A DNA stretch of 64,000 nt, taken from the NCBI GenBank assembly GCA_043825875.1, contig JBDRRF010000057.1, positions 1 through 64,000 of the forward strand. The letters are read 5' to 3'. The notes beneath the pieces were generated by a model. It did not search any database. It worked only from the letters and a program-made list of their open reading frames with translations, and was not told the DNA's origin. Source of the DNA: Pseudomonadota bacterium. Lineage in GTDB: Bacteria; Desulfobacterota; Desulfobacteria; Desulfobacterales; RPRI01. Made by a program: the position numbers and the translations under genes. Positions within the stretch are counted from its first letter, which is position 1, and the number at the start of each line of letters is the position of its first letter. This document shows positions 1-64,000 of the stretch, piece after piece.

Positions 1-141
1 ACGGTAACACAGTTTGTTTTATCATGCTTATAACCTCGTTGGTTAAATTGTTATGTTGTCTTACTAACTCATATCTATTTGAATCAACGAGGTTTTTCAA
101 TATTTATTTCATGAATAATACTGCTAATCGCGGATCTTGGG
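1..141 (-). mobile_element. Left end of a probable IS1380-like insertion sequence; transposase start MIKQTVLP at 25 runs off the window
   Basis: Minus strand begins CCCAAGATCCGCG (CC-starting end, as in IS1380); GAGG SD then ATG at 25; abuts a 5'-truncated ORF. Family assignment is from memory of similar transposase N-termini. Confidence 0.5.
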
Positions 142-1542
142 ACTGACTACCATTTGTCAATTCGCAATCTCTTTGATGCACAACGATACTTTGGTTCAGA
201 TCCGGAAATTACTACCCAGACATCCACGATCGGCCTTTCAGAATACACAAATGCTAATTTCTTAAGCCCTGGTAGCATTTTCACAGGCTTTAACTTTCCT
301 GTTTACACGGATATGAGTGAAAACAAACTTAATATAAACGGTAAGGATATACTTTATTTAAAAAAGAATAATGCACATGGAGAAGCTATAGCTCATTTTG
401 CAAGGACGAAATGGTTTTATAAATATCTTCCGGCAAATAACAAAACGCTGGCACTAACCTTAAATGATAATAAGGTGTATGAAGAATATTCTGATAATCT
501 TATTCCCCGTGCTATCGGCTATTCTTCTCAGGCTTTAAGTTATTTCTTTCGTGGTACCATAGAGATCAGCCTACCCGAGAGTGGAGTCTATGCTTTGATT
601 AATGACCCTAACCAAGGTTTTTTTTCAAAGATTACTCTTCTGGCCAAAAATATCTCTCCAGAAGGTGAAGATATGACTGAAGGAAGCATTGAGCTTGTGA
701 TAAAATATAAGCTTGCCCAGAACGATCCATTTAAAAACACTTCTTATTATCCCCTGGCAACTTCCCAGGAGTTCTCCTATATCGTTACCACTGTTTCTGG
801 TGGAAAAAATTCTATTGATAGAGTCCCTTCAGAGCTTACCTTCGATTTGAGCAGTCACCCGCTTCCTCTCTGGGCTACAGACGTTTACCTTCAAGTCGTA
901 TATAAAGGAAAGCTTGGCTCTGAAGATAACGCTGTAGCTGTTGGATTTAAAGATATCTCCGAACCGACTCCTATTGATATATTCAACAGCATGAACAGAA
1001 TATGTCTTTATGATGATATTATAAAAGAGAATAGATGGTATGTCGCTGGAAGTGCCGAAGCGATTGCCGTGGTTGATTCAAATAATAATGGAATTGCAGA
1101 TACCAATGAATGGGATGTTTATTCCCATAACTTAAAGAATATCTTTCTAACATTCTTTCCAACTACCGTTACTCCTCATTACCCAAATTGTAGTACAGAA
1201 GAGGATATATATTTTGAACAAATTCCTGCCGGAGAGTATAAAAGAATGTTTATTCTCAGCGATTACGATTTTTGTATAAGTTCCTGTGCAGTTAATGTCG
1301 AAAACACAAATAGCTATGACCTTTGGGTCACCTATTTTCCTCCATATGTCGATTGTCAACCCGGGATAAAAAACCAGACTGAATTAGCCGATCCGGCGAT
1401 TTGCACGGCAAATGGCCTAACTCCCCCCTGTTATATTGTAAATTACCCTATCTTTAATACGATTAATGGGATTGATACGTGGTCTGGAATAAATTTCCCG
1501 AATAAGCCATATCCTGAGGATTCACAATGTCCAATGGAATAA
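142..1542 (+). pseudogene. 5'-truncated large hypothetical protein (C-terminal 460+ aa), probably extracellular
   Basis: TTG at 154 has no SD; the frame is open back through the putative IS junction at 141/142; motifs IGLSEYTNANF and LIPRAIGYS..L.YFFRG; Cys-rich C-terminus. Confidence 0.6.
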
Positions 1543-1594
1543 GTAAACCGGAAAAGGGGTCAATATCAGAGCATTAAACTTATAAACCAAAATA

Positions 1595-1636
1595 AACAGC
1601 GGTTGAAGGTATTTTTCTTTAACCGCTGTTGTTTTT
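1595..1636 (+). terminator. Probable intrinsic terminator
   Basis: AACAGCGGTT...AACCGCTGTT stem followed by GTTTTT. Confidence 0.55.
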
Positions 1637-1718
1637 AGAAGGATTGCCGGAAGAAATTATAGACAATAGTATACCGGCGGCACTAAATTGGATCTTAACT
1701 ATATGCTTTTTAACATAA

Positions 1719-1787
1719 AATGATACAACCTATGATATCTATCTCGTCAAAGATCCGGACGGCCTGTGGAGAATAGAAAACTTTTAA
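1719..1787 (+). pseudogene. Gene remnant encoding ..TYDIYLVKDPDGLWRIENF*
   Basis: Startless frame resembling a beta-hairpin C-terminus (DGxWxI); in-frame stop immediately upstream. Confidence 0.4.
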
Positions 1788-1815
1788 AGATTATAAAAAA
1801 GGCAGGTTTAATAAA

Positions 1816-2367
1816 ATGAGAAATGCAATATTATTCAAATCGCTGATTTTGATATTTATATTCTTAACATTCTCAACATCAGCATTCGGCCGGTCAATGA
1901 TTAAAGGCCAGGTTGTAGATGCTGAAACCGGCAAACCCATAGAAAATGCGGCTGTATATATTTGCTGGACCAAACCCGCTTCAGGCCCTCCAGGATTGGC
2001 AGGTACTTCTATTGTCGAAGTAGCGGAAACCCTCACCGATGCCGAAGGCTTTTTTAAAATACCCAAATACTTTACTCTGTTTTTCGGGAAAGAATATGAA
2101 TTGACTGTTTACAAGATTGGATATGTTTGCTGGAATAGCCGGGATATTTTCCCAACGTATCGGAAAAGAAAAGATTTCAAGCTAAAAAACGGCATGGTGA
2201 TTAAGCTTGAGAATTTTAAAGAGCACTATTCAAAAGAAAAACATGCTATTTTTACTACCGTTTCATCAAGTTCGAGAAGAGATCTTGGAGTTTTCGACCA
2301 GGCTATACAATCTGAAAAAGAAATCAGAAGAAAAATTTTTACGCCTAAAACAGGAGAAAGTAAATGA
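1816..2367 (+). CDS. Secreted protein with carboxypeptidase-regulatory-like (beta-sandwich) domain
   Basis: Signal peptide; IKGQVVDAETGKPIENAAV...TDAEGFF motif. Confidence 0.75.
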   Translation: MRNAILFKSLILIFIFLTFSTSAFGRSMIKGQVVDAETGKPIENAAVYICWTKPASGPPGLAGTSIVEVAETLTDAEGFFKIPKYFTLFFGKEYELTVYKIGYVCWNSRDIFPTYRKRKDFKLKNGMVIKLENFKEHYSKEKHAIFTTVSSSSRRDLGVFDQAIQSEKEIRRKIFTPKTGESK

Positions 2368-2380
2368 ATGAAGCAGGTCT

Positions 2381-4294
2381 TTATTCAAATATTTCAAGAT
2401 CAAGTTTTCTTTCTTTAATCTGAGAAAGTACAATTTTTACAAAATCATCAATTGTAACCCCATACTTGATCTTGCCGCTTAAGTTCCTTACCGAAACTGT
2501 TTTTGAATCCATCTCCTTTGGCCCGCATGTGATTATAAGCGGAACATAGCTTAACTGGGCATCTCTTATTTTCTTTTTAAGACTTTCCGTTCTGCTGTCT
2601 AATTCGGTGCGTATTCCCTCTTTTTCAAGCACATCTTTTATTTCGGCTGCATATGGAATAAGCTCGTCATTTATCGGAAGCAAGGTTGCCTGAACAGGTG
2701 CCATCCAGAGCGGAAATTTACCTGCAAAATGCTCAATCAGTATACCGAAAAAACGTTCTATAGAACCATAAATAACCCTGTGTATCATTATCGGACGGCA
2801 TTTTTCATTATTTTTATCTATGTAGCTTAAGTCAAATCTTTCAGGCAATGCCATGTCAAGCTGCACAGTCCCGCACTGCCATGTTCTTCCAAGAGCATCT
2901 TTAATATGTATATCTATCTTGGGCCCGTAAAAAGCACCATCCCCTTCATTTGTTTTATAATCCATTCCATAGGCATTCAAAGCTGATTGCAAACCTTTTG
3001 TAGCCATTTCCCATTGTTCATCATTTCCTATGGATTTTTCAGGACGGGTGGACAACTCAAGATGAAAACTCAGACCAAATGTAGAGTAAATACGCTCAAC
3101 TAATTTCAAGACTCCAAGGATTTCGCTTTCAATTTGTTCCGGCGTCATAAATATATGTGCATCATCCTGGTGAAAAGCCCTGACTCTGAACAGTCCGGAT
3201 AAAACTCCGCTTAATTCATGCCTGTGAACAAGACCTATTTCTGCGGATCGAAGAGGCAAATCTTTATAGGAATGCGGTTTCATGCCAAAAAGTAGCATCC
3301 CGCCGGGACAGTTCATAGGTTTTATGGCATATTCTATTTCATCCACTACGGCTGTATACATGTTTTCACGGTAATTTTCCCAGTGCCCGCTTCTTTCCCA
3401 TAAAGAGCGGTTCAACATAATAGGAGTCTTTGTCTCAACATAACCGGCTGCCCTGTGTTCGGCCTTCCAGTAGTTTATAAGCGCTTCCCAAACACTCATG
3501 CCTTTTGCATGAAAAAAAGGCATTCCGGGAGCTTCGTCATGGAAACTGAACAGATCAAGCGCCATACCTATTTTGCGGTGATTTCTCTTTTTGGCCTCTT
3601 CAATGAAATAAAGATAATCGTCGAGTTCTTTTTTTGTAAAAAAAGCTGTCCCGTAAATTCTTTGCAATTGGGCTTTGTTCTGATCCGCTCTCCAGTAAGC
3701 ACCTGAAACTTTGGTCAGTTTTATGGCCTTTATAAATCCGGTATGTGGCAAATGGGGACCGCGGCATAAATCCGTAAAATCGCCCTGCTCATATAATGAT
3801 ATAGTCCCATCCTGGAGATCAGTTATAAGTTCAAGCTTATAAGGTTCGTCCTTATAAAATTTCAGGGCTTCCTCTTTAGGTACCTGCCTGCGTTTAAATG
3901 GAATTTTTGAGCTGATAATCTTTTTGATCTCAGCTTCGATCTTATCAAAATCTTCCTTTGAAACAGGCTCCATATCTATGTCGTAATAAAAGCCGTCTTC
4001 TACCACAGGTCCTATGGTAAGTTTCGCATCTTTGTAAATATGCGAAACTGCCTGGGCCATGACATGAGCTGCGCTATGGCGTAATAAATCAAGCGCTTCC
4101 TTGTCTTTTGTGGTAACAAGCCGGACTTTGGAATCTTTTAAAACAACCGTATCCAAATCGGCAAGCTTTCCGTCAAGCTCCATTGCAACGCAATTTCTGG
4201 CAAGTCCTTCCGAAATGCTTTTTGCTATATCAAGGCCCGACAGAGGATTTTCAAAACTCTTAATGCTACCGTCTGGAAGTGAAATATTAACCAT
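2381..4294 (-). CDS. thrS: Threonyl-tRNA synthetase
   Basis: TGS domain, HSAAH, DLCRGPH, KPMNCPG, GAFYGPKID, HRVIYGSIERF. Confidence 0.98.
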   Translation of the reverse strand: MVNISLPDGSIKSFENPLSGLDIAKSISEGLARNCVAMELDGKLADLDTVVLKDSKVRLVTTKDKEALDLLRHSAAHVMAQAVSHIYKDAKLTIGPVVEDGFYYDIDMEPVSKEDFDKIEAEIKKIISSKIPFKRRQVPKEEALKFYKDEPYKLELITDLQDGTISLYEQGDFTDLCRGPHLPHTGFIKAIKLTKVSGAYWRADQNKAQLQRIYGTAFFTKKELDDYLYFIEEAKKRNHRKIGMALDLFSFHDEAPGMPFFHAKGMSVWEALINYWKAEHRAAGYVETKTPIMLNRSLWERSGHWENYRENMYTAVVDEIEYAIKPMNCPGGMLLFGMKPHSYKDLPLRSAEIGLVHRHELSGVLSGLFRVRAFHQDDAHIFMTPEQIESEILGVLKLVERIYSTFGLSFHLELSTRPEKSIGNDEQWEMATKGLQSALNAYGMDYKTNEGDGAFYGPKIDIHIKDALGRTWQCGTVQLDMALPERFDLSYIDKNNEKCRPIMIHRVIYGSIERFFGILIEHFAGKFPLWMAPVQATLLPINDELIPYAAEIKDVLEKEGIRTELDSRTESLKKKIRDAQLSYVPLIITCGPKEMDSKTVSVRNLSGKIKYGVTIDDFVKIVLSQIKERKLDLEIFE

Positions 4295-4625
4295 ATATAA
4301 TTAATCCTGCTGATGATATTTTATCGGATTTATCTTAAGCTTAAACCCTCTCCAGCTAAAAATAGAGAGCTTTCAGACTTTGTTCAAATTCATCAAATAT
4401 TTAGGTGAAATATCGGTGATGGTCAAGATAAATTTGTATTCCGGCTAACTATTTATAATTTATTGACATTGAATATTTGTTCTGATATCGACCATATATA
4501 TTTAATCACAGTGGTACAAATACCGTTCTATAACAAAAAAGTATATACCTCATAACGTGTTTTGTTTGAGAAATTAGCATAGTATTTAGCAACCCACTTC
4601 CAGATAGTGGTTAAAATAAGGGATA

Positions 4626-5588
4626 ATGCTTAATATGTCAGCTATTCTTAAAATCACTCTCAAAGATAAAACTGAAGAAGAATTATTCTGTTCCAATGTT
4701 ATGACCATAGGCCGGGACAAATCAAGTACCATATGCCTTAAAGACCCGCTTGTATCCAGAAACCACGGCATCATACGTTCTATAGGAAAAAAGCAATATT
4801 ATCTTCTGGACACCGGCAGCAGAAACGGCATATACCACAATAGCCGGCGGATAAGCTCTCCTGTTTTGCTTAAAAATAACGATACGTTTACTATCGGCGA
4901 TAATTCAATTTGTTTCATACAGGAGGAAAAGAGGCCGGATGAAACTCAGAATATCTATAATACACCTGCAAATTATGATGAAACAATGCATTTTGTCAGA
5001 GCAGACATCCGTTCCATTATCGTTCTTGTTTCCGACATAAGAGGTTTTACATCAATATCCGAAAAACTACCTATTACAATGCTGACCGAATTAATGTCCG
5101 ACTGGTTCGAGGGTATTCAGGCTATCGTGGAGCAGAATTTTGGCATTGTAGATAAATTTATTGGCGATTGCGTACTGGCAGAATGGGAAGTTGAATCCGG
5201 AGATACCCAAAGCTTGTTTCAGGCTTTAAAAACAGCTCTTGAAATCAATAGATTTACTGCATCCCTTCATAAAAAATTTCCAAAGATTAAAACCCCTATA
5301 AAAGTTGGTGTTGGGCTGAATCAAGGGGAAGCTGTTGTCGGAATTGGTTCAGATAATACAATAATGGGGGATGTTGTTAATGTTGCTTTCAGGCTGGAAT
5401 CTGCCTCTAAACACATAGGAGTTGATGTGATTATGAATTCAGGCTTTTATACCATGCTACCAAAAAGCTTTCCGGTTAAAGATGAAAGGTCTATTACTGT
5501 CAAGGGAAAGTCCGTTCCCCTGACAGTTTCTGCTTTGAGCTTTAAAGATATTGAACTCTTTCTTGCTACACATAATTTTCCAGATTAA
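4626..5588 (+). CDS. FHA domain plus class III adenylate/guanylate cyclase
   Basis: FHA motifs IGR, VSRNH, SRNG; cyclase motifs DIRGFT, KFIGD, GDVVNVAFRLES. Confidence 0.9.
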   Translation: MLNMSAILKITLKDKTEEELFCSNVMTIGRDKSSTICLKDPLVSRNHGIIRSIGKKQYYLLDTGSRNGIYHNSRRISSPVLLKNNDTFTIGDNSICFIQEEKRPDETQNIYNTPANYDETMHFVRADIRSIIVLVSDIRGFTSISEKLPITMLTELMSDWFEGIQAIVEQNFGIVDKFIGDCVLAEWEVESGDTQSLFQALKTALEINRFTASLHKKFPKIKTPIKVGVGLNQGEAVVGIGSDNTIMGDVVNVAFRLESASKHIGVDVIMNSGFYTMLPKSFPVKDERSITVKGKSVPLTVSALSFKDIELFLATHNFPD

Positions 5589-5593
5589 CTATC

Positions 5594-6691
5594 GTGTTTA
5601 GAATCATTCTTATATCAGTTATAACACTGATGCATATTTATGTTTTCCGTTGTGCAGCTTCAGTTCCGTTTGTGGCAAGGTACATACCCCAGAAAATTCT
5701 TATAGCAACCGGTATACTTTTGTGGACTATATTTTTATCTGGCCGTATTACCGGACACAATAGTAAAGGCATATGGTCATACTTGCTTGAGTTTGCCGGA
5801 ATGAACTGGATGGCTGTATTGTTTCTGCTTTTTGTTTCTCTTCTGGCGGTTGATATCATAACCCTTTTTGGCGCATTTTTTCCGCGTATAGCTACTCTGT
5901 TGCGCGGCTGGGCTCTATTGGCAGGAATAGTACTATCTGCCTTTGCACTCTATCAAGGTCTTCGCGCACCAGTCATTGAAAAATATGAAGTCACACTTCC
6001 CGGCCTTCCCCACGATATGGATAAAACAGTCATTGCGGGACTGTCCGATACTCATCTGGGATCATTGCTTGGGAAAAAATGGCTGGAAGACAGAATAAAC
6101 CAGATAGAAGAACTTAAGCCAGACCTTGTGGTTCTGCTTGGCGATACCTTTGAAGGACACGGCAAGATAGAAGATGATTTAATTGAACCATTTAAGCGGC
6201 TTTCAGCTCCTTTGGGCGTGTTTGCAGTACCAGGTAACCACGAATTTTACGGCAAATTTGGTATGCAGCTTTTTAAAAACGCAAGTTTTAATCTTTTAAG
6301 AAATCGATGGGAAGAAGTCAAGCCGGGGTTTATTGTTGCCGGAGTAGATGATCTTACAATCATTAGCAGAAAAGGATATAACATTGATCCGGTGCATCAA
6401 GCTTTAAAAGACCGCCCAAAAGGTGCTACAATACTTCTTTCCCATACTCCATGGGATACCGAAAAAGCGGCAGAAGCCGGGGTCGGTTTAATGCTTTGCG
6501 GCCATACCCACGGAGGGCAGATATGGCCGTTTGGTTATCTTGTCCGCTTATTTTATCCTCTCATAGAGGGTCAATATACTGTTGACGGCATGACAGTTAT
6601 CGTATGCAGCGGCACCGGCACATGGGGACCACGCATGAGACTCTTTCACCCTGGTGAAATACTTCATATAACACTTCGCACCAAACAATAG
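5594..6691 (+). CDS. Membrane-anchored metallophosphoesterase (YkuE/YaeI-like)
   Basis: N-terminal TM helices; SDTH, GD, GNHE, SH, GHTHGGQ motifs. Confidence 0.9.
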   Translation: MFRIILISVITLMHIYVFRCAASVPFVARYIPQKILIATGILLWTIFLSGRITGHNSKGIWSYLLEFAGMNWMAVLFLLFVSLLAVDIITLFGAFFPRIATLLRGWALLAGIVLSAFALYQGLRAPVIEKYEVTLPGLPHDMDKTVIAGLSDTHLGSLLGKKWLEDRINQIEELKPDLVVLLGDTFEGHGKIEDDLIEPFKRLSAPLGVFAVPGNHEFYGKFGMQLFKNASFNLLRNRWEEVKPGFIVAGVDDLTIISRKGYNIDPVHQALKDRPKGATILLSHTPWDTEKAAEAGVGLMLCGHTHGGQIWPFGYLVRLFYPLIEGQYTVDGMTVIVCSGTGTWGPRMRLFHPGEILHITLRTKQ

Positions 6692-6712
6692 GAAAAAGAC
6701 GGGTTTTACCCC

Positions 6713-6882
6713 ATAAGTGCTAAGTTAATTTGCTAAGTTTATCTTTAAAAATGAATATCGAATATCGAACAAGGAATTTCGAATTATGAATATATTTTAT
6801 TCTTACTCATTGCGGTTATTCTATATTCGATATTCAAATTACTTTCATATAGTTGTTATAGATTAATTGACTTAGCACTTAT
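6713..6882. repeat. MITE-like element with 18-bp terminal inverted repeats and internal 7-mer repeats
   Basis: ATAAGTGCTAAGTTAATT / AATTGACTTAGCACTTAT (one mismatch); internal GAATATC-GAATATC-GAACAAG-GAATTTC. Confidence 0.7.
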
Positions 6883-6888
6883 AGAACT

Positions 6889-7635
6889 TTATCCCTTATC
6901 ACTGAACTTTTTACTGTTATTTTTTTCATTACACTCTTTGACTACGTTTTTATAATCCGCAGTCACTTCCAATTCAGCATCGGGATTATAGACCCAATAC
7001 GGCAGGTAAAAGGTTACAGTAGTACTTGCCCCTGCCGCCAGCGCAGGAGTATTGGCGGTAGCATTGTAAGGAGCTCCGCCTGTTTGCAAATAAGACGGGT
7101 CGATTACACGCGCAATACTTTTCCCTGCCCCGCTGCTGCCGATATTTTTGATCACTGCTTTAATAACAGATCTTGCGTTGGTACTATCCCATTCCGGTTT
7201 CTCGATCTTGGCAACAATCAAATCGGAGCCGTTGCAACCGGATGTTGTCTTTGCAATACACAAGCAATAATACTTCTCGCTTTTTTGCGGTTTATTACTC
7301 ATATCAGCAGCATAGCAAATCGGAGTACTATCAAACTGGTTACCGTAAAGAAAACCTGGACCACGCACAGGTTTATTTATTGGTTTACTATAGCTGAATT
7401 TACAGACATTTGTTTTTTTAGTTTTCGCCGCCATGCTCATTTCCTGTTCAGGAACCCCTTGAATCCAGATTTTACAGGTTTCAGGACAAGTCATCGGACC
7501 TTTTTGCTTGTAGTAATTAGGATACCAGCCTGCCTTGTAGTTATTTAGGCTGTTGTCTTGAATCGGATCGGCCTGCACAACTGCGGCTAAAAGCAACAGA
7601 ATCATAAATACCGGCCATATCATAGTCTTTTTCAT
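6889..7635 (-). CDS. Secreted Cys-rich protein with C-terminal CARDB (Ig-like) domain
   Basis: Signal peptide; SDL..VIKNIG..ALAAGAS..TADYKNVVKECNEKNN CARDB pattern; GGAGG SD. Confidence 0.75.
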   Translation of the reverse strand: MKKTMIWPVFMILLLLAAVVQADPIQDNSLNNYKAGWYPNYYKQKGPMTCPETCKIWIQGVPEQEMSMAAKTKKTNVCKFSYSKPINKPVRGPGFLYGNQFDSTPICYAADMSNKPQKSEKYYCLCIAKTTSGCNGSDLIVAKIEKPEWDSTNARSVIKAVIKNIGSSGAGKSIARVIDPSYLQTGGAPYNATANTPALAAGASTTVTFYLPYWVYNPDAELEVTADYKNVVKECNEKNNSKKFSDKG

Positions 7636-7661
7636 AATTCTTTCCTCCTTGTTTTTTGGTT

Positions 7662-7823
7662 CTGGATACCGGCTTTCGAGACTGTGTCACAATTAGAAAA
7701 AATGTCATTCCGAACGTATGTGAGGAATCTTAAAGCGCTGAATTTATTTAAACCAAGATTTCTCGCTTCGCTTCGAAATGACAAAAAAATGAATTACGAC
7801 ACAGTCTGTTCGCCGGTATGACG
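7662..7823. repeat. Nested palindromic repeat: TIR-bounded element (7679-7807) inside a REP-like hairpin
   Basis: AGACTGTGTCACAATT / AATTACGACACAGTCT; internal GTCATTCCGAA...TTCGAAATGAC; flanks ATACCGGC / GCCGGTAT. Confidence 0.75.
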
Positions 7824-7967
7824 CTTTGGGGTCTGTTTACGAATTCATCAAAAGTAACAAAACAACTTTTACCGGATACGCCTTATACAGAAACAGTATT
7901 TTTTCTTATTACGCATACCAGCATGTCCGGCTTTGTATTATAACAAAGCCGGACATGCGCAAGATAG

Positions 7968-10256
7968 TTATTCTTCAGAATCATCTAAAGCCAAAGCAAA
8001 TGCATTCATGGCGCTGGCGTCATAATACCGTCCGTCATAGTATGCAATCCGGTGCCACCCGTTAAATGCCTTTGCATAAACATACAGATGTTCTGCAAAC
8101 GCTGCATTCGTACATGGCCCAAGAAGTGTTCCTACAGAAATGGTTTGTTCAAAATCACCGTCATTTAAATTTGTATAACCTCCGGAATAAAGAACGCTTG
8201 ATACCTCTTCATAGCTCATACTCATTCCCATACCGCTCGGATCGGTATCCCCGCGTTGCAAAGTAAAACTGACAAGAGCATTGTTTCCCGGATGAGTTGC
8301 ATGAAAAGAGATTTTGACATTATCTCCCTCATCATAATACAGAAAACCGCATCCGAATGTTTCCTGAGGAACTCCGCCAACAACCGGTATATCAATGGAC
8401 GCCGAACAGGAGCGATTATCAATGGCGAGGTTGAAGATAAATCCATCCCCATCCTGATAAGCGCTCGGAGCTAAAATGGTCTCAGTGGCTTCCGTAGTTG
8501 AATCCGTAGTACTTGGCATGATAAATTCGAACTTTGGATTTGCGATATAAGGCTTAACAATGTTACCTGCTGAATTATATACTTCAATTTTTACCTGATA
8601 TAATCCATGAGCAGTATTTATTCCTCCCGGAAATCCGTTAGTATTCAGATAGCCGGCATACAAATCAGATCCGAACCAGGTCTCATCAGGCCATTGATCT
8701 TTAGTTTGATCCAGGCTGTTATCAAGCTCGTAGGGAGTGTCCGGCCTGAAACGATATAAATGCATTCCGTTTACAGGAAAAGATCCAAGGGATACCGTCG
8801 GATAGGTGATTTTATTATTTTCTTCATGGATATAATGCCGGGTAACCGGTTCACAGGATTCGAACCATTCTCCTGTAGTGCCTTTTCTATATTGTATGCG
8901 GTAATAGTAGACATCATTATTGGGTATATTGTTGCTTCGTCCCATTCTAAATCCCAGGTAAGTGCCAAAAGGCGCATTTTGAAACTGGTGCCCGTTATAG
9001 GAATAAGAAATCGTACCATCGGCATTGTTGATATCAAAAAGATTAACACCGCCAATTCCGTGGGGCTCAACCCAAGTATAAACTCCGGCCGGTGGATCAA
9101 TATTGTCATCATAGGAAACCTTGGCTCCGGGTTCTTTCGTTACCAGAAGGACATCCGTACCACACGCATAATTCCAATAGACATGGCAGCGCATCCCCGG
9201 GTCATACAATGTCACCCAGTTTCCATCAATACATTGATAGGCTGTAAAATACAGATCCGGTTTATCACCACTGCAAAGATAATATATATCTCTTTCAAAA
9301 TAGCCTTCCGCATCGGTACAGGTGCAGGTTAAAAAATCCTTATGCAGATATGAGTATATCCATTGGAAATGGCATAAATACGGAATGAGAAGTTCCGCTT
9401 TTGCAAGCATTTCTCTTCTCAAAGAAACCATTGACTGGGCTGTGAAAATCGAATCCAGCTCCTGCCTTTTTTTCTGCCTTACCGAAATTTCCATATCGGC
9501 TGAAAAACTGGATTTGTTTCTCAAAATCTCCTGCGGCTGGTTATATTTCGGTTGAATACGAGGTGTGTCGACAAACTGCCACGGGTCAGGGTCCGGCGGC
9601 CATGGTTCCGGCGGCCATTTTTCTATAACACGAATAAGGTCATCCCTGATTCTTAAAAGTTCACGTTCAGGCAATTGCTGAAGAATCAAATACCAACGGT
9701 CAACCTCCCAAATAAAGATACATGCCTGGTAAACCCCCATCTTCTTTATTGTGCCGTCCGGCAGTTCCATCTCTTTAACAAGACGGCCTTTCACGGTGCA
9801 TCGGCAGAAAATCCATTTCGCAACTACTTCCTTTTGAAGAATGATATCCTTGTCTATGCTTGCCTGGTTCAACCGGACTTTTGCTTCAATACCTCCTTTG
9901 GAAAGAAGCCGTTTGGGAGTTATCGATGGTTTGGGTTTGGAGCCGTTTGGCAGTTTTTTTGCGATACAAAGCTTATCGTCCATCTCGCTTATATCTAACT
10001 GAGGCCCTACAATCACTCGTACTTTATCATTAATCCTTTGGTTTTTGATATTAAACTCTACTCTTTCTCCTTTCTTATCACGGACCGGCTTTACATCCAC
10101 CAGACGGTTTTTCGAATCAAAAGCGTATACCATTATATTCGGCATATCTTCCATATCGAGTTGTGGAACCGATACATTCAGCCTGAGTTTAAACTCAGCC
10201 CTCTCCGCTTTAATTGGTTTGGCCGACAATCTACTACTTCCTTTACTTCTTTCCAT
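7968..10256 (-). CDS. Large hypothetical protein (762 aa) with Pro-rich linker and beta-rich C-terminal half
   Basis: Long ORF with AGGAGG SD; WPPEPWPPDPDPW; TDAEGYF motif; no family recognised. Confidence 0.8.
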   Translation of the reverse strand: MERSKGSSRLSAKPIKAERAEFKLRLNVSVPQLDMEDMPNIMVYAFDSKNRLVDVKPVRDKKGERVEFNIKNQRINDKVRVIVGPQLDISEMDDKLCIAKKLPNGSKPKPSITPKRLLSKGGIEAKVRLNQASIDKDIILQKEVVAKWIFCRCTVKGRLVKEMELPDGTIKKMGVYQACIFIWEVDRWYLILQQLPERELLRIRDDLIRVIEKWPPEPWPPDPDPWQFVDTPRIQPKYNQPQEILRNKSSFSADMEISVRQKKRQELDSIFTAQSMVSLRREMLAKAELLIPYLCHFQWIYSYLHKDFLTCTCTDAEGYFERDIYYLCSGDKPDLYFTAYQCIDGNWVTLYDPGMRCHVYWNYACGTDVLLVTKEPGAKVSYDDNIDPPAGVYTWVEPHGIGGVNLFDINNADGTISYSYNGHQFQNAPFGTYLGFRMGRSNNIPNNDVYYYRIQYRKGTTGEWFESCEPVTRHYIHEENNKITYPTVSLGSFPVNGMHLYRFRPDTPYELDNSLDQTKDQWPDETWFGSDLYAGYLNTNGFPGGINTAHGLYQVKIEVYNSAGNIVKPYIANPKFEFIMPSTTDSTTEATETILAPSAYQDGDGFIFNLAIDNRSCSASIDIPVVGGVPQETFGCGFLYYDEGDNVKISFHATHPGNNALVSFTLQRGDTDPSGMGMSMSYEEVSSVLYSGGYTNLNDGDFEQTISVGTLLGPCTNAAFAEHLYVYAKAFNGWHRIAYYDGRYYDASAMNAFALALDDSEE

Positions 10257-10660
10257 GGATGCCTCCTTAGGTTAAGATGATTGAAACAAAAAAATGCGGG
10301 CAAGAATCCATATGCAAATGGAATCCAACCGTATGAACCTCCCAAACTAAACAGATATCCTCCCCCAATAACGATCTGTCTCACATTACGGTCACAGAAC
10401 CGAATGTAGACTTAATATAAAGCAGAATTACCTACAGATAACCTACATATTAGGGAAAAAATAAAAGGCTGGATAAAAGATATCAACGCAATGTTCCGAT
10501 TTTCGCTACAATGGTATAGTTATAAGCGCAATCGGAACATTATTACGATAATGGTTTTTTTTATGTCGGGGAATTATCTTTCAATATTAATAGTTGGTAT
10601 ACTGAATCATTCATTACAAATTCAGTCGTAAAATATCATATAGACAATTTTTATCTTTGA

Positions 10661-11902
10661 TTACTGGCCGGTACCGGTATTTTCCAGTACGAATGTCCCG
10701 GCGGCAATTTCATGGTCAAGCTCTGTTAGTGCGCGACGCATCTGCTTTAATGCCTGTTTGATCCTGTTTTCGTTCTCCACCAGCGCAAGACGCAGGTAAC
10801 CGTCCCCCTCTTCTCCAAAACCAGCGCCTGGAGCAACCGCAACATTTGCCCGGTTCATCATTTCCACCGCAAACCGAACTGAACCCATCCGGGCATACGG
10901 TTCAGGGATAGCAACCCAGAGAAACATACCGGCCTTTGGCACCTGTACAGTCCATCCCATACGGATTAGTCCATCGCAAAGTACATCGCGGCGTTTCTGA
11001 TAAACCGTTACCTGCTCTTTAATACTATCGTCGCAGTCGCGCATTGCAACAATTCCGGCCACCTGAATCGCAGAAAAGATTCCGTAGTCATAATAACCCT
11101 TGATCTTGGCAAGCCCCTCGATCATTTCCTTGTTGCCGACACAGTATCCGAGACGCCAACCGGCCATGTTGTAAGATTTGGAAAAAGAGCCGAACTCCAC
11201 TCCGACATCAAGCGCGCCGGGAACTTCGAGAAAACTGGGAGCCACATACCCGTCATATGTGATCATAGAATAAGCAAAGTCATTTATCACCATGAAGTTA
11301 TACTCATTGGCAAGCTTGACGATCTCTACGAAAAATTCCTTCGTTGTGACTATCCCAGTCGGATTATGGGGATAGTTTAACATCAACAGCTTCGGTCCGG
11401 GATACAGGGCCTTGCACATGGTTGTAAGCTGCCTTAAGAAATCCTCCTCCGAGCCAAGGGCAATCCGCAAAACGCCTGCACCTGCGATCACCGCAGCATA
11501 AACATGAATCGGAAATGCTGGTGCCGGAACAAGGACGGTATCGCCCGGACCAAGTAGAGCAAGGCATAGATGCGAGATCCCCTCTTTTGAGCCTATGGTA
11601 CAAATCACATCATCAACTCCGTTTAAGGAGACATTGTAATGGCGCTCATAATAAAGAGCTATCTCGCGTTTAAGGTTTTTCATGCCTCCGGCTACCGGAT
11701 ACCTGTGGGTCTTCGGGTCAATCGCAACGTCACAAAGTTTTTCCGTCACCTGTTTCGGGGTAGGATCGATGGGATTGCCCATGCCCAGATCAATCACATC
11801 ATCTCCACTCCAGCGTTTTTCCATCTTTATCTTATTGATCATCCCGAACAGATAAGGCGGTAGCTGGTTCATGCGATCGGCAAAACGAATTTTATTTTCC
11901 AT
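10661..11902 (-). CDS. alaC: PLP class I/II aminotransferase, AlaC (glutamate-pyruvate aminotransferase) type
   Basis: LPPYLF, IDLGMGNP, IGSKEG, PIHVYAAVIAGA, SKSYNMAGWR, IPEPYARMGS, ALVENENRIKQA closely follow E. coli AlaC as I recall it; DapL-type not fully excluded. Confidence 0.75.
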   Translation of the reverse strand: MENKIRFADRMNQLPPYLFGMINKIKMEKRWSGDDVIDLGMGNPIDPTPKQVTEKLCDVAIDPKTHRYPVAGGMKNLKREIALYYERHYNVSLNGVDDVICTIGSKEGISHLCLALLGPGDTVLVPAPAFPIHVYAAVIAGAGVLRIALGSEEDFLRQLTTMCKALYPGPKLLMLNYPHNPTGIVTTKEFFVEIVKLANEYNFMVINDFAYSMITYDGYVAPSFLEVPGALDVGVEFGSFSKSYNMAGWRLGYCVGNKEMIEGLAKIKGYYDYGIFSAIQVAGIVAMRDCDDSIKEQVTVYQKRRDVLCDGLIRMGWTVQVPKAGMFLWVAIPEPYARMGSVRFAVEMMNRANVAVAPGAGFGEEGDGYLRLALVENENRIKQALKQMRRALTELDHEIAAGTFVLENTGTGQ

Positions 11903-11967
11903 TCTTTTATCCCCATTCAAGTTTTATTAAGTAAGACGCACACCAAAGCCGTTGGCAGATAGGATAT

Positions 11968-12000
11968 AACAAAAAACCCGAACCATTTTCCGATCCGGGC
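11968..12000 (-). terminator. Intrinsic terminator in the alaC 5' leader (candidate attenuator)
   Basis: Minus strand GCCCGGATCG-GAAAA-TGGTTCGGGT followed by TTTTTGTT, about 65 nt before the alaC ATG. Confidence 0.8.
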
Positions 12001-12076
12001 AAATAAACCACAGACCGGAGTTTCGGCCCATGGCATTCAGTCTCTTTTTATAATTGTATAGAAAAGCAGCTGAACG

Positions 12077-12130
12077 TCAATGGACCCCAAAGGCCAATGC
12101 CGCCGCTGCACATATATGATTTTTCTTCAT
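12077..12130 (-). CDS. Putative alanine-rich leader peptide MKKNHICAAAALAFGVH
   Basis: 17 codons with GCA GCG GCG GCA TTG GCC; AGGGA SD-like motif 7 nt upstream; lies between a promoter-like motif and the leader terminator. Confidence 0.7.
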   Translation of the reverse strand: MKKNHICAAAALAFGVH

Positions 12131-12221
12131 CTTTTGTTCCCTGTTTGTTTTCTCTTTAACCGTATCTTATCTAAAAGCATGTGCCTGAAAATTGTTCATT
12201 TTAAGATAAGATAGTCTGAAA

Positions 12222-12250
12222 TTCGTAGCAAGATAAGCCATATGTGTCAA
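12222..12250 (-). promoter_or_regulatory. Possible sigma-70 promoter for leader-alaC
   Basis: TTGACA-17 nt-TACGAA; the -10 is imperfect. Confidence 0.45.
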
Positions 12251-12309
12251 GATAAAATGACAGCAGGTTAGGGGGAAACCCCATTCAATTCTTTGCAGCT
12301 ATAGCATTA

Positions 12310-12651
12310 CTATTCTTCATCATCTTCAATTGCGCCACCGACTGTATCTATAATTACTGTGTGGCACTCGAAATCAAACCATTCATTAAATGTTTTTTTA
12401 TTTCTATTTTTTGGCCAAAGAGATTCATCTGTATACCAGCCTTCCAATTCATTCTCGAAAAGCATTTTGAAATTCAATGAAACCCATTTTCCAAAATTCT
12501 CTCCTTCTTCAACAGTTATTAAATATACAGTTCGATCTTCATTGGCGCTTTCCAATGTTATTTCCTTGTGATCTTCATACGGATCAGCTTCATTAATCCA
12601 CCGCACAAAGGGTTCTTTATATTTTAATATAATTGCGGCTCTATTTATCAT
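12310..12651 (-). CDS. Hypothetical acidic protein, integron cassette 4
   Basis: Likely start MINRAAIILK at 12651; the longer listed ORF reads through an attC. Confidence 0.75.
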   Translation of the reverse strand: MINRAAIILKYKEPFVRWINEADPYEDHKEITLESANEDRTVYLITVEEGENFGKWVSLNFKMLFENELEGWYTDESLWPKNRNKKTFNEWFDFECHTVIIDTVGGAIEDDEE

Positions 12652-12672
12652 TTTATTATTCCTATTTGAGTA

Positions 12673-12776
12673 AGATAATGTTGCTGGTGAGCAGCAACCC
12701 AAATAAGTGCCGACCTGCACAGCCTTCACGTAAAACCGCAATCTCCACGCCGTCTGCTCCACTATCTTGGTTAAAT
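12673..12776 (-). mobile_element. attC site with degenerate R'
   Basis: ATTTAAC..GTGGAGCAGACGGC....GTTGCTGCTCAC..aacATTATCT; its R'' ATTTAAC is complementary to GTTAAAT at the start of the same cassette. Confidence 0.75.
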
Positions 12777-12782
12777 ACCGCC

Positions 12783-13086
12783 CTAATTCAGAACTGCGAG
12801 CAAAATGAACAAGAGCAAATTCACTATTATGGACATTTTGCAGATTGTAATAATTTGAGTCGTCTTTTTTGCGGCTGTGTCGCCCGTTGCATGATACAAT
12901 TTTTTCAGATCGTCTTCAGCATAAAGGCAATTTGTTATCCAAATGTAGCTCTCCTTGTAAGATTTTTTTCCCATGTTTGTTCATTAAAATAGGAGTAATC
13001 ACAAAATAGCATACCCCGTATCCGATTAGGAAAGATACGAAAAACAAGAAAAGACTTATGAAGATCAAATATCCATAAATATTCAT
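12783..13086 (-). pseudogene. Frameshifted small two-TM membrane protein, cassette 3
   Basis: MNIYGYLIFISLFLFFVSFLIGYGVCYFVITPILMNKHGKK joins SYKESYIW...LLAVLN* if one A is removed from the A7 run at 12963-12969. Confidence 0.65.
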
Positions 13087-13095
13087 TTAATTTAC

Positions 13096-13159
13096 ATTTA
13101 ACTATGGGGCTCAAAGGCCGCACGTTTTTTGCGGTTCTTTTTGAAGCCGTATGCTATGC
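13096..13159 (-). mobile_element. attC site
   Basis: GCATAGC atacggcttcaaaaagaaccgc..gcggcctttgagcc ccata GTTAAAT; imperfect palindrome right after a stop codon. Confidence 0.75.
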
Positions 13160-13163
13160 TAAA

Positions 13164-13652
13164 TCATGGACCAACACTTCCACAAAAGTCAATCATTTTG
13201 CAATCTTTAAAAAGGAATCCTACTGTATGTTCTATATTCCACTTAGTTTCATAAGCTACCTCTATTTATCCTTTCTTCCCGTAAGAGTCTACCCAAACTC
13301 TCACTACACTAACAAAGGGCCATATTGCTTTAGGGCTTTCAATATTTGGACATTCTTCCATTAAATCACAGAATTCGCCAATATCAAATGCTTCTTTATA
13401 AGGGCTGTAATTTTCTTTAAATAGAATTCTTGCTAATTCATTTTTAATAGAGGGATAAAATTCTTCCAGTTTTTTTAGATTTTGAATGGAATCTAAAGAA
13501 GGTCCGTTTTTATCACCAGGGATGCGTATCTCGACGGATTCAGCACCAAATAATTTGCCGAAATTCCCTTTCCATTTTCCAAAACTGTGCGAGATTTCAC
13601 CGAAAACAGGATGCAAGATTGTATTTTTATTGAACAGTCCAAAAAGTGACAT
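13164..13652 (-). pseudogene. Hypothetical (immunity-like) protein with an in-frame TAA at 13266-13268, cassette 2
   Basis: Frame continues past the TAA as IEVAYETKWNIEHTVGFLFKDCKMIDFCGSVGP* and ends next to the attC. Confidence 0.7.
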
Positions 13653-13670
13653 ACTAATTTCCCTTTACGC

Positions 13671-13762
13671 GGGGTTCGTTTAAGATAGCTTGCCGCCCAC
13701 CGGAATGGCCCGCGATTAGCGCCGCCCAGCCTCTTGCGGTCAAGTTAAGCGCCTGGTTGGAC
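13671..13762 (-). mobile_element. attC site with degenerate R'
   Basis: GTCCAAC caggc GCTTAAC TTGACCGC...GCGGCAAG CTATCT taaac GAACCCC; R'' is complementary to GTTGGAC at 14352-14358. Confidence 0.75.
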
Positions 13763-13769
13763 ATTTATT

Positions 13770-14339
13770 TTATGAGTCACATGTTTGATATTCTATTTCG
13801 TCACCCACGAAACCAATGAACACCCAAAGGCTTGCCTTGGTGGTCGGTTCAAAACAGACTTCCCAGTGTTTGGGATCATTTTTCCAATGTTCATGATCCA
13901 ATGATAGACCAGTTAACTCAAATTGATCTCTAACAGGGAGTTCAGGATCGAGATATTTTCGCTCCTTACAAACAACCCGTAATGTTTCCTCACACGAATT
14001 CCAGATTTTTTCGAGATCATGTTTTTTGGATAGCAAGAATTTTTTAGCTTCAGGGTATGGCCCTTCTGGAGTGCCTGGAATTGAGCTGAAACCCAAACGC
14101 GCTTTATGCTCAGGAATGTCGATATCATGATCAGTCTGCCAAATGCCGGTTTCTTCTCCATCGTAAGTGATTTCTCCAAACTTAGGATCAATTATTTTTG
14201 AAATTATTGAAGAGGAATTGACTTTGGGAAACAATACTTCTTTGATGTTGTCACCATCGCAAACTATATATTTTAAAACGAAATAGCCTACGATTGAGAT
14301 TGTGGAAATGACTATTAGTGCTGCGCTTAATGACGACAT
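13770..14339 (-). CDS. Membrane-anchored hypothetical protein, cassette 1
   Basis: N-terminal TM helix; bounded by GTTGGAC and GTCCAAC. Confidence 0.75.
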   Translation of the reverse strand: MSSLSAALIVISTISIVGYFVLKYIVCDGDNIKEVLFPKVNSSSIISKIIDPKFGEITYDGEETGIWQTDHDIDIPEHKARLGFSSIPGTPEGPYPEAKKFLLSKKHDLEKIWNSCEETLRVVCKERKYLDPELPVRDQFELTGLSLDHEHWKNDPKHWEVCFEPTTKASLWVFIGFVGDEIEYQTCDS

Positions 14340-14351
14340 TATTCTTTCTCT

Positions 14352-14385
14352 GTCCAACAATTAGTATACGTTATACATATTTTAT
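14352..14385 (-). mobile_element. Putative attI-like site heading the cassette array
   Basis: TATAACGTATACTAATT-GTTGGAC core with no attC palindrome upstream. Confidence 0.45.
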
Positions 14386-14541
14386 ATACTATAAATCAAT
14401 CTATCTGTTAGCTGCTATTTCATATAAAATAATACCTATGAAAAATCAAATAATTATTATTGAAGGCTATTGAATGATTATGCATAATGTGTTTATTATT
14501 ATTTTATTAGATTTACTACTTTCGGATAAGGCATAAATCAT

Positions 14542-16281
14542 ATGTTCGGATGGTGCGGTAAAATACTTAAAATAGATCTTGGGACAAAAAGATTTAAAGC
14601 CATTACTCCCGATCCTGATATTCTGACAAAGTTTATCGGCGGAAGAGGTCTTGCGGGATATTTTCTTAAAGAACATATCACTCTTAACTGGGATGATCCT
14701 GATATGCCCATTCTATTTTTTACCGGCCCTCTTGCAAATACTACATCTCCTTTTTCAGGTTTTATAAATATCATGTCCCGCTCTCCGCTTACAGGAACTG
14801 TCGGCGATGCATCCGTTGGAGGAGATTTTGGAACCCAGCTTAAAAAAGCAGGATTTGACGGAATCATAATTACCGGCAAATCCGATACGCTTTGTGGTAT
14901 AGAAATTCATAACAGTAAAGTAAATATCTCTTCCGCTGTTCACATGGCACAAATGCTTACAGGCAAAACCTCATTATTATTAAAAGATAAGGGCTCAAGC
15001 GCTGTAATCGGACCCGCAGCAGAAAACGGCGTTTTATTTTCAAATATCATTTTTGACAGCAATATTGCCGGATGCAGAAACGGGCTTGGGCTTTGTTTTG
15101 CGGCAAAAAACCTGAAATACATTACTGTTAAAGGTACAAAGAAAACAAAGATATCCGATAGCAAACAACTTGAAAAATCAAAAGAAGATATCTTAAGATT
15201 GGTTTCTGCTTCTCCCGTACTTTCAGGCAATTTCGGGATTTCAAAATTCGGGACAGCCGCTCTTTTTGATCTTATAAATGACAGACGCATGTTGCCAACA
15301 GATAATTTCAGGCATACTTATTTTAAAGACGCACATTTGCTTAATGCACCTTTATTAAAAAAATTATACTCCCCAAAAGACAAGAGCTGCCCGGAATGCA
15401 ATATCATGTGCAAAAAGATTATGCGAAACGGCACAAGCATACCGGAGTTTGAAACTCTTTCGCATTTTTCCGCATTAATCGGCAATACCGATATCAAAAC
15501 TGTTATTTCTGCAAATAAATTCTGCAATGAAGCAGGGATGGATACAATTTCAGCAGCATCAACCATTGCTTGCTTTTCGGAAATTAACGAGAAAAAACTA
15601 AACCCTTCTGAAATATTAAATCTTCTTTCAGATATAGCTAGTAAAAAAGGAGAAGGCAAATTACTAAGTCTTGGCGCTGCAAGATATGCAAAGATGAGGG
15701 GTTGTCCCGATATTGCAATGGCAGTAAAAAACCAGGAGCTTTCTTCCTATGACCCGCGCGGAGCTTATGGCATGGCTTTGGCCTATGCTGTTTCTACAAG
15801 GGGAGGATGCCATTTGAGCGCATACCCGGTAAGCTATGAAATATTAAGAAAGCCTGTGGCAATAGACCGTTTTAGCTTTGAAGGAAAGGCAAGAATAATA
15901 AAAAACAGCGAAGATTTAAATGCCGTAGTCGATTCACTTGCAGTATGCAGATTCGTATTTTTTTCAGCTTCCATGGAAGAATATGCCGGTGTTTTCCATG
16001 CGGTAACAGGCATAAACTTAACAGCCAATGAATTAATAAAGGCAGGAGAACGTATTTGCTACAATGAGCGCATGATGAATGCTGCAAACGGCTTTTCGGC
16101 AAAAGACGACGATCTGCCTTCCCGTTTTTTTAATTCTTACGGCTATAAAGGATCTGATATTAATATAAGTCCGATTGACCGTAAAAGTTTTTTTAAAGCA
16201 AGAACAAATTATTACAAGGCACGAGGTCTTGATAAGAAAGGATTGCCCGTTGCCGAAACCGTACAAGAACTTGGGCTTTAA
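14542..16281 (+). CDS. Aldehyde:ferredoxin oxidoreductase family (W/Mo-pterin) protein
   Basis: FIGGRGLA, SPLTG, IGPAAEN, CxxCxxxC, MDTIS, YDPRG, RGGCHL. Confidence 0.92.
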   Translation: MFGWCGKILKIDLGTKRFKAITPDPDILTKFIGGRGLAGYFLKEHITLNWDDPDMPILFFTGPLANTTSPFSGFINIMSRSPLTGTVGDASVGGDFGTQLKKAGFDGIIITGKSDTLCGIEIHNSKVNISSAVHMAQMLTGKTSLLLKDKGSSAVIGPAAENGVLFSNIIFDSNIAGCRNGLGLCFAAKNLKYITVKGTKKTKISDSKQLEKSKEDILRLVSASPVLSGNFGISKFGTAALFDLINDRRMLPTDNFRHTYFKDAHLLNAPLLKKLYSPKDKSCPECNIMCKKIMRNGTSIPEFETLSHFSALIGNTDIKTVISANKFCNEAGMDTISAASTIACFSEINEKKLNPSEILNLLSDIASKKGEGKLLSLGAARYAKMRGCPDIAMAVKNQELSSYDPRGAYGMALAYAVSTRGGCHLSAYPVSYEILRKPVAIDRFSFEGKARIIKNSEDLNAVVDSLAVCRFVFFSASMEEYAGVFHAVTGINLTANELIKAGERICYNERMMNAANGFSAKDDDLPSRFFNSYGYKGSDINISPIDRKSFFKARTNYYKARGLDKKGLPVAETVQELGL

Positions 16282-16284
16282 AAT

Positions 16285-17436
16285 ATGAAACAAGTACTTT
16301 CCAAATATGAAAAGAAACTCGAAAAAAGCGGGCTTGTAGAAAAAAACACCGCTCTTCTCGGAATACTGGATGCAGACATCAAATGGAATAAAAAAGATAA
16401 GGCAACCGGGATTCTTGAGAAAATATTTTATAGTTTAAATATTAACTCGCTCATATTTTCAAAACCCAAAGAACCCTATTTTTCCATCATAAATTATCTT
16501 GCAAAAAACTCAGATGGTACAATACAGCCAAGCGATTGCGAAACCAGAACCTTTTTTCATGATCTTCCCATATCTTTTACATTCAATATCGATGAAATAA
16601 TATCAAAGCTTAAAAAGAGAAAATGCGTTATTATCCCTGGTTATGGCATTATAACTACAGGCACAGTAAGCATTGAGCAGGCATTTATCACATATTCGTC
16701 TGTTTGCTTTTCATGTTTCGTTAAATTTTTCTCGGATTTTCTTTACGCGATAAAGTCAAACAAAGCCGATAAAAACTTTAAAAGGATTTTTGAAAAAGTA
16801 ATAACATTTGTCAGCCCTCCGGAAATTTTGGCTCCCGATTTGAAGCAGGCTCCGTTTAATTCGGACGCACAAGTACTTGATGCTTTGGTTGAAGCCGGAA
16901 AGCTTATAGTTGATCTTAAGCTTGTTGATTCTTTTTTCGGCAATATTTCGTATTGCTATAATGATACTTTGTTTATAAGCCAGACAGGAAGTTCTCTTGA
17001 TGAGCTCAACGGATGCATAGATTTATGCCCCTTAGACGGATCAACATGTTCCGGCATAACCGCTTCAAGCGAATTTCCGGCTCATCTCGATATAATAAAA
17101 AAAACCGGACACAAAGCAATTTTGCATGGGCATCCAAAATTTAGTGTTATACTTTCATTGGATTGCGATATAATAGATTGCACAAGTAAAGGTTTATGCC
17201 ATATCAAATGCCCATATGAAAGACAAATAAACGGGATTCCGGTTGTCTCAGGTGAAGTGGGTTCAGGCGCATGCGGACTTTGCAATACGGTTCCTGATGC
17301 AATAACAGATAAACCGGGAGTAATTATTTACGGCCATGGTATTTTCACAAGCGGTGTAAGTGATTTCAACGAGCCTTTCATAAACCTGCTTAAAATAGAA
17401 AACAACTGCTATAAAGAATACTTCAACAAAATTTAG
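16285..17436 (+). CDS. Class II aldolase/adducin family protein with two aldolase-like halves
   Basis: GNIS, ASSEFPAH, AILHGHP, GHG in the C-half; degenerate N-half (IPGYGIIT.G.S...AF). Confidence 0.8.
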   Translation: MKQVLSKYEKKLEKSGLVEKNTALLGILDADIKWNKKDKATGILEKIFYSLNINSLIFSKPKEPYFSIINYLAKNSDGTIQPSDCETRTFFHDLPISFTFNIDEIISKLKKRKCVIIPGYGIITTGTVSIEQAFITYSSVCFSCFVKFFSDFLYAIKSNKADKNFKRIFEKVITFVSPPEILAPDLKQAPFNSDAQVLDALVEAGKLIVDLKLVDSFFGNISYCYNDTLFISQTGSSLDELNGCIDLCPLDGSTCSGITASSEFPAHLDIIKKTGHKAILHGHPKFSVILSLDCDIIDCTSKGLCHIKCPYERQINGIPVVSGEVGSGACGLCNTVPDAITDKPGVIIYGHGIFTSGVSDFNEPFINLLKIENNCYKEYFNKI

Positions 17437-18308
17437 ACTCTGCCGCCGCTCCATCTTAACTTCGTTTTCAAAACATCAAAATAATCCTGACCCGGAACAG
17501 TTATCATCTTAATCGGTTTTACGCCTTTTTGTATAACCAGAACATCTTTTTTGTTTATCTTCATTCCCTGCTGGCCGTCAAATGTAAGCATAATATTGGA
17601 TAGCGGCTTTTCCAGTTTGATTTTAATAATTGATGTATCAGGAATAATCAGTGGCCGGTTAGTCAATGTAAAAGGACAAATGGGCGTCATTATTATCGCC
17701 GGAACGGAAGGATGTACAACCGGCCCGCCTGCTGCAAGGGAATAAGCGGTCGATCCTGTGGTAGTTGCGACAATAAGCCCGTCAGCCCTGTATGTAGTAA
17801 GATAATGATCGTTTATATATGTCTGAATATGCGCAAGTCTTGCAAGTGCTCCCTTGTTGATTACAATATCATTTAAAACCGATTCGCAGACAATTTCCTT
17901 ATTGTTTCGAAAAACCTTAACAAGAAGGCGCATCCTGGAACTGGTAGAGAACCTGTTAGCAAGAACAGCTTCAACAGCATCATAGAGTTGATCTTCGGAT
18001 GTTTCTGCAAGAAATCCTACATCTCCGAATTTCACACCAAGAACAGGGATATCCTGATCTCCTATCCAGCGAACGGCGGTAAGAAAAGTACCATCACCGC
18101 CCAGCACCAATACGCAACAAAGACCGGCCGGAGCTTTTTTCTTTATCTTATCGGAAAATATAGGGCTTGGGGGCAGATATTCTTTCCTGACAACTTTTAC
18201 TTTTTTTGCGATCAGCCATTTTTCAAGCTCATCGGCTTTTTCTTCAGCCCTGAGATCCTTTTTAACAACTAAACCTATTTTTATACCTTTAACGGAATGT
18301 TTGTTCAA
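17433..18308 (-). CDS. nadK: NAD kinase
   Basis: GGDGTFL, LND, DGLIVATTTGSTAYSLAAGGP. Confidence 0.95.
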   Translation of the reverse strand: MNKHSVKGIKIGLVVKKDLRAEEKADELEKWLIAKKVKVVRKEYLPPSPIFSDKIKKKAPAGLCCVLVLGGDGTFLTAVRWIGDQDIPVLGVKFGDVGFLAETSEDQLYDAVEAVLANRFSTSSRMRLLVKVFRNNKEIVCESVLNDIVINKGALARLAHIQTYINDHYLTTYRADGLIVATTTGSTAYSLAAGGPVVHPSVPAIIMTPICPFTLTNRPLIIPDTSIIKIKLEKPLSNIMLTFDGQQGMKINKKDVLVIQKGVKPIKMITVPGQDYFDVLKTKLRWSGGRV

Positions 18309-18384
18309 AACTTAGCCACTCCCTTTAAAATTTCATCCAAATATTTGCTTTCATATATCAAAAACATTAACTACAGAGCCAGTT

Positions 18385-19341
18385 TCAAAGCGATCGTATT
18401 TCCTGCCTCATAAATATCGTATATGAAACGGCAAAACAAATAATTGTAAGAGCTATCAGTGAAACAATATAAGGCATAACGATTAATATGCTTTGCATCA
18501 ATGGTAATGGCCCGGAAAATCGTGAAAGAGAGGCCTTTTCCATACGGCCCACGGCAATAAATGTCTGGGTGGTTTTCCGTGTGGGATCTATAATTGTAGC
18601 AGTTGCATCTGTATAAAGATACATCGGCGACATCAGAGAAAATTTATTTATCATTTTCGAACGCAAGTAATCAGCTTCAGGCCCTGAAACAGTTTTTTCC
18701 GGCATCAAAGCATCAGCAACAACGCTTACTCCTATACTCACAAAAAATGAAAAGAATATCCATACTGCCAATGCTGCCAAAGCCGATGTTGCAGTGCTGC
18801 GAAATAAAATCGAAAATAAAATGGAAACCCCCAGCCAGAAAGAAATATATATAATACTTATTAAAAGATATATAAAAATTCTCCAGATTTCTTCGATACC
18901 GGGTACTATTCCTAAGACAAGAAGTCCAAGCCCGATAATCACAAGCACAATAGAAACCATCATAATGGAAATCAATGACACTCCAGCAAGAAATTTGGCA
19001 TTTATAACAGTATCTCTGTAAATCGGTTGTGCAAGAAGTTTGCTAAGTGTGCCTTCATTTCTTTCCCGGTTGATTGTATCAAATCCCAAAAGCAGCCCGA
19101 TCAAAGGTCCAAAAAAAGCAACAAACTGCACTAAAGAAAAAAGACCTCCTGAAGATGTAAACAGCATCAGAAAAACAAATTGAGGTTTCGCAACTCCTTC
19201 GAGTTCCTTTCTGATATTAATGCCTATCATATAGACAGTAATCAGACTTACCATTGCAATCAAAGCAAATATGATGGTGAAACGATAGCTGCTGATATGA
19301 TCGGATAATTCTTTTTTTATTATAGCTTTAAGGCGTTGCAT
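18385..19341 (-). CDS. ABC-2 type permease
   Basis: Multiple TMs; ERNEGTL..LL..P..R motif. Confidence 0.88.
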   Translation of the reverse strand: MQRLKAIIKKELSDHISSYRFTIIFALIAMVSLITVYMIGINIRKELEGVAKPQFVFLMLFTSSGGLFSLVQFVAFFGPLIGLLLGFDTINRERNEGTLSKLLAQPIYRDTVINAKFLAGVSLISIMMVSIVLVIIGLGLLVLGIVPGIEEIWRIFIYLLISIIYISFWLGVSILFSILFRSTATSALAALAVWIFFSFFVSIGVSVVADALMPEKTVSGPEADYLRSKMINKFSLMSPMYLYTDATATIIDPTRKTTQTFIAVGRMEKASLSRFSGPLPLMQSILIVMPYIVSLIALTIICFAVSYTIFMRQEIRSL

Positions 19342-19343
19342 AT

Positions 19344-20096
19344 TTATGCCTCCTTAAAATATCGCATGTAGATTTCTTCCAGCGAATATGTTTGGTTGTC
19401 CACACCCAACTTTTCTTTTGCCAACTCTGCCATTGGGCCCTGGGCAACCATCTTCCCTTTAATCATGATACCAACCCGGTGACATATTTTTTGTACCTGA
19501 TCCAGCATATGACTGGATAGTAAAACAGTCATGTTTCTTTCGCTGCACAAAGTTTGAATCAGTTCTATCAGACGATTTGCGCCATCCGGATCAAGACCTA
19601 AAGTTGGTTCATCAAGAAAAACAATTCTGGAATCCTTTAACAGCAGTTCAGCAATACCAAGTCGCTGCCGCATACCTCTGGAATAAGCAGAAATCTTTTT
19701 TGATGCCTCTGTACCGAGTCCAACGGTCTCCAAAGAGCTGTCAATACGGGCATCCGCATCATTTCCGCAAAGGCCGTTTAATTCAGCTATAAAAAGAAGC
19801 ATTTGCCTTGCATTTAAATCCGAATAAAACCCCATGTTTTCCTGAAGGTATGCAATTTTTGATTTAATTTTAACAGCATCTCTTGCGGGACTCATGCCCA
19901 TAACTTCAGCCGTGCCGCTGGTCGGTTCCGTCAGCCCGAGCAACATAAGAAGTGTAGTAGTTTTTCCGGCGCCGTTTGGCCCCAGAAAACCAAAAATTTC
20001 ACCTTCATTGATTGATAACGTCAAATTATCTACCGCTGTATGACCATTGTATCTTTTCGTCAACTCACGGGTCACAATTATAGGCGATGTCTCCAT
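19344..20096 (-). CDS. ABC transporter ATP-binding protein
   Basis: GPNGAGKT, YSRGMRQR, LDEPT; start METSP assumed. Confidence 0.93.
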   Translation of the reverse strand: METSPIIVTRELTKRYNGHTAVDNLTLSINEGEIFGFLGPNGAGKTTTLLMLLGLTEPTSGTAEVMGMSPARDAVKIKSKIAYLQENMGFYSDLNARQMLLFIAELNGLCGNDADARIDSSLETVGLGTEASKKISAYSRGMRQRLGIAELLLKDSRIVFLDEPTLGLDPDGANRLIELIQTLCSERNMTVLLSSHMLDQVQKICHRVGIMIKGKMVAQGPMAELAKEKLGVDNQTYSLEEIYMRYFKEA

Positions 20097-20097
20097 A

Positions 20098-21330
20098 TCA
20101 GCGTCTCCCAAAACGGCGGAACAAAACAAAAAGTCCGGCTATTACCAATACAATAATACCTATTCCGATCCAGCCCCAGGCAGCCGAAGCTTTTACGGTT
20201 GTGCGCAATTCTATATTTTTAGTAACTTTTTCTCCAACCACATCAACACCTACGGAATAATCCCCCACCAGGGCATCTTCATAGGGAGTGATGCTCATTT
20301 CTACCTGTTTCATATCACCCGGTTCAATTACATCTATTATTTCCGGTTTAAACTCTACCTTCCAGTTTTCCGGTTTAAAAGTCATAAATTTGATATTTCC
20401 GTTTTCTGCAGATCCTGTGTTTTTGATATAAAAAGAAATGTTCGACGGCTTTCCCTGTTTTGCATCAAGCGACAACAATCCGCCTGCGGTTCTGACATCC
20501 AAACTGTATGTACCGGTTAAGATTACAGTTAGAGGAGTCTCAAGTTTGGCCTTTGGAGTGTTTATTATAACATTAATCGGGTATCTGCCGGCCTTTGCAT
20601 TTGAAGAAGGTCTTACTTCCACATTTAAAGTTCTTCTTTCATTAACTTTTATCCGCAGACTCGATATATATTTATCTTCATAAGACGGCTTAAAATTAGT
20701 AATCCAGCCATCCGGCCCCTGTGCAGATAATTCAAGAGGCGTATCATCTATAAGAGTACTGTCTATGTCTATAGTAAACTTAAAAGTGGAATCCGATGTA
20801 CCCTGGATTTCGGGATATGATGAAGTTAGTTTTATGCCTCTGGATTTATCCAGTTCAGATTTTTCCTTCAATACTTCAATTTCAATTACTTTAGAAAGCT
20901 TAAATTTACCATCAGGGGTTTGAGCTTTTATGGGAAATTGATATTTACCGGGTTTTATGTCCCTGTCTGCTTCGGCTTCAAATATAACAGACTTATCCTT
21001 GCCGGAAGGTATATAAACACCTGTAACGTAAAAGTTAAAAGTTGTTAAAGTGGCTTTCCATTCCTTATATTTATTTATTAATTTAACATCCAGGTTTTCA
21101 TCGGTTTTTCCAAAATTTCGGAAAAAAACATTTATATTAATTTTTTGACCGATTCTTTCACCTCTTGTCACCTGTATGCTGGGATATTCAACTGCCATAG
21201 CAACTAACCTGTCCGGCCTTTGTTCCGAACCCTTATATTCTTTGCCGAACGCCGCATCCGGTATATGAAAAGTTATCAAGGTGGAAACCATTAGAAAAAT
21301 ACCGATAAGAAATGCCCTCTTAAAAACCAT
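20098..21330 (-). CDS. Exported multi-Ig-like (NEW3-type) protein with C-terminal TM, ABC module partner
   Basis: Three repeated beta domains (P..W..., G.Y.....A); signal peptide; C-terminal TM ending FGRR; SD before ATG at 21330. Confidence 0.75.
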   Translation of the reverse strand: MVFKRAFLIGIFLMVSTLITFHIPDAAFGKEYKGSEQRPDRLVAMAVEYPSIQVTRGERIGQKININVFFRNFGKTDENLDVKLINKYKEWKATLTTFNFYVTGVYIPSGKDKSVIFEAEADRDIKPGKYQFPIKAQTPDGKFKLSKVIEIEVLKEKSELDKSRGIKLTSSYPEIQGTSDSTFKFTIDIDSTLIDDTPLELSAQGPDGWITNFKPSYEDKYISSLRIKVNERRTLNVEVRPSSNAKAGRYPINVIINTPKAKLETPLTVILTGTYSLDVRTAGGLLSLDAKQGKPSNISFYIKNTGSAENGNIKFMTFKPENWKVEFKPEIIDVIEPGDMKQVEMSITPYEDALVGDYSVGVDVVGEKVTKNIELRTTVKASAAWGWIGIGIIVLVIAGLFVLFRRFGRR

Positions 21331-21563
21331 AATAATTATTCCTCCCTTTAATTTGCTTATTCTTAAAACCATACCTTATTTATGAAAACATTTGATTCGT
21401 TCAGGCAAATAAAATATTTGATTTTCATGTTTTGACAGATAGTTAGGATAAATTATTTCATTTGTTTTCGTCAAGCTCTATTTCTTTTATCTGATAAATT
21501 ACTTTTTAACCACATGAAAACACAAGAAAATTTATTAAATTATTTTCACTTTGAAAATATTTG

Positions 21564-21619
21564 TTGACATTTCCTATAAAATAAGTAGGAATATAACCCA
21601 CAATATTGATGGGGTATAT
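21564..21619 (+). promoter_or_regulatory. hmc promoter region with two tandem CCYA-N9-TRGG palindromes
   Basis: TTGACA at 21564; TTCCTA-N9-TAGGAA and ATATAACCCA-N9-TGGGGTATAT. Confidence 0.5.
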
Positions 21620-21667
21620 TTTAATTATAATTGTGGCATAATCTGTTAATAATTCAGAGGAAATAAA

Positions 21668-23284
21668 ATGGCACATAGATTACCGTTAGAATCTAAAAAG
21701 GTCATAATACCTGTAATTATTCTGTTGATAATCTTTTGTACGATAGCTGGAAGTGACAGCTTTGTAAAATCTGACAAAGCAAGACCCGACATAATCCCGA
21801 TTGACCTTCCTGCAATCAATGGCGGCGAACAAATGCCTGCCGTACAGTTTCTCCATGATAAACACATGGAAAACATTGATAATAAAAATGATTGCAGCAC
21901 ATGCCATCTTAAAGAAAATAATAAGTTTGTATTTAAATTCGGGCGTATAAAAGACAACTCCGTTAAAGATGATATGGAGCTATACCATGAAAAGTGTATT
22001 TCCTGCCATTTAGAAAAAAACCAGGCAAATCTTAAATCAGGACCGCTTGCCGGAGATTGCCGTTCTTGCCACAACCTGAAATCAGACATAAAAAATTCAT
22101 GGAAGCAAATCAATTTCGATAAATCGCTTCATTTCAGGCATGAATCATCTGCCGATATAAAGCCGGTAAATAGCAAAGACGAAGTTAACTGTAGTGCCTG
22201 CCATCATAAATTCGATAAAAATACGAAAAAAACAGTCTATGTAAAGGGTGAAGAAGAAAGCTGCTTTTACTGCCACAAGGCAGAAACAACCGAAGAAGCA
22301 TCTTCGATTCAAACTGCTTCACATAATGCATGTATTAATTGCCACCAACAGTTAAAAGAACAGGCAAAGACTGCCGGGCCTGTCGAATGCAAATCCTGCC
22401 ATGACAGTGCTGAGCAAAAGAAAATAAAAACCGTTAAATCAATTTCGCGAATGAAAAGAAATCAGCCGGATTCGGCTCTTCTGGCAAACTGGTCAAAACA
22501 GTCTGACATAAGTAAAAAAGAAATAGAACAACAAATGAATCCGGTTGCATTCGATCACAAAGCACATGAACAAAAGAGTGAAACCTGCAGATCATGCCAC
22601 CATGAAAGCTTAAAACCATGCGGTGAATGCCATAAAGAGATCGGCAATAGTGACGGTGGGTTTGTTGGACTTGAACAGGCTATGCACAACAAAAAATCCG
22701 AAAAAAGTTGCATAGGCTGTCATAAGTCGGCTCAGCTTGCAAAAGAATGTGCCGGTTGCCATGCAGCAATGCCGGAAAAATCATTTACGGATGGAAATTG
22801 CATGATCTGCCACAGCATTGAAAAAACAAAATTAGATACTTTATCTATTGGCAAGGAAAAACGAGCAAAAATTGCACGCATGGAATTAAAAACAAGAGTA
22901 AGTTCTCAAAAAATTATACCGGATGAAAAAATTCCTGAAAAAGTTAAAATTGGCGTACTTTCGGAAAAATATGAAGAGGCGGTTTTTCCACATCGCAAAG
23001 TTCTTAAAACTTTAGAGTCCAATATAAAAGATAATAAAATCGCAGCATATTTTCATAACGAAAAAACAACATTGTGTGCTTCCTGCCATCACAACAGCCC
23101 TGCTTCACTTAAACCGCCCAAGTGCGCATCTTGCCACGGCAAAACCTTAAACAGCAGTGAAGATGGGCGACCGGCTCTTAAAGGAGCATATCACGGGCAG
23201 TGTATCGACTGTCATAAGGCTATGGGAATAAATGATCCGGCAGCTACGGATTGCATAAAATGTCATAAAGAAAAAAAAAGGTAA
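21668..23284 (+). CDS. hmcA: High-molecular-mass 16-heme cytochrome c
   Basis: 16 CxxCH motifs counted; N-terminal signal/anchor; first gene of the operon. Confidence 0.93.
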
Positions 23285-23319
23285 TCAATATTGTATATAA
23301 CACAGATAGAGGTGTGACA

Positions 23320-24438
23320 ATGGGTATATCCCGAAGACAATTCCTTGGCTGGTTCACAGCAGCAAGCACAACGGCCGCTGTTTTAGGGAAAAAATCCGAG
23401 GCGGCATCAAACAAAATGTTTGAAGGTTACCCTGGAAGTTTTGGCGTTCTCCACGATACAACGCGTTGTATAGGCTGCAGAAAATGTGAAGAAGCATGCA
23501 ATAAGGTCAATGAACTGCCGAAGCCTGAAAAATCTTTTGATGACTTAAGCGTTTTGGATACAAAACGCCGCACAAGTAAAGATGCATACACCATTGTTAA
23601 CCGCTTTGGAAATGACAGTGGTCAAAACCCGGTATTTGTTAAGAAGCAATGCAATCATTGCCTGGAACCTGCCTGCGCTTCCGCTTGTTTTGTAAAAGCG
23701 CTAAGAAAGGTTAAAACAGGTGCTGTAGTCTATGATGCATCTCTTTGCGTAGGATGCCGGTATTGCATGGTAGCATGTCCTTTCAACATACCTGCGTATG
23801 AATATAATGAACCTCTTACTCCGCGGGTTATGAAATGTACTATGTGCCATCCCAGGATTGAAAAAGGTTTGCTTCCCGGCTGTGTTGAATCATGCCCCAA
23901 AGAAGCCTTAACTTTCGGCCCCAGAGATAAACTTCTCAAAACAGCGCAGGACAGAATAGATAAATATCCCCAAAAATATATTGACCATATTTACGGAAAA
24001 AATGAAATGGGCGGAACCGGCTGGATTTATCTATCCGGCAAGCCGTTTAAAGATATAGGAATGAGAGAAGACTTAGGTATCCAGCCGGCGCATAATTTCA
24101 CGGCAGGACCTTTGGGTTCCGTACCGATTGTTGTGGCTTTGTGGCCTGTTTTGCTAACAGGAATTTATGCCATCTCCAGACGCAAGGATAAGATATCGGA
24201 AGAAGAACAAAATGATGCAGTTGCAAAAACCAAAGCTGTAGCCGACGAAGATTTAAAGGCTAAGCTGGCGGCCTTAAAAGATACTATGTCAAAAGAAAAA
24301 GAAGCGGCAATTAACCTGGAAATAAAAAAAGCAATTGAAGAGTATTCAAAAAATGCTGAGGCTGAAAAAAAGACCGAATCCGAACAAGTCGAATCCCGAA
24401 AGGATGAATCTGCAGATATACCCAAGGAGGAAAAATAG
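23320..24438 (+). CDS. hmcB: Hmc complex Fe-S subunit (Tat substrate)
   Basis: SRRQFL; four ferredoxin-type Cys groups; C-terminal TM. Confidence 0.9.
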
Positions 24439-25611
24439 ATGTCACAAGAAACGGCTGGTGCCGACAAATCCATTTTTACGCCTTTTAACATAATTGCCGG
24501 TATTATTATTATTGTGGGTTTAATAGTTACGGTTCTGCGTTTCACAAAAGGCCTTGGAGCTGTCACAAATCTTGATAACAATAACCCATGGGGAATCTGG
24601 ATAGGTTTTGACCTGCTTTGTGGTGTGGCTCTTGCGGCTGGCGGTTATGTAACTTCAGCTTCTTGTTATATCTTCGGTTTAAAAAGATATCACTCTGCTG
24701 TAAGGCCTGCTATTCTTACCGCTTTTCTCGGGTATGCATTGGTTGTTTTGGCCTTGCATTATGATGTAGGCCGTCCATGGCGTTTGCCTTATCCGTTGTT
24801 TATCTCCCAGGGAACTACTTCTCTTTTATTTGAAGTAGCCTTATGCGTATTTCTTTATCTTTCGGTACTATTTATCGAATACAGTCCGGCTGCCCTTGAA
24901 TGGCTTGGCTTGAAAAAAATAAGAAAGATTGTAGTACGGTTAACACTTGTTTTGACCATCTTCGGCGTTATTCTTTCAACACTGCACCAATCATCATTAG
25001 GGGCGCTCTTCATGATTGCACCATCCAAGCTTCATCCGCTGTGGTACTCAAACTATCTGCCGGTTTACTTTTTTGTCTCAAGCATTTTCGCAGGTTTATC
25101 CATGGTAATATTTGAGGGCTCACTTGCGCATCGGCATTTTCATCACAAGATGGATGAAACCCATCTTAAGGAAAGTAAAGATGTTACTCTCGGATTCGGC
25201 AAGGCAGCATCTTTTGTTATGATGGGATATGTTGCGGTTAAATTAATCGGTATATCAATTGATAACAACTGGCATTATCTTACTACAGGCTGGGGAGCAT
25301 GGTATTTATTTGAACTGTTAGGTTTTGTAGCCCTTCCGGCTTTTATCTATGCCATAGCAGTCAGGGAAAAAAACCTGTATCTCATACGATGGGCATCATT
25401 AATTTCTGTTTTGGGAATTGTGTTGAACCGGCTGAATATATCTCTTGTAGCATTCAACTGGCAACTTCCTTCCGCCGAAAGATACTTTCCAAGTTGGTCT
25501 GAAATAACAATCTCGGTGTTTGTTGTAACCGTAGGTATTGTTGTCTACAGATTTATTGTAACACGGATGCCTATTTTTTATGAGCACCCGGATTATCAAA
25601 ACGATCACTAA
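24439..25611 (+). CDS. hmcC: Hmc complex NrfD/HybB-like membrane subunit
   Basis: PWGIWIGFD, DVGRPWRL, LHQSSLG. Confidence 0.9.
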   Translation: MSQETAGADKSIFTPFNIIAGIIIIVGLIVTVLRFTKGLGAVTNLDNNNPWGIWIGFDLLCGVALAAGGYVTSASCYIFGLKRYHSAVRPAILTAFLGYALVVLALHYDVGRPWRLPYPLFISQGTTSLLFEVALCVFLYLSVLFIEYSPAALEWLGLKKIRKIVVRLTLVLTIFGVILSTLHQSSLGALFMIAPSKLHPLWYSNYLPVYFFVSSIFAGLSMVIFEGSLAHRHFHHKMDETHLKESKDVTLGFGKAASFVMMGYVAVKLIGISIDNNWHYLTTGWGAWYLFELLGFVALPAFIYAIAVREKNLYLIRWASLISVLGIVLNRLNISLVAFNWQLPSAERYFPSWSEITISVFVVTVGIVVYRFIVTRMPIFYEHPDYQNDH

Positions 25612-25630
25612 CTTTATAGGAATTATTGAG

Positions 25631-25774
25631 ATGCATACAATATTTCATACACTTCACGATTTTTTGCTTCATTCAAAAAGCATCACATATATTCTGGTAG
25701 GAGGAATTCTGATCGGTTTGATGCTGTTCTGGTTTTTTCTTACCGGCAGAGATGAAAAAAAACGCACTTTTTAA
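25631..25774 (+). CDS. hmcD: Hmc small membrane subunit (47 aa)
   Basis: MHTIFHTLHDFLLHSKSITY plus one TM, between hmcC and hmcE. Confidence 0.8.
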   Translation: MHTIFHTLHDFLLHSKSITYILVGGILIGLMLFWFFLTGRDEKKRTF

Positions 25775-25799
25775 GGGTATCATGGCGGCATAATAAAAT

Positions 25800-25848
25800 G
25801 TCGCCCTACCGAATATGATTGTAGGGCGGGGTTTTATACCCCGCCGAT
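25800..25848. repeat. REP-like (GTAG-type) palindromic element
   Basis: CGCCCTAC...GTAGGGCG overlapping GGCGGGGT-TTTAT-ACCCCGCC. Confidence 0.55.
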
Positions 25849-25865
25849 AGATAACGGAGGTACAT

Positions 25866-26543
25866 ATGTACGAATTTCTAACCGGGCCCATGTTCTGGTT
25901 ATCCTTATGTATTTGCTTGATCGGCATGATTGTAAGGTTTGTACTCTATTTTAAAGGATTAAGCTGGCAGCTTGAGCGCGTAGCATATAAGGCATATCCG
26001 GTTCAGGGCTTTAAAGGAGCGCTAAAATCCATCTTCAAATGGCTGATACCATTCGGAACACACGGCTGGCGTAAACAACCTTTTATGACTGTGATATTTT
26101 TCGGATTTCATATAGGAGCCGTTCTCATCCCTTTGTTTCTTTTGGCACATAACGTATTTTTAAAAGAAAAAATCGGAATATCTTTTATCACTTTAAATCC
26201 TGCGATTGCCGATATCTTATCCTGGTCTGTCATAGTATGTGCTTTTCTTCTTATCTTGAGAAGAATTTCTTTACCGGAAGTAAGAATTTTAACAACAGCA
26301 TATGATTATTTTATTTTACTTTTATCCATAGCCCCATTTGCTACCGGTCTTATAGCAAGGTATCAAATCGGAGATTATTCTTTCTGGCTGACAACACATA
26401 TTTTATGCGGAGAAGCACTATTAATTGCCATTCCTTTTACAAAGCTTTCACATATAGTTCTTTTCTTTGCGTCAAGAGCTCAACTGGGAATGGATTATGC
26501 GATAAAACGTGGCGGAATGCAGGGAAAAGGCATGGCCTGGTAG
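25866..26543 (+). CDS. hmcE: Hmc NarI-like cytochrome b membrane subunit
   Basis: TM helices, FH..LAH, IPFTKLSH; operon position. Confidence 0.88.
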   Translation: MYEFLTGPMFWLSLCICLIGMIVRFVLYFKGLSWQLERVAYKAYPVQGFKGALKSIFKWLIPFGTHGWRKQPFMTVIFFGFHIGAVLIPLFLLAHNVFLKEKIGISFITLNPAIADILSWSVIVCAFLLILRRISLPEVRILTTAYDYFILLLSIAPFATGLIARYQIGDYSFWLTTHILCGEALLIAIPFTKLSHIVLFFASRAQLGMDYAIKRGGMQGKGMAW

Positions 26544-26587
26544 AAAAAATGAGGCATTGAAACTTAACAATTAAGGAGAAATAGCAA

Positions 26588-27976
26588 ATGCCTGAAGGAA
26601 AATTATGCAACAAAAAGCCCATTGAAACCGAAGAAGATCTCAAGACGCTTCTTAACGACACCAGTGGGAAACAATATTATGAAGAAATGAAATCGCTTGA
26701 TGTGGATAGCGACCTTCTCTGGAAAACAATCGGCAATACTCTTAAATCCAGAACAAAGACCTGGCTTGAGATTTGTGCCCATTGCGGCATGTGTGCCGAC
26801 AGCTGTTTTCTTTACCTTGTTAATGATCGTGACCCCAAGCAGGTTCCCGCCTATAAAATACAATCCACTTTAGGTGAAATCGTTAAACGCAAAGGCAAGG
26901 TAGATAATGAATTCATGCATATGGTTATGGAAACCGCCTGGGCGAAATGTACTTGTTGTAATCGTTGCGGCATGTATTGCCCACATGGAATCGATATGGG
27001 GATTATGTTCAGCTACCTTAGAGGTTTGTGTTACCAGCAGGGTTTTGTCCCCTGGGAGTTGAAAATCGGCGCTGGCATGCATCGCGTTTACCGCGCACAA
27101 ATGGATGTCACAGACGAAGATTTTGTTGAAACATTCAAGTGGATGGTAGAAGAATACGAGGAAGACTATCCCGGACTTGAGGTCCCTATTGATAAAGAAG
27201 GTGCCGATATTTTGTATACGGTTAATGCAAGAGAAGTTAAACACTACCCTGAGGATCTTGCGGAGGCTGCGGTTCTTTTTCATTTAGCAGGAGAAAACTG
27301 GACTGTTACTTCAAAAGGATGGGAACAAACCAGTCTGGCCATGTTTGCCGGAGACTGGGCCGCTTGTAAGATGCAGGTTGAAAGCGTTTACGATGCTATG
27401 GAAAGACTAAAGCCCAAAAGGATGATAGGAACTGAATGTGGCCATGCTCACAGGGCTACCGTAATAGAAGGGCCTTACTGGGCAGGAAGAAGCAATGGGA
27501 AACCGCCCGTTGAATCAATTCATTATGTGGAGTGGCTGGCTGAAGCACTGAGGAAAGGCAGGCTTAAAATTGATCCGGCAAAACGCATCAAGAAAAAAGT
27601 CACCCTTCAGGATTCGTGCAATTATATACGCAACCACGGTTTAAAAGAAATAACGCGTGAGATTATTAGTTATATAGTCGAACCCGGATATTTTATAGAT
27701 ATGTCGCCGAACATGGAACACAATTATTGCTGCGGTGGCGGTGGCGGTTTTAACGGAATTGGTTTATTCAGACCTCAAAGAAATAAAGCTCTGATTACCA
27801 AAAGAGACCAGATAATAAACACCGGTGCCGAATTGGTAATAGCGCCGTGTCACAATTGCTGGGATGCAATCAGGGATCTTGAAGAAGAATATAAGATCGG
27901 CATCAAATGGTCTTTTTTAAAACCATTGGTTATCAGTATGGTCGAAATTCCTGAACATCTTAAACCAGAAGAATAA
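26588..27976 (+). CDS. hmcF: Hmc HdrD/DsrK-like Fe-S subunit
   Basis: [26 protein letters not shown] domain ([13 protein letters not shown]). Confidence 0.9.
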
Positions 27977-28015
27977 TATAGTACATCCCAAAATCCTATG
28001 ATGATGAGGTGAATC

Positions 28016-28915
28016 ATGTTTAAAAAGATTTTGTTTGCCACATCCGCAACTGAAGCGAGTGATCATGCTGCAAGAGTGGCCTTTAATATGGCACAAACAT
28101 ATGATGCAAACATTTGTATTTTCCATGTTCTGGGAGTTCCAACCCGCGGTTTCAGCCAAATAGTAATGGATGTTAAAACCAAAGAAAAGGTTGAAATCGA
28201 TGATGAATACATTGCCTGGGTCAAAGAAGAAATCAAAATTTATTATTCCAAACAACTCGAAAAGGCGAAATCCTATGATATTAAAGTTGCCATTGGTTTC
28301 CCTCATCGTGAAATTTTAAGAGAAGCCAGATCCTCTTCTCCGGATTTAATTGTTTTAGGGGGCAGCACCGGGAATGAAGACGATTCGGTTTATAAAAAAA
28401 GTATAGTCGGAACCACGCTTCAACGGGTTGCTAAAGTTGCGCCGTGCCCTCTTCTTGTCGTAAACCGGCCTGCTGCATCCTTCTGGGGCGGAATATCTAA
28501 AATTGTTTTCGGTACGGATTTTTCAAAAGCATCAGACTCAGCCTTTAAATTTGCAGTCAAGCTGGCAAAGAATATCGGATGTGAACTTCATATTTTTCAT
28601 GCGCTAGATATCAGTAATATGCACATGGGAAGACTCCTAACTCAAGATGAAATTGAATCACAAATAAGAGAATCTCTAAGACGCATTAGGGGACGCTATG
28701 TTGATGCTATGGAAGGAATAAAGGATTACACTTTTGATGTCTGGGAAGGGTTGCCCTATATTGAAATCGTAAAATATGCGCGTGAAAAGCATGCTGATCT
28801 TATTATCATGGCTCATCATACCCAAAAAACATCAAAGGAAGATGCAAGGCTTGGAAGTAATATCGAACAGGTGATTGTCAGAGCCGGATGTCCGGTCATC
28901 AGCATTAACAGATAA
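28016..28915 (+). CDS. Tandem universal stress protein
   Basis: Two USP domains (KKILFAT, KIVFGTDFS, GS..EQV...AGCPV). Confidence 0.9.
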   Translation: MFKKILFATSATEASDHAARVAFNMAQTYDANICIFHVLGVPTRGFSQIVMDVKTKEKVEIDDEYIAWVKEEIKIYYSKQLEKAKSYDIKVAIGFPHREILREARSSSPDLIVLGGSTGNEDDSVYKKSIVGTTLQRVAKVAPCPLLVVNRPAASFWGGISKIVFGTDFSKASDSAFKFAVKLAKNIGCELHIFHALDISNMHMGRLLTQDEIESQIRESLRRIRGRYVDAMEGIKDYTFDVWEGLPYIEIVKYAREKHADLIIMAHHTQKTSKEDARLGSNIEQVIVRAGCPVISINR

Positions 28916-28942
28916 AACTTTACAGTAAAAAGAGAGGATTTA

Positions 28943-29293
28943 ATGAAAAAAATACTTATTGTTGATGATGACCCCAATATTGTCGAATACCTTACCACAC
29001 TTTTTGAAGACAATGGTTATGCAACTTTTACAGCGCACAGTGTTAAGGAAGCTATGGAAACAGCCAGAAAAGAAATTCCTGATCTTATTACCCTTGATCT
29101 GGAAATGCCGGAAGAGTGGGGCCCCCGTTTTTACAGGAAATTATCGCAGGAAAAAAATCTGAAGAATATACCTGTAATTGTTATCAGTGGTCTGTCTGGC
29201 AGTAGTCACGCAATCGCCAAAGCAGTTGCATGCCTGCAAAAACCATTTGACAGGGATGAGTTGTTAAAAATCGTTAAAGAAAATCTTAAATGA
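28943..29293 (+). CDS. rrf1: Single-domain response regulator (Rrf1-like)
   Basis: ILIVDDD, LITLDLEMP, KPF; downstream of hmc. Confidence 0.75.
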   Translation: MKKILIVDDDPNIVEYLTTLFEDNGYATFTAHSVKEAMETARKEIPDLITLDLEMPEEWGPRFYRKLSQEKNLKNIPVIVISGLSGSSHAIAKAVACLQKPFDRDELLKIVKENLK

Positions 29294-29329
29294 AACAACT
29301 TTTCCGCCAATGTACGTACAAATAACAGT

Positions 29330-30814
29330 ATGGCAAACGAAATACTGATCATAGATAAAGACATCAGTCATGCTAACGCTTTAGGAATATACCTGAAGCG
29401 GAAGAAGATGCATGTTTATACAGCAAACAACAGTGATGATATTTTAAAGCTGTTTGACAGGGTAAACATAAAAATCATACTAGCCGATCCCTCCTGCCCT
29501 GATAATAATTTTGTCAGTATTCTTAAAAAGATAAAAAAAACTCACCCCCATGTTCAAATTATTATTATGGCAACACCGGAAGAATTTGATTCCGCCATGG
29601 CATATCTTAAAAATGAAGCAGTTCACTGCATGTTCAAGCCCGTAAAGAGCATCATGCTTGATATGGCCTTGAAACAGGCAAAGACCTGGGTTTCTGTAAA
29701 CAAAAAGCTTTTAAGTTATGAAAAAAAGCTCAACGCTTTTAAACAGGCGCAAAATCTTTTTCAGCAGCTTTTCGATGAAATACCTTGCTATGTCTCAGTA
29801 CAGGACAAGAATTTCCGCCTCACTGCTACAAATAAAATGTTCAAGCGAGATTTTGGTGATGAAATCGGGTCTCATTGTTATGAAGTATACAAACACAGAG
29901 GAGCACCTTGCGAACAATGCCCCGTTTCGGATACATTCGAAGATGCCTTATCCCACTCTACCGAAGAAGTAGTAACATCCAAATCAGGAAAGCAGTATAA
30001 TGTTATTACATGGACTGCTCCAATAAAGGATTCGCACGGACAAATAACACAGGTTATTGAAATATCGACAAACATCACACAAATCAGGCAATTGCAGGAT
30101 CATTTGATATCACTCGGACTGATGATCGGTTCCATGTCTCACGGCATAAAGGGAATGCTAACTGCCCTGGATGGCGGTATTTATCAGCTTGAAACCGGGC
30201 TGGCAAGCCAGGACATGAAACGAACAAATAGGGCATTTGACCAGATTAAACAGATGGCTGGCAGAATCCGAAAAATGGTTCTCGAAATACTATATTATGC
30301 AAAATCGAGAGAGCTGGTATATAAAAATGTTGAGATTGAAAAAATGGCCAAAAAAGCTGCTGAAGATGGAATGGCCATAGCTATAAAAAATGGTATCCGC
30401 CTTAAATTGAAAATTGCCCCATCATTGGGAACTATTGAGGTTGATCCTAACTGGATACATGCAACTCTCGTTAATCTTCTTGAAAATGCTATCGATGCAT
30501 GTATATATGACCGCAGCAAAAATAAGCATTTTGTTAAATTTGATGTATTTGAAAAATCACCTGACCAACTATGCTTTATAATTAAAGATAATGGTATGGG
30601 TATGGATCAGGAAACCAAAGAAAAAATGTTTACGCTCTTTTTTACTTCAAAGGGTTCTCAGGGAACCGGATTGGGTTTGTTTATAGCAAATCGTGTTATT
30701 TACCAACATGGCGGTACTATCGAAGTCAAATCAGAACCCGGAAAAGGGTCATGCTTTACGATCATATTACCGAGGAAGAAGCCGGAACTATTCCCCATAG
30801 TTTATTTTCCATAA
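29330..30814 (+). CDS. Hybrid histidine kinase (receiver-PAS-HisKA-HATPase)
   Basis: SHGIKG H-box, NLLENAIDA, DNGMG, GTGLGL; Cys-rich PAS. Confidence 0.9.
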   Translation: MANEILIIDKDISHANALGIYLKRKKMHVYTANNSDDILKLFDRVNIKIILADPSCPDNNFVSILKKIKKTHPHVQIIIMATPEEFDSAMAYLKNEAVHCMFKPVKSIMLDMALKQAKTWVSVNKKLLSYEKKLNAFKQAQNLFQQLFDEIPCYVSVQDKNFRLTATNKMFKRDFGDEIGSHCYEVYKHRGAPCEQCPVSDTFEDALSHSTEEVVTSKSGKQYNVITWTAPIKDSHGQITQVIEISTNITQIRQLQDHLISLGLMIGSMSHGIKGMLTALDGGIYQLETGLASQDMKRTNRAFDQIKQMAGRIRKMVLEILYYAKSRELVYKNVEIEKMAKKAAEDGMAIAIKNGIRLKLKIAPSLGTIEVDPNWIHATLVNLLENAIDACIYDRSKNKHFVKFDVFEKSPDQLCFIIKDNGMGMDQETKEKMFTLFFTSKGSQGTGLGLFIANRVIYQHGGTIEVKSEPGKGSCFTIILPRKKPELFPIVYFP

Positions 30815-30835
30815 AAAAAAAGTGATAATTATAAG

Positions 30836-31315
30836 ATGAGATTAACAACAAAAAGCAGATATGGCACACGCCTTATTCTCGATCTTGCTATTTATGCAAA
30901 GGAACATCCTGTCCCTTTAAGTGATATAGCAAGACGTCAGAATATTTCTTTAAAATACCTTGAACATTTGATCAAAAAACTAAAAGATGCGGGTTTAATA
31001 AAAAGCCGGAGAGGACCTTTTGGCGGGCACATGTTGAAGAAGTCACCAGATAAAATTACAGTTGGTGATATTGTTCGAACACTTGAGGGAACGGCCGCTA
31101 TCACTGACTGTGCTGAAACGGAAGACAAACTTTGCGGTGTGTGTAACATGGCAGGCGATTGTCTCTCCCGTTGGGTTTGGATTGAAGCCAGCAAGGCAAT
31201 ATTTAACCGCCTTGATGAAATAACTATAGGAAACTTAATATCAGGCAAGAAAAAGCAGATAGATGAAGCAAGGAAATACAGAGAAGAACTTAAAAATAAC
31301 AAAAAAAAGAAATGA
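30836..31315 (+). CDS. rrf2: Rrf2-family transcriptional regulator
   Basis: LTTKSRYG, SLKYLE, SRRGPFGG; Cys cluster C-X7-C-X2-C-X5-C. Confidence 0.9.
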   Translation: MRLTTKSRYGTRLILDLAIYAKEHPVPLSDIARRQNISLKYLEHLIKKLKDAGLIKSRRGPFGGHMLKKSPDKITVGDIVRTLEGTAAITDCAETEDKLCGVCNMAGDCLSRWVWIEASKAIFNRLDEITIGNLISGKKKQIDEARKYREELKNNKKKK

Positions 31316-31352
31316 TGCTTTTAATAACTATCAAAAATTTTAAGGATCCAAC

Positions 31353-31392
31353 AAAAAAATCCCGTTAGGAATCAGTTTCCTAACGGGATTTA
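31353..31392 (-). terminator. Terminator between convergent genes
   Basis: 14-bp perfect stem AATCCCGTTAGGAA / TTCCTAACGGGATT with a T-run on the minus strand. Confidence 0.85.
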
Positions 31393-31418
31393 AATTAACA
31401 ACAAATGTTTTTGATCAT

Positions 31419-31745
31419 TTATGAAAATCTTGCAGACCTGGGTGCTTTTCCTGCAAGAGGATTATAAATTTTCATAATTGCAAATTTCATAACATCTAAA
31501 GTCTTCATATCGGTTACAATGCCAAAAAGAGTATTTTCGGCACCTTCAGGAATAGTACAACCATTGGATGCGTCAAAAGCTAAATCAGGAAAACCTTTGA
31601 CAAGTTTTTTATGTTCTTTGGCGCTAAAAGGCACTTGGACTGCCTTCTTGCCATCTATCTCTGTAATCTCTCCGGACAACCCGGCTTCTTCAATTTTTTT
31701 TAATTTTTCATCATCCAAAATAATGTTGATAGTATAATCCGCCAT
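31419..31745 (-). CDS. Hypothetical protein (108 aa)
   Basis: AGGAGG SD and its own terminator; no family recognised. Confidence 0.8.
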   Translation of the reverse strand: MADYTINIILDDEKLKKIEEAGLSGEITEIDGKKAVQVPFSAKEHKKLVKGFPDLAFDASNGCTIPEGAENTLFGIVTDMKTLDVMKFAIMKIYNPLAGKAPRSARFS

Positions 31746-31918
31746 TCAAATAACCTCCTGTTAAATTTACTGATATTTTTATTAAATAATCCTCAATACA
31801 TTTATATAAACGAATACCCATGATTTTAAAAAATTTTGGAAGGTGTATTATATCATACTATTTTTGTCAAGAATCTTATCTTGAAAACAGGCAATCATTA
31901 AACCCTTTAAAATTTTAA

Positions 31919-33088
31919 CTATCTTGATTTTGTGCTAAATTTTGTGCCAAAAATTCTATATAAAACAAAAATCATTCCCCCCGCAAAAGCTATTAAGCTG
32001 CTTAAGCCAAAAAGTGCATATGAACCTGCTTTTTCGTAAAGCCACCCGCTCAAAAAAAATCCAACCATCAGCCCAAGCCCGTAAGTAACTGCATTGTTTA
32101 GTGCCTGGCCAAGAGTCTTGGTTTCATTGGAAGTCATGGAATCGATATACAGAAGGCCTGATATATGAAACGCAGCGTAAGTAAACGCATGCAAGGTCTG
32201 AGATAAAAGAATAATAACAGGAGATACCGCCAGAGAAAGAATCAACCACCTTAACACCGCTACGGCAAACGCAAAAATAATAACCGAATTGATTGTAAAA
32301 TTCTTAAAAATTCTGTTTGAATTTATCATTACAAGGATTTCCGCCATTGAAGCCAAGCCCCAGGCAGCCCCTATAAATGTACGGTCATATCCAAGATTTT
32401 CAAGATGTATAGAAAAAAAGCCATAATACATTCCATGACTTACAAGCATTAAAAAAGCGCTTACAAGAAAAATTATTACCTCTTTTTTTCTTAAAAGTGT
32501 TATTGCCTCATGGTAGAAAGGCTTCTTATTTAGAGGTTTTACTTCCGGAATTTTGATTGCAAAAGCAGCTTGTATTGCTGAACCTGCAAAAATAAAAAGA
32601 AGAATTATTCTTATAGGATAAATATCAAGAACTTTTCCCAATATAAATACAGTTACAATAAAAGCTATAGTACCCCATACTCTGATACTGCCATATTTCT
32701 TCTTTCTTTTTCCAAGGATGTCTATTGTGAAGGCTTCAAGGAAAGATATTATAGGAGCATAAAATGCGGTATAGCAAACTGTAATTATGAGCATTGCCCA
32801 GAAGTCTGAAGTTAAAAAATAAAAACACCAGATTGCAGCGCTAGTAAAATGGCATAAAAGATATATTTTTTTTCTTGTCTGAAAACGGTCTGCAAGTGCT
32901 CCCATCAAAAGAGGCGATATAATCATTATAACGGATCTTGAAGCTGATAATGCACCTATCTGAAAACCTGTAAACCCAAGTTTGTAACAATACAGGTTAA
33001 AATAGGGTAAAAATGCCCCCATTACACCGAAATATAAAAAGTACTGTGAAGCAAGGATATATCTGTCTTTAGGAGAGGATTCAGTCAT
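31919..33088 (-). CDS. MFS transporter (HcaT/nucleoside:H+ symporter-like)
   Basis: About 12 TMs; GALADRF; YGSIRVWGT. Confidence 0.88.
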   Translation of the reverse strand: MTESSPKDRYILASQYFLYFGVMGAFLPYFNLYCYKLGFTGFQIGALSASRSVIMIISPLLMGALADRFQTRKKIYLLCHFTSAAIWCFYFLTSDFWAMLIITVCYTAFYAPIISFLEAFTIDILGKRKKKYGSIRVWGTIAFIVTVFILGKVLDIYPIRIILLFIFAGSAIQAAFAIKIPEVKPLNKKPFYHEAITLLRKKEVIIFLVSAFLMLVSHGMYYGFFSIHLENLGYDRTFIGAAWGLASMAEILVMINSNRIFKNFTINSVIIFAFAVAVLRWLILSLAVSPVIILLSQTLHAFTYAAFHISGLLYIDSMTSNETKTLGQALNNAVTYGLGLMVGFFLSGWLYEKAGSYALFGLSSLIAFAGGMIFVLYRIFGTKFSTKSR

Positions 33089-33209
33089 AGTTATTTAATA
33101 CGATATTTGGAGGAAAACTTCAAATGAATATGAGTTGATTAGCAAATTTATACCGTATGAACGTTTTTGTTTTTCGATTTAATAAGAAAGGTAAAGGCGT
33201 AAATAAGTC

Positions 33210-33245
33210 AAAAAAAAGGAGAGCCGGCTATTGGCTGGCTCTCCT
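33210..33245 (-). terminator. Intrinsic terminator of hsp20
   Basis: AGGAGAGCC...GGCTCTCCT stem with poly-T on the minus strand. Confidence 0.8.
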
Positions 33246-33261
33246 GAATGTATTTACAATA

Positions 33262-33711
33262 TTAATCTACTTTTACTAAAACTTGTTTCGGTTTATCTTC
33301 TTCAGGCTTAGGAATTTCCACTTTTAAAATTCCATCCTTAAATGTAGCCTTTATTTTATCCGAATTCACAGCAGAAGGTAAAGTAAACGCTCTGTAAAAT
33401 GATCCGTAACTACTTTCTTTGCGATAGTAGTTTTCTTTATTTATTTCTTTATCTTTAACTCTCTCGCCTTTTATAGAAACAATATTATCCTTAATCTCAA
33501 CAGATACCTCTTTCTTATTTACTCCGGGAAGCTCTGCTTTTATGACTAAGGAATCTTCATCATCATAAATATCCACTACAGGTTTCCAAGTATAAAGATT
33601 CATATCATCTTCAACATCTTTTGAACGCACAACATCATCAAAAATTCGATTTATGCGGTCCTGAAGACTTGTCATACTTGTAAATGGAGTCCATCTTACA
33701 ATTTGTGTCAT
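33262..33711 (-). CDS. Small heat-shock protein Hsp20
   Basis: PVVDIY, AELPG, YGSFYRAFTLP, DGILKVEIPK. Confidence 0.93.
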   Translation of the reverse strand: MTQIVRWTPFTSMTSLQDRINRIFDDVVRSKDVEDDMNLYTWKPVVDIYDDEDSLVIKAELPGVNKKEVSVEIKDNIVSIKGERVKDKEINKENYYRKESSYGSFYRAFTLPSAVNSDKIKATFKDGILKVEIPKPEEDKPKQVLVKVD

Positions 33712-33895
33712 AATAACACCTCCTCTTATCATTTAGCCAATAATTATTAATTAAAATAAGTGGCTCTCCTTTTTGCTAAAAAGTTAATCACAAGTTTTTT
33801 CTTGTCAAGAGGTATCTCAAAGTTGTAATTTATAAAATGATTGTTATTATTTTCCTGTAATATAAAATTTAAGCGTTATAAATCAGGAGCCGAAA

Positions 33896-34342
33896 ATGGA
33901 TTATATCAAAATAAAATTTGGCAATGATTACGGAATGTTTAATCCGGAACACAAAAAAACTATTGAAGACATATTCCAATCGATAAGCCCTATGTTTTCT
34001 TTCTATGAACGTTCGTGGAAACCCCCGATGGATATTTATGAAACCGTCAAGGAAGTTGTGGTTATTGCCGAAATCGCCGGGATTAACAAAGATACTCTTG
34101 AAGTAGAGATCAGCAGCATGGCACTTAAGATAAAAGGAACGCGCAATGAACTTCCGCGTACTGAGAATACAACATTCAGGCTTGCAGAAATACAATACGG
34201 AACCTTTGAGCGGATACTCTATTTTCCTGTTCCTGTAGATACTGAAAACGTTTTGGCATCTTACGCAAATGGTTTTTTACATATAAAACTTGCCAAAATA
34301 TCAACTAACAGAACATATAAGGTTTCTATTGTTGATGGATAA
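33896..34342 (+). CDS. Hsp20-like protein upstream of lon
   Basis: WKPPMDIYET, AEIQYGTFER, YANGFL. Confidence 0.88.
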   Translation: MDYIKIKFGNDYGMFNPEHKKTIEDIFQSISPMFSFYERSWKPPMDIYETVKEVVVIAEIAGINKDTLEVEISSMALKIKGTRNELPRTENTTFRLAEIQYGTFERILYFPVPVDTENVLASYANGFLHIKLAKISTNRTYKVSIVDG

Positions 34343-34427
34343 TTTTAACGTTTTTTTCTAATCCGGTTTTCAAACTTAATTTATCCCTGTTTTTTAAAAT
34401 TATTCATAGAGTCGCTTGGAGGTATCA

Positions 34428-36788
34428 ATGGATCAACAGCAATCACCGTTTGATTTAAAAACAGAGAAACTTCCTGAAATTCTTCCGGTCCTTCCTTTGT
34501 TTGATAATTTGCTTTTTCCAAAAATGGCTTTACCTCTTGTAGTAATGCAGGCAGAATCTATTCAGCTTGTTGACGAGGCAATGTCTACAGACCGCATTAT
34601 AGGCCTTATTGCCTCCAAAAAACCCGGCACCGAGCCTTATAATCCGCAGGAGGATCTTTACACTTTTGGAACAAGTGCCATAATATTACGAATGGCAAAG
34701 TCTTATGATAACAGCACCCAGCTTCTTGTCCAGGGACTTGGAAGATTTAAAGCAATAGAATACATGGAAGGAAAGCCTTATCTTAGAGCAAGGGCAGAAT
34801 ACATACTGGAGAAAGAACCAAAAGGCAAAGAAACACAGGCTCTTGTCGCAAATATGCTAAGCCTTTTTTCAAGAATAGTTGAGCTTACGCCCGGTTTGCC
34901 GAAAGATACTGCAAATATGGCCAAATCGATTCAGGAACCGGGAATACTGGCCGATATGGTAGCTTCGATTATGAATACAACCTTAGAAGAAAAACAAAAA
35001 ATAATTGAAACAGAAGATGTACGCAAAAGATTAAAAGAAGTTACCAGGCAGGCCACACATCATCTTGAAATCCTCGAGCTTGGGAACAAAATACAAACCC
35101 AGGTTAAAGGGGATATGGAAAAAGGCCAGAGAGAATATTATTTGAGGCAGCAGCTTAAAGCTATAAAAGAAGAACTGGGGGAAAAAGACGATACCAATGT
35201 GGAAGTTGAGGAGTACAAAACCAAGGTAAAGGAGAAAAATCTGCCTCCCGAAGCGCTTAAAGAAGCCGAGCGTGAATTAAACCGCCTTTCGCGCATGCAT
35301 CCGTCATCTGCCGAATATACTGTGGCATCAACTTATCTTGACTGGCTTACAACTCTTCCCTGGAATGAAAGTACAAAAGATAATCTTGATATAAAGAAAG
35401 CAAAAAAGGTTTTGGATGAAGACCATTTCGGGCTTGAAAAGGCAAAAAAGCGTATCATTGAGTTTCTTGCTGTACGAAAATTAAAACCCGAATCAAAAGG
35501 ACCAATCCTTTGCTTGGCAGGCCCGCCGGGAACAGGCAAAACATCTCTTGGCAAATCAATAGCAAGAGCGCTTGGACGCAAGTTCATACGCATATCATTA
35601 GGAGGTGTCCATGATGAAGCCGAGATCAGGGGACACAGACGCACATACGTTGGGGCTCTTCCCGGACGTATTATTCAGGGAATTAGAACCGCCGGCGCAA
35701 ATAATCCGATTTTCATGCTTGATGAGATAGACAAAGTAGGAAGCGATTTTCGCGGTGATCCTTCATCAGCACTTCTTGAAGTACTTGATCCTGAACAAAA
35801 CTTTTCGTTTTCCGATCATTATCTTGATGTTCCTTTTGACCTTTCAAAAGTTATGTTTATAACAACGGCAAACGTTCTTCACACAATACCGCCTGCATTA
35901 AGAGACAGGATGGAAGTCCTTGAGCTTTTGGGATATACGGAAGAAGAAAAACTTAAAATAGCTAAGCGCTACCTTATTCCCCGCCAGCGTGAAGCTCACG
36001 GTCTTAAATCCGGACATATAGTATTTTCGGACGGAGCAGTTAAAAAAGTCATCTCCGACTATACGCGTGAAGCAGGCTTGAGAAATCTTGAAAGAGAATT
36101 GGCGACAATATGCAGAGGGGTTGCAACCAGCATTGCCGATGAATCTGTAAAAAAAGTTGAAATCACGGCACAAAATATATCAAAATATCTTGGACCCGAA
36201 CGCCGATATCCTGAAGTTCTTACAAGAACAGCCACGCCAGGAGTTGCTACAGGTCTTGCGTGGACTCAGGCAGGCGGTGAAGTGCTTTTTGTTGAAGCTA
36301 CTGCCATGAAAGGAAAAAGGGGCCTGATCCTTACAGGTCAACTCGGCGATGTTATGAAAGAATCTGCTACAGCCGCTTTAAGTTTTATAAGATCAAACGC
36401 AAAGCTATTGGATATCGATGAAGAATATTTTGAAAACAATGAAATCCATATCCATGTTCCTGCTGGCGCAATACCCAAAGACGGTCCTTCGGCAGGCGTT
36501 ACAATGCTTACAGCTTTATATTCCCTGCTAAAAAACAAACCTATAGAAAAATATCTTGCAATGACCGGTGAAATTACTTTAAGAGGATTGGTGCTCCCTG
36601 TGGGAGGAATAAAGGAAAAGGTTCTTGCAGCACACAACATTGGAATAAAAACCATCATTTTGCCAAAATGGAATGAAAAAGATCTTTTTGAAGTTCCCAA
36701 AAAAGTGCAAAAAGCAATTAAGTTTCACTTTGCAGATAAAATGATAGATGTTTTAAAAATCGCAATTAAAGATAACAACCTTAAATAG
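34428..36788 (+). CDS. lon: ATP-dependent Lon protease
   Basis: GPPGTGKT, DEAEIRGHRRTY, PKDGPSAG; GGAGG SD before ATG at 34428. Confidence 0.97.
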   Translation: MDQQQSPFDLKTEKLPEILPVLPLFDNLLFPKMALPLVVMQAESIQLVDEAMSTDRIIGLIASKKPGTEPYNPQEDLYTFGTSAIILRMAKSYDNSTQLLVQGLGRFKAIEYMEGKPYLRARAEYILEKEPKGKETQALVANMLSLFSRIVELTPGLPKDTANMAKSIQEPGILADMVASIMNTTLEEKQKIIETEDVRKRLKEVTRQATHHLEILELGNKIQTQVKGDMEKGQREYYLRQQLKAIKEELGEKDDTNVEVEEYKTKVKEKNLPPEALKEAERELNRLSRMHPSSAEYTVASTYLDWLTTLPWNESTKDNLDIKKAKKVLDEDHFGLEKAKKRIIEFLAVRKLKPESKGPILCLAGPPGTGKTSLGKSIARALGRKFIRISLGGVHDEAEIRGHRRTYVGALPGRIIQGIRTAGANNPIFMLDEIDKVGSDFRGDPSSALLEVLDPEQNFSFSDHYLDVPFDLSKVMFITTANVLHTIPPALRDRMEVLELLGYTEEEKLKIAKRYLIPRQREAHGLKSGHIVFSDGAVKKVISDYTREAGLRNLERELATICRGVATSIADESVKKVEITAQNISKYLGPERRYPEVLTRTATPGVATGLAWTQAGGEVLFVEATAMKGKRGLILTGQLGDVMKESATAALSFIRSNAKLLDIDEEYFENNEIHIHVPAGAIPKDGPSAGVTMLTALYSLLKNKPIEKYLAMTGEITLRGLVLPVGGIKEKVLAAHNIGIKTIILPKWNEKDLFEVPKKVQKAIKFHFADKMIDVLKIAIKDNNLK

Positions 36789-36791
36789 AAT

Positions 36792-37568
36792 ATGAATAAA
36801 ATAATAAATAATCGTAAAGCAATTTTTAGTCTCCTGGTTTTTGGTCTTTTTCTTATATGCAGCTGTTCAACAGGCAGACAGCCGGTATCGGTGTCTTCAA
36901 AATATCCACCAAAAGCTACTTATCCCCCAAAAGCTAATTATCCAAAACCCTATAAGGTTTTCGGGAAATGGTATCAGCCTATACCTGATTCAAAAGGCTA
37001 CCGTGAGCGCGGAATAGCATCCTGGTATGGTAAAGATTTTCATGGAAAGAAGACATCAAACGGCGAAATTTATAATATGCATGATATGACGGCTGCCCAC
37101 AAAACCCTTCCCCTCGGAACAATTGTAAAAGTATTGAATCTTGATAATAACAAGGAAATAACCTTAAGAATCAATGACAGAGGACCGTTTGTAAACAAAC
37201 GTATAATAGATCTTTCCTATGAAGCAGCAAAAAGGATCGGGATAGTAGGTCCGGGCACTTGTTCTGTAGAAGTTGCCGCCATAGGACAGGAAGTTAAATC
37301 AGAAACAGACAGGGTGGCTCCGGTTGATTATTACTCTGGCAATTTTACTTTCCAGGTAGGATCTTATGCAGATAAAAGTAATGCGGAAAGTTTAAAAGCC
37401 AAACTCGATGCGAAGTATAAAAACGCTCACATAGCTGTTTTTAATGACGGAAATAAAATTTTATATAGAGTCCGTGTAGGATTATGTTCAAATCTTGATG
37501 ATACTGCCAAATACGAAAAAATCCTTGCAGAAGACGGATATGCTGATGTGTTTACAGTTGCTGAATAA
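36792..37568 (+). CDS. rlpA: RlpA-family lipoprotein with SPOR domain
   Basis: Lipobox; GIASWYG, TAAHKTLP, INDRGPF, IIDLS; SPOR QVGSY. Confidence 0.93.
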   Translation: MNKIINNRKAIFSLLVFGLFLICSCSTGRQPVSVSSKYPPKATYPPKANYPKPYKVFGKWYQPIPDSKGYRERGIASWYGKDFHGKKTSNGEIYNMHDMTAAHKTLPLGTIVKVLNLDNNKEITLRINDRGPFVNKRIIDLSYEAAKRIGIVGPGTCSVEVAAIGQEVKSETDRVAPVDYYSGNFTFQVGSYADKSNAESLKAKLDAKYKNAHIAVFNDGNKILYRVRVGLCSNLDDTAKYEKILAEDGYADVFTVAE

Positions 37569-37577
37569 TTCGAATAA

Positions 37578-37661
37578 TTAACTACCAGGCACAAATATGA
37601 ATTAAGCCGTGAAATAGAACGAATGCTTAGCAGTTTAATCAGGAAGTTAAGCGGTAAATAG
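37578..37661 (+). pseudogene. C-terminal remnant of a four-helix-bundle (23S rRNA IVS-protein-like) gene
   Basis: ..YELSREIERMLSSLIRKLSGK*, followed by short-period repeats (CTTTGTGC-CTTTGTGC). Confidence 0.5.
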
Positions 37662-37814
37662 ACAAAAACAGGGAAGAGACAAAGGTAAAGACGTGAAGGT
37701 GGTTACAAAAATTTATGATGTATATGTGTCTGGGTCCGAAAAACGGGCATACAGAAAAAACTTTGTGCCTTTGTGCCTCTGTCCCCATGAACCTGAGTAG
37801 TCAGGTATCAGTTC

Positions 37815-38429
37815 ATGACCAGCAACAATGACAAAACATACATTTTTCTGGACAGAGACGGAGTTATCAATAAAGACTCCCCTGATTATATAAAAAACTG
37901 GTCCGAATTTGAGTTTATCCCCGGAAGCATTGAAGCCATAAAGATTCTTTCAAATAATGACTATCCTGTAATAATTATTACTAACCAGTCCATGATAAAC
38001 CGCAAAATCTCAACATTCGATAATCTTGAATTTATTCATGTAATGATAAATAAAACTGTGAAGATTGAAGGCGGCAACATTAAAGATATCTTCTTCTGCC
38101 CCCATACACCAGAAGAAGAGTGCGAATGCCGGAAACCCAAGCCCGGGCTTATTGACCAGGCGCAAAAAAAATATGCCATAAATATAGCTAAATCGGTTAT
38201 GATCGGCGACAGCTCAAAAGATATCGAATGCGCAAGAAATGCTGGTTGCGGATATGCAATTCTTGTTAAAACCGGAAATTACAAGCATGCAATGGATTTA
38301 CTGAAAGAAAAGAATATACTACCTGACTATATTGCAGCAGATCTTTTTGATGCCGCCGGATGGATAATGAGTGTTGGCGAAAGCCAACAGCAGGATTCAA
38401 GGGGTCAAGGGGTCAAGGAGTCAAGTTGA
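37815..38429 (+). CDS. gmhB: Heptose-1,7-bisphosphate phosphatase (HAD)
   Basis: FLDRDGVIN, TNQS, CPH..C.CRKP.PG, MIGD. Confidence 0.9.
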   Translation: MTSNNDKTYIFLDRDGVINKDSPDYIKNWSEFEFIPGSIEAIKILSNNDYPVIIITNQSMINRKISTFDNLEFIHVMINKTVKIEGGNIKDIFFCPHTPEEECECRKPKPGLIDQAQKKYAINIAKSVMIGDSSKDIECARNAGCGYAILVKTGNYKHAMDLLKEKNILPDYIAADLFDAAGWIMSVGESQQQDSRGQGVKESS

Positions 38430-38482
38430 ATCTCGCTTACATCTAAGTCTTGAACCCTCGAATCCTTGAACCCTGGAACCCT
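38393..38482. repeat. Inverted arrays of 8-mer repeats
   Basis: GGATTCAA-GGGGTCAA-GGGGTCAA-GGAGTCAA versus TTGAACCC-TCGAATCC-TTGAACCC-TGGAACCC. Confidence 0.75.
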
Positions 38483-38537
38483 TTTAACTCAAAACAATTC
38501 CGAACAGGACAATAAATTAATGGATAAATATAAATAA

Positions 38538-40727
38538 ATGATAGATAACGATCATCATTTAACAACCATTGAAGGCTATCTTGAAAATGTCACTTATTTT
38601 AATGAAGAAACCCACTATACCATTGCCAAAATCAGAACTCCTGGCATAGAAAACCCTGTAACAGTTGTTGGTTTTATGGCAGCTGTCAGTCCTGGTGAAA
38701 CACTAAAAATTGCCGGCAATTGGGAAACCCACCCCAAATACGGAGAGCAGCTTAAAATAAAATCTTTTGAAGTAACTCTTCCTGCAACAGTTGAAGGAAT
38801 AAAAAAATATTTAGGCTCAGGAATTATCAAAGGGATAGGACCTTCGGCTGCCGCAAAACTGGTTAATTGTTTTGGATCATCAACTCTTGAAATTATCGAA
38901 AAGCATCCGGAAAGACTTCTTGAAGTATCCGGTATAGGCAAAGCAAAAGCTGCATCAATAACCGATGCATGGCAAAACCATCATCTTGTAAGAAGCATTA
39001 TGAATTTTTTGCAGGATATGGGAGTCAAAACTTCATATTGCAGCAAAATTTTAAAACTTTACGGCGAAGATTCAGTAAAAATTTTAAGCGATAACCCTTA
39101 TCGCATCGCAGAAGATATTGCCGGAGCCGGTTTTTATATTGCTGATGCAATAGCAAAAAAACTTGGCTTTTCACATGATAAACCGGAAAGAATAAGAGCA
39201 TGTATTCTTCATTTGCTGGCACAGGGCGCAAATGACGGACACGTTTTTTTATACGGAAAAAATATTATTGATAAATGCAGAACTGCTTTTGAGATAGGAT
39301 ATGATTACGTAATAGATGAGATAAATTATCTGGCGGAAACAGGCGATATTTTCATCGAAAATAATTCCGAATATTTTGAGACCAACGCAGTATATCTTAA
39401 GGAATTATATCTTGCAGAAAAGGGCATTGCTGATCGCCTCATTGCTTATATGTCAATACCGGTGTCTCCTTTTTCCCTGCAATCTGATGAAATTATTCAA
39501 AAGGTTCAAAAAAAACTTGCCATAAAACTTTCAGAAGAACAACTTAATGTTATCAAAGGAGTATTTTCCCATCGTATAGCTATAATAACCGGAGGACCGG
39601 GAACCGGCAAAACAACTCTTATAAGATCGGTTGCCGCAATTTTTGACTCGTTCGGTAAACAAGTCAAGCTTGCCGCCCCTACTGGTAGAGCCGCAAGACG
39701 CCTTAGCGAAGTTACCGGAAGAAAAGCTCAGACTATTCACAGACTCCTTGGTTATAATGCAATCGACGGATATTTTGACAAAGATCAGGATAATCCCTTA
39801 GAAGCTGATGCAATAATAATTGATGAGGCATCAATGGTAGATACTTTTTTGATGTATAGTCTTATCCGTGCGATTCCGGCAAGTTCCGCTCTAATACTTG
39901 TAGGTGATATTTTTCAGCTTCCTTCTGTTGGACCGGGAAATATTTTATCCGATCTTATATTTTCCGAACAGATCCCTGTTTTTTATTTAAGCAAAATATT
40001 CAGACAAGCCAAGGAAAGCCCTATCATAATCAATGCGCATAAAGTCCGGCAGGGAGAATCTCCTGTATTCGAGACCCCGGCAGATAGAGGCAGTATTTCC
40101 GAGTTTTATTTTATTGAACAAAACAAATCCGACCGCATAGCTCCTCTCATACTTGAACTATGCAAAAAAACAATCCCGCATTTTTGCGGATTCGATCCGG
40201 TAGAAGATATTCAGGTTTTAACTCCCATGCATAAAGGATTTGCAGGAACCATATATCTTAACCAGGTATTGCAGAAAGCCTTAAATCCTAGTCCTGTTTT
40301 TATTGAAGCTGCGGGAAGCAGGTTCAAGGAGGGCGACAAGGTGATGCATCTTAAAAACAACTATCAAAAGGAAGTATTTAACGGAGACATAGGATCTATT
40401 GTCTCAATAGATGTTAACAAGAAAGAACTTCTGGTAAATTACTATTACAGAACAGTCGAATATGCATTTGATGAACTGGACGAACTTACACCAGCATACG
40501 CCATATCGGTTCATAAATCCCAGGGTTCCGAATACCCGGCAGTAATTATTCCGCTTGTAACAGAACACTATATACTCCTTCAAAGAAATCTTCTTTATAC
40601 CGCAATTACAAGAGGAAGCAGGATAGTAATATTAGTCGGTTCCAGAAAGGCTTTGGATATCGCATTAAATAATGACAAACCCAGTGAAAGGCTTTCAGGG
40701 CTTAGAGACAGACTAAATGGGAGGTAG
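38538..40727 (+). CDS. recD2: RecD2-like ATP-dependent helicase
   Basis: HhH region, TGGPGTGKT, APTGRAA, DEASM, HKSQGSEY. Confidence 0.95.
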   Translation: MIDNDHHLTTIEGYLENVTYFNEETHYTIAKIRTPGIENPVTVVGFMAAVSPGETLKIAGNWETHPKYGEQLKIKSFEVTLPATVEGIKKYLGSGIIKGIGPSAAAKLVNCFGSSTLEIIEKHPERLLEVSGIGKAKAASITDAWQNHHLVRSIMNFLQDMGVKTSYCSKILKLYGEDSVKILSDNPYRIAEDIAGAGFYIADAIAKKLGFSHDKPERIRACILHLLAQGANDGHVFLYGKNIIDKCRTAFEIGYDYVIDEINYLAETGDIFIENNSEYFETNAVYLKELYLAEKGIADRLIAYMSIPVSPFSLQSDEIIQKVQKKLAIKLSEEQLNVIKGVFSHRIAIITGGPGTGKTTLIRSVAAIFDSFGKQVKLAAPTGRAARRLSEVTGRKAQTIHRLLGYNAIDGYFDKDQDNPLEADAIIIDEASMVDTFLMYSLIRAIPASSALILVGDIFQLPSVGPGNILSDLIFSEQIPVFYLSKIFRQAKESPIIINAHKVRQGESPVFETPADRGSISEFYFIEQNKSDRIAPLILELCKKTIPHFCGFDPVEDIQVLTPMHKGFAGTIYLNQVLQKALNPSPVFIEAAGSRFKEGDKVMHLKNNYQKEVFNGDIGSIVSIDVNKKELLVNYYYRTVEYAFDELDELTPAYAISVHKSQGSEYPAVIIPLVTEHYILLQRNLLYTAITRGSRIVILVGSRKALDIALNNDKPSERLSGLRDRLNGR

Positions 40728-40756
40728 CTCATAAGCTGATAAGTTCATAAGCTCAT
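40726..40756. repeat. 8-mer tandem repeat
   Basis: AGCTCATA-AGCTGATA-AGTTCATA-AGCTCAT. Confidence 0.6.
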
Positions 40757-40789
40757 GAGGTTGGAGATTGTGGATTCAAGTAGTATGAG

Positions 40790-41335
40790 CTATAAGATCT
40801 TTTTGAAGGTGGCTAAAAATTCTTTTTCATCGGATGTGTCATCAAAGGTTTTCAGCCATTTTTCTATGTAGCAGATGTCTATGTTAGGATTTTGCAACAT
40901 TACATTATGCACATCTTCGATATCTCTCGGGCGTCCTGCAAAAATTTTATGTATAATTAGATCTTCAACTGAAGCGAACCAAACATCCTGATTAAGGATT
41001 TTTATTTTTTTTGCTCTTTGGATAGCCTGGGATTCATAAGGAGTAAAAGAAAATATGAAATCTATCCGGATGCCGGTAACCAAATCCTGAGCAGGCAATA
41101 CCATAGTTTGGCGAACAAAGGCTGATAGATCTTCCGGGAGGGGTTTGAGAGAAAGATACTCCACTATAGCAAGAATGGCTTCAAGCCGGTCTATATCAAT
41201 ACCAAGAGTTATATCTATATCGCGTGTTAGGCGTGGCTCACCATATAACAAAACAGCTTGGCCACCGATTATCATATAAGGTATTTTGGCTCTTTCGAGA
41301 GAAGCACCTAATCGGGCAAGGATTTTGTCAAACAT
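40790..41335 (-). CDS. Nucleotidyltransferase-fold protein (AbiEii/DUF6036-like)
   Basis: IIGGQA, R.TRDID, EDLIIHK..AGRPRDIED. Confidence 0.8.
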   Translation of the reverse strand: MFDKILARLGASLERAKIPYMIIGGQAVLLYGEPRLTRDIDITLGIDIDRLEAILAIVEYLSLKPLPEDLSAFVRQTMVLPAQDLVTGIRIDFIFSFTPYESQAIQRAKKIKILNQDVWFASVEDLIIHKIFAGRPRDIEDVHNVMLQNPNIDICYIEKWLKTFDDTSDEKEFLATFKKIL

Positions 41336-41529
41336 GTGTTTAGAATCCGGGATATTCGAATATCAGTCTCGATGCCTGACATAGGGTTAACTGGAGGAAA
41401 CACTCCAAGCGTTAAGCCTTCTTCCCACATAGCAGTAAAGATTTTTAGCGACTGTTTATAGCCAATGCGCTTCTGTCCGCTTATAAAATCACGTTCAAAT
41501 TTTCTGAGTGTTTCCGAATCATTGATCAT
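41308..41529 (-). CDS. Small partner protein of the nucleotidyltransferase (putative antitoxin)
   Basis: 73 aa from MINDSE; overlaps the NTase start. Confidence 0.6.
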   Translation of the reverse strand: MINDSETLRKFERDFISGQKRIGYKQSLKIFTAMWEEGLTLGVFPPVNPMSGIETDIRISRILNTCLTKSLPD

Positions 41530-41579
41530 AATCCATATATACCAGACTCTTTCCGGCATGTCACGTGTTAACCTATAGT

Positions 41580-41844
41580 CAATCGTTGAATTAAGAAAAA
41601 AACCTTGCAACTTAATCATAACATGTTAAAATAAATCAAATTCATCAATAATCAATAAGGAGAATAAAATAATAGGACAATTTTGGTAAATTGACAAAGT
41701 TGTCACGGATCATGATTTTCCATAAGTGTGCCAAAACTCATTAAGCACCTTGAAAATATTATCGAATCACCTGATTTCCAAGCCCGTCATAAAGAATCTC
41801 CAAGTAATTTTATTCGGAATCGCTCGCTTTCTTTTTCACCTTAG
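41580..41844 (+). mobile_element. IS4-like remnant (end plus transposase N-terminal fragment)
   Basis: CAATCGTTGAATTAAG end-like motif; fragment LIKHLENIIESPDFQARHKESPSNFIRNRSLSF (FxRxRxLxF). Confidence 0.55.
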
Positions 41845-41924
41845 AAAAATGAAATTGGCCATCTCAAAAATTCCTCATAGAAAAGAGGCTACTCACTAAT
41901 TCCCCCTTAAAGGGGGAATCAGGA

Positions 41925-42049
41925 TGGTAGAGTCCTCGAATGTTAAAGTTTCTTCCCACACAGCGGTAAAGAGTTTCAGCAACTGTTTGCAAGCAACGGG
42001 CTCCGCGTTGCTTATGTAATCGCATCCAAAATTTCTTAGTTTTTCCGGT
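41925..42049 (-). pseudogene. Degenerate paralog of the 41308-41529 gene
   Basis: PEKLRNFGCDYIS...KQLLKLFTAVWEETLT versus SETLRKFERDFIS...KQSLKIFTAMWEEGLT. Confidence 0.7.
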
Positions 42050-42055
42050 TAAATT

Positions 42056-42466
42056 TTGTGTTCAGTTATTGCTGTTGATACGAACATTATTGCCTATTTG
42101 TATCTTCCAACTGAATATACAAAATATGCTGAAAAGCTTCTTATTAAAGAACCGGTTTGGTCAGCCCCCTCTCTTTGGAGAAGTGAATTTCGAAACGTGC
42201 TTGCACTCTATCTGCGTAAAGACTTTATTACTTTTGAACAAGCAATACAAATTCAAACTGAGGCAGAACTGTTAATGGAGGGAAACGAATTTGAACTCAA
42301 TTCCATTGATATTTTAAAATTGGTTAAAGATAGCTCTTGCTCTGCTTACGATTGTGAATTTGTTGCACTTGCTCAACAGTTGGAAACCACTCTTGTGACA
42401 GCAGATAAAAAAATAATTTCCGAATTTCCCAATACTGCGACTTCTATCCAACTCTTTTTAAAATGA
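42056..42466 (+). CDS. vapC: VapC-type PIN domain protein, orphan, start possibly lost
   Basis: IAVDTNII, SEFRNVL, SAYDCEFVALA, LVTADK; no SD, no ATG and no vapB upstream. Confidence 0.75.
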   Translation: MCSVIAVDTNIIAYLYLPTEYTKYAEKLLIKEPVWSAPSLWRSEFRNVLALYLRKDFITFEQAIQIQTEAELLMEGNEFELNSIDILKLVKDSSCSAYDCEFVALAQQLETTLVTADKKIISEFPNTATSIQLFLK

Positions 42467-42572
42467 AATTGAATTCAGATTTTCCGAGTGGCTCCAGATT
42501 ATCAATCATGATTCATATATACCGCAATCAATCGGGCGTGTAAGCTTTACTCTATAAATATAAAAAATACCA

Positions 42573-42890
42573 TGTCGGGATTCTTTACATTCTTTTAAAT
42601 CATCCTTGATCACACCTAACATACTGCAATTAAATTATAATAATTATACAGTCTTTAATTCTACATAACTTAATATAAAATATCACACCACATAATAATA
42701 TTAATAATTCAAAACAGATAACACCTATAGCTATAAAATTGCCTTCTATTTTTTCTTTTTCAATGTCGGATTTCTTTACGTTTTCCCAATTCATTGTTTT
42801 TCATATACAACTATTTGTATTTAAATAATAATATTTTTATTGTGTGTATTTAACCTTAACTTATATAAAAAAATGTCGGATTTCTTTACG
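42573..42890 (+). promoter_or_regulatory. Three copies of a putative sigma-54 activator (PrsR-type) binding site
   Basis: TGTCGGGATTCTTTACA (42573) and TGTCGGATTTCTTTACG (42764, 42874); TGT-N11-ACA geometry. Confidence 0.75.
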
Positions 42891-42954
42891 ATTTGGCAAT
42901 GCACCACCACCCTATTATTATATAATATGTTATACAAACAGTAAGTTATGTTTA

Positions 42955-42970
42955 TGGCACTATATTTGCT
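42955..42970 (+). promoter_or_regulatory. Sigma-54 promoter
   Basis: TGGCAC-TATAT-TTGCT. Confidence 0.85.
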
Positions 42971-43099
42971 TAAACTGATTACGTATAAAATAAGTCAGGT
43001 TTTGGAGTTGTAAGGTATGAAAAATTAAGAATAAAGAAAAATAATGGGTTTTATTTTTACGATTAATATTAACAATAAGGAGAAAAGGAGAAAAAAGAC

Positions 43100-44128
43100 A
43101 TGAAGAAATTTTTTTTATTATTAACGGTAATTAGCTTTTTGTTATTTCCAATGGCGGCAATGGCGGATGATATTTCGCCGGCCAGCTACTCCGACACAAT
43201 AGGTGTTGGAGAAAGTGTTACGATTGAAAAGACAGTTACAGTGTCTGCAGTACCCCCATCAACAGCACCTGTAGACGTATTTTTTCTGGCAGACACCACC
43301 GGGAGCATGTATTCTGAGATTGCCGCTGTTGCAAGTGGGGCATCGGCCATAATGACCGGTACTGCCGGGCTTGGCGATGTGTCGTTTGGTGTAGGTTCAT
43401 ACAGAGATGCGGGTGATGCTTATATTTACAATTTGGAAACAGACATCACTAGTGATACTGTTACTGTGCAGGCCGGCATTGATACGTGGACTGCTGCTGG
43501 AGGTGGCGACTGGCCAGAAGCAAATTTATTTGCCCTTACAGAGGTTGCTGAAACCACATCCTGGAGAGCAGGGTCTACTCGTATCCTTGTCTGGTTTGGA
43601 GATGCACCGGGCCATGACCCAAGCGTAAGTGGTGTTACCGAAGCAGATGCTACTGCAGCTCTTGTGGCTGAAAACATTACAGTGGAAGCCATTGATGTGG
43701 GAAGCTTAGATGCTTATGGACAAGCCTCTGCCATTGCAACTGCCACAGGCGGTGACTACTATGCAGGAATTAATACTAGCACGATTGTTGCAACAATCAG
43801 CGATGCAATTGCATCCGTTATTGCGACATACAGCACTGTAGGTATTGATCTCTCAGAAGTGCCTACCGGCCTAACTGCCTCTGCAACACCTGATTACACT
43901 GGCGATTGGGAACGAGATATGGATCGTGAATTTGTTTTTACAATCTCTATTATCGGTGATGCAGCAGGAGATTACACTTTCCCCATTTATGCAACAGTAG
44001 ATGGTGGACGTGTCGCAATCGAAAAGGATAGAATCATTGTTGGCGCTGCAGTTCCTGAGCCTGGCACCATGCTGCTTTTGGGACTCGGTTTGTTAGGCCT
44101 TGCGGGATTGAGAAGAAAAAATAGCTAA
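43100..44128 (+). CDS. PEP-CTERM surface protein with vWA domain
   Basis: Signal peptide; DTTGSM MIDAS-like motif; VPEPGTMLLLGLGLLGLAGLRRK. Confidence 0.93.
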   Translation: MKKFFLLLTVISFLLFPMAAMADDISPASYSDTIGVGESVTIEKTVTVSAVPPSTAPVDVFFLADTTGSMYSEIAAVASGASAIMTGTAGLGDVSFGVGSYRDAGDAYIYNLETDITSDTVTVQAGIDTWTAAGGGDWPEANLFALTEVAETTSWRAGSTRILVWFGDAPGHDPSVSGVTEADATAALVAENITVEAIDVGSLDAYGQASAIATATGGDYYAGINTSTIVATISDAIASVIATYSTVGIDLSEVPTGLTASATPDYTGDWERDMDREFVFTISIIGDAAGDYTFPIYATVDGGRVAIEKDRIIVGAAVPEPGTMLLLGLGLLGLAGLRRKNS

Positions 44129-44151
44129 TATTTAGATTATAGCTTTTAAGT

Positions 44152-44194
44152 AAAACAGGCAGACGGAGAAAATCTTCGCCTGCCTGTTTTTTTT
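44152..44194 (+). terminator. Intrinsic terminator
   Basis: AAAACAGGCAG...CTGCCTGTTTTTTTT. Confidence 0.85.
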
Positions 44195-44393
44195 GTATAT
44201 CTGTTTAATGTTTTTTATTAATAATCATCCTATTATTATCAAATATTCGATAGTCACCCTTCCATTAGTTAGCCCCTGTTGTATTTAATTGCAAAAAAGG
44301 ATGTATTGATATAATTGTATAATTTGTTATTTATTTTGATAAGAATTATTTGAAATATTTAAGAAGTAACTCAAAAAGGAGGTTATCAAACAA

Positions 44394-46211
44394 ATGCGGG
44401 AAAACAACTCTAAGATTAAATGGAATATTATAATTTTTATGTTAATGGTAGCATTTATCTTTGAACATGGAACCTGTTTGGCAGTCCCTGTGACAGAACC
44501 CGTACTAAGTAATGATATGCTGACTCCTAATGAAAAGACGCTTAAAAAAGCTTTATATTATATAAATGAAGGTAAATATGACACCGCAATTGCAATAGTA
44601 AAAGAGTTCCTTGTCGAGGAACCTGATTCTGCCGTTGCTTATGAGATACTTGGAACGGCACTGGTTAAAAAAGGAAAAATAGAAGAAGGTCTTAAAGCAC
44701 TGAAAGTGGCTGCAAAACTGGACTCAAAACATAGTTCTGCCATCACTAAAATCGGTGATGTTTATATGGCCAAAAAAGAATATAAAAAGGCTAAAGAGGC
44801 GTTTGAGAAGGCAGTCAAAATTACACCATGGGATTACAGGGCGCATCAAAGGCTTGGAATACTCTATGAAAAAGAAGGCAAATATGATCAGGCAATAAGG
44901 CATTTTGAAAAAGGCATTATCGGAACCCCAAAAGAATATGTGGGAATAAAAGTAAATCTGGGTGCATTATATAATAACTCAAATCAATTTGAAAAAACTG
45001 TGAACTTATTAAAAGATGTTGTTACAGCAAAAAATAAAAACGCAACAGCACATTTTGTACTTGGAACCGCCTATCTGGGCTTGAAAGATACGGATGAGTC
45101 TATAAAGGAGTTTTTGATTGTTCGTAAACTTGAACCTGAAACTGAAAAGACCTATCTGTCACTTGGGATTGCTTTCAGAGAAAAGGGTGAATACAAAAAA
45201 TCATTAAACGAGCTTGAAGCCTTAAAAAAGATCCAACCGAAATCTTCAACAGTATATTTTCAGATGGGGGAAACTTATTTTGCCATGAAGGACCATAAAA
45301 AAGCCCTCCATGAATACCAAAAGGCGGAAAAACTAAGTAGTAATCCGGGCCTGATAAAAAAGAGAATCGCTGATACATATATAGCACAGAAAGATTTTAA
45401 TAAGGCCATTGACACATATAAGGAAATTTTAAAATCAGAGAAAGATGATCCAAAAGTATATGATTTGCTGGGGTCTGCATATCAAATGACCGGACAATTC
45501 GATCAGGCCGAAGATACATTTCAGGCTATGTGTAAAAAATATCCTAAGGACGCTTTTTCATTTTATCGGCTTGGTCTTTTTTATGGCTTTATCAAAAAAT
45601 ATGATAATGCTGTCTCCCAATTTAAAAAGGCCCTTTCATTATCTCCCGGAAGTGTTCTTATATTAAAGGCGCTTACAGTTTCTTATGTACAAAAAGGTGA
45701 TACAAAAAAAGCAATCGAAACTGCAAAAAAAATTACAAGAATTCAGCCTGATAATCTGGATGATCAGTTTTATCTTGCCGCTCTATACCAGGATGCCGGA
45801 AAGAACGGCAATGCAGAAAAAATATACAGGGCGATAATCGAAAAAGACCCAAAAAATGCCCCGGTACTTAATAATCTTGCAAGTATTCTTTCCAAGACCG
45901 GCAGGTTGAAAGAGGCAAAAGATCTTGCAAAACAGGCCGTATCTGCTGCTCCTGAAAATCCTATAATACTGGATACGTTGGGATGGATTTTATTCAAACA
46001 GAAAGATAATAAGAAGTCCCTTGAAGTTCTTGATAAATCTGTTTCATTAAATCCTGACAACCCTGTTGTTCTTTATCATATTGGAGCAGTCAAACACGCA
46101 TTGGGGATGGATAAAGCCGCAAAGGAAAGCATTGAAAAAGCGTTAAATATTTCCAACGATTTTAAAGAAGCAAAAGAAGCGAAAACCCTGCTAAATTTTT
46201 TGAGTAAATAA
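44394..46211 (+). CDS. Exported TPR-repeat protein (PrsT-like)
   Basis: Many TPRs; LNNLA and ILDTLGWI motifs; adjacent to the PEP-CTERM gene. Confidence 0.85.
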   Translation: MRENNSKIKWNIIIFMLMVAFIFEHGTCLAVPVTEPVLSNDMLTPNEKTLKKALYYINEGKYDTAIAIVKEFLVEEPDSAVAYEILGTALVKKGKIEEGLKALKVAAKLDSKHSSAITKIGDVYMAKKEYKKAKEAFEKAVKITPWDYRAHQRLGILYEKEGKYDQAIRHFEKGIIGTPKEYVGIKVNLGALYNNSNQFEKTVNLLKDVVTAKNKNATAHFVLGTAYLGLKDTDESIKEFLIVRKLEPETEKTYLSLGIAFREKGEYKKSLNELEALKKIQPKSSTVYFQMGETYFAMKDHKKALHEYQKAEKLSSNPGLIKKRIADTYIAQKDFNKAIDTYKEILKSEKDDPKVYDLLGSAYQMTGQFDQAEDTFQAMCKKYPKDAFSFYRLGLFYGFIKKYDNAVSQFKKALSLSPGSVLILKALTVSYVQKGDTKKAIETAKKITRIQPDNLDDQFYLAALYQDAGKNGNAEKIYRAIIEKDPKNAPVLNNLASILSKTGRLKEAKDLAKQAVSAAPENPIILDTLGWILFKQKDNKKSLEVLDKSVSLNPDNPVVLYHIGAVKHALGMDKAAKESIEKALNISNDFKEAKEAKTLLNFLSK

Positions 46212-46409
46212 TACAGAAATATTTAAAGAATAAATATAGTAACGGATAAACACGAAAACCTCCAAAAATACTACGGCAGTATTCTTGGAGGATTGCACGA
46301 TCTTAAGACTAATGCCTGTTGTTGCGATGAAAGTTCCATGCCTTTGAATATCCGGGAAATTATAAATGAAATTGACCATGAAATAATTGACAGGTTTTAT
46401 GGATGGGCA

Positions 46410-47111
46410 TTAAGTAGTACTTTTCAATATATCCATCAATGCCTGTTGCATATCCTGCGTAACTATTTTACGGTCATGCCCGGTTGTCAACCGCTTCCCC
46501 AGAAGTATGCCGGCATCCGCTGCTCTTGCCATGACTTCCGGTTGCCTGGTTACATCCGGAATGTTTTCAGGTGTAATTTTTACACCTTTTCCGTATACCA
46601 TAACAGGAATTCCTACGCCGCATGTTTCCCCATATCCGCAGGAATAACAAGCTGCAGCTCCCTGACCGCTCACTTTTGCAACTGTTTCAATAAAGCTGTA
46701 CATCAAAAATCTTTCAATATCATCTGCCGGAATCTTGCCGTCCATGCCGCCAACTCCAACAGCAACGGCCAATTTTCCCCAAAGCAAATCTCCTTCCTGA
46801 TGACGAAACTGATACAACCGCTCCAAAAATGCGTGAGTAATGGCATTTAAGGTAGAATAATAATTCAGGGCCCCTATAACATATGCATCCGCATCAATGA
46901 TTTTTTCACGAAGCGCTGACATATCATCTTCAACTTTGCATATATTATCTTTGGCACACTTCAGACAGGCAATACACCCTCCTATCTTTTTGCCTCTAAG
47001 AGAAATAAGCTCATATTCTATTCCTGTGTTTTCAAGAACGGTTTTTACCAATTTATAAACGCCTGATGTTTCATCTTTTCTTGGGCTTCCGGAAATTCCT
47101 AGTATTTTCAT
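46410..47111 (-). CDS. Iron-sulfur flavoprotein / NADPH-dependent FMN reductase family
   Basis: ILGISGSPRK, CIACLKC....C; extra C-terminal CYSCGYGETC. Confidence 0.88.
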   Translation of the reverse strand: MKILGISGSPRKDETSGVYKLVKTVLENTGIEYELISLRGKKIGGCIACLKCAKDNICKVEDDMSALREKIIDADAYVIGALNYYSTLNAITHAFLERLYQFRHQEGDLLWGKLAVAVGVGGMDGKIPADDIERFLMYSFIETVAKVSGQGAAACYSCGYGETCGVGIPVMVYGKGVKITPENIPDVTRQPEVMARAADAGILLGKRLTTGHDRKIVTQDMQQALMDILKSTT

Positions 47112-47354
47112 AAATCAAATCCTTTCCTGATAAAAATCCAAACCTCAGTTTGTTATAAACCTGGTAAGACTTTGTGTGTTAGAATTTCTTGCTCCAATAG
47201 GTTATCCCTCTTGCCGCAGGCAATGGCTTATTGCCTGTCCGACTTCCGGGCGGCAGGTAAAACATCCTGTCCATCCTGTTAATCCTTTCTAAAACATCGG
47301 TGTGTCAATGCGTTGTATTGGGAACACTCCTCCGATATATCACCAACTAAATTT

Positions 47355-48275
47355 TTATTGGGTTGATTCTTGAGGCTTTTCATTCTTTGATGGCTGCAAA
47401 TTATGCAGTATTACCGGCATATTTGTATGAAAAAGAGCATTTGCAGTTTTTATAAGAAACCAGAATGAGAGCAATGGCAAAATAATAACCTGAATAAGAA
47501 AAATTCCTACATACAGAAATGTAAGCCTTAATAGATTATCGATTATATCTCCAGCATTTGCAACAGTTGCTATAAGAGCATTTTTTAGTTCCGTTGATTT
47601 TATCTTAAGAAACAATGCACTGTTTTCTATAGTTCCTAAAACACCGTCAATCTTTGGAAGTGAGAAATCTTTTATTCTATCAAGTTCGGATGAACCGGCT
47701 GACAGCTTTTGGTTTGCTTCCGATATTTGTTCCGCAAAATAATGCGTTTGAAGATATTCATTTGCTAAAGATGATGCCGGAAGACAAAAGCGGGCAACAA
47801 CAATGATTAACATAAACCTGATCAAGGTTTTCTGCAAAAAACTTAATCTTTCATTTTCAAACCATATCAATATAGACAAAACAAACAGAAATACGGAAAG
47901 GATGGGCGGCGCAACCGATACGCCGATTTCATATGCCAGTTTCTGTACCCCTAATGAAGTAATTGCCGTCACAAGCACATCGGACAAACGCTCGGTCATA
48001 TCATCAATCGGGTCCAATGCCTGCCCCACAGCCAATGATACGCCTACCCCGGCGGGTTCCAGCTGCAAGCTTGAATCCTTTATAATCGAAACGGAAGCAT
48101 TGATCACTCTGCATGTAGCATAGGCTATCCCTGCTTTGCTTATTGCTTCTCTGAAATAAGTATCAGTAGTGGCATCTAAGACAGGAAGTCTTAAACCGGA
48201 TGAAAAAAACAGCAATATAGATACCATTATTCCAACACCCGACCTGATTATTTTTTGTTTTGTAGTGGTTTTCAT
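47355..48275 (-). CDS. Hypothetical membrane protein
   Basis: Several TMs; ALDPIDDMTERLS. Confidence 0.8.
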   Translation of the reverse strand: MKTTTKQKIIRSGVGIMVSILLFFSSGLRLPVLDATTDTYFREAISKAGIAYATCRVINASVSIIKDSSLQLEPAGVGVSLAVGQALDPIDDMTERLSDVLVTAITSLGVQKLAYEIGVSVAPPILSVFLFVLSILIWFENERLSFLQKTLIRFMLIIVVARFCLPASSLANEYLQTHYFAEQISEANQKLSAGSSELDRIKDFSLPKIDGVLGTIENSALFLKIKSTELKNALIATVANAGDIIDNLLRLTFLYVGIFLIQVIILPLLSFWFLIKTANALFHTNMPVILHNLQPSKNEKPQESTQ

Positions 48276-48413
48276 TGTCTGCTTAAATTCCTGCGGCGAT
48301 TTGATAGCAGCGGTCTGTTTAAAAGTGCCAAAACATCTTAACGGCAGTGTAATTCAAAGCGCCACGGCTTTAGCCGTATGAGTATAAAGACATGTTGGCG
48401 GATTTGATGATTT

Positions 48414-48710
48414 TTAATAATGATAACGAGCTTGTACAAAATCGACTTTATCATGCCCAACAACATAAACCAGCCGATGTTCTTGCGTTATTCGACGGGA
48501 CCAGACGCCAGATCCCAAAAACTTAAGTGGTTCAGGTTTACCAATCCCCTGAAAAGGGTCTCGCATAATAGCCTCGATCAGTTGAAAAATACGGAGGGCT
48601 GTCTTGCGATCAGTCTCCACCCAGTAACGTACATCCTCTCTGAATTCTGGCTGAAATACAGATTCTCTCAGTTTTTTAGCACTGGATGGTTTCTTATCCT
48701 TTTTGCTCAA
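48414..48710 (-). CDS. yoeB: Txe/YoeB toxin
   Basis: DPFQGIGKPEPLK, WSRRITQEHRLVY, ARYHY; TTG start overlapping the yefM end assumed. Confidence 0.92.
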   Translation of the reverse strand: MSKKDKKPSSAKKLRESVFQPEFREDVRYWVETDRKTALRIFQLIEAIMRDPFQGIGKPEPLKFLGSGVWSRRITQEHRLVYVVGHDKVDFVQARYHY

Positions 48711-48981
48711 TGCCGACCTCATTGCGAAGATCATCAATCGTTTGAGAGGAACCTGATCCTTTGCGAACTCTGTCAAGAGCTGTAAGAAGTCTTTTTGCAT
48801 TTTTAGGTGACCGAAGAAGGTGTGCCGTTTCGAGCACACCGGCCAACTCATCGGCGGATATCATGGCGACATCTTCACATCCACGTCGCTGAATAATTAC
48901 AACTTCTCTGTTCTTTGTGACTTCATCCAATAAAGAAGCCAAGCCAGCCCGAGCTTGAGTATATGTTGTTTGTATAGCCAT
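48694..48981 (-). CDS. yefM: Phd/YefM antitoxin
   Basis: TYTQAR..L, ETAHLLRSPKNA.RL. Confidence 0.92.
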   Translation of the reverse strand: MAIQTTYTQARAGLASLLDEVTKNREVVIIQRRGCEDVAMISADELAGVLETAHLLRSPKNAKRLLTALDRVRKGSGSSQTIDDLRNEVGIEQKG

Positions 48982-48999
48982 ACCTGCCTCCTGTTTTTA

Positions 49000-49039
49000 T
49001 GTACAGTTGTACAGTACATGTTTTAGGCAAGCTTGTCAA
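49000..49039 (-). promoter_or_regulatory. yefM-yoeB promoter with TGTACA operator cores
   Basis: TTGACA-17-TACTGT overlapping TGTACA repeats, the known YefM operator core. Confidence 0.7.
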
Positions 49040-49048
49040 TAGTAATGC

Positions 49049-50308
49049 TTATTGCCCAACCGAGTAGGGGTTCAGGAACTGCCGCCTCCAAAGAAGTTTC
49101 TTATCCACCTCATTCAGCTCAGCTTCCTCACAGACGGCATCCCAATTCTGTTCGATTTCAGCAGTCAGGGCACCGAATGTTTCGCGGGCTTCTTCCTCAG
49201 AGAGAAGAAAGTTGTGCGCGGTTTCAAGGCAAGTTTTGAGTTGGCTCAGATTGTTGTCGCCGGATATGAGCATGGCTTGAGAGGCCTCATTGCCTGCGCG
49301 GCCTTGCGGACAAATGTCATAAGCAGGCGTCAGGGACAGCATTTCCCCGTCCCAAAACGCCGAATGGTTTCGCGCATGGTCGTCGGTATTTCCACAAAGA
49401 ATATTAAAAACTATCCGGGAGAACAGCTCTTTCAGCGTGTGCTTCGGATCGGTAAAACGGTGGCGTATAATTTCGGCTAACGTTTCATAACTAGCGTACC
49501 GCGCCATCATATCATCTAAGCCAAGCAGAGTTAGTGCGGAGACCATAGCCTTTCGTGCCCACCTGTTACCTTTTGATACTCGGTCAAAGCGCTCGATCAA
49601 AAGTACATATTTGTTTGCCGCTGTGATCATTCTTACTGGTGCAACATTCAGCCCGGCCAATTCAGCCAGGCGCATGGCGATGAATTCAGCTTTAACTACA
49701 CTGTACAGATCGGTGCTGGATGAAAACTTGGCCACGTATTTTTTACCTTGATCTTGAATTAAGGCTTTAGGACGAGCGCCACCAATAGAGCTGCCATGAA
49801 ACAACGCCTGGTCCAATTCCGGTGTTAGGGGCACTCCTTTTTCGACCCGTTCTGCAGATTCAATTAATTCTTCCATGCATACATTATTAGCGGTACGCGG
49901 TACATACTCTGTAGGGGAGCGCTGAAAATCAAGCGCGCCGATTCGGTCCGAGCCAGACTCCAACAGATAGGTCAGTTCATCCAGCTCGGCAGTATCTGTG
50001 TCTACACCTTTAAGTCCCAACTTTTTGTTGATAATTACACGCCTGCCCCACGCATCGGGCGCTGCATCCCTGATACAGCCAGGCATTGTCAAGCCCTCGG
50101 GCAAGGGAAGAATTCCAGCCTTTAACGGCAATTCCGGTTCGTAAATGGCAATCGCCGGTTTGCTGTCACCGATACGATTCAGATAGCTTTTACCATAGTT
50201 GAACAGGAGATTATTGTTATCAGCTTCAAGCCGTCCGGCCACGACAGGCTCGGTTTCGCCCGGCAACCATATCCAGACATAGGCTTCTTTCTCGGCCTTA
50301 GAAGTCAT
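49049..50308 (-). CDS. hipA: HipA-family kinase toxin
   Basis: SIGGARPKA, ERFDR, NTDDHARNH, LTPAYD. Confidence 0.92.
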   Translation of the reverse strand: MTSKAEKEAYVWIWLPGETEPVVAGRLEADNNNLLFNYGKSYLNRIGDSKPAIAIYEPELPLKAGILPLPEGLTMPGCIRDAAPDAWGRRVIINKKLGLKGVDTDTAELDELTYLLESGSDRIGALDFQRSPTEYVPRTANNVCMEELIESAERVEKGVPLTPELDQALFHGSSIGGARPKALIQDQGKKYVAKFSSSTDLYSVVKAEFIAMRLAELAGLNVAPVRMITAANKYVLLIERFDRVSKGNRWARKAMVSALTLLGLDDMMARYASYETLAEIIRHRFTDPKHTLKELFSRIVFNILCGNTDDHARNHSAFWDGEMLSLTPAYDICPQGRAGNEASQAMLISGDNNLSQLKTCLETAHNFLLSEEEARETFGALTAEIEQNWDAVCEEAELNEVDKKLLWRRQFLNPYSVGQ

Positions 50309-50639
50309 CTCGCACCGCTTTGGGTTTCTTGCGAACAGATTTTGGCAGTAGTGCCAGCTTTTCCTTGGTTTGACGCAGATATTTCGTCAGCGTACTTTCA
50401 TCAACATCAAAAAGTTTAACGCCAACAATGGTTGCCGCTTCGAACACAGCCCCAATTTCACATTTGAGGTTGCCTTTTTCAATGCGCTGCAGCAGTCCTC
50501 TGGAAATACCAGCGCGATCGGCCAATTCTTGAGCAGTTAGCTTGCGCTCATTACGCGCTTCTCGGATCAATGCGCCGAGCAAGACAGCCGCATCGCGGCT
50601 AGAGCGTGAGTAGGTGCGTGTGATTGACTTTGGCATCAT
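50298..50639 (-). CDS. XRE-family HTH antitoxin (HipB-like)
   Basis: LTAQELADRAGISR..LQRIEKG; overlaps the hipA start. Confidence 0.85.
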   Translation of the reverse strand: MMPKSITRTYSRSSRDAAVLLGALIREARNERKLTAQELADRAGISRGLLQRIEKGNLKCEIGAVFEAATIVGVKLFDVDESTLTKYLRQTKEKLALLPKSVRKKPKAVRDDF

Positions 50640-50776
50640 TTTTCCTTTGATTCGTATATAGACCATAAAATAAATTAATGATCTTTCTATGAATCAAAGC
50701 ATGATAATTTTTTATCAATTTGTCAAGATAATATTGGCTTATATATAGATCTTATAGCTCTCTAATGGGCTATATA

Positions 50777-50835
50777 CAGAATCGGCGCTAATCAGTCGCT
50801 CGGCTTTGTGCGTCGGCTGATTAGCCTTGTTGCGC
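50777..50835 (-). mobile_element. attC site of the higBA cassette with degenerate R'
   Basis: GCGCAAC aagg CTAATCAGCCGACGC..GCGACTGATTAG cgcc GATTCTG; the cassette starts with GTTGTGC at 51473-51479. Confidence 0.7.
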
Positions 50836-51129
50836 CAAAGCCTCAGACCAAGGTTTAATGCTTTTCAGCGTGGGACCCATTGTACGCTCTGCAACTTCGG
50901 TATCATAGGCAGCTTGAGCACGCAGCCAATAACCGTTGGATAAACCAAAGAATCGACATAACCTCAAATCGGTATCTGCCGTTATCGAACGCTTACCAGC
51001 AACAATTTCACCTATTCGTTGTGCAGGAACGCTAATTTCTTTTGCCAGACGATACTGGCTGAGCCCCATAGGTTTTAGAAATTCTTCTAACAGGATTTCA
51101 CCTGGTGTAATGGGTTCAAGCTTTTTCAT
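50821..51129 (-). CDS. higA: HigA antitoxin
   Basis: PGEILLEEFL, ITADTDLRL, YWLRAQ. Confidence 0.93.
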   Translation of the reverse strand: MKKLEPITPGEILLEEFLKPMGLSQYRLAKEISVPAQRIGEIVAGKRSITADTDLRLCRFFGLSNGYWLRAQAAYDTEVAERTMGPTLKSIKPWSEALAQQG

Positions 51130-51141
51130 AATAGACCCTCC

Positions 51142-51420
51142 TCAGTGGTAATCAATAATTTCCACATTTTCTGCACCTCCATCCACCCAATGAAAGCAGA
51201 CTCGCCACTGATCGTTGATTCGAATGCTGTATTGACCTGAACGATCACCCTTAAGTGCTTCAAGACGATTGCCGGGTGGCACCCTCAAATCATCAAGCCG
51301 GTTAGCAATTTCAAGCTGTCTAAGTTTTCGCCGTGCCACCTTTGCAATGTTTAGGAATTGCCTGACATGTTGGCCTTGTGATAGCGCATCAGTATATTGA
51401 CATTTGAATGATCTGATCAT
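51142..51420 (-). CDS. higB: HigB toxin
   Basis: PPGNRLEALKGDR.GQYSIRINDQWR, DYH; own promoter TTGACG-17-TATTAT at 51428-51456. Confidence 0.93.
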   Translation of the reverse strand: MIRSFKCQYTDALSQGQHVRQFLNIAKVARRKLRQLEIANRLDDLRVPPGNRLEALKGDRSGQYSIRINDQWRVCFHWVDGGAENVEIIDYH

Positions 51421-51479
51421 GTTCTATATAATAATGCATTGCGTGATTAACGTCAAGCGTGATTGTTATAGGGCACAAC

Positions 51480-51600
51480 GAGACTGTCGAAAAAGTCCCA
51501 AATCGGTTAATTCGGTCATTTTGTATTCTATAATATCAGATAGTTACAAATTAGAAATGGGACGCTGTTATGATTTAAGGTTTAGCCTTTAATCAGAAAG
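51480..51600. mobile_element. Isolated IS-end remnant
   Basis: GAGACTGTCGAAAAAG begins immediately beside the cassette GTT; a related GAGATTGTCGAAAAAC lies at 55556; no transposase seen. Confidence 0.4.
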
Positions 51601-51758
51601 TTAGATTGGCAAGAAGCGCTATATGAACTTAAAAACCTAACAACGTTATATTTCTTCTAATTTTGAGATATTTTTTGCAATAATATATTTTGATGTTCTT
51701 TATTTATCCAACCAATATTTTACCAAAGTCGGATATATTTTCTTAAAAGACCTCATTA

Positions 51759-52046
51759 TTAGACTGGTTCTTTTGGTAGCTGTGCGCTATGCCAAACTGC
51801 AACAATCCATACAAGATCGTCTTTGATTTTATAAAAAAAGCGATACGGCGATATAATCATCTCCCGGTATGGCAGTTCCGGAAATTCAGGTATGATTCTT
51901 CCGGATTCCGGAAAGTCTTCAAGTCTTCGCAAAATTTTTTCACTTCGATTCCTAAAGTTGACTGCCGCCGAAGGTTTATCCCGTGAGATATATGATAACG
52001 CCGAAAGGAATTGATTCTTGGCAGAAGGAGTAAATTGAACTTTCAA
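51759..52046 (-). CDS. RelE/ParE toxin
   Basis: V.FTPSA, L.DFPESGR..PE, YRFFY, VWH. Confidence 0.9.
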   Translation of the reverse strand: MKVQFTPSAKNQFLSALSYISRDKPSAAVNFRNRSEKILRRLEDFPESGRIIPEFPELPYREMIISPYRFFYKIKDDLVWIVAVWHSAQLPKEPV

Positions 52047-52324
52047 TAGGGCTCTCTATCCAAAAGGGCATCGGCTTCGGCAAGGACGGTATCTATGTCA
52101 TAACCTTCACCTTTTTCTATTTCCCTATCTCCTTTGGCTAAAAGACGCAGAAGTTCTTTTTCGTGTTCAGATTTTTCATAGGCATCCACACCCATTATTA
52201 CCGCTGTTGCCCGCCCTCTTTGTGTAATGATTAAGGGCTCTTTATTGTTTCGCAATTGTTTCAGCAGCTTGGCTGCATCCTGCCTCAAATCGCTTACTGG
52301 TATGATATTTGATAGTTTACCCAT
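52043..52324 (-). CDS. Phd/YefM-family antitoxin
   Basis: IIPVSDLR, PLIITQRGRA; overlaps the toxin start. Confidence 0.9.
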   Translation of the reverse strand: MGKLSNIIPVSDLRQDAAKLLKQLRNNKEPLIITQRGRATAVIMGVDAYEKSEHEKELLRLLAKGDREIEKGEGYDIDTVLAEADALLDREPY

Positions 52325-52534
52325 ATGGCACCTCCTATTGTATTTTTACATGTACCATCAAACGTCCTATAAGGCAAGCATTTATGCAACCTATATAGTA
52401 TGGTCAGATACACCAACATCACAATAATTTGTCAAAATCGGATATTTTTTTGACGATGAATAAAATTTTTGATAGTCTATAGAACATATCGCAATAACCG
52501 CATCAAATTGAAAATTATTTACAAGGAAAACGAT

Positions 52535-52885
52535 ATGGCAGATACACCTTTTCCATCAAAAATTGAAAAGTTTGAAATTCAGGCTTATAAAAAGCCGAAA
52601 GATTTTAAAGCTCTTACAGAAACACATGTTCCGTTTTCAGGCTCTCCGCAGCGACACCCTTATGATGATGAAAAGATTTTACTTATTACAGACCCGTTTA
52701 GCAGCAATACAACTTATTATGAGTTTAAAAACAAAGATATTGATTATCTGGAAGAGCTTTCAAATATTGTCGATATAAGGGGAAAAGCGATTACAATGGT
52801 TCGTATATGGATAAGAAAATTAAGTGTCGGTATTCGTTGTGCCCCCTTTATTGTTGAAGATATCCAAACCATAAAGGCAGATTAA
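52535..52885 (+). CDS. Hypothetical protein (116 aa)
   Basis: AGGA SD; FSGSP.RHPYD motif; function not established. Confidence 0.75.
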   Translation: MADTPFPSKIEKFEIQAYKKPKDFKALTETHVPFSGSPQRHPYDDEKILLITDPFSSNTTYYEFKNKDIDYLEELSNIVDIRGKAITMVRIWIRKLSVGIRCAPFIVEDIQTIKAD

Positions 52886-53869
52886 TTACCCGGTTGAGAT
52901 TCTCCATAAATTGTAACCTAAATATAAAGTTACCAATAGTACTCCTTCCCGGCGCATTATTCTGTTTTTATTAGTAAGACACATAGGTAATAAAAATAGG
53001 GAAAGGAACAGCATCATCAAAAGATCATAGGTGCCGCCTTTTGCTGGAACGGGGATTGGTCGAAATGATGCGCAAAAGCCGTTGACCAGCAGAAGATTAA
53101 ATATGTTTGATCCGACAACATTGCCTATGGCAATATCTGTTTGTCCCTTCCATGTAGCTATACCTGAGGTCACGAGTTCGGGCAGGCTGGTACCGATAGC
53201 AATAATTGTCAAACCAATGATTACACGTGGGACATTGAGTAATTCGGCAACCACTACCGCAGCATCTACTGCTATCTTGCCCCCGGCAACCAGAAGAATT
53301 AGTCCTGCAATGAAAAGAAATAGATTATATACAGATGCTTTAAAACTTTTTTTCTCTGTAAACTCCTCAAACTGCTGAATAAGCGGATCTGCCTTCCTTT
53401 TGCGTATAACATCACCAATGGTGTAAAACATGAAAACACAAAAAATAAGCAGGAAAATAAGCCCATCCGAGCGGTCGTAAACATTTGGAGAGTTGCGGAG
53501 AAAAGTATCCATTCCTGCAACCAAGGCCAAAAGAGATGCAAGCACCATCATGGGAATTTCGCGTGCTATGATTACACCTTTGATAGCCAATGGCCTGATT
53601 ATTGCTGAAATTCCAAGTACTAATCCAATATTGGCAATGTTTGAACCGATTATATTACCAAAAGAAATATCTGAGTTACCATTATATGCAGCCAGAAGAT
53701 TAACAGACAGTTCCGGCGCACTGGTTCCAAAAGCTACTACGGTAAGGCCTATAACAAGCGGAGAAACCCCAAGATTTTTTGCTAAAGCAGAGGCACCTCT
53801 AACAAGGATATCGCCACCGCCCAGAAGAAAGGCAAGGCCAACAAAAAGGAGAAGAAGGTTTATAGCCAC
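52886..53869 (-). CDS. Ca2+/Na+ antiporter (YrbG-like)
   Basis: GTSAPEL/GNIIGSNI and GTSLPEL/GNVVGSNI alpha repeats. Confidence 0.95.
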   Translation of the reverse strand: MAINLLLLFVGLAFLLGGGDILVRGASALAKNLGVSPLVIGLTVVAFGTSAPELSVNLLAAYNGNSDISFGNIIGSNIANIGLVLGISAIIRPLAIKGVIIAREIPMMVLASLLALVAGMDTFLRNSPNVYDRSDGLIFLLIFCVFMFYTIGDVIRKRKADPLIQQFEEFTEKKSFKASVYNLFLFIAGLILLVAGGKIAVDAAVVVAELLNVPRVIIGLTIIAIGTSLPELVTSGIATWKGQTDIAIGNVVGSNIFNLLLVNGFCASFRPIPVPAKGGTYDLLMMLFLSLFLLPMCLTNKNRIMRREGVLLVTLYLGYNLWRISTG

Positions 53870-53893
53870 AAATACACCCCGTTAAATATACTT

Positions 53894-54709
53894 TCAAATT
53901 TCTTTTCGATTAAAAAAAACCAGCGTTAGCGCCATTATTAAAAGAATAAAAAAGGAAATATTGAAAAGCGGGTGCAAAGGCCCCATATTATGAAATTCAC
54001 TTTTGCCAAGTATTGAATCTGCATAAGACTGCACCATGAATACTTTTGGATATAAAATCCGCCATAAAGCAAGTTCAGAACTTGCTGAGGAATTGGTGGC
54101 ATATCTTACAATATCACTATTTAAAATCTGATACCCGCCATCGGAAATAAAACCAACGAACAAAATGCCCATAGTAAAAAGCGCACTTATAAAATCAGGC
54201 ATAAAAAGAGAAAGTAAGCAGACACATACAATCACAAAAAGAAGATTAACCGAACATATCAAAGATGCACCCAGATATCCCGTAATGAAGGTTCCTGTTT
54301 TTAACCATACAGTCAAAAAGATCGTTGAGTGAAGTATTAACATGAAAATAAGACAAAGTACCCATGTGCCTGTTACCCTGCCAAGAACATATTGCCATCT
54401 GCAAACTGATCTTGAAAGAAACAAAACAACACTTCCATCTTCATGATCCCGGCTGAATATCTTCATTGATAACATGGAAACCATCAGAAACATTCCGGCG
54501 GTAACCAGATGAAAAACAATTTTTGAAACATGCCAGGCAACCGAAGCATTATCTACCTGTTCTCCATTAATCGTATATCCGCCGTCATAACATCCGCGGA
54601 TCATCAGTATAAACATAACAGATAACCCCAGCAGTATATAAAAGCTTTTATTCCTCAGCTGGTCCAGCATGGTATAGCCTATAATTTTTATTACATTATT
54701 CATTTTCAT
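53894..54709 (-). CDS. ABC-2 type permease
   Basis: Six TMs; DHEDGS..LFLSRSV.R. Confidence 0.8.
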   Translation of the reverse strand: MKMNNVIKIIGYTMLDQLRNKSFYILLGLSVMFILMIRGCYDGGYTINGEQVDNASVAWHVSKIVFHLVTAGMFLMVSMLSMKIFSRDHEDGSVVLFLSRSVCRWQYVLGRVTGTWVLCLIFMLILHSTIFLTVWLKTGTFITGYLGASLICSVNLLFVIVCVCLLSLFMPDFISALFTMGILFVGFISDGGYQILNSDIVRYATNSSASSELALWRILYPKVFMVQSYADSILGKSEFHNMGPLHPLFNISFFILLIMALTLVFFNRKEI

Positions 54710-55409
54710 GCTCTATGTATCGAATAAAAACATCTTCGAGTGTTTCGTGATCTTTCACGATTGCATTGATGTTATCCTTGACAAGTATTTTTCCCTTGTA
54801 CATTATAGCCGCAGTATCACATGTTTTTTCCACTTCTGAAAGCAGGTGGGAGTTTAATACCACGGTCACCCCTTTGCCGAGAAGATTTTCAACAATTTTT
54901 CTTACATCGCGGATGCCGATAGGATCAAGCCCGGTGATGGGTTCATCCAATATCAGCAGTTTTGGCTCTCCCAGCATGGCAGCCCCCAGACCGACGCGCT
55001 GTTTCATGCCTCTTGAATATGCTGCTGTTTTTTTCCTTTCCTCTCCTTTCATGGAAACCATTTCAAGAACCCTGTTTGCTTCGTTTTTTGCGTCTTGCCC
55101 GGTCAGGCCGATTAAAGCAGCATTACGCAACAGATATTCAAGCCCTGAAAGATACGGAGGAATCATATGCTGTTCGGCAACATATCCAATATGCTTGCGG
55201 ACTTCCGGGTCGGAGGCAGACAGTCCGTTTATAGTAATACTTCCTGAAGATGGTTTGATAAAATCAAGAAGCATACGAACGATGCTTGTCTTCCCAGCGC
55301 CGTTTGGCCCAAGCAAAGCAAAAGACTCTCCCTTTTTAATCGAATATGAAACATTATCGACCGCAGTAAAGGAACCAAATTTTTTTGTAACGGAATCAAG
55401 TGTGATCAT
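54696..55409 (-). CDS. ABC transporter ATP-binding protein
   Basis: GPNGAGKT, YSRGMKQR, LDEP. Confidence 0.93.
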   Translation of the reverse strand: MITLDSVTKKFGSFTAVDNVSYSIKKGESFALLGPNGAGKTSIVRMLLDFIKPSSGSITINGLSASDPEVRKHIGYVAEQHMIPPYLSGLEYLLRNAALIGLTGQDAKNEANRVLEMVSMKGEERKKTAAYSRGMKQRVGLGAAMLGEPKLLILDEPITGLDPIGIRDVRKIVENLLGKGVTVVLNSHLLSEVEKTCDTAAIMYKGKILVKDNINAIVKDHETLEDVFIRYIEHENE

Positions 55410-55708
55410 ATCAACTCAATTGTAAAATAGTTTAGGACAACCGCTCAGGTTGTCCAGGTAATATCTATATATAAAAATGCTTTTAGCACCCTTTATCTGC
55501 CAGCGCAAGGGGCTTGGGGGAATGATAGTTATTTGTACCCTAAAACCTCGATAATGAGATTGTCGAAAAACCACTTTACAGCTCGGATATGTCTTCTTCA
55601 AAGTGAATTTACTCATTTGCTTATATGCCCGAATGTTCCAGAAAAACAGCTCAACAATACCCAAGCGTTTACTATAGGGATGGCGACCATCAGCAGTGCC
55701 GATCTTGT

Positions 55709-57637
55709 TTATTCTATTGTCCTTGCAAGTCGGAATCCAACGTCGGCTATGCCGTGATAAATTTCTTTATTGCGCCTGTTCGCGGATCCCACCGTTTTGT
55801 TTCTCCAAGAACCGCCCCTGATCATCCGGGAACGACAATTTCCTGTTGTCCATGCGCTTCCGTCTGTCGGCGCCCACCTATAGTCAGGGTTATCGCAATC
55901 CTCCAGCCACTGCCAGACATTCCCAGCCATGTCATATAGGCCGAATGCGTTTGGTGCAAAGCTGCCTACAGGGGATTTTGATTTGTCGTCCCACCGGCTT
56001 CCACAGATAGTGCAGTTAGCGTGACCTGAGCCGATTTCATCTCCCCAGTAAAACTTCGTAGTTGTTCCAGCTCTTGCCGCATACTCCCACTCGGCTTCGC
56101 TTGGCAGTCGATACTGCTTTCCCGTCTTCTTGTTAACCCATGTGATATAATCCTGCATTTCCTCCCAGTCCATCGAAGTTGCCGGCAGATCGCGCCCGGT
56201 CCATCGATCAGCGTGCCAAGTGTTTCTATCGCACCCACCATCCTCAACACAGGATTCCCACTGATCATATGTAACAGGGTATTTACCGATCTCAAATTGC
56301 TTGATATCAACCCAGTGCTGAGGTTGTGCACATCTGCAGAAGCCGCAGTGTGGATCGCAAGGGTCGGGTGAGCCCATAAGAAATCGCCCTGCTGGAATTT
56401 TCACCATTTGGCCTGTGGCCAAGCGGCTAAGCTGTTCCTGCCATGCCTCTATCTTATCTCGCGCGTTCCTTCCTGTAGGGGGGGTATCTCCCGCAATTGC
56501 TTGGACACGCCGCATGTCATGAATTGCAGCCCCGTATTGGTTGACGACCGCAAGGGCGAGCCCTCGTTGGTAGTTTGCCTCGGCCCACCAAGGTGCAATT
56601 TCGATAGCCTTATCGAATAGATCAACAGCTGATCTGCTGTTTTTATCTTTGTAAGCTTCAATTCCTCGTGCCATGAACTGCCTTGCTTCGTTTGGAATCT
56701 CCAGTTCGGCTGGTTGCTTTCCCTCCCGCTTGACCATGTGATCTGCTGTTGTAAGCTCGGTAAGGTTGCACTCGTTGTTTAGGTTGAAGCTCTTGCCATC
56801 CGTGATCAGGTAATAACCTGACCATACTGACGATGAGAGGGTACACACCTTTCCACTTGGAGGAAAGATGAATGGGTACAGGGAACGACCACGCTCAAGC
56901 CGGTACACTCCGCGCTTCATCGATAAATACTTGTCGCCAAACGAGTAAGTGAGCCAACCCTCTGCAAAGTAATCATCAATGCCATCAAAGTTGATATCGA
57001 CGGCAATTACCTTCTGGAAGAATCTCTTGGGAAGGCCGGGAATGAATATCTCTATTGTCCGATACATCTCATCGATACGTTTCTCGTTGTATGCCTTACC
57101 TACCTTCTTACCTTCGACAATCCAGGCTCGCTTCTGATCCGGGTAGACGATGCATACATTCTTCTCGAAATTCGAGAGCACCAGTTCTCTTATGGGATAG
57201 AGATCGATGCGCTTCGTCTTAAAACGGATCGACAGAGCATGGTCTTCGAAGACCTTTCCGTTTTTCACTGCAGCGAAAAGGTCCTTTAGCTTGTCTTTTC
57301 GCCAGTACTGATAGACGTCATAGTTGAATCCAGGTATATCAAGTGATACCAGAGCCCAGATTTTCTTCTTCTTTCCCTCAGACCAAGTTTCGTAACAGCT
57401 GTAGCCGATCTTCTTATCCGGATCGATCCACTCTACGTTTAAGTAGGCCTCGCACATTGGAAATTTTTCTTTCCACGCCTGAGGCGGATCATCTATGAAA
57501 CCCCTATTTGTAGCACTCGGGGTATCAGCGTTGCTTGATGCTGCAAAGGTTAAGGATTGCATACCCATCAGTATAATAACCGCAATGAGAACGAGTACCG
57601 TATATAGATCGAGAGAAAGGTGTCGAATGTTTGCCAT
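55709..57637 (-). CDS. Exported protein: unknown N-domain, TPR, and FGE-sulfatase (SUMF1-like) domain
   Basis: F.MGS, RLPSEAEWEYAARAG, NAFGLYDMAGNVWQW, RGGSW, GFRLAR. Confidence 0.88.
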   Translation of the reverse strand: MANIRHLSLDLYTVLVLIAVIILMGMQSLTFAASSNADTPSATNRGFIDDPPQAWKEKFPMCEAYLNVEWIDPDKKIGYSCYETWSEGKKKKIWALVSLDIPGFNYDVYQYWRKDKLKDLFAAVKNGKVFEDHALSIRFKTKRIDLYPIRELVLSNFEKNVCIVYPDQKRAWIVEGKKVGKAYNEKRIDEMYRTIEIFIPGLPKRFFQKVIAVDINFDGIDDYFAEGWLTYSFGDKYLSMKRGVYRLERGRSLYPFIFPPSGKVCTLSSSVWSGYYLITDGKSFNLNNECNLTELTTADHMVKREGKQPAELEIPNEARQFMARGIEAYKDKNSRSAVDLFDKAIEIAPWWAEANYQRGLALAVVNQYGAAIHDMRRVQAIAGDTPPTGRNARDKIEAWQEQLSRLATGQMVKIPAGRFLMGSPDPCDPHCGFCRCAQPQHWVDIKQFEIGKYPVTYDQWESCVEDGGCDRNTWHADRWTGRDLPATSMDWEEMQDYITWVNKKTGKQYRLPSEAEWEYAARAGTTTKFYWGDEIGSGHANCTICGSRWDDKSKSPVGSFAPNAFGLYDMAGNVWQWLEDCDNPDYRWAPTDGSAWTTGNCRSRMIRGGSWRNKTVGSANRRNKEIYHGIADVGFRLARTIE

Positions 57638-58104
57638 AATCTAACCAAATACCTGTATGTTCAATGCATTATTTATGATGTTTACCTAGTCGTTATACAG
57701 TTCAGGATAATAAAAAATTATTTTTACTCCCCTAAACAATCAGCAATCAATTAAATTTATTTGAGATTATATAATCTTTTGAGGGGTTTTTTGCAATAAT
57801 ATATTTTATTTCCAATTATAGCATTGAAATTATCTCTACATTTAAAAAGAGATTTCTATATGCTGTGTATCAATTCTCTATAGTGGTCGGCTTCTGTCGG
57901 TATTACGATCTGTGGACTTTTTGCAAAACCGTCATTATTGATTTGTTTGTAACCAGTTCGTTATTTATTACAATATTGAAATTACTTTCATATATTAATG
58001 CACATAATTGTAATTTTATTTATCCGGTTTTTAGCTGCAATTCTTAGATAATAATAGCATAACTGCTTATTATCACAATGTCATACTATTCATAAAGCAT
58101 GACA

Positions 58105-58120
58105 TGGTATATTCCTTGCT
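58105..58120 (+). promoter_or_regulatory. Sigma-54 promoter of amtB
   Basis: TGGTAT-ATTCC-TTGCT. Confidence 0.65.
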
Positions 58121-58187
58121 CTTAATTTTGGTTTACAATTTTTTTGTACCTTTTATAAAACAAAATGTAACGATAGGAATAATACTT

Positions 58188-59516
58188 ATGAAGAATAAAT
58201 CTTTACTTACCGCTGTTGTTTCCGTTTTTTTTGCGTTAACTCCACAAATTATTCTTGCAGCTGAAAATACGCCTGTGGATACAGGCACTACCTCATGGAT
58301 GCTTACTTCAACCGCATTTGTGCTTTTGATGGTTCCCGGCCTTGCCATGTTTTACGGGGGGCTTGTTAGAACAAAAAACGTGCTTAGCACCATGATGCTC
58401 AGCTTTGTATCAATGGCTGTTATCGGTGTTCTCTGGGTAGTATGCGGCTACAGCATTGCATTCGGCCCAAATATTCTTGGCGGTTTTGCCGGATGGAGCA
58501 ATGATTATTTCTTTCTAAAAGGCATTGATGATGTAATTGTAAATGGAGTACCGGAATATGTGCTTGCTATGTTTCAGGGCAAGTTTGCGATCATTGCTCC
58601 GGCTTTAATCAGCGGAGCGCTGGTGGAACGCGTTTACTTTCGCGGCTATATCACCTTTATAATACTTTGGATGCTTTTTATTTACTGCCCGTTGTGCCAC
58701 TGGGTATGGGCTACAGACGGCTGGCTTTATAATGCAGGAGCAAGCGGTGTTATTGATCTTGCGGGAGGACTTGTAATTCATGTATCCGCAGGATTCAGCG
58801 CACTTGTTGTAGCGATATTTCTGGGCCCCAGGATTGGTTATCCCAAAACTCCGATGGCCCCCAATAATCTGGTAATGACTTTGACAGGAGCCGGTCTTTT
58901 ATGGGTAGGCTGGTTTGGATTCAATGCCGGTTCGACAGTACACAGCGGTCTGGATACTGCCCGGGCGCTGACCATGACACAGGTTTCGGCCGCAAGCGGT
59001 GCTCTGACCTGGCTCATTATAGAATACTTTAAGTTCCGCAAGGCTACAGCACTTGGATTTGCTTCAGGCATACTTGCAGGGCTTGTTGCAATAACTCCTG
59101 CTGCAGGCGTGGTAATGCCATATGGCGCTATTATATTAGGAGCCCTGTCATCAGTTATATGTTTTTATGCTCTTAACGTTAAAGTGAAGTTAGGATATGA
59201 CGATAGTCTGGATTGTTTTGGAATACACGGTGTGGGAAGCGGTCTGGGAGTGATTATGCTTTCCTTTTTTATCCGTGACAGCTGGATGCAAAGCGCTTCT
59301 GCTGCCGCCCATAAAGTCTGGACTATCTGGGATCAGCTTTCAATTCAGTTGATAGGCATCGGCGCTACAATATTGTTTGCGGTAGTCAGCACCCTGGTAA
59401 TTTGTTTTCTTGTTGAAAAAACTGTTGGCTTCAGGATTGCTGCTGATTTAGAGGCTATAGGGCTTGACCAGTCCATCCACGGTGAACATGGATATGGTTC
59501 CATGCAGGAATACTAG
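58188..59516 (+). CDS. amtB: Ammonium transporter
   Basis: PGLAMFYGGLVR.KN, DLAGGLVIH, LWVGWFGFNAGS, DDSLDCFGIHG. Confidence 0.96.
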   Translation: MKNKSLLTAVVSVFFALTPQIILAAENTPVDTGTTSWMLTSTAFVLLMVPGLAMFYGGLVRTKNVLSTMMLSFVSMAVIGVLWVVCGYSIAFGPNILGGFAGWSNDYFFLKGIDDVIVNGVPEYVLAMFQGKFAIIAPALISGALVERVYFRGYITFIILWMLFIYCPLCHWVWATDGWLYNAGASGVIDLAGGLVIHVSAGFSALVVAIFLGPRIGYPKTPMAPNNLVMTLTGAGLLWVGWFGFNAGSTVHSGLDTARALTMTQVSAASGALTWLIIEYFKFRKATALGFASGILAGLVAITPAAGVVMPYGAIILGALSSVICFYALNVKVKLGYDDSLDCFGIHGVGSGLGVIMLSFFIRDSWMQSASAAAHKVWTIWDQLSIQLIGIGATILFAVVSTLVICFLVEKTVGFRIAADLEAIGLDQSIHGEHGYGSMQEY

Positions 59517-59520
59517 GAAA

Positions 59521-59596
59521 GAAGGGTTCGAGTGAAATGCTTAAAGCATTATAAAGCCATCACTTGAACCCTGGAATCCTCGAATCCTTGAACCCT
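59521..59596. repeat. 8-mer repeat element related to 38393-38482
   Basis: AAGGGTTCGAGTGA...TCACTTGAACCC-TGGAATCC-TCGAATCC-TTGAACCC. Confidence 0.7.
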
Positions 59597-59605
59597 TTTT
59601 GGGAT

Positions 59606-60508
59606 TTATTCCAAACCAAGATCAAAAAGACTGTTGGCATTTTTCCAGAAAATGTTTTCAAGCTGTTCTTTTGTAATTTTGCCTGTTTCATGTAATTTTA
59701 CAAATTTTTCTATTTCATATTTCTGAAACTGCCAGGGGGTATCGGTACCAAAAAGTAATTTGTCCTGATTATGATTATTTAACATATAAAGAAAATTTTC
59801 AAGACTTACATCATGATCATTTCGCGGCCAGTCGCAATTATAGTAACTGCTGGACAGTTCTATATATATACCGCTGTCGATTAAATTCCTGCGCTCAAAA
59901 TCATAAATAAAAAGCCCGCCGCCGTGAGCGGCAATAATTTCTAAATTGGGCAAAATATCATGCAGCTTAAGCAATTTACTGGGATTGGCATAATATTCCG
60001 GCAAATCATCATTAGTAAGATGTTTTGGAGGTACTCTGGAAGTATCAAATATTACGGGAAAACCCATATCAGCAATTTTTTTGAAAAACTCTAAAGACTG
60101 GCGTGAAGTAATATTAAAGCGCTGAAAGACACTATGGAGCTTTATCATCCTGGCATTTTTTGATTTAAGATCAGCCAGTATTTCATCAAGGCGCGGATGG
60201 TTCGGGTGCAAATTTCCACAAAATACGGCCCGTTCGTCTCTTTTGCTTTCATTGTAGTAAAAATCATTGATACGTTCTATTTTTCTCGGATCTTTTACTA
60301 CAGGTAGAATAAAGTATTTTGCTATGCCATTTTCATCAGCAGATTTTGAAAGGTCGTCCAAAGTACCGTCCGCACCACGCCTGAAATTCAACTCGGTTGC
60401 AAAATCTATGGAAAAGGTGTCTTCAATATATTTTTCACGGTATTCCTCTTCAAAGATGTGGGTATGAGTATCTATAATATGTTTGGGTCTAACACTGTAA
60501 TCACTCAA
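59606..60508 (-). CDS. Amidohydrolase_2 family TIM-barrel hydrolase
   Basis: IIDTHTH, IKLH, IAAHGG, LLFGTD.PW, I...NA..LF. Confidence 0.88.
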   Translation of the reverse strand: MSDYSVRPKHIIDTHTHIFEEEYREKYIEDTFSIDFATELNFRRGADGTLDDLSKSADENGIAKYFILPVVKDPRKIERINDFYYNESKRDERAVFCGNLHPNHPRLDEILADLKSKNARMIKLHSVFQRFNITSRQSLEFFKKIADMGFPVIFDTSRVPPKHLTNDDLPEYYANPSKLLKLHDILPNLEIIAAHGGGLFIYDFERRNLIDSGIYIELSSSYYNCDWPRNDHDVSLENFLYMLNNHNQDKLLFGTDTPWQFQKYEIEKFVKLHETGKITKEQLENIFWKNANSLFDLGLE

Positions 60509-60538
60509 TTAACTTTCTCCTGAAACAACAATATTTTT

Positions 60539-60681
60539 GAGCCACTTCCAAAATGTTTCAGCCTGGTCAAGCTCAAGGCGGGAGATAATTTCAACCACAG
60601 AAATACATTTAGTATTTCGAGGATTGAAATTTGAACCCAACGCTTAAGATCGGCCAAAATGGGGCGTTTTGAAACTGGCTC
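60539..60681. mobile_element. MITE copy 1 with 4-bp flanking TTTT duplication
   Basis: GAGCCACTTCCAAAA / TTTTGAAACTGGCTC TIRs; highly similar to copy 2. Confidence 0.8.
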
Positions 60682-60683
60682 TT

Positions 60684-60785
60684 TTATTTATCTTTTTTCT
60701 TATCCTTTTTCTCCTGCTTTTTTTCCTTTAAGCTTTTAGCTGGTTTCTTTTTGTCTTCTTTTTTTTTATCCATTCCTTTTCCCAT
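60684..60785 (-). CDS. Unlisted 33-aa Lys-rich small protein MGKGMDKKKEDKKKPAKSLKEKKQEKKDKKKDK
   Basis: AGGAGG SD, intact ORF ending in TAA. Confidence 0.7.
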   Translation of the reverse strand: MGKGMDKKKEDKKKPAKSLKEKKQEKKDKKKDK

Positions 60786-60866
60786 GTTTACCCTCCTTTT
60801 TCGTCATATCCTGTTTTAAACGATGTTTGCTCCTGATTTTTTCAACAACAAAAATTCAATGCAACT

Positions 60867-61008
60867 GAACCACTTTCAAAACGTTTCAGTTTGGTCAAGC
60901 TCAAGGCGGGCGAAAATTTTAACCACAGGAATACATTGAGTATTTCGAGGATTGAAATTTGAGCCCAACGAAGAGATCGGCCAAAATGGGGCGTTTTGAA
61001 ACTGGCTC
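60867..61008. mobile_element. MITE copy 2 with 4-bp target duplication AACT
   Basis: AACT|GAACCACTTTCAAAA...TTTTGAAACTGGCTC|AACT. Confidence 0.82.
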
Positions 61009-61206
61009 AACTGTTTTTATCTCAAACATTAATGCCCTTAAAATAAAAAAATACTGGAAATAGCAATAAAATCTTTTGTATATTATTCCATCCGAATTTT
61101 CAAATGAATTTGCATTTTACCTCTTTGACCTTTATATGATTTTTTGTTAGTTGTATACATACTAATAATGATGTTTACGAAAAATCATTACAGGAGAAAA
61201 TAGCAT

Positions 61207-62076
61207 ATGAACTATGAAGGAAATATTATAAGGCCGCCAAGCGAGGCAAACAGTATCCTGATTCAGGTTACGGTGGGATGCTCCAGAAATAAATGCACTT
61301 TTTGCGGCACTTATATGGGAGAGCGTTTTAAAATAAAACCCGATTCCATTATTATGGAGGATATAGCTTTTGCGGCAAAATACTGCAAACGCCAGCTGCG
61401 TGTTTTTCTGTGCGATGGGGATGTTCTTATAATACCGCAGAAAAGACTTGTTAAAATCCTTACCGAAATAAAAAAGCAGCTTCCCTGGGTTGTAAGGGTC
61501 GGCTCATATGCCAATGCCAAAAGCCTTAATTCAAAAACCCTTGATCAGCTTAAGGAACTCAAAGCTCTCGGTTTAAGCATTGTATATATGGGGCTTGAAT
61601 CAGGTGATGATGTTACTCTGGAAAATATTAAAAAGGGTGCCTCTTCAGAACATATGATAGAAATGGGCAAAAAAGCCAAAGAGGCCGGATTTAAAATTTC
61701 AATTACAGTTCTTCTTGGAATAGCAGGAAGAGAGCGCTCTATTATTCACGCAAAAGAAACCGGAAGAGTGCTTTCTGCAATCAGCCCGGAATATATGGGA
61801 GCATTGAGTCTTATGCTGATACCCGGAACTCCTTTGCATGACGATTATGAATCCGGTAAATTTGAGCTTATTACTCCGCTTGAAATGTTAAAAGAACTGC
61901 GGGCAATGATAGAGGCCACAAATGTTTCAAAAGGCCAGTTCCATGCCAATCATGCTTCAAACTATCTGTCGATAAGAGCAAGGTTGCCAAGAGATAAGGA
62001 ATCTACATTAGCACAGATCGATAAGGCTCTTTCCGGCAAAATTTCATTAAGACCTGAATATCTTAGGGCAATGTAA
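61207..62076 (+). CDS. Radical SAM protein
   Basis: CSRNKCTFC (CxxxCxxC), GLESG, ANHASNY. Confidence 0.92.
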   Translation: MNYEGNIIRPPSEANSILIQVTVGCSRNKCTFCGTYMGERFKIKPDSIIMEDIAFAAKYCKRQLRVFLCDGDVLIIPQKRLVKILTEIKKQLPWVVRVGSYANAKSLNSKTLDQLKELKALGLSIVYMGLESGDDVTLENIKKGASSEHMIEMGKKAKEAGFKISITVLLGIAGRERSIIHAKETGRVLSAISPEYMGALSLMLIPGTPLHDDYESGKFELITPLEMLKELRAMIEATNVSKGQFHANHASNYLSIRARLPRDKESTLAQIDKALSGKISLRPEYLRAM

Positions 62077-62209
62077 AATACATATAAAGGGAAGCTGCTA
62101 ACTTCCTGGTAATTAAATTGATTTTATCAGACTTCAATAAATCCTTGCGTATGTTTTAAAACAGGTATAACAAATTCCTTCAAAATTATATAAATCGACT
62201 TTAAAATAA

Positions 62210-62361
62210 GATGGATTTGCAAAAAGACATAATTGAAACGGCTTCGTAAAAGCTTCATATGCAAGGCGCGCAATTCTTGAGGAATGAAGCGTACTTATTC
62301 GTACGCTGCAATGACGAAAGAAAAAGCGCAACACAGCAGAGGAAGTTTTTACAAAACCGTC
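62210..62361. mobile_element. MITE-like repeat with AATAA flanking duplication
   Basis: AATAA|GATGGATTTGCAAAAA...TTTTTACAAAACCGTC|AATAA; internal GCGTAC-TTATTC-GTACGC hairpin. Confidence 0.7.
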
Positions 62362-62377
62362 AATAAGGAGAAAAAAC

Positions 62378-64000
62378 ATGGGTAATGATACGCCTGAAAA
62401 CCAAAAGAATATAGATCAACTTTGTATAAACACTATACGGGCACTTGCAATGGATGCAATTCAGAAGGCCAATTCCGGGCATCCGGGTGCTCCTATGGGC
62501 CTTGCGCCTTTAGCTTATACGCTCTGGACTCGCATATTAAAACATAATCCGGCAAATCCTGCATGGTTCAACAGAGACAGGTTTATACTTTCCGGCGGGC
62601 ATGCATCCATGCTTCTTTACAGCATGTTGTATCTGACAGGCTATGACCTTTCACTCGATGACATTAAAAATTTCAGGCAATGGCAAAGTAAAACTCCCGG
62701 GCATCCTGAATACGGGCATACACCCGGAGTTGAGACGACCACAGGACCTCTGGGCCAGGGATTTGCCAATGCAGTTGGCATGGCAATGGCAGAAAGACAC
62801 ATTGCAGCCTGTTATAACACCCAAGAGAGTGAAATCATAGATCACCACACATTTGTGGTTTGCGGCGACGGGGATCTCATGGAAGGAATCACTTCTGAAG
62901 CCGCTTCTATTGCAGGACATCTCGGCCTTTCAAAACTCATATGCATTTATGATGACAATAAGATATCGATAGAAGGAACAACAGCTATCGCATTCACCGA
63001 AGACGTAGGCGCAAGATTCAAAGCCTATAACTGGCATGTACAAAAAGTTGAAGACGGAAATGATGTTGATGCAATCTTAAAAGCTCTTAAAAAAGCAAAA
63101 GCCGAGAAAAATAAACCTTCTTTAATAATGCTGCGTACCCACATAGCTTATGGTAGCCCAAACAAGCAGGATACTCCCGATGCTCATGGAGCACCTTTGG
63201 GCGAAGAAGAAATCAAGCTTACAAAGAAAAACCTGGGTTGTCCCGATGATACCCCTTTTTGCGTAACTGATCAGGCACTTGAGTTTTGCCGTAAATGTAT
63301 TGATAAAGGTAAAAAAGCCGAGAAAAAATGGCAAAGACAATTCAAATCATATGAAAATGATTCTCCCGATCTTGCAGCCGGATTAAAGGATGCGATAAAC
63401 GGCAATTTACCCGAAGGCTGGGAAAGCGGACTTCCTTCTTTTTCAAGTACGGATAAGGCAATTGCTACCAGATCGGCATCAGGCAAGGTCTTAAACGCAA
63501 TTGCCCAGAAAGTAACTAATCTTATTGGAGGATCAGCAGACCTGGCCCCTTCAAACAATACTATTATAAAAGAATCATTTGACTTCCAAAAAGGCAGCTA
63601 TGATGGCCGTAACATTCGTTTCGGGGTTAGAGAACATGCAATGGGCGCTATACTTTCCGGTTTGGCTCTTCACGGAGGAATAAAGCCGTTTGGCGGAACC
63701 TTTCTCGTATTTTCCGATTATATGCGCCCATCAATTCGCCTTGCAGCTTTGATGAAAATACCGGTAATATATGTATTTACCCACGACAGCATAGCTGTTG
63801 GAGAAGACGGCCCGACTCATCAGCCAGTCGAACATACTGCAAGCTTACGCGCTATTTCCGGATTAACGGTTATCAGACCCTGTGACGCCAATGAAACAAA
63901 AGAGGCCTGGCGCTTTGCAATTAAAAACACACAAGGACCGGTTGCACTCATTCTTAGCCGCCAGAATCTTCCGATAATAGAAAGAACTGAATCCAATTCA
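62378..64000 (+). CDS. tkt: Transketolase, 3' end outside the window
   Basis: [47 protein letters not shown] read from the DNA; absent from the ORF track because it has no stop in the window. Confidence 0.96.

Follow-up and report, generated by a model that had tools for sequence, protein, structure and literature searches.

A candidate alanine leader-peptide attenuator upstream of an AlaC-like aminotransferase gene in Desulfobacterales

Leader families represented in Rfam include His_leader, Trp_leader, Thr_leader and Leu_leader. In the hisL leader of E. coli and Salmonella, a short upstream open reading frame (uORF) with a run of cognate codons is followed by three successive hairpins, the neighbouring arms of which can pair alternatively; when a ribosome stalls on the run, the following segment is released and the switch is passed on as far as the terminator.

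For alanine, the accessible part of a report on mycobacteria describes the 5′ leader of whiB7: an intrinsic terminator there is controlled by translation of an Ala-enriched uORF that lies upstream of it (PMC10274678). This uORF, composed of 25–40% Ala, encodes most amino acids and controls a transcription factor that activates aspC in trans; the circuit ends in raised expression of this alanine aminotransferase, and the term used by the authors in that part of the text is ‘Ala leader’ (PMC10274678). In Streptomyces lividans TK24, a predicted alanine-dependent leader of 22 aa with 6 Ala, alaL, precedes alaS; in the portion of the source available, it was proposed from RNA-seq annotation (PMC8079986). 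An initial annotation of the locus described below was not aware of a characterised alanine leader-peptide attenuator. On the accessible text of both sources, this statement has to be narrowed in view of the whiB7 uORF and the predicted alaL; an Ala leader placed directly before an alanine aminotransferase gene was not revealed by a literature search with thin coverage of subscription journals.

The DNA analysed in the present study is a stretch of 64,000 nt (hereafter, the window), whose minus strand carries a uORF with an Ala codon run and tandem hairpins in front of a single aminotransferase gene. Very probably, transcription of this gene is governed by ribosome-mediated attenuation through the leader peptide, with charged alanyl-tRNA as the sensed signal. 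An Rfam cmscan of positions 11500–12800 with E-values up to 10 returned only mir-944, rliG and Ysr197 (E 1.3–5.2), all far under the gathering scores.

Anatomy of the locus and identity of the enzyme

The features of the locus, in minus-strand order, are as follows:

12222..12250, minus strand: putative promoter read from the sequence, TTGACA (12250–12245), a 17-nt spacer and TG-n-TACGAA (12227–12222)
12163..12213, minus strand: 10-bp inverted repeat (12213–12204 / 12172–12163), likewise read from the sequence, in the interval between promoter and uORF
12077..12130, minus strand: leader uORF of 17 codons plus stop, ATG 12130 to TGA 12077, peptide MKKNHICAAAALAFGVH
12098..12109, minus strand: four consecutive Ala codons, GCA GCG GCG GCA, the proposed stall site
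12066..12112, minus strand: hairpin 0, in which the Ala run pairs with sequence from the uORF's 3′ part and immediately beyond it, enclosing S1; −18.0 kcal/mol
12080..12086, minus strand: segment S1, GGUCCAU, the final two sense codons of the uORF; its partner is the 5′ arm of hairpin A (12031–12025)
12036..12076, minus strand: middle hairpin, stacked beneath S1:S2 in the read-through fold
12001..12034, minus strand: hairpin A (12034–12007, 11 pairs) with the U-rich tail TTATTT (12006–12001), predicted first terminator
11989..12019, minus strand: S3:S4 helix of the alternative fold, 3′ arm of A (12019–12007) paired with 5′ arm of B (12000–11989)
11970..12000, minus strand: hairpin B (12000–11976, 10 pairs) with the U6 tail TTTTTT (11975–11970), predicted second terminator
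10661..11902, minus strand: class I/II aminotransferase (Pfam PF00155), 413 aa, AlaC-like subfamily, ATG at 11902, the proposed regulated gene

The uORF, Ala codons, hairpins and aminotransferase are each present within 1–2 nt of where the initial annotation had placed them. It had taken A for a plain hairpin and B for the terminator; B does carry a U-tract, but so does A, which makes the two a pair of putative tandem terminators. A terminator scan calls both A and B terminator-like, and such sites number 4 in 1.4 kb versus 1.4 ± 1.2 in shuffles. The promoter proposed earlier fared unevenly: two loci of the same genus (L002 and L003) retain its TG and both hexamers, with a differing spacer, but a consensus promoter scan did not return the TTGACA/TACGAA site at 12222–12250. 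The inverted repeat at 12163–12213 may be either an operator or a 5′ stem-loop. At the same position, L003 has a shorter inverted repeat of other sequence. The window uORF has a weak Shine–Dalgarno sequence (AGGGA) and a fifth Ala codon at 12094–12092, and the genome contains only one full copy of the leader. A hairpin is visible at the position of the middle hairpin in L003, L004 and L005.

The aminotransferase scores under every curated NCBIfam cut-off. The best model is the alanine transaminase equivalog NF006033, with 499.3 bits, below the cut-off of 647; a paralogue from the same genome (contig C116) is closer to AlaC and reaches 641.8 bits on this model. Assignment to DapL (TIGR03540) was rejected, the score being 440.4 bits versus a cut-off of 593.25, and DapL function is covered by a separate gene of the same genome (contig C83), which passes the DapL cut-offs with 626.6 bits. 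In the phylogenetic tree, the orthologue clade (support 100/99) is sister to the clade of AlaC-like paralogues, the joint branch is supported by 98/100, and the DapL rows fall outside it, which agrees with the earlier naming of the enzyme as AlaC rather than DapL. The JGI name for close relatives is ‘alanine-synthesizing transaminase’. These comparisons point to an aminotransferase of the AlaC-like branch, not a DapL, with alanine as its presumptive product.

Conservation of the uORF and covariation of the helices

Orthologues of the gene were searched for upstream uORFs up to 45 codons long that contain four or more consecutive Ala codons. Such a uORF precedes 42 of the 69 orthologues in the window's order, versus a mean of 0.13 of 69 and a maximum of 2 in 100 dinucleotide shuffles, and it is absent upstream of all 24 genes of a 50%-identical paralogue. 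It was also found at 40 of 77 named orthologue loci, mostly from Desulfobulbales isolates and MAGs, e.g., the cultured Desulfogranum marinum DSM 2058, D. japonicum DSM 18378 and D. mediterraneum DSM 13871, and Desulfobulbus rhabdoformis DSM 8777 and D. elongatus DSM 2908. Conservation in relatives, on which the initial annotation had made its reading depend, is thus evident across many sulfate reducers for both the uORF and the Ala run. A covariance model matches the leader in 46 of the 69 order-sample loci and in 42 of the 77 named loci; among the latter, the Ala-run uORF occurs in 40 of the 42 loci with a model match and in none of the 35 without one. The leader is missing at 23 of the 69 and 35 of the 77 loci, respectively, 4 of those 35 having less than 200 nt of upstream sequence. 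The window alone would be insufficient to exclude chance, but the comparison with relatives does so, and it confirmed that the leader arrangement is real and far beyond chance. An opposite-strand control (31 of 69) is uninformative, since (GCN)n encodes Ala when read in reverse complement as well; for the same reason, the strand was assigned from the U-tracts, the frame of the ORF and the gene.

An ATG-initiated ORF in the GCN frame, covering S1 and ending before hairpin A, was found in 78 of 82 distinct leaders, and the other frames gave 3 and 5. Ala forms the longest run in 79 of 79 uORFs, with 4–7 codons in 77 of them, and accounts for 28% of the residues in the leaders. The family uORFs draw on all four Ala codons; within the run, L003 differs from the window in third positions only. 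The leader peptides are 17–38 aa long, the residues conserved outside the run (e.g., V-H) coincide with RNA segment S1, and the remaining peptide varies freely. A Shine–Dalgarno-like 4-mer lies upstream of 40 of the 79 uORFs.

Both sets of helices covary. Terminators A and B together are paired in 89.8% of cells, versus 31–50% when slid, with two-sided changes at 8 of 21 pairs; the family helix of A is 88.3% paired, and that of B is 91.6% paired, with such changes at 5 of 10 pairs. A U-rich tail (5 or more U among the following 8 nt) follows A in 35 of 44 leaders and B in 35 of 44, both hairpins in 26 of 44 and at least one in all 44. Covariation of the alternative pairing was counted on an alignment not fitted to that pairing. 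The family helix S1:S2 (columns 28–39 × 102–114) is 82.4% paired, with 8 of 12 pairs changed on both sides, and S3:S4 (columns 121–131 × 148–158) is 78.5% paired, with 4 of 11. Changes on both sides affect 12 of 23 pairs and 61 cells of the two helices taken jointly, which are paired in 80.6% of cells versus 26–45% when slid, and none of 500 shuffles reached the observed paired percentage or covariation score. The mutually exclusive stems foreseen earlier are thus supported by covariation in the family, with one correction: the second pairing, proposed as TCCGGTC with GCCCGGA, corresponds to the existing and covarying S3:S4 helix, but its register was slightly off (12019–12007 × 12000–11989). 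Hairpin 0 forms in single-sequence folds of all 44 aligned leaders (−17 to −36 kcal/mol). Its covariation is ambiguous: a shift by 3 columns leaves the GCN repeat pairing nearly as well (54.0% and 49.2%, versus 65.4% in register), and hairpin 0 consequently rests on the single-sequence folds.

Proposed switch and competing readings

The folding energy of the window leader is below that of all 200 shuffles (z = −3.56). The minimum-energy fold contains the helix GGUCCAU (12086–12080) × AUGGGCC (12031–12025), exactly the pairing of the leader end that had been proposed, and the two conformers are near-isoenergetic, with −50.7 kcal/mol for the terminators and −51.0 kcal/mol for the alternative. 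In masked folding of the window leader, the probability of terminator B is 0.97 for the free RNA and 0.99 with a ribosome at the stop codon, and it falls to 0.21 and 0.11 with a ribosome stalled at the second and the fourth Ala codon, respectively, as the initial annotation had anticipated. In family masking, an equilibrium model from which L042 and L054 were left out as having no run of 3 Ala codons, a stalled ribosome drops both terminators below 0.5 in only 15 of 42 leaders, and many keep B.

Hairpin 0, added here to the earlier reading, gives a his-operon-like six-segment design. The segments would be the Ala run (S0), S1, the arms of A (S2 and S3) and the arms of B (S4 and S5). With the ribosome absent, or run on to the stop directly after S1, S1 would be paired or covered; hairpins A and B would then form, each with its U-tract, and transcription would end before the gene. 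Scarcity of Ala-tRNA would make the ribosome stall on the Ala run, hairpin 0 would melt, and the free S1 would pair with S2; the released S3 would pair with S4, neither terminator would form, and the aminotransferase would be transcribed. Four points of this design are inferred: translation of the uORF, ribosome stalling on the Ala run as its signal, termination of transcription at A and B, and alanine formation by the enzyme. The leader would respond to alanine, very probably turning the aminotransferase on when alanine is short. A search for RNA sequencing runs that contain the stretch found none; it returned 3 metatranscriptome runs of one study, which share next to none of its sequence words.

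The switch, as modelled, answers to ribosome position and not to alanine as such, and the uORF might be a general sensor of translation stress in the manner of whiB7 or erm-type leaders, on which whatever slows the ribosome (antibiotics, several amino acids) produces read-through, alanine not being the specific signal. The accessible part of the whiB7 report does describe the response of that Ala-rich mycobacterial uORF to many amino-acid and translation stresses (PMC10274678). This reading is nevertheless improbable for the present leader: the run of 4–7 Ala codons is the sole conserved feature of the peptide and the longest run in every uORF, in sibling leaders built alike, the encoded amino acid is the one cognate to the genes downstream of each, and the regulated gene is an AlaC-branch aminotransferase, neither a resistance gene nor a stress gene. 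The peptide's conserved length and Ala run would also suit a poly-Ala product functional in itself, either a micropeptide or a nascent-chain arrest peptide, but this is hardly credible with the conserved residues outside the run overlapping S1 and the rest of the peptide free to vary.

Other readings dispense with the peptide. A and B might be plain tandem terminators of the upstream gene (12762–12310), or of a small RNA from an internal promoter-like site, with the Ala-run uORF as incidental GC-rich sequence. The terminators do lie 310 nt past the end of the upstream ORF, the GCN repeat is one arm of hairpin 0, and the leader contains an internal promoter-like site (TTGACG-16-TACAAT, 12080–12053, a 10/12 consensus match), which, if active, would give transcripts without S1. 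However, promoter-like sites are not above chance (2 found versus 3.4 expected from shuffles), the leader stays joined to the aminotransferase gene while the upstream genes differ among L001, L002 and L003, and the conserved ATG frame and the covariation of S1:S2 and S3:S4 also speak against this very unlikely reading. A switch set otherwise, whether by ligand binding to a riboswitch, by tRNA contact of the T-box type or by an RNA-binding protein on hairpin 0, would agree with the two conserved alternative folds and the high stability of hairpin 0. It is, too, highly improbable; the leader matches no Rfam family and has no conserved unpaired pocket, and what the family conserves is a single-frame ORF bearing a codon run.

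Sibling leaders and comparison with known systems

Searches with the Ala-leader model revealed sibling leaders in the phylum, the matches covering only the hairpin part of the model: Trp leaders before TrpB-like genes and trpE, Leu/Val leaders before leuA and, in the same genome as the window, a Phe/Tyr leader before an ADH synthase gene. The siblings share tandem GCCAYGGG-type hairpins with U-tracts after a short uORF, and they differ from the Ala leaders in the codon run and the downstream genes (TrpB-like, trpE, leuA, ADH synthase, another aminotransferase). The model search found no further Ala leader in 151 genomes of the phylum, only 4 of which, besides the window's own, belong to its order. 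One full-length match (L097), with 7 Ala codons after a formate-dehydrogenase-like operon, has no ATG and an unrelated downstream gene, and it was rejected as a chance match; another (L100) was set aside as an ordinary terminator by appearance.

Perhaps Thermodesulfobacteriota (Desulfobacterota) possess one modular chassis, a GCCAYGGG-type terminator pair with swappable Ala, Trp, Leu/Val and Phe/Tyr leader peptides. The Ala version would then be the first alanine attenuator to act in cis on the very gene of an alanine-forming enzyme and would mark a distinct starvation-inducible transaminase subfamily, and the leader and gene would move between orders as a cassette, apparently acquired by the window's genus from Desulfobulbales. 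We give this picture, taken with all its parts, an even chance. The mechanism is already textbook, and the gain is therefore one of scope and annotation, not of principle. The regulation of alanine synthesis is poorly understood compared with that of Trp, His, Leu and Thr, and a cis-acting Ala leader would extend the classical set of attenuators. It would also place in a functional setting an aminotransferase subfamily left unnamed by curated models: the leader points to ‘alanine’, whereas sequence similarity says only ‘AlaC or DapL-like’. A compact natural alanine-responsive switch is a predicted practical outcome.

As a putative ribosome-mediated attenuator, the Ala leader can be set beside the described systems. 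According to the available portion of the source, alaL precedes an alanyl-tRNA synthetase gene and is without a long Ala run (PMC8079986). The whiB7 uORF, as far as the accessible text goes, is longer, (PMC10274678). The present leaders belong to a different phylum, and their runs of 4–7 Ala codons stand in cis, immediately ahead of the aminotransferase gene. A whiB7-type attenuator was considered and rejected for the window, where the downstream gene encodes a PF00155 aminotransferase and not whiB7. Unlike hisL, the leader has Ala and not His codons, U-tracts on two hairpins and a single aminotransferase gene instead of an operon, and it is without sequence or model similarity, matching no Rfam leader family. 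Like hisL, it combines a cognate-codon uORF with three successive hairpins and two alternative pairings between neighbouring arms, and it would join the known trpL/hisL kind of leader-peptide attenuators.

The window leader and its alternative folds

The initial annotation proposed, from the sequence alone, an alanine-sensing attenuator controlling alaC. Wherever sequence analysis can test this interpretation it was supported, and the region is very probably a leader-peptide attenuator, with an alanine leader placed before an aminotransferase gene. The elements of the leader are as follows (uORF, upstream open reading frame).

12250-12222, minus strand: promoter-like site TTGACA / TG-n-TACGAA (sequence reading)
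12213-12204 / 12172-12163, minus strand: perfect inverted repeat of 10 bp, arms 31 nt apart, lying after the putative promoter and before the uORF
12130-12077, minus strand: uORF of 17 codons, peptide MKKNHICAAAALAFGVH (sequence reading)
12109-12098, minus strand: run of four consecutive Ala codons in the uORF (sequence reading)
Between the uORF and hairpin A, minus strand: middle hairpin
12034-12007, minus strand: hairpin A, tail TTATTT (terminator scan)
12000-11976, minus strand: hairpin B, tail TTTTTT (terminator scan)
ATG at 11902, minus strand, 68 nt beyond hairpin B and its tail: class I/II aminotransferase, 413 aa

The terminator scan reported both tandem hairpins, A and B, with 4 sites in the 1.4 kb scanned against 1.4 +/- 1.2 in shuffles, and the 191-nt leader folded better than 200 of 200 shuffled sequences (z = -3.56); an Rfam search gave no match to the window leader. 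The proposed pairing of GGUCCAU (segment S1, 12086-12080), at the end of the uORF, with AUGGGCC (12031-12025), in the 5' arm of hairpin A, is present in the minimum-energy fold, as is a second alternative helix between 12019-12007 and 12000-11989. The two conformers are predicted at -50.7 kcal/mol (terminators) and -51.0 kcal/mol (alternative). When the fold was computed with a masked ribosome footprint, as had been suggested, the probability of terminator B was 0.97 in the free leader and 0.99 with the ribosome at the stop codon, against 0.21 and 0.11 with the ribosome stalled on Ala codons 2 and 4, respectively; the stop codon directly follows S1, and a terminating ribosome therefore covers this segment. 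Across the family the effect of equilibrium masking is weaker than in the window: 15 of 42 leaders have a stall state in which both terminators fall below 0.5.

Two further features were seen in this region. The inverted repeat at 12213-12163 may act as a protein operator or fold into a stem-loop at the 5' end of the mRNA; a shorter inverted repeat of different sequence occupies the same place in L003, a locus from the same genus. In this region the strongest sigma-70-like match (TTGACG, 16 nt, TACAAT, 10/12; 12080-12053, minus strand) overlaps the uORF stop codon as well as the middle hairpin. The match is poorer in L002 and L003 and absent from L004 and L005, the leaders of other families read for it, and the count of sigma-70-like sites in the region is not above that of shuffles.

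Conservation of the uORF and of the two-state switch

An orthologue of the aminotransferase (E <= 1e-150, 63-96% identity) was found in 70 of 401 sampled genomes of the same order, and 69 upstream regions were compared, the partial match in genome G225 being left out. The predicted uORF with its Ala run recurs in these relatives: 42 of the 69 loci contain, within 400 nt, a uORF that is no longer than 45 codons and includes four or more consecutive Ala codons; 100 dinucleotide shuffles of the same loci averaged 0.13 and never exceeded 2. None of 24 loci upstream of a 50%-identical paralogue contains one. The opposite strand scores 31 of 69 in the same test because the reverse complement of (GCN)n also encodes Ala; the run therefore does not suffice to assign the strand, which follows from the U-tracts together with the ORF and the gene. 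Twenty-four leaders were used to build a covariance model whose only structure is hairpins A and B, and this model detected the element at 46 of the 69 loci. In three of these the Ala-rich peptide is interrupted (L042, L052, L054), and one has hairpins only (L062). In a partly overlapping set of 77 loci from named genomes (e.g., the L179 leader is the L004 leader), the model found 42 leaders, 40 of them with an Ala-run uORF, and none of the 35 model-negative loci has such a uORF (the upstream sequence is shorter than 200 nt in 4 of the 35). Among the carriers are Desulfogranum marinum, D. japonicum and D. mediterraneum, as well as Desulfobulbus rhabdoformis, D. elongatus and Desulfobacterium sp. 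N47. Three orthologue loci without the Ala-run leader (L040, L049, L050) share another conserved upstream stretch, with MAAA or MAVA at its start and a U-tract hairpin at its end; this stretch may represent a different type of leader for that gene.

An ATG ORF in the GCN frame, spanning S1 and stopping short of hairpin A, is present in 78 of the 82 distinct leaders defined by the model (all except L031, L126, L109 and L144), and the other two frames provide such an ORF in 3 and 5 leaders. Ala makes up 28% of the leader-peptide residues and forms the longest homopolymer in all 79 uORFs, with runs of four (21 uORFs), five (35), six (20), seven (1), two (1) and three (1). All four Ala codons are used (GCG 189, GCC 125, GCA 56, GCT 21), and the run of the window's 90%-identical relative departs from the window's own at third positions only. 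Beyond the run the peptides vary freely, save for the codons overlapping S1 (often V-H, GUCCAU). Translation of the uORF is an inference; a weak point is that a Shine-Dalgarno-like 4-mer precedes only 40 of the 79 uORFs.

The existence of a two-state switch is shown by covariation. In an alignment of 44 sequences fitted to hairpins A and B alone, these terminators are 89.8% paired, compared to 31-50% when slid, and both sides have changed in 8 of 21 pairs. The alternative pairing, in which the 5' arm of A binds S1 and the 3' arm of A binds the 5' arm of B, played no part in the fitting; it is 80.6% paired versus 26-45% when slid, with both sides changed in 12 of 23 pairs (61 cells), and none of 500 shuffles reached its paired percentage or covariation score. 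A U/C position in the 5' arm of A covaries both with its S1 partner and with the base that it faces in the 3' arm, and columns 31/111 change from G-C to A-U in one family. Hairpin 0, formed by the Ala run and the 3' part of the uORF, appears in each single-leader fold (-17 to -36 kcal/mol) and buries S1; its column-wise covariation is ambiguous because of the 3-nt periodicity. A U-rich tail follows at least one hairpin in 44 of 44 leaders and both hairpins in 26. In one genus of family f19 of the order (L065, L066, L077, L084, L085, L087, L091), hairpin A is followed by 7-9 U and hairpin B has no U-tract; here A alone would terminate, and B may be there only to pair with the 3' arm of A.

The aminotransferase and its origin

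The best NCBIfam model for the window protein is alanine transaminase (NF006033; 499.3 bits, below the cut-off of 647), and with 440-461 bits the DapL models likewise fall short of their cut-offs. Two related genes lie elsewhere in the genome: a paralogue on contig C116 (50% identity) reaches 641.8 bits on the alanine transaminase model, and a gene on contig C83 (43% identity) scores 626.6 bits, above the DapL cut-off of 593.25. Grouping with DapL would have spoken against the proposed AlaC-type enzyme; in the 40-row maximum-likelihood tree a single clade (100/99) unites the orthologues and is sister to an AlaC-like paralogue clade (98/98), and DapL lies outside the branch joining the two (98/100). 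The nearest solved structure, 2x5d, is an uncharacterised "probable aminotransferase", and close relatives bear the automatic JGI name "alanine-synthesizing transaminase". The enzyme is a candidate for alanine formation.

The leader and the gene (10661-12250) look horizontally acquired. The gene occurs in only 3 of 17 genomes of the window's genus, and the DNA flanking it differs among these three carriers. Its product is 80-90% identical to proteins of Desulfobulbales and Desulfocapsaceae and 63-72% identical to those of other families in its own order, and is nested within a Desulfobulbales clade (100/97). Its neighbours are the following.

7968-10256, minus strand: ORF of 762 aa, no Pfam match
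12310-12762, minus strand: ORF of 150 aa, no Pfam or NCBIfam match
13770-14360, minus strand: ORF of 196 aa, no Pfam match
14542-16281, plus strand: aldehyde ferredoxin oxidoreductase gene

Sibling leaders and known attenuators

A search of 151 genomes of the phylum, in which the window's order was represented by the window's own genome and four others, found no further Ala leaders with the covariance model; the hairpin half of the model matched other leader-peptide attenuators. In these, Trp-run peptides precede TrpB-like genes (e.g., L096, L099, L104) and trpE (L103), a Leu/Val-rich peptide precedes leuA (L098) and a Phe/Tyr/Trp-rich one precedes another aminotransferase (L102). Contig C18 of the window's own genome bears a second tandem-hairpin attenuator (L095:1381-1582; hairpins 36459-36540), whose Tyr/Phe-rich uORF MNTITGRFYGFYYYYFSTGLPALR precedes a gene of aromatic amino-acid synthesis, 2-amino-3,7-dideoxy-D-threo-hept-6-ulosonate synthase. 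In these lineages the layout is therefore used with whichever amino acid is cognate to the pathway downstream. No other indirect argument speaks as strongly for the Ala run as a reporter of alanine and for a role of the enzyme in alanine supply. The leader is predicted to sense alanine. A GCCAYGGG-type stem in both hairpins is common to the Ala leaders and L096, L098, L099 and L101-L106; common descent and a shared factor are both possibilities for its retention across amino-acid specificities.

The mechanism is a textbook one, with a new amino acid and a new target, which is useful for annotation, and the attenuator is directly testable in cultured strains. The his leader is a six-segment attenuator, and the design of the window family is alike, with pairings 0:1, 2:3 and 4:5 versus 1:2 and 3:4. 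Amino-acid leaders are reportedly still being discovered, as with the polycysteine uORF attenuators of mycobacteria. In the full texts searched, which covered few subscription journals, no Ala-run leader directly before an alanine aminotransferase was found, but two relevant precedents were. A study of Streptomyces lividans predicts a 22-aa alaL before alaS and states it as new (PMC8079986). The other precedent is the uORF of the mycobacterial whiB7 leader, termed an "Ala leader" by its authors, which contains 25-40% Ala, counts alanine starvation among the stresses sensed and acts through WhiB7 to raise the expression of aspC, an alanine aminotransferase (PMC10274678).
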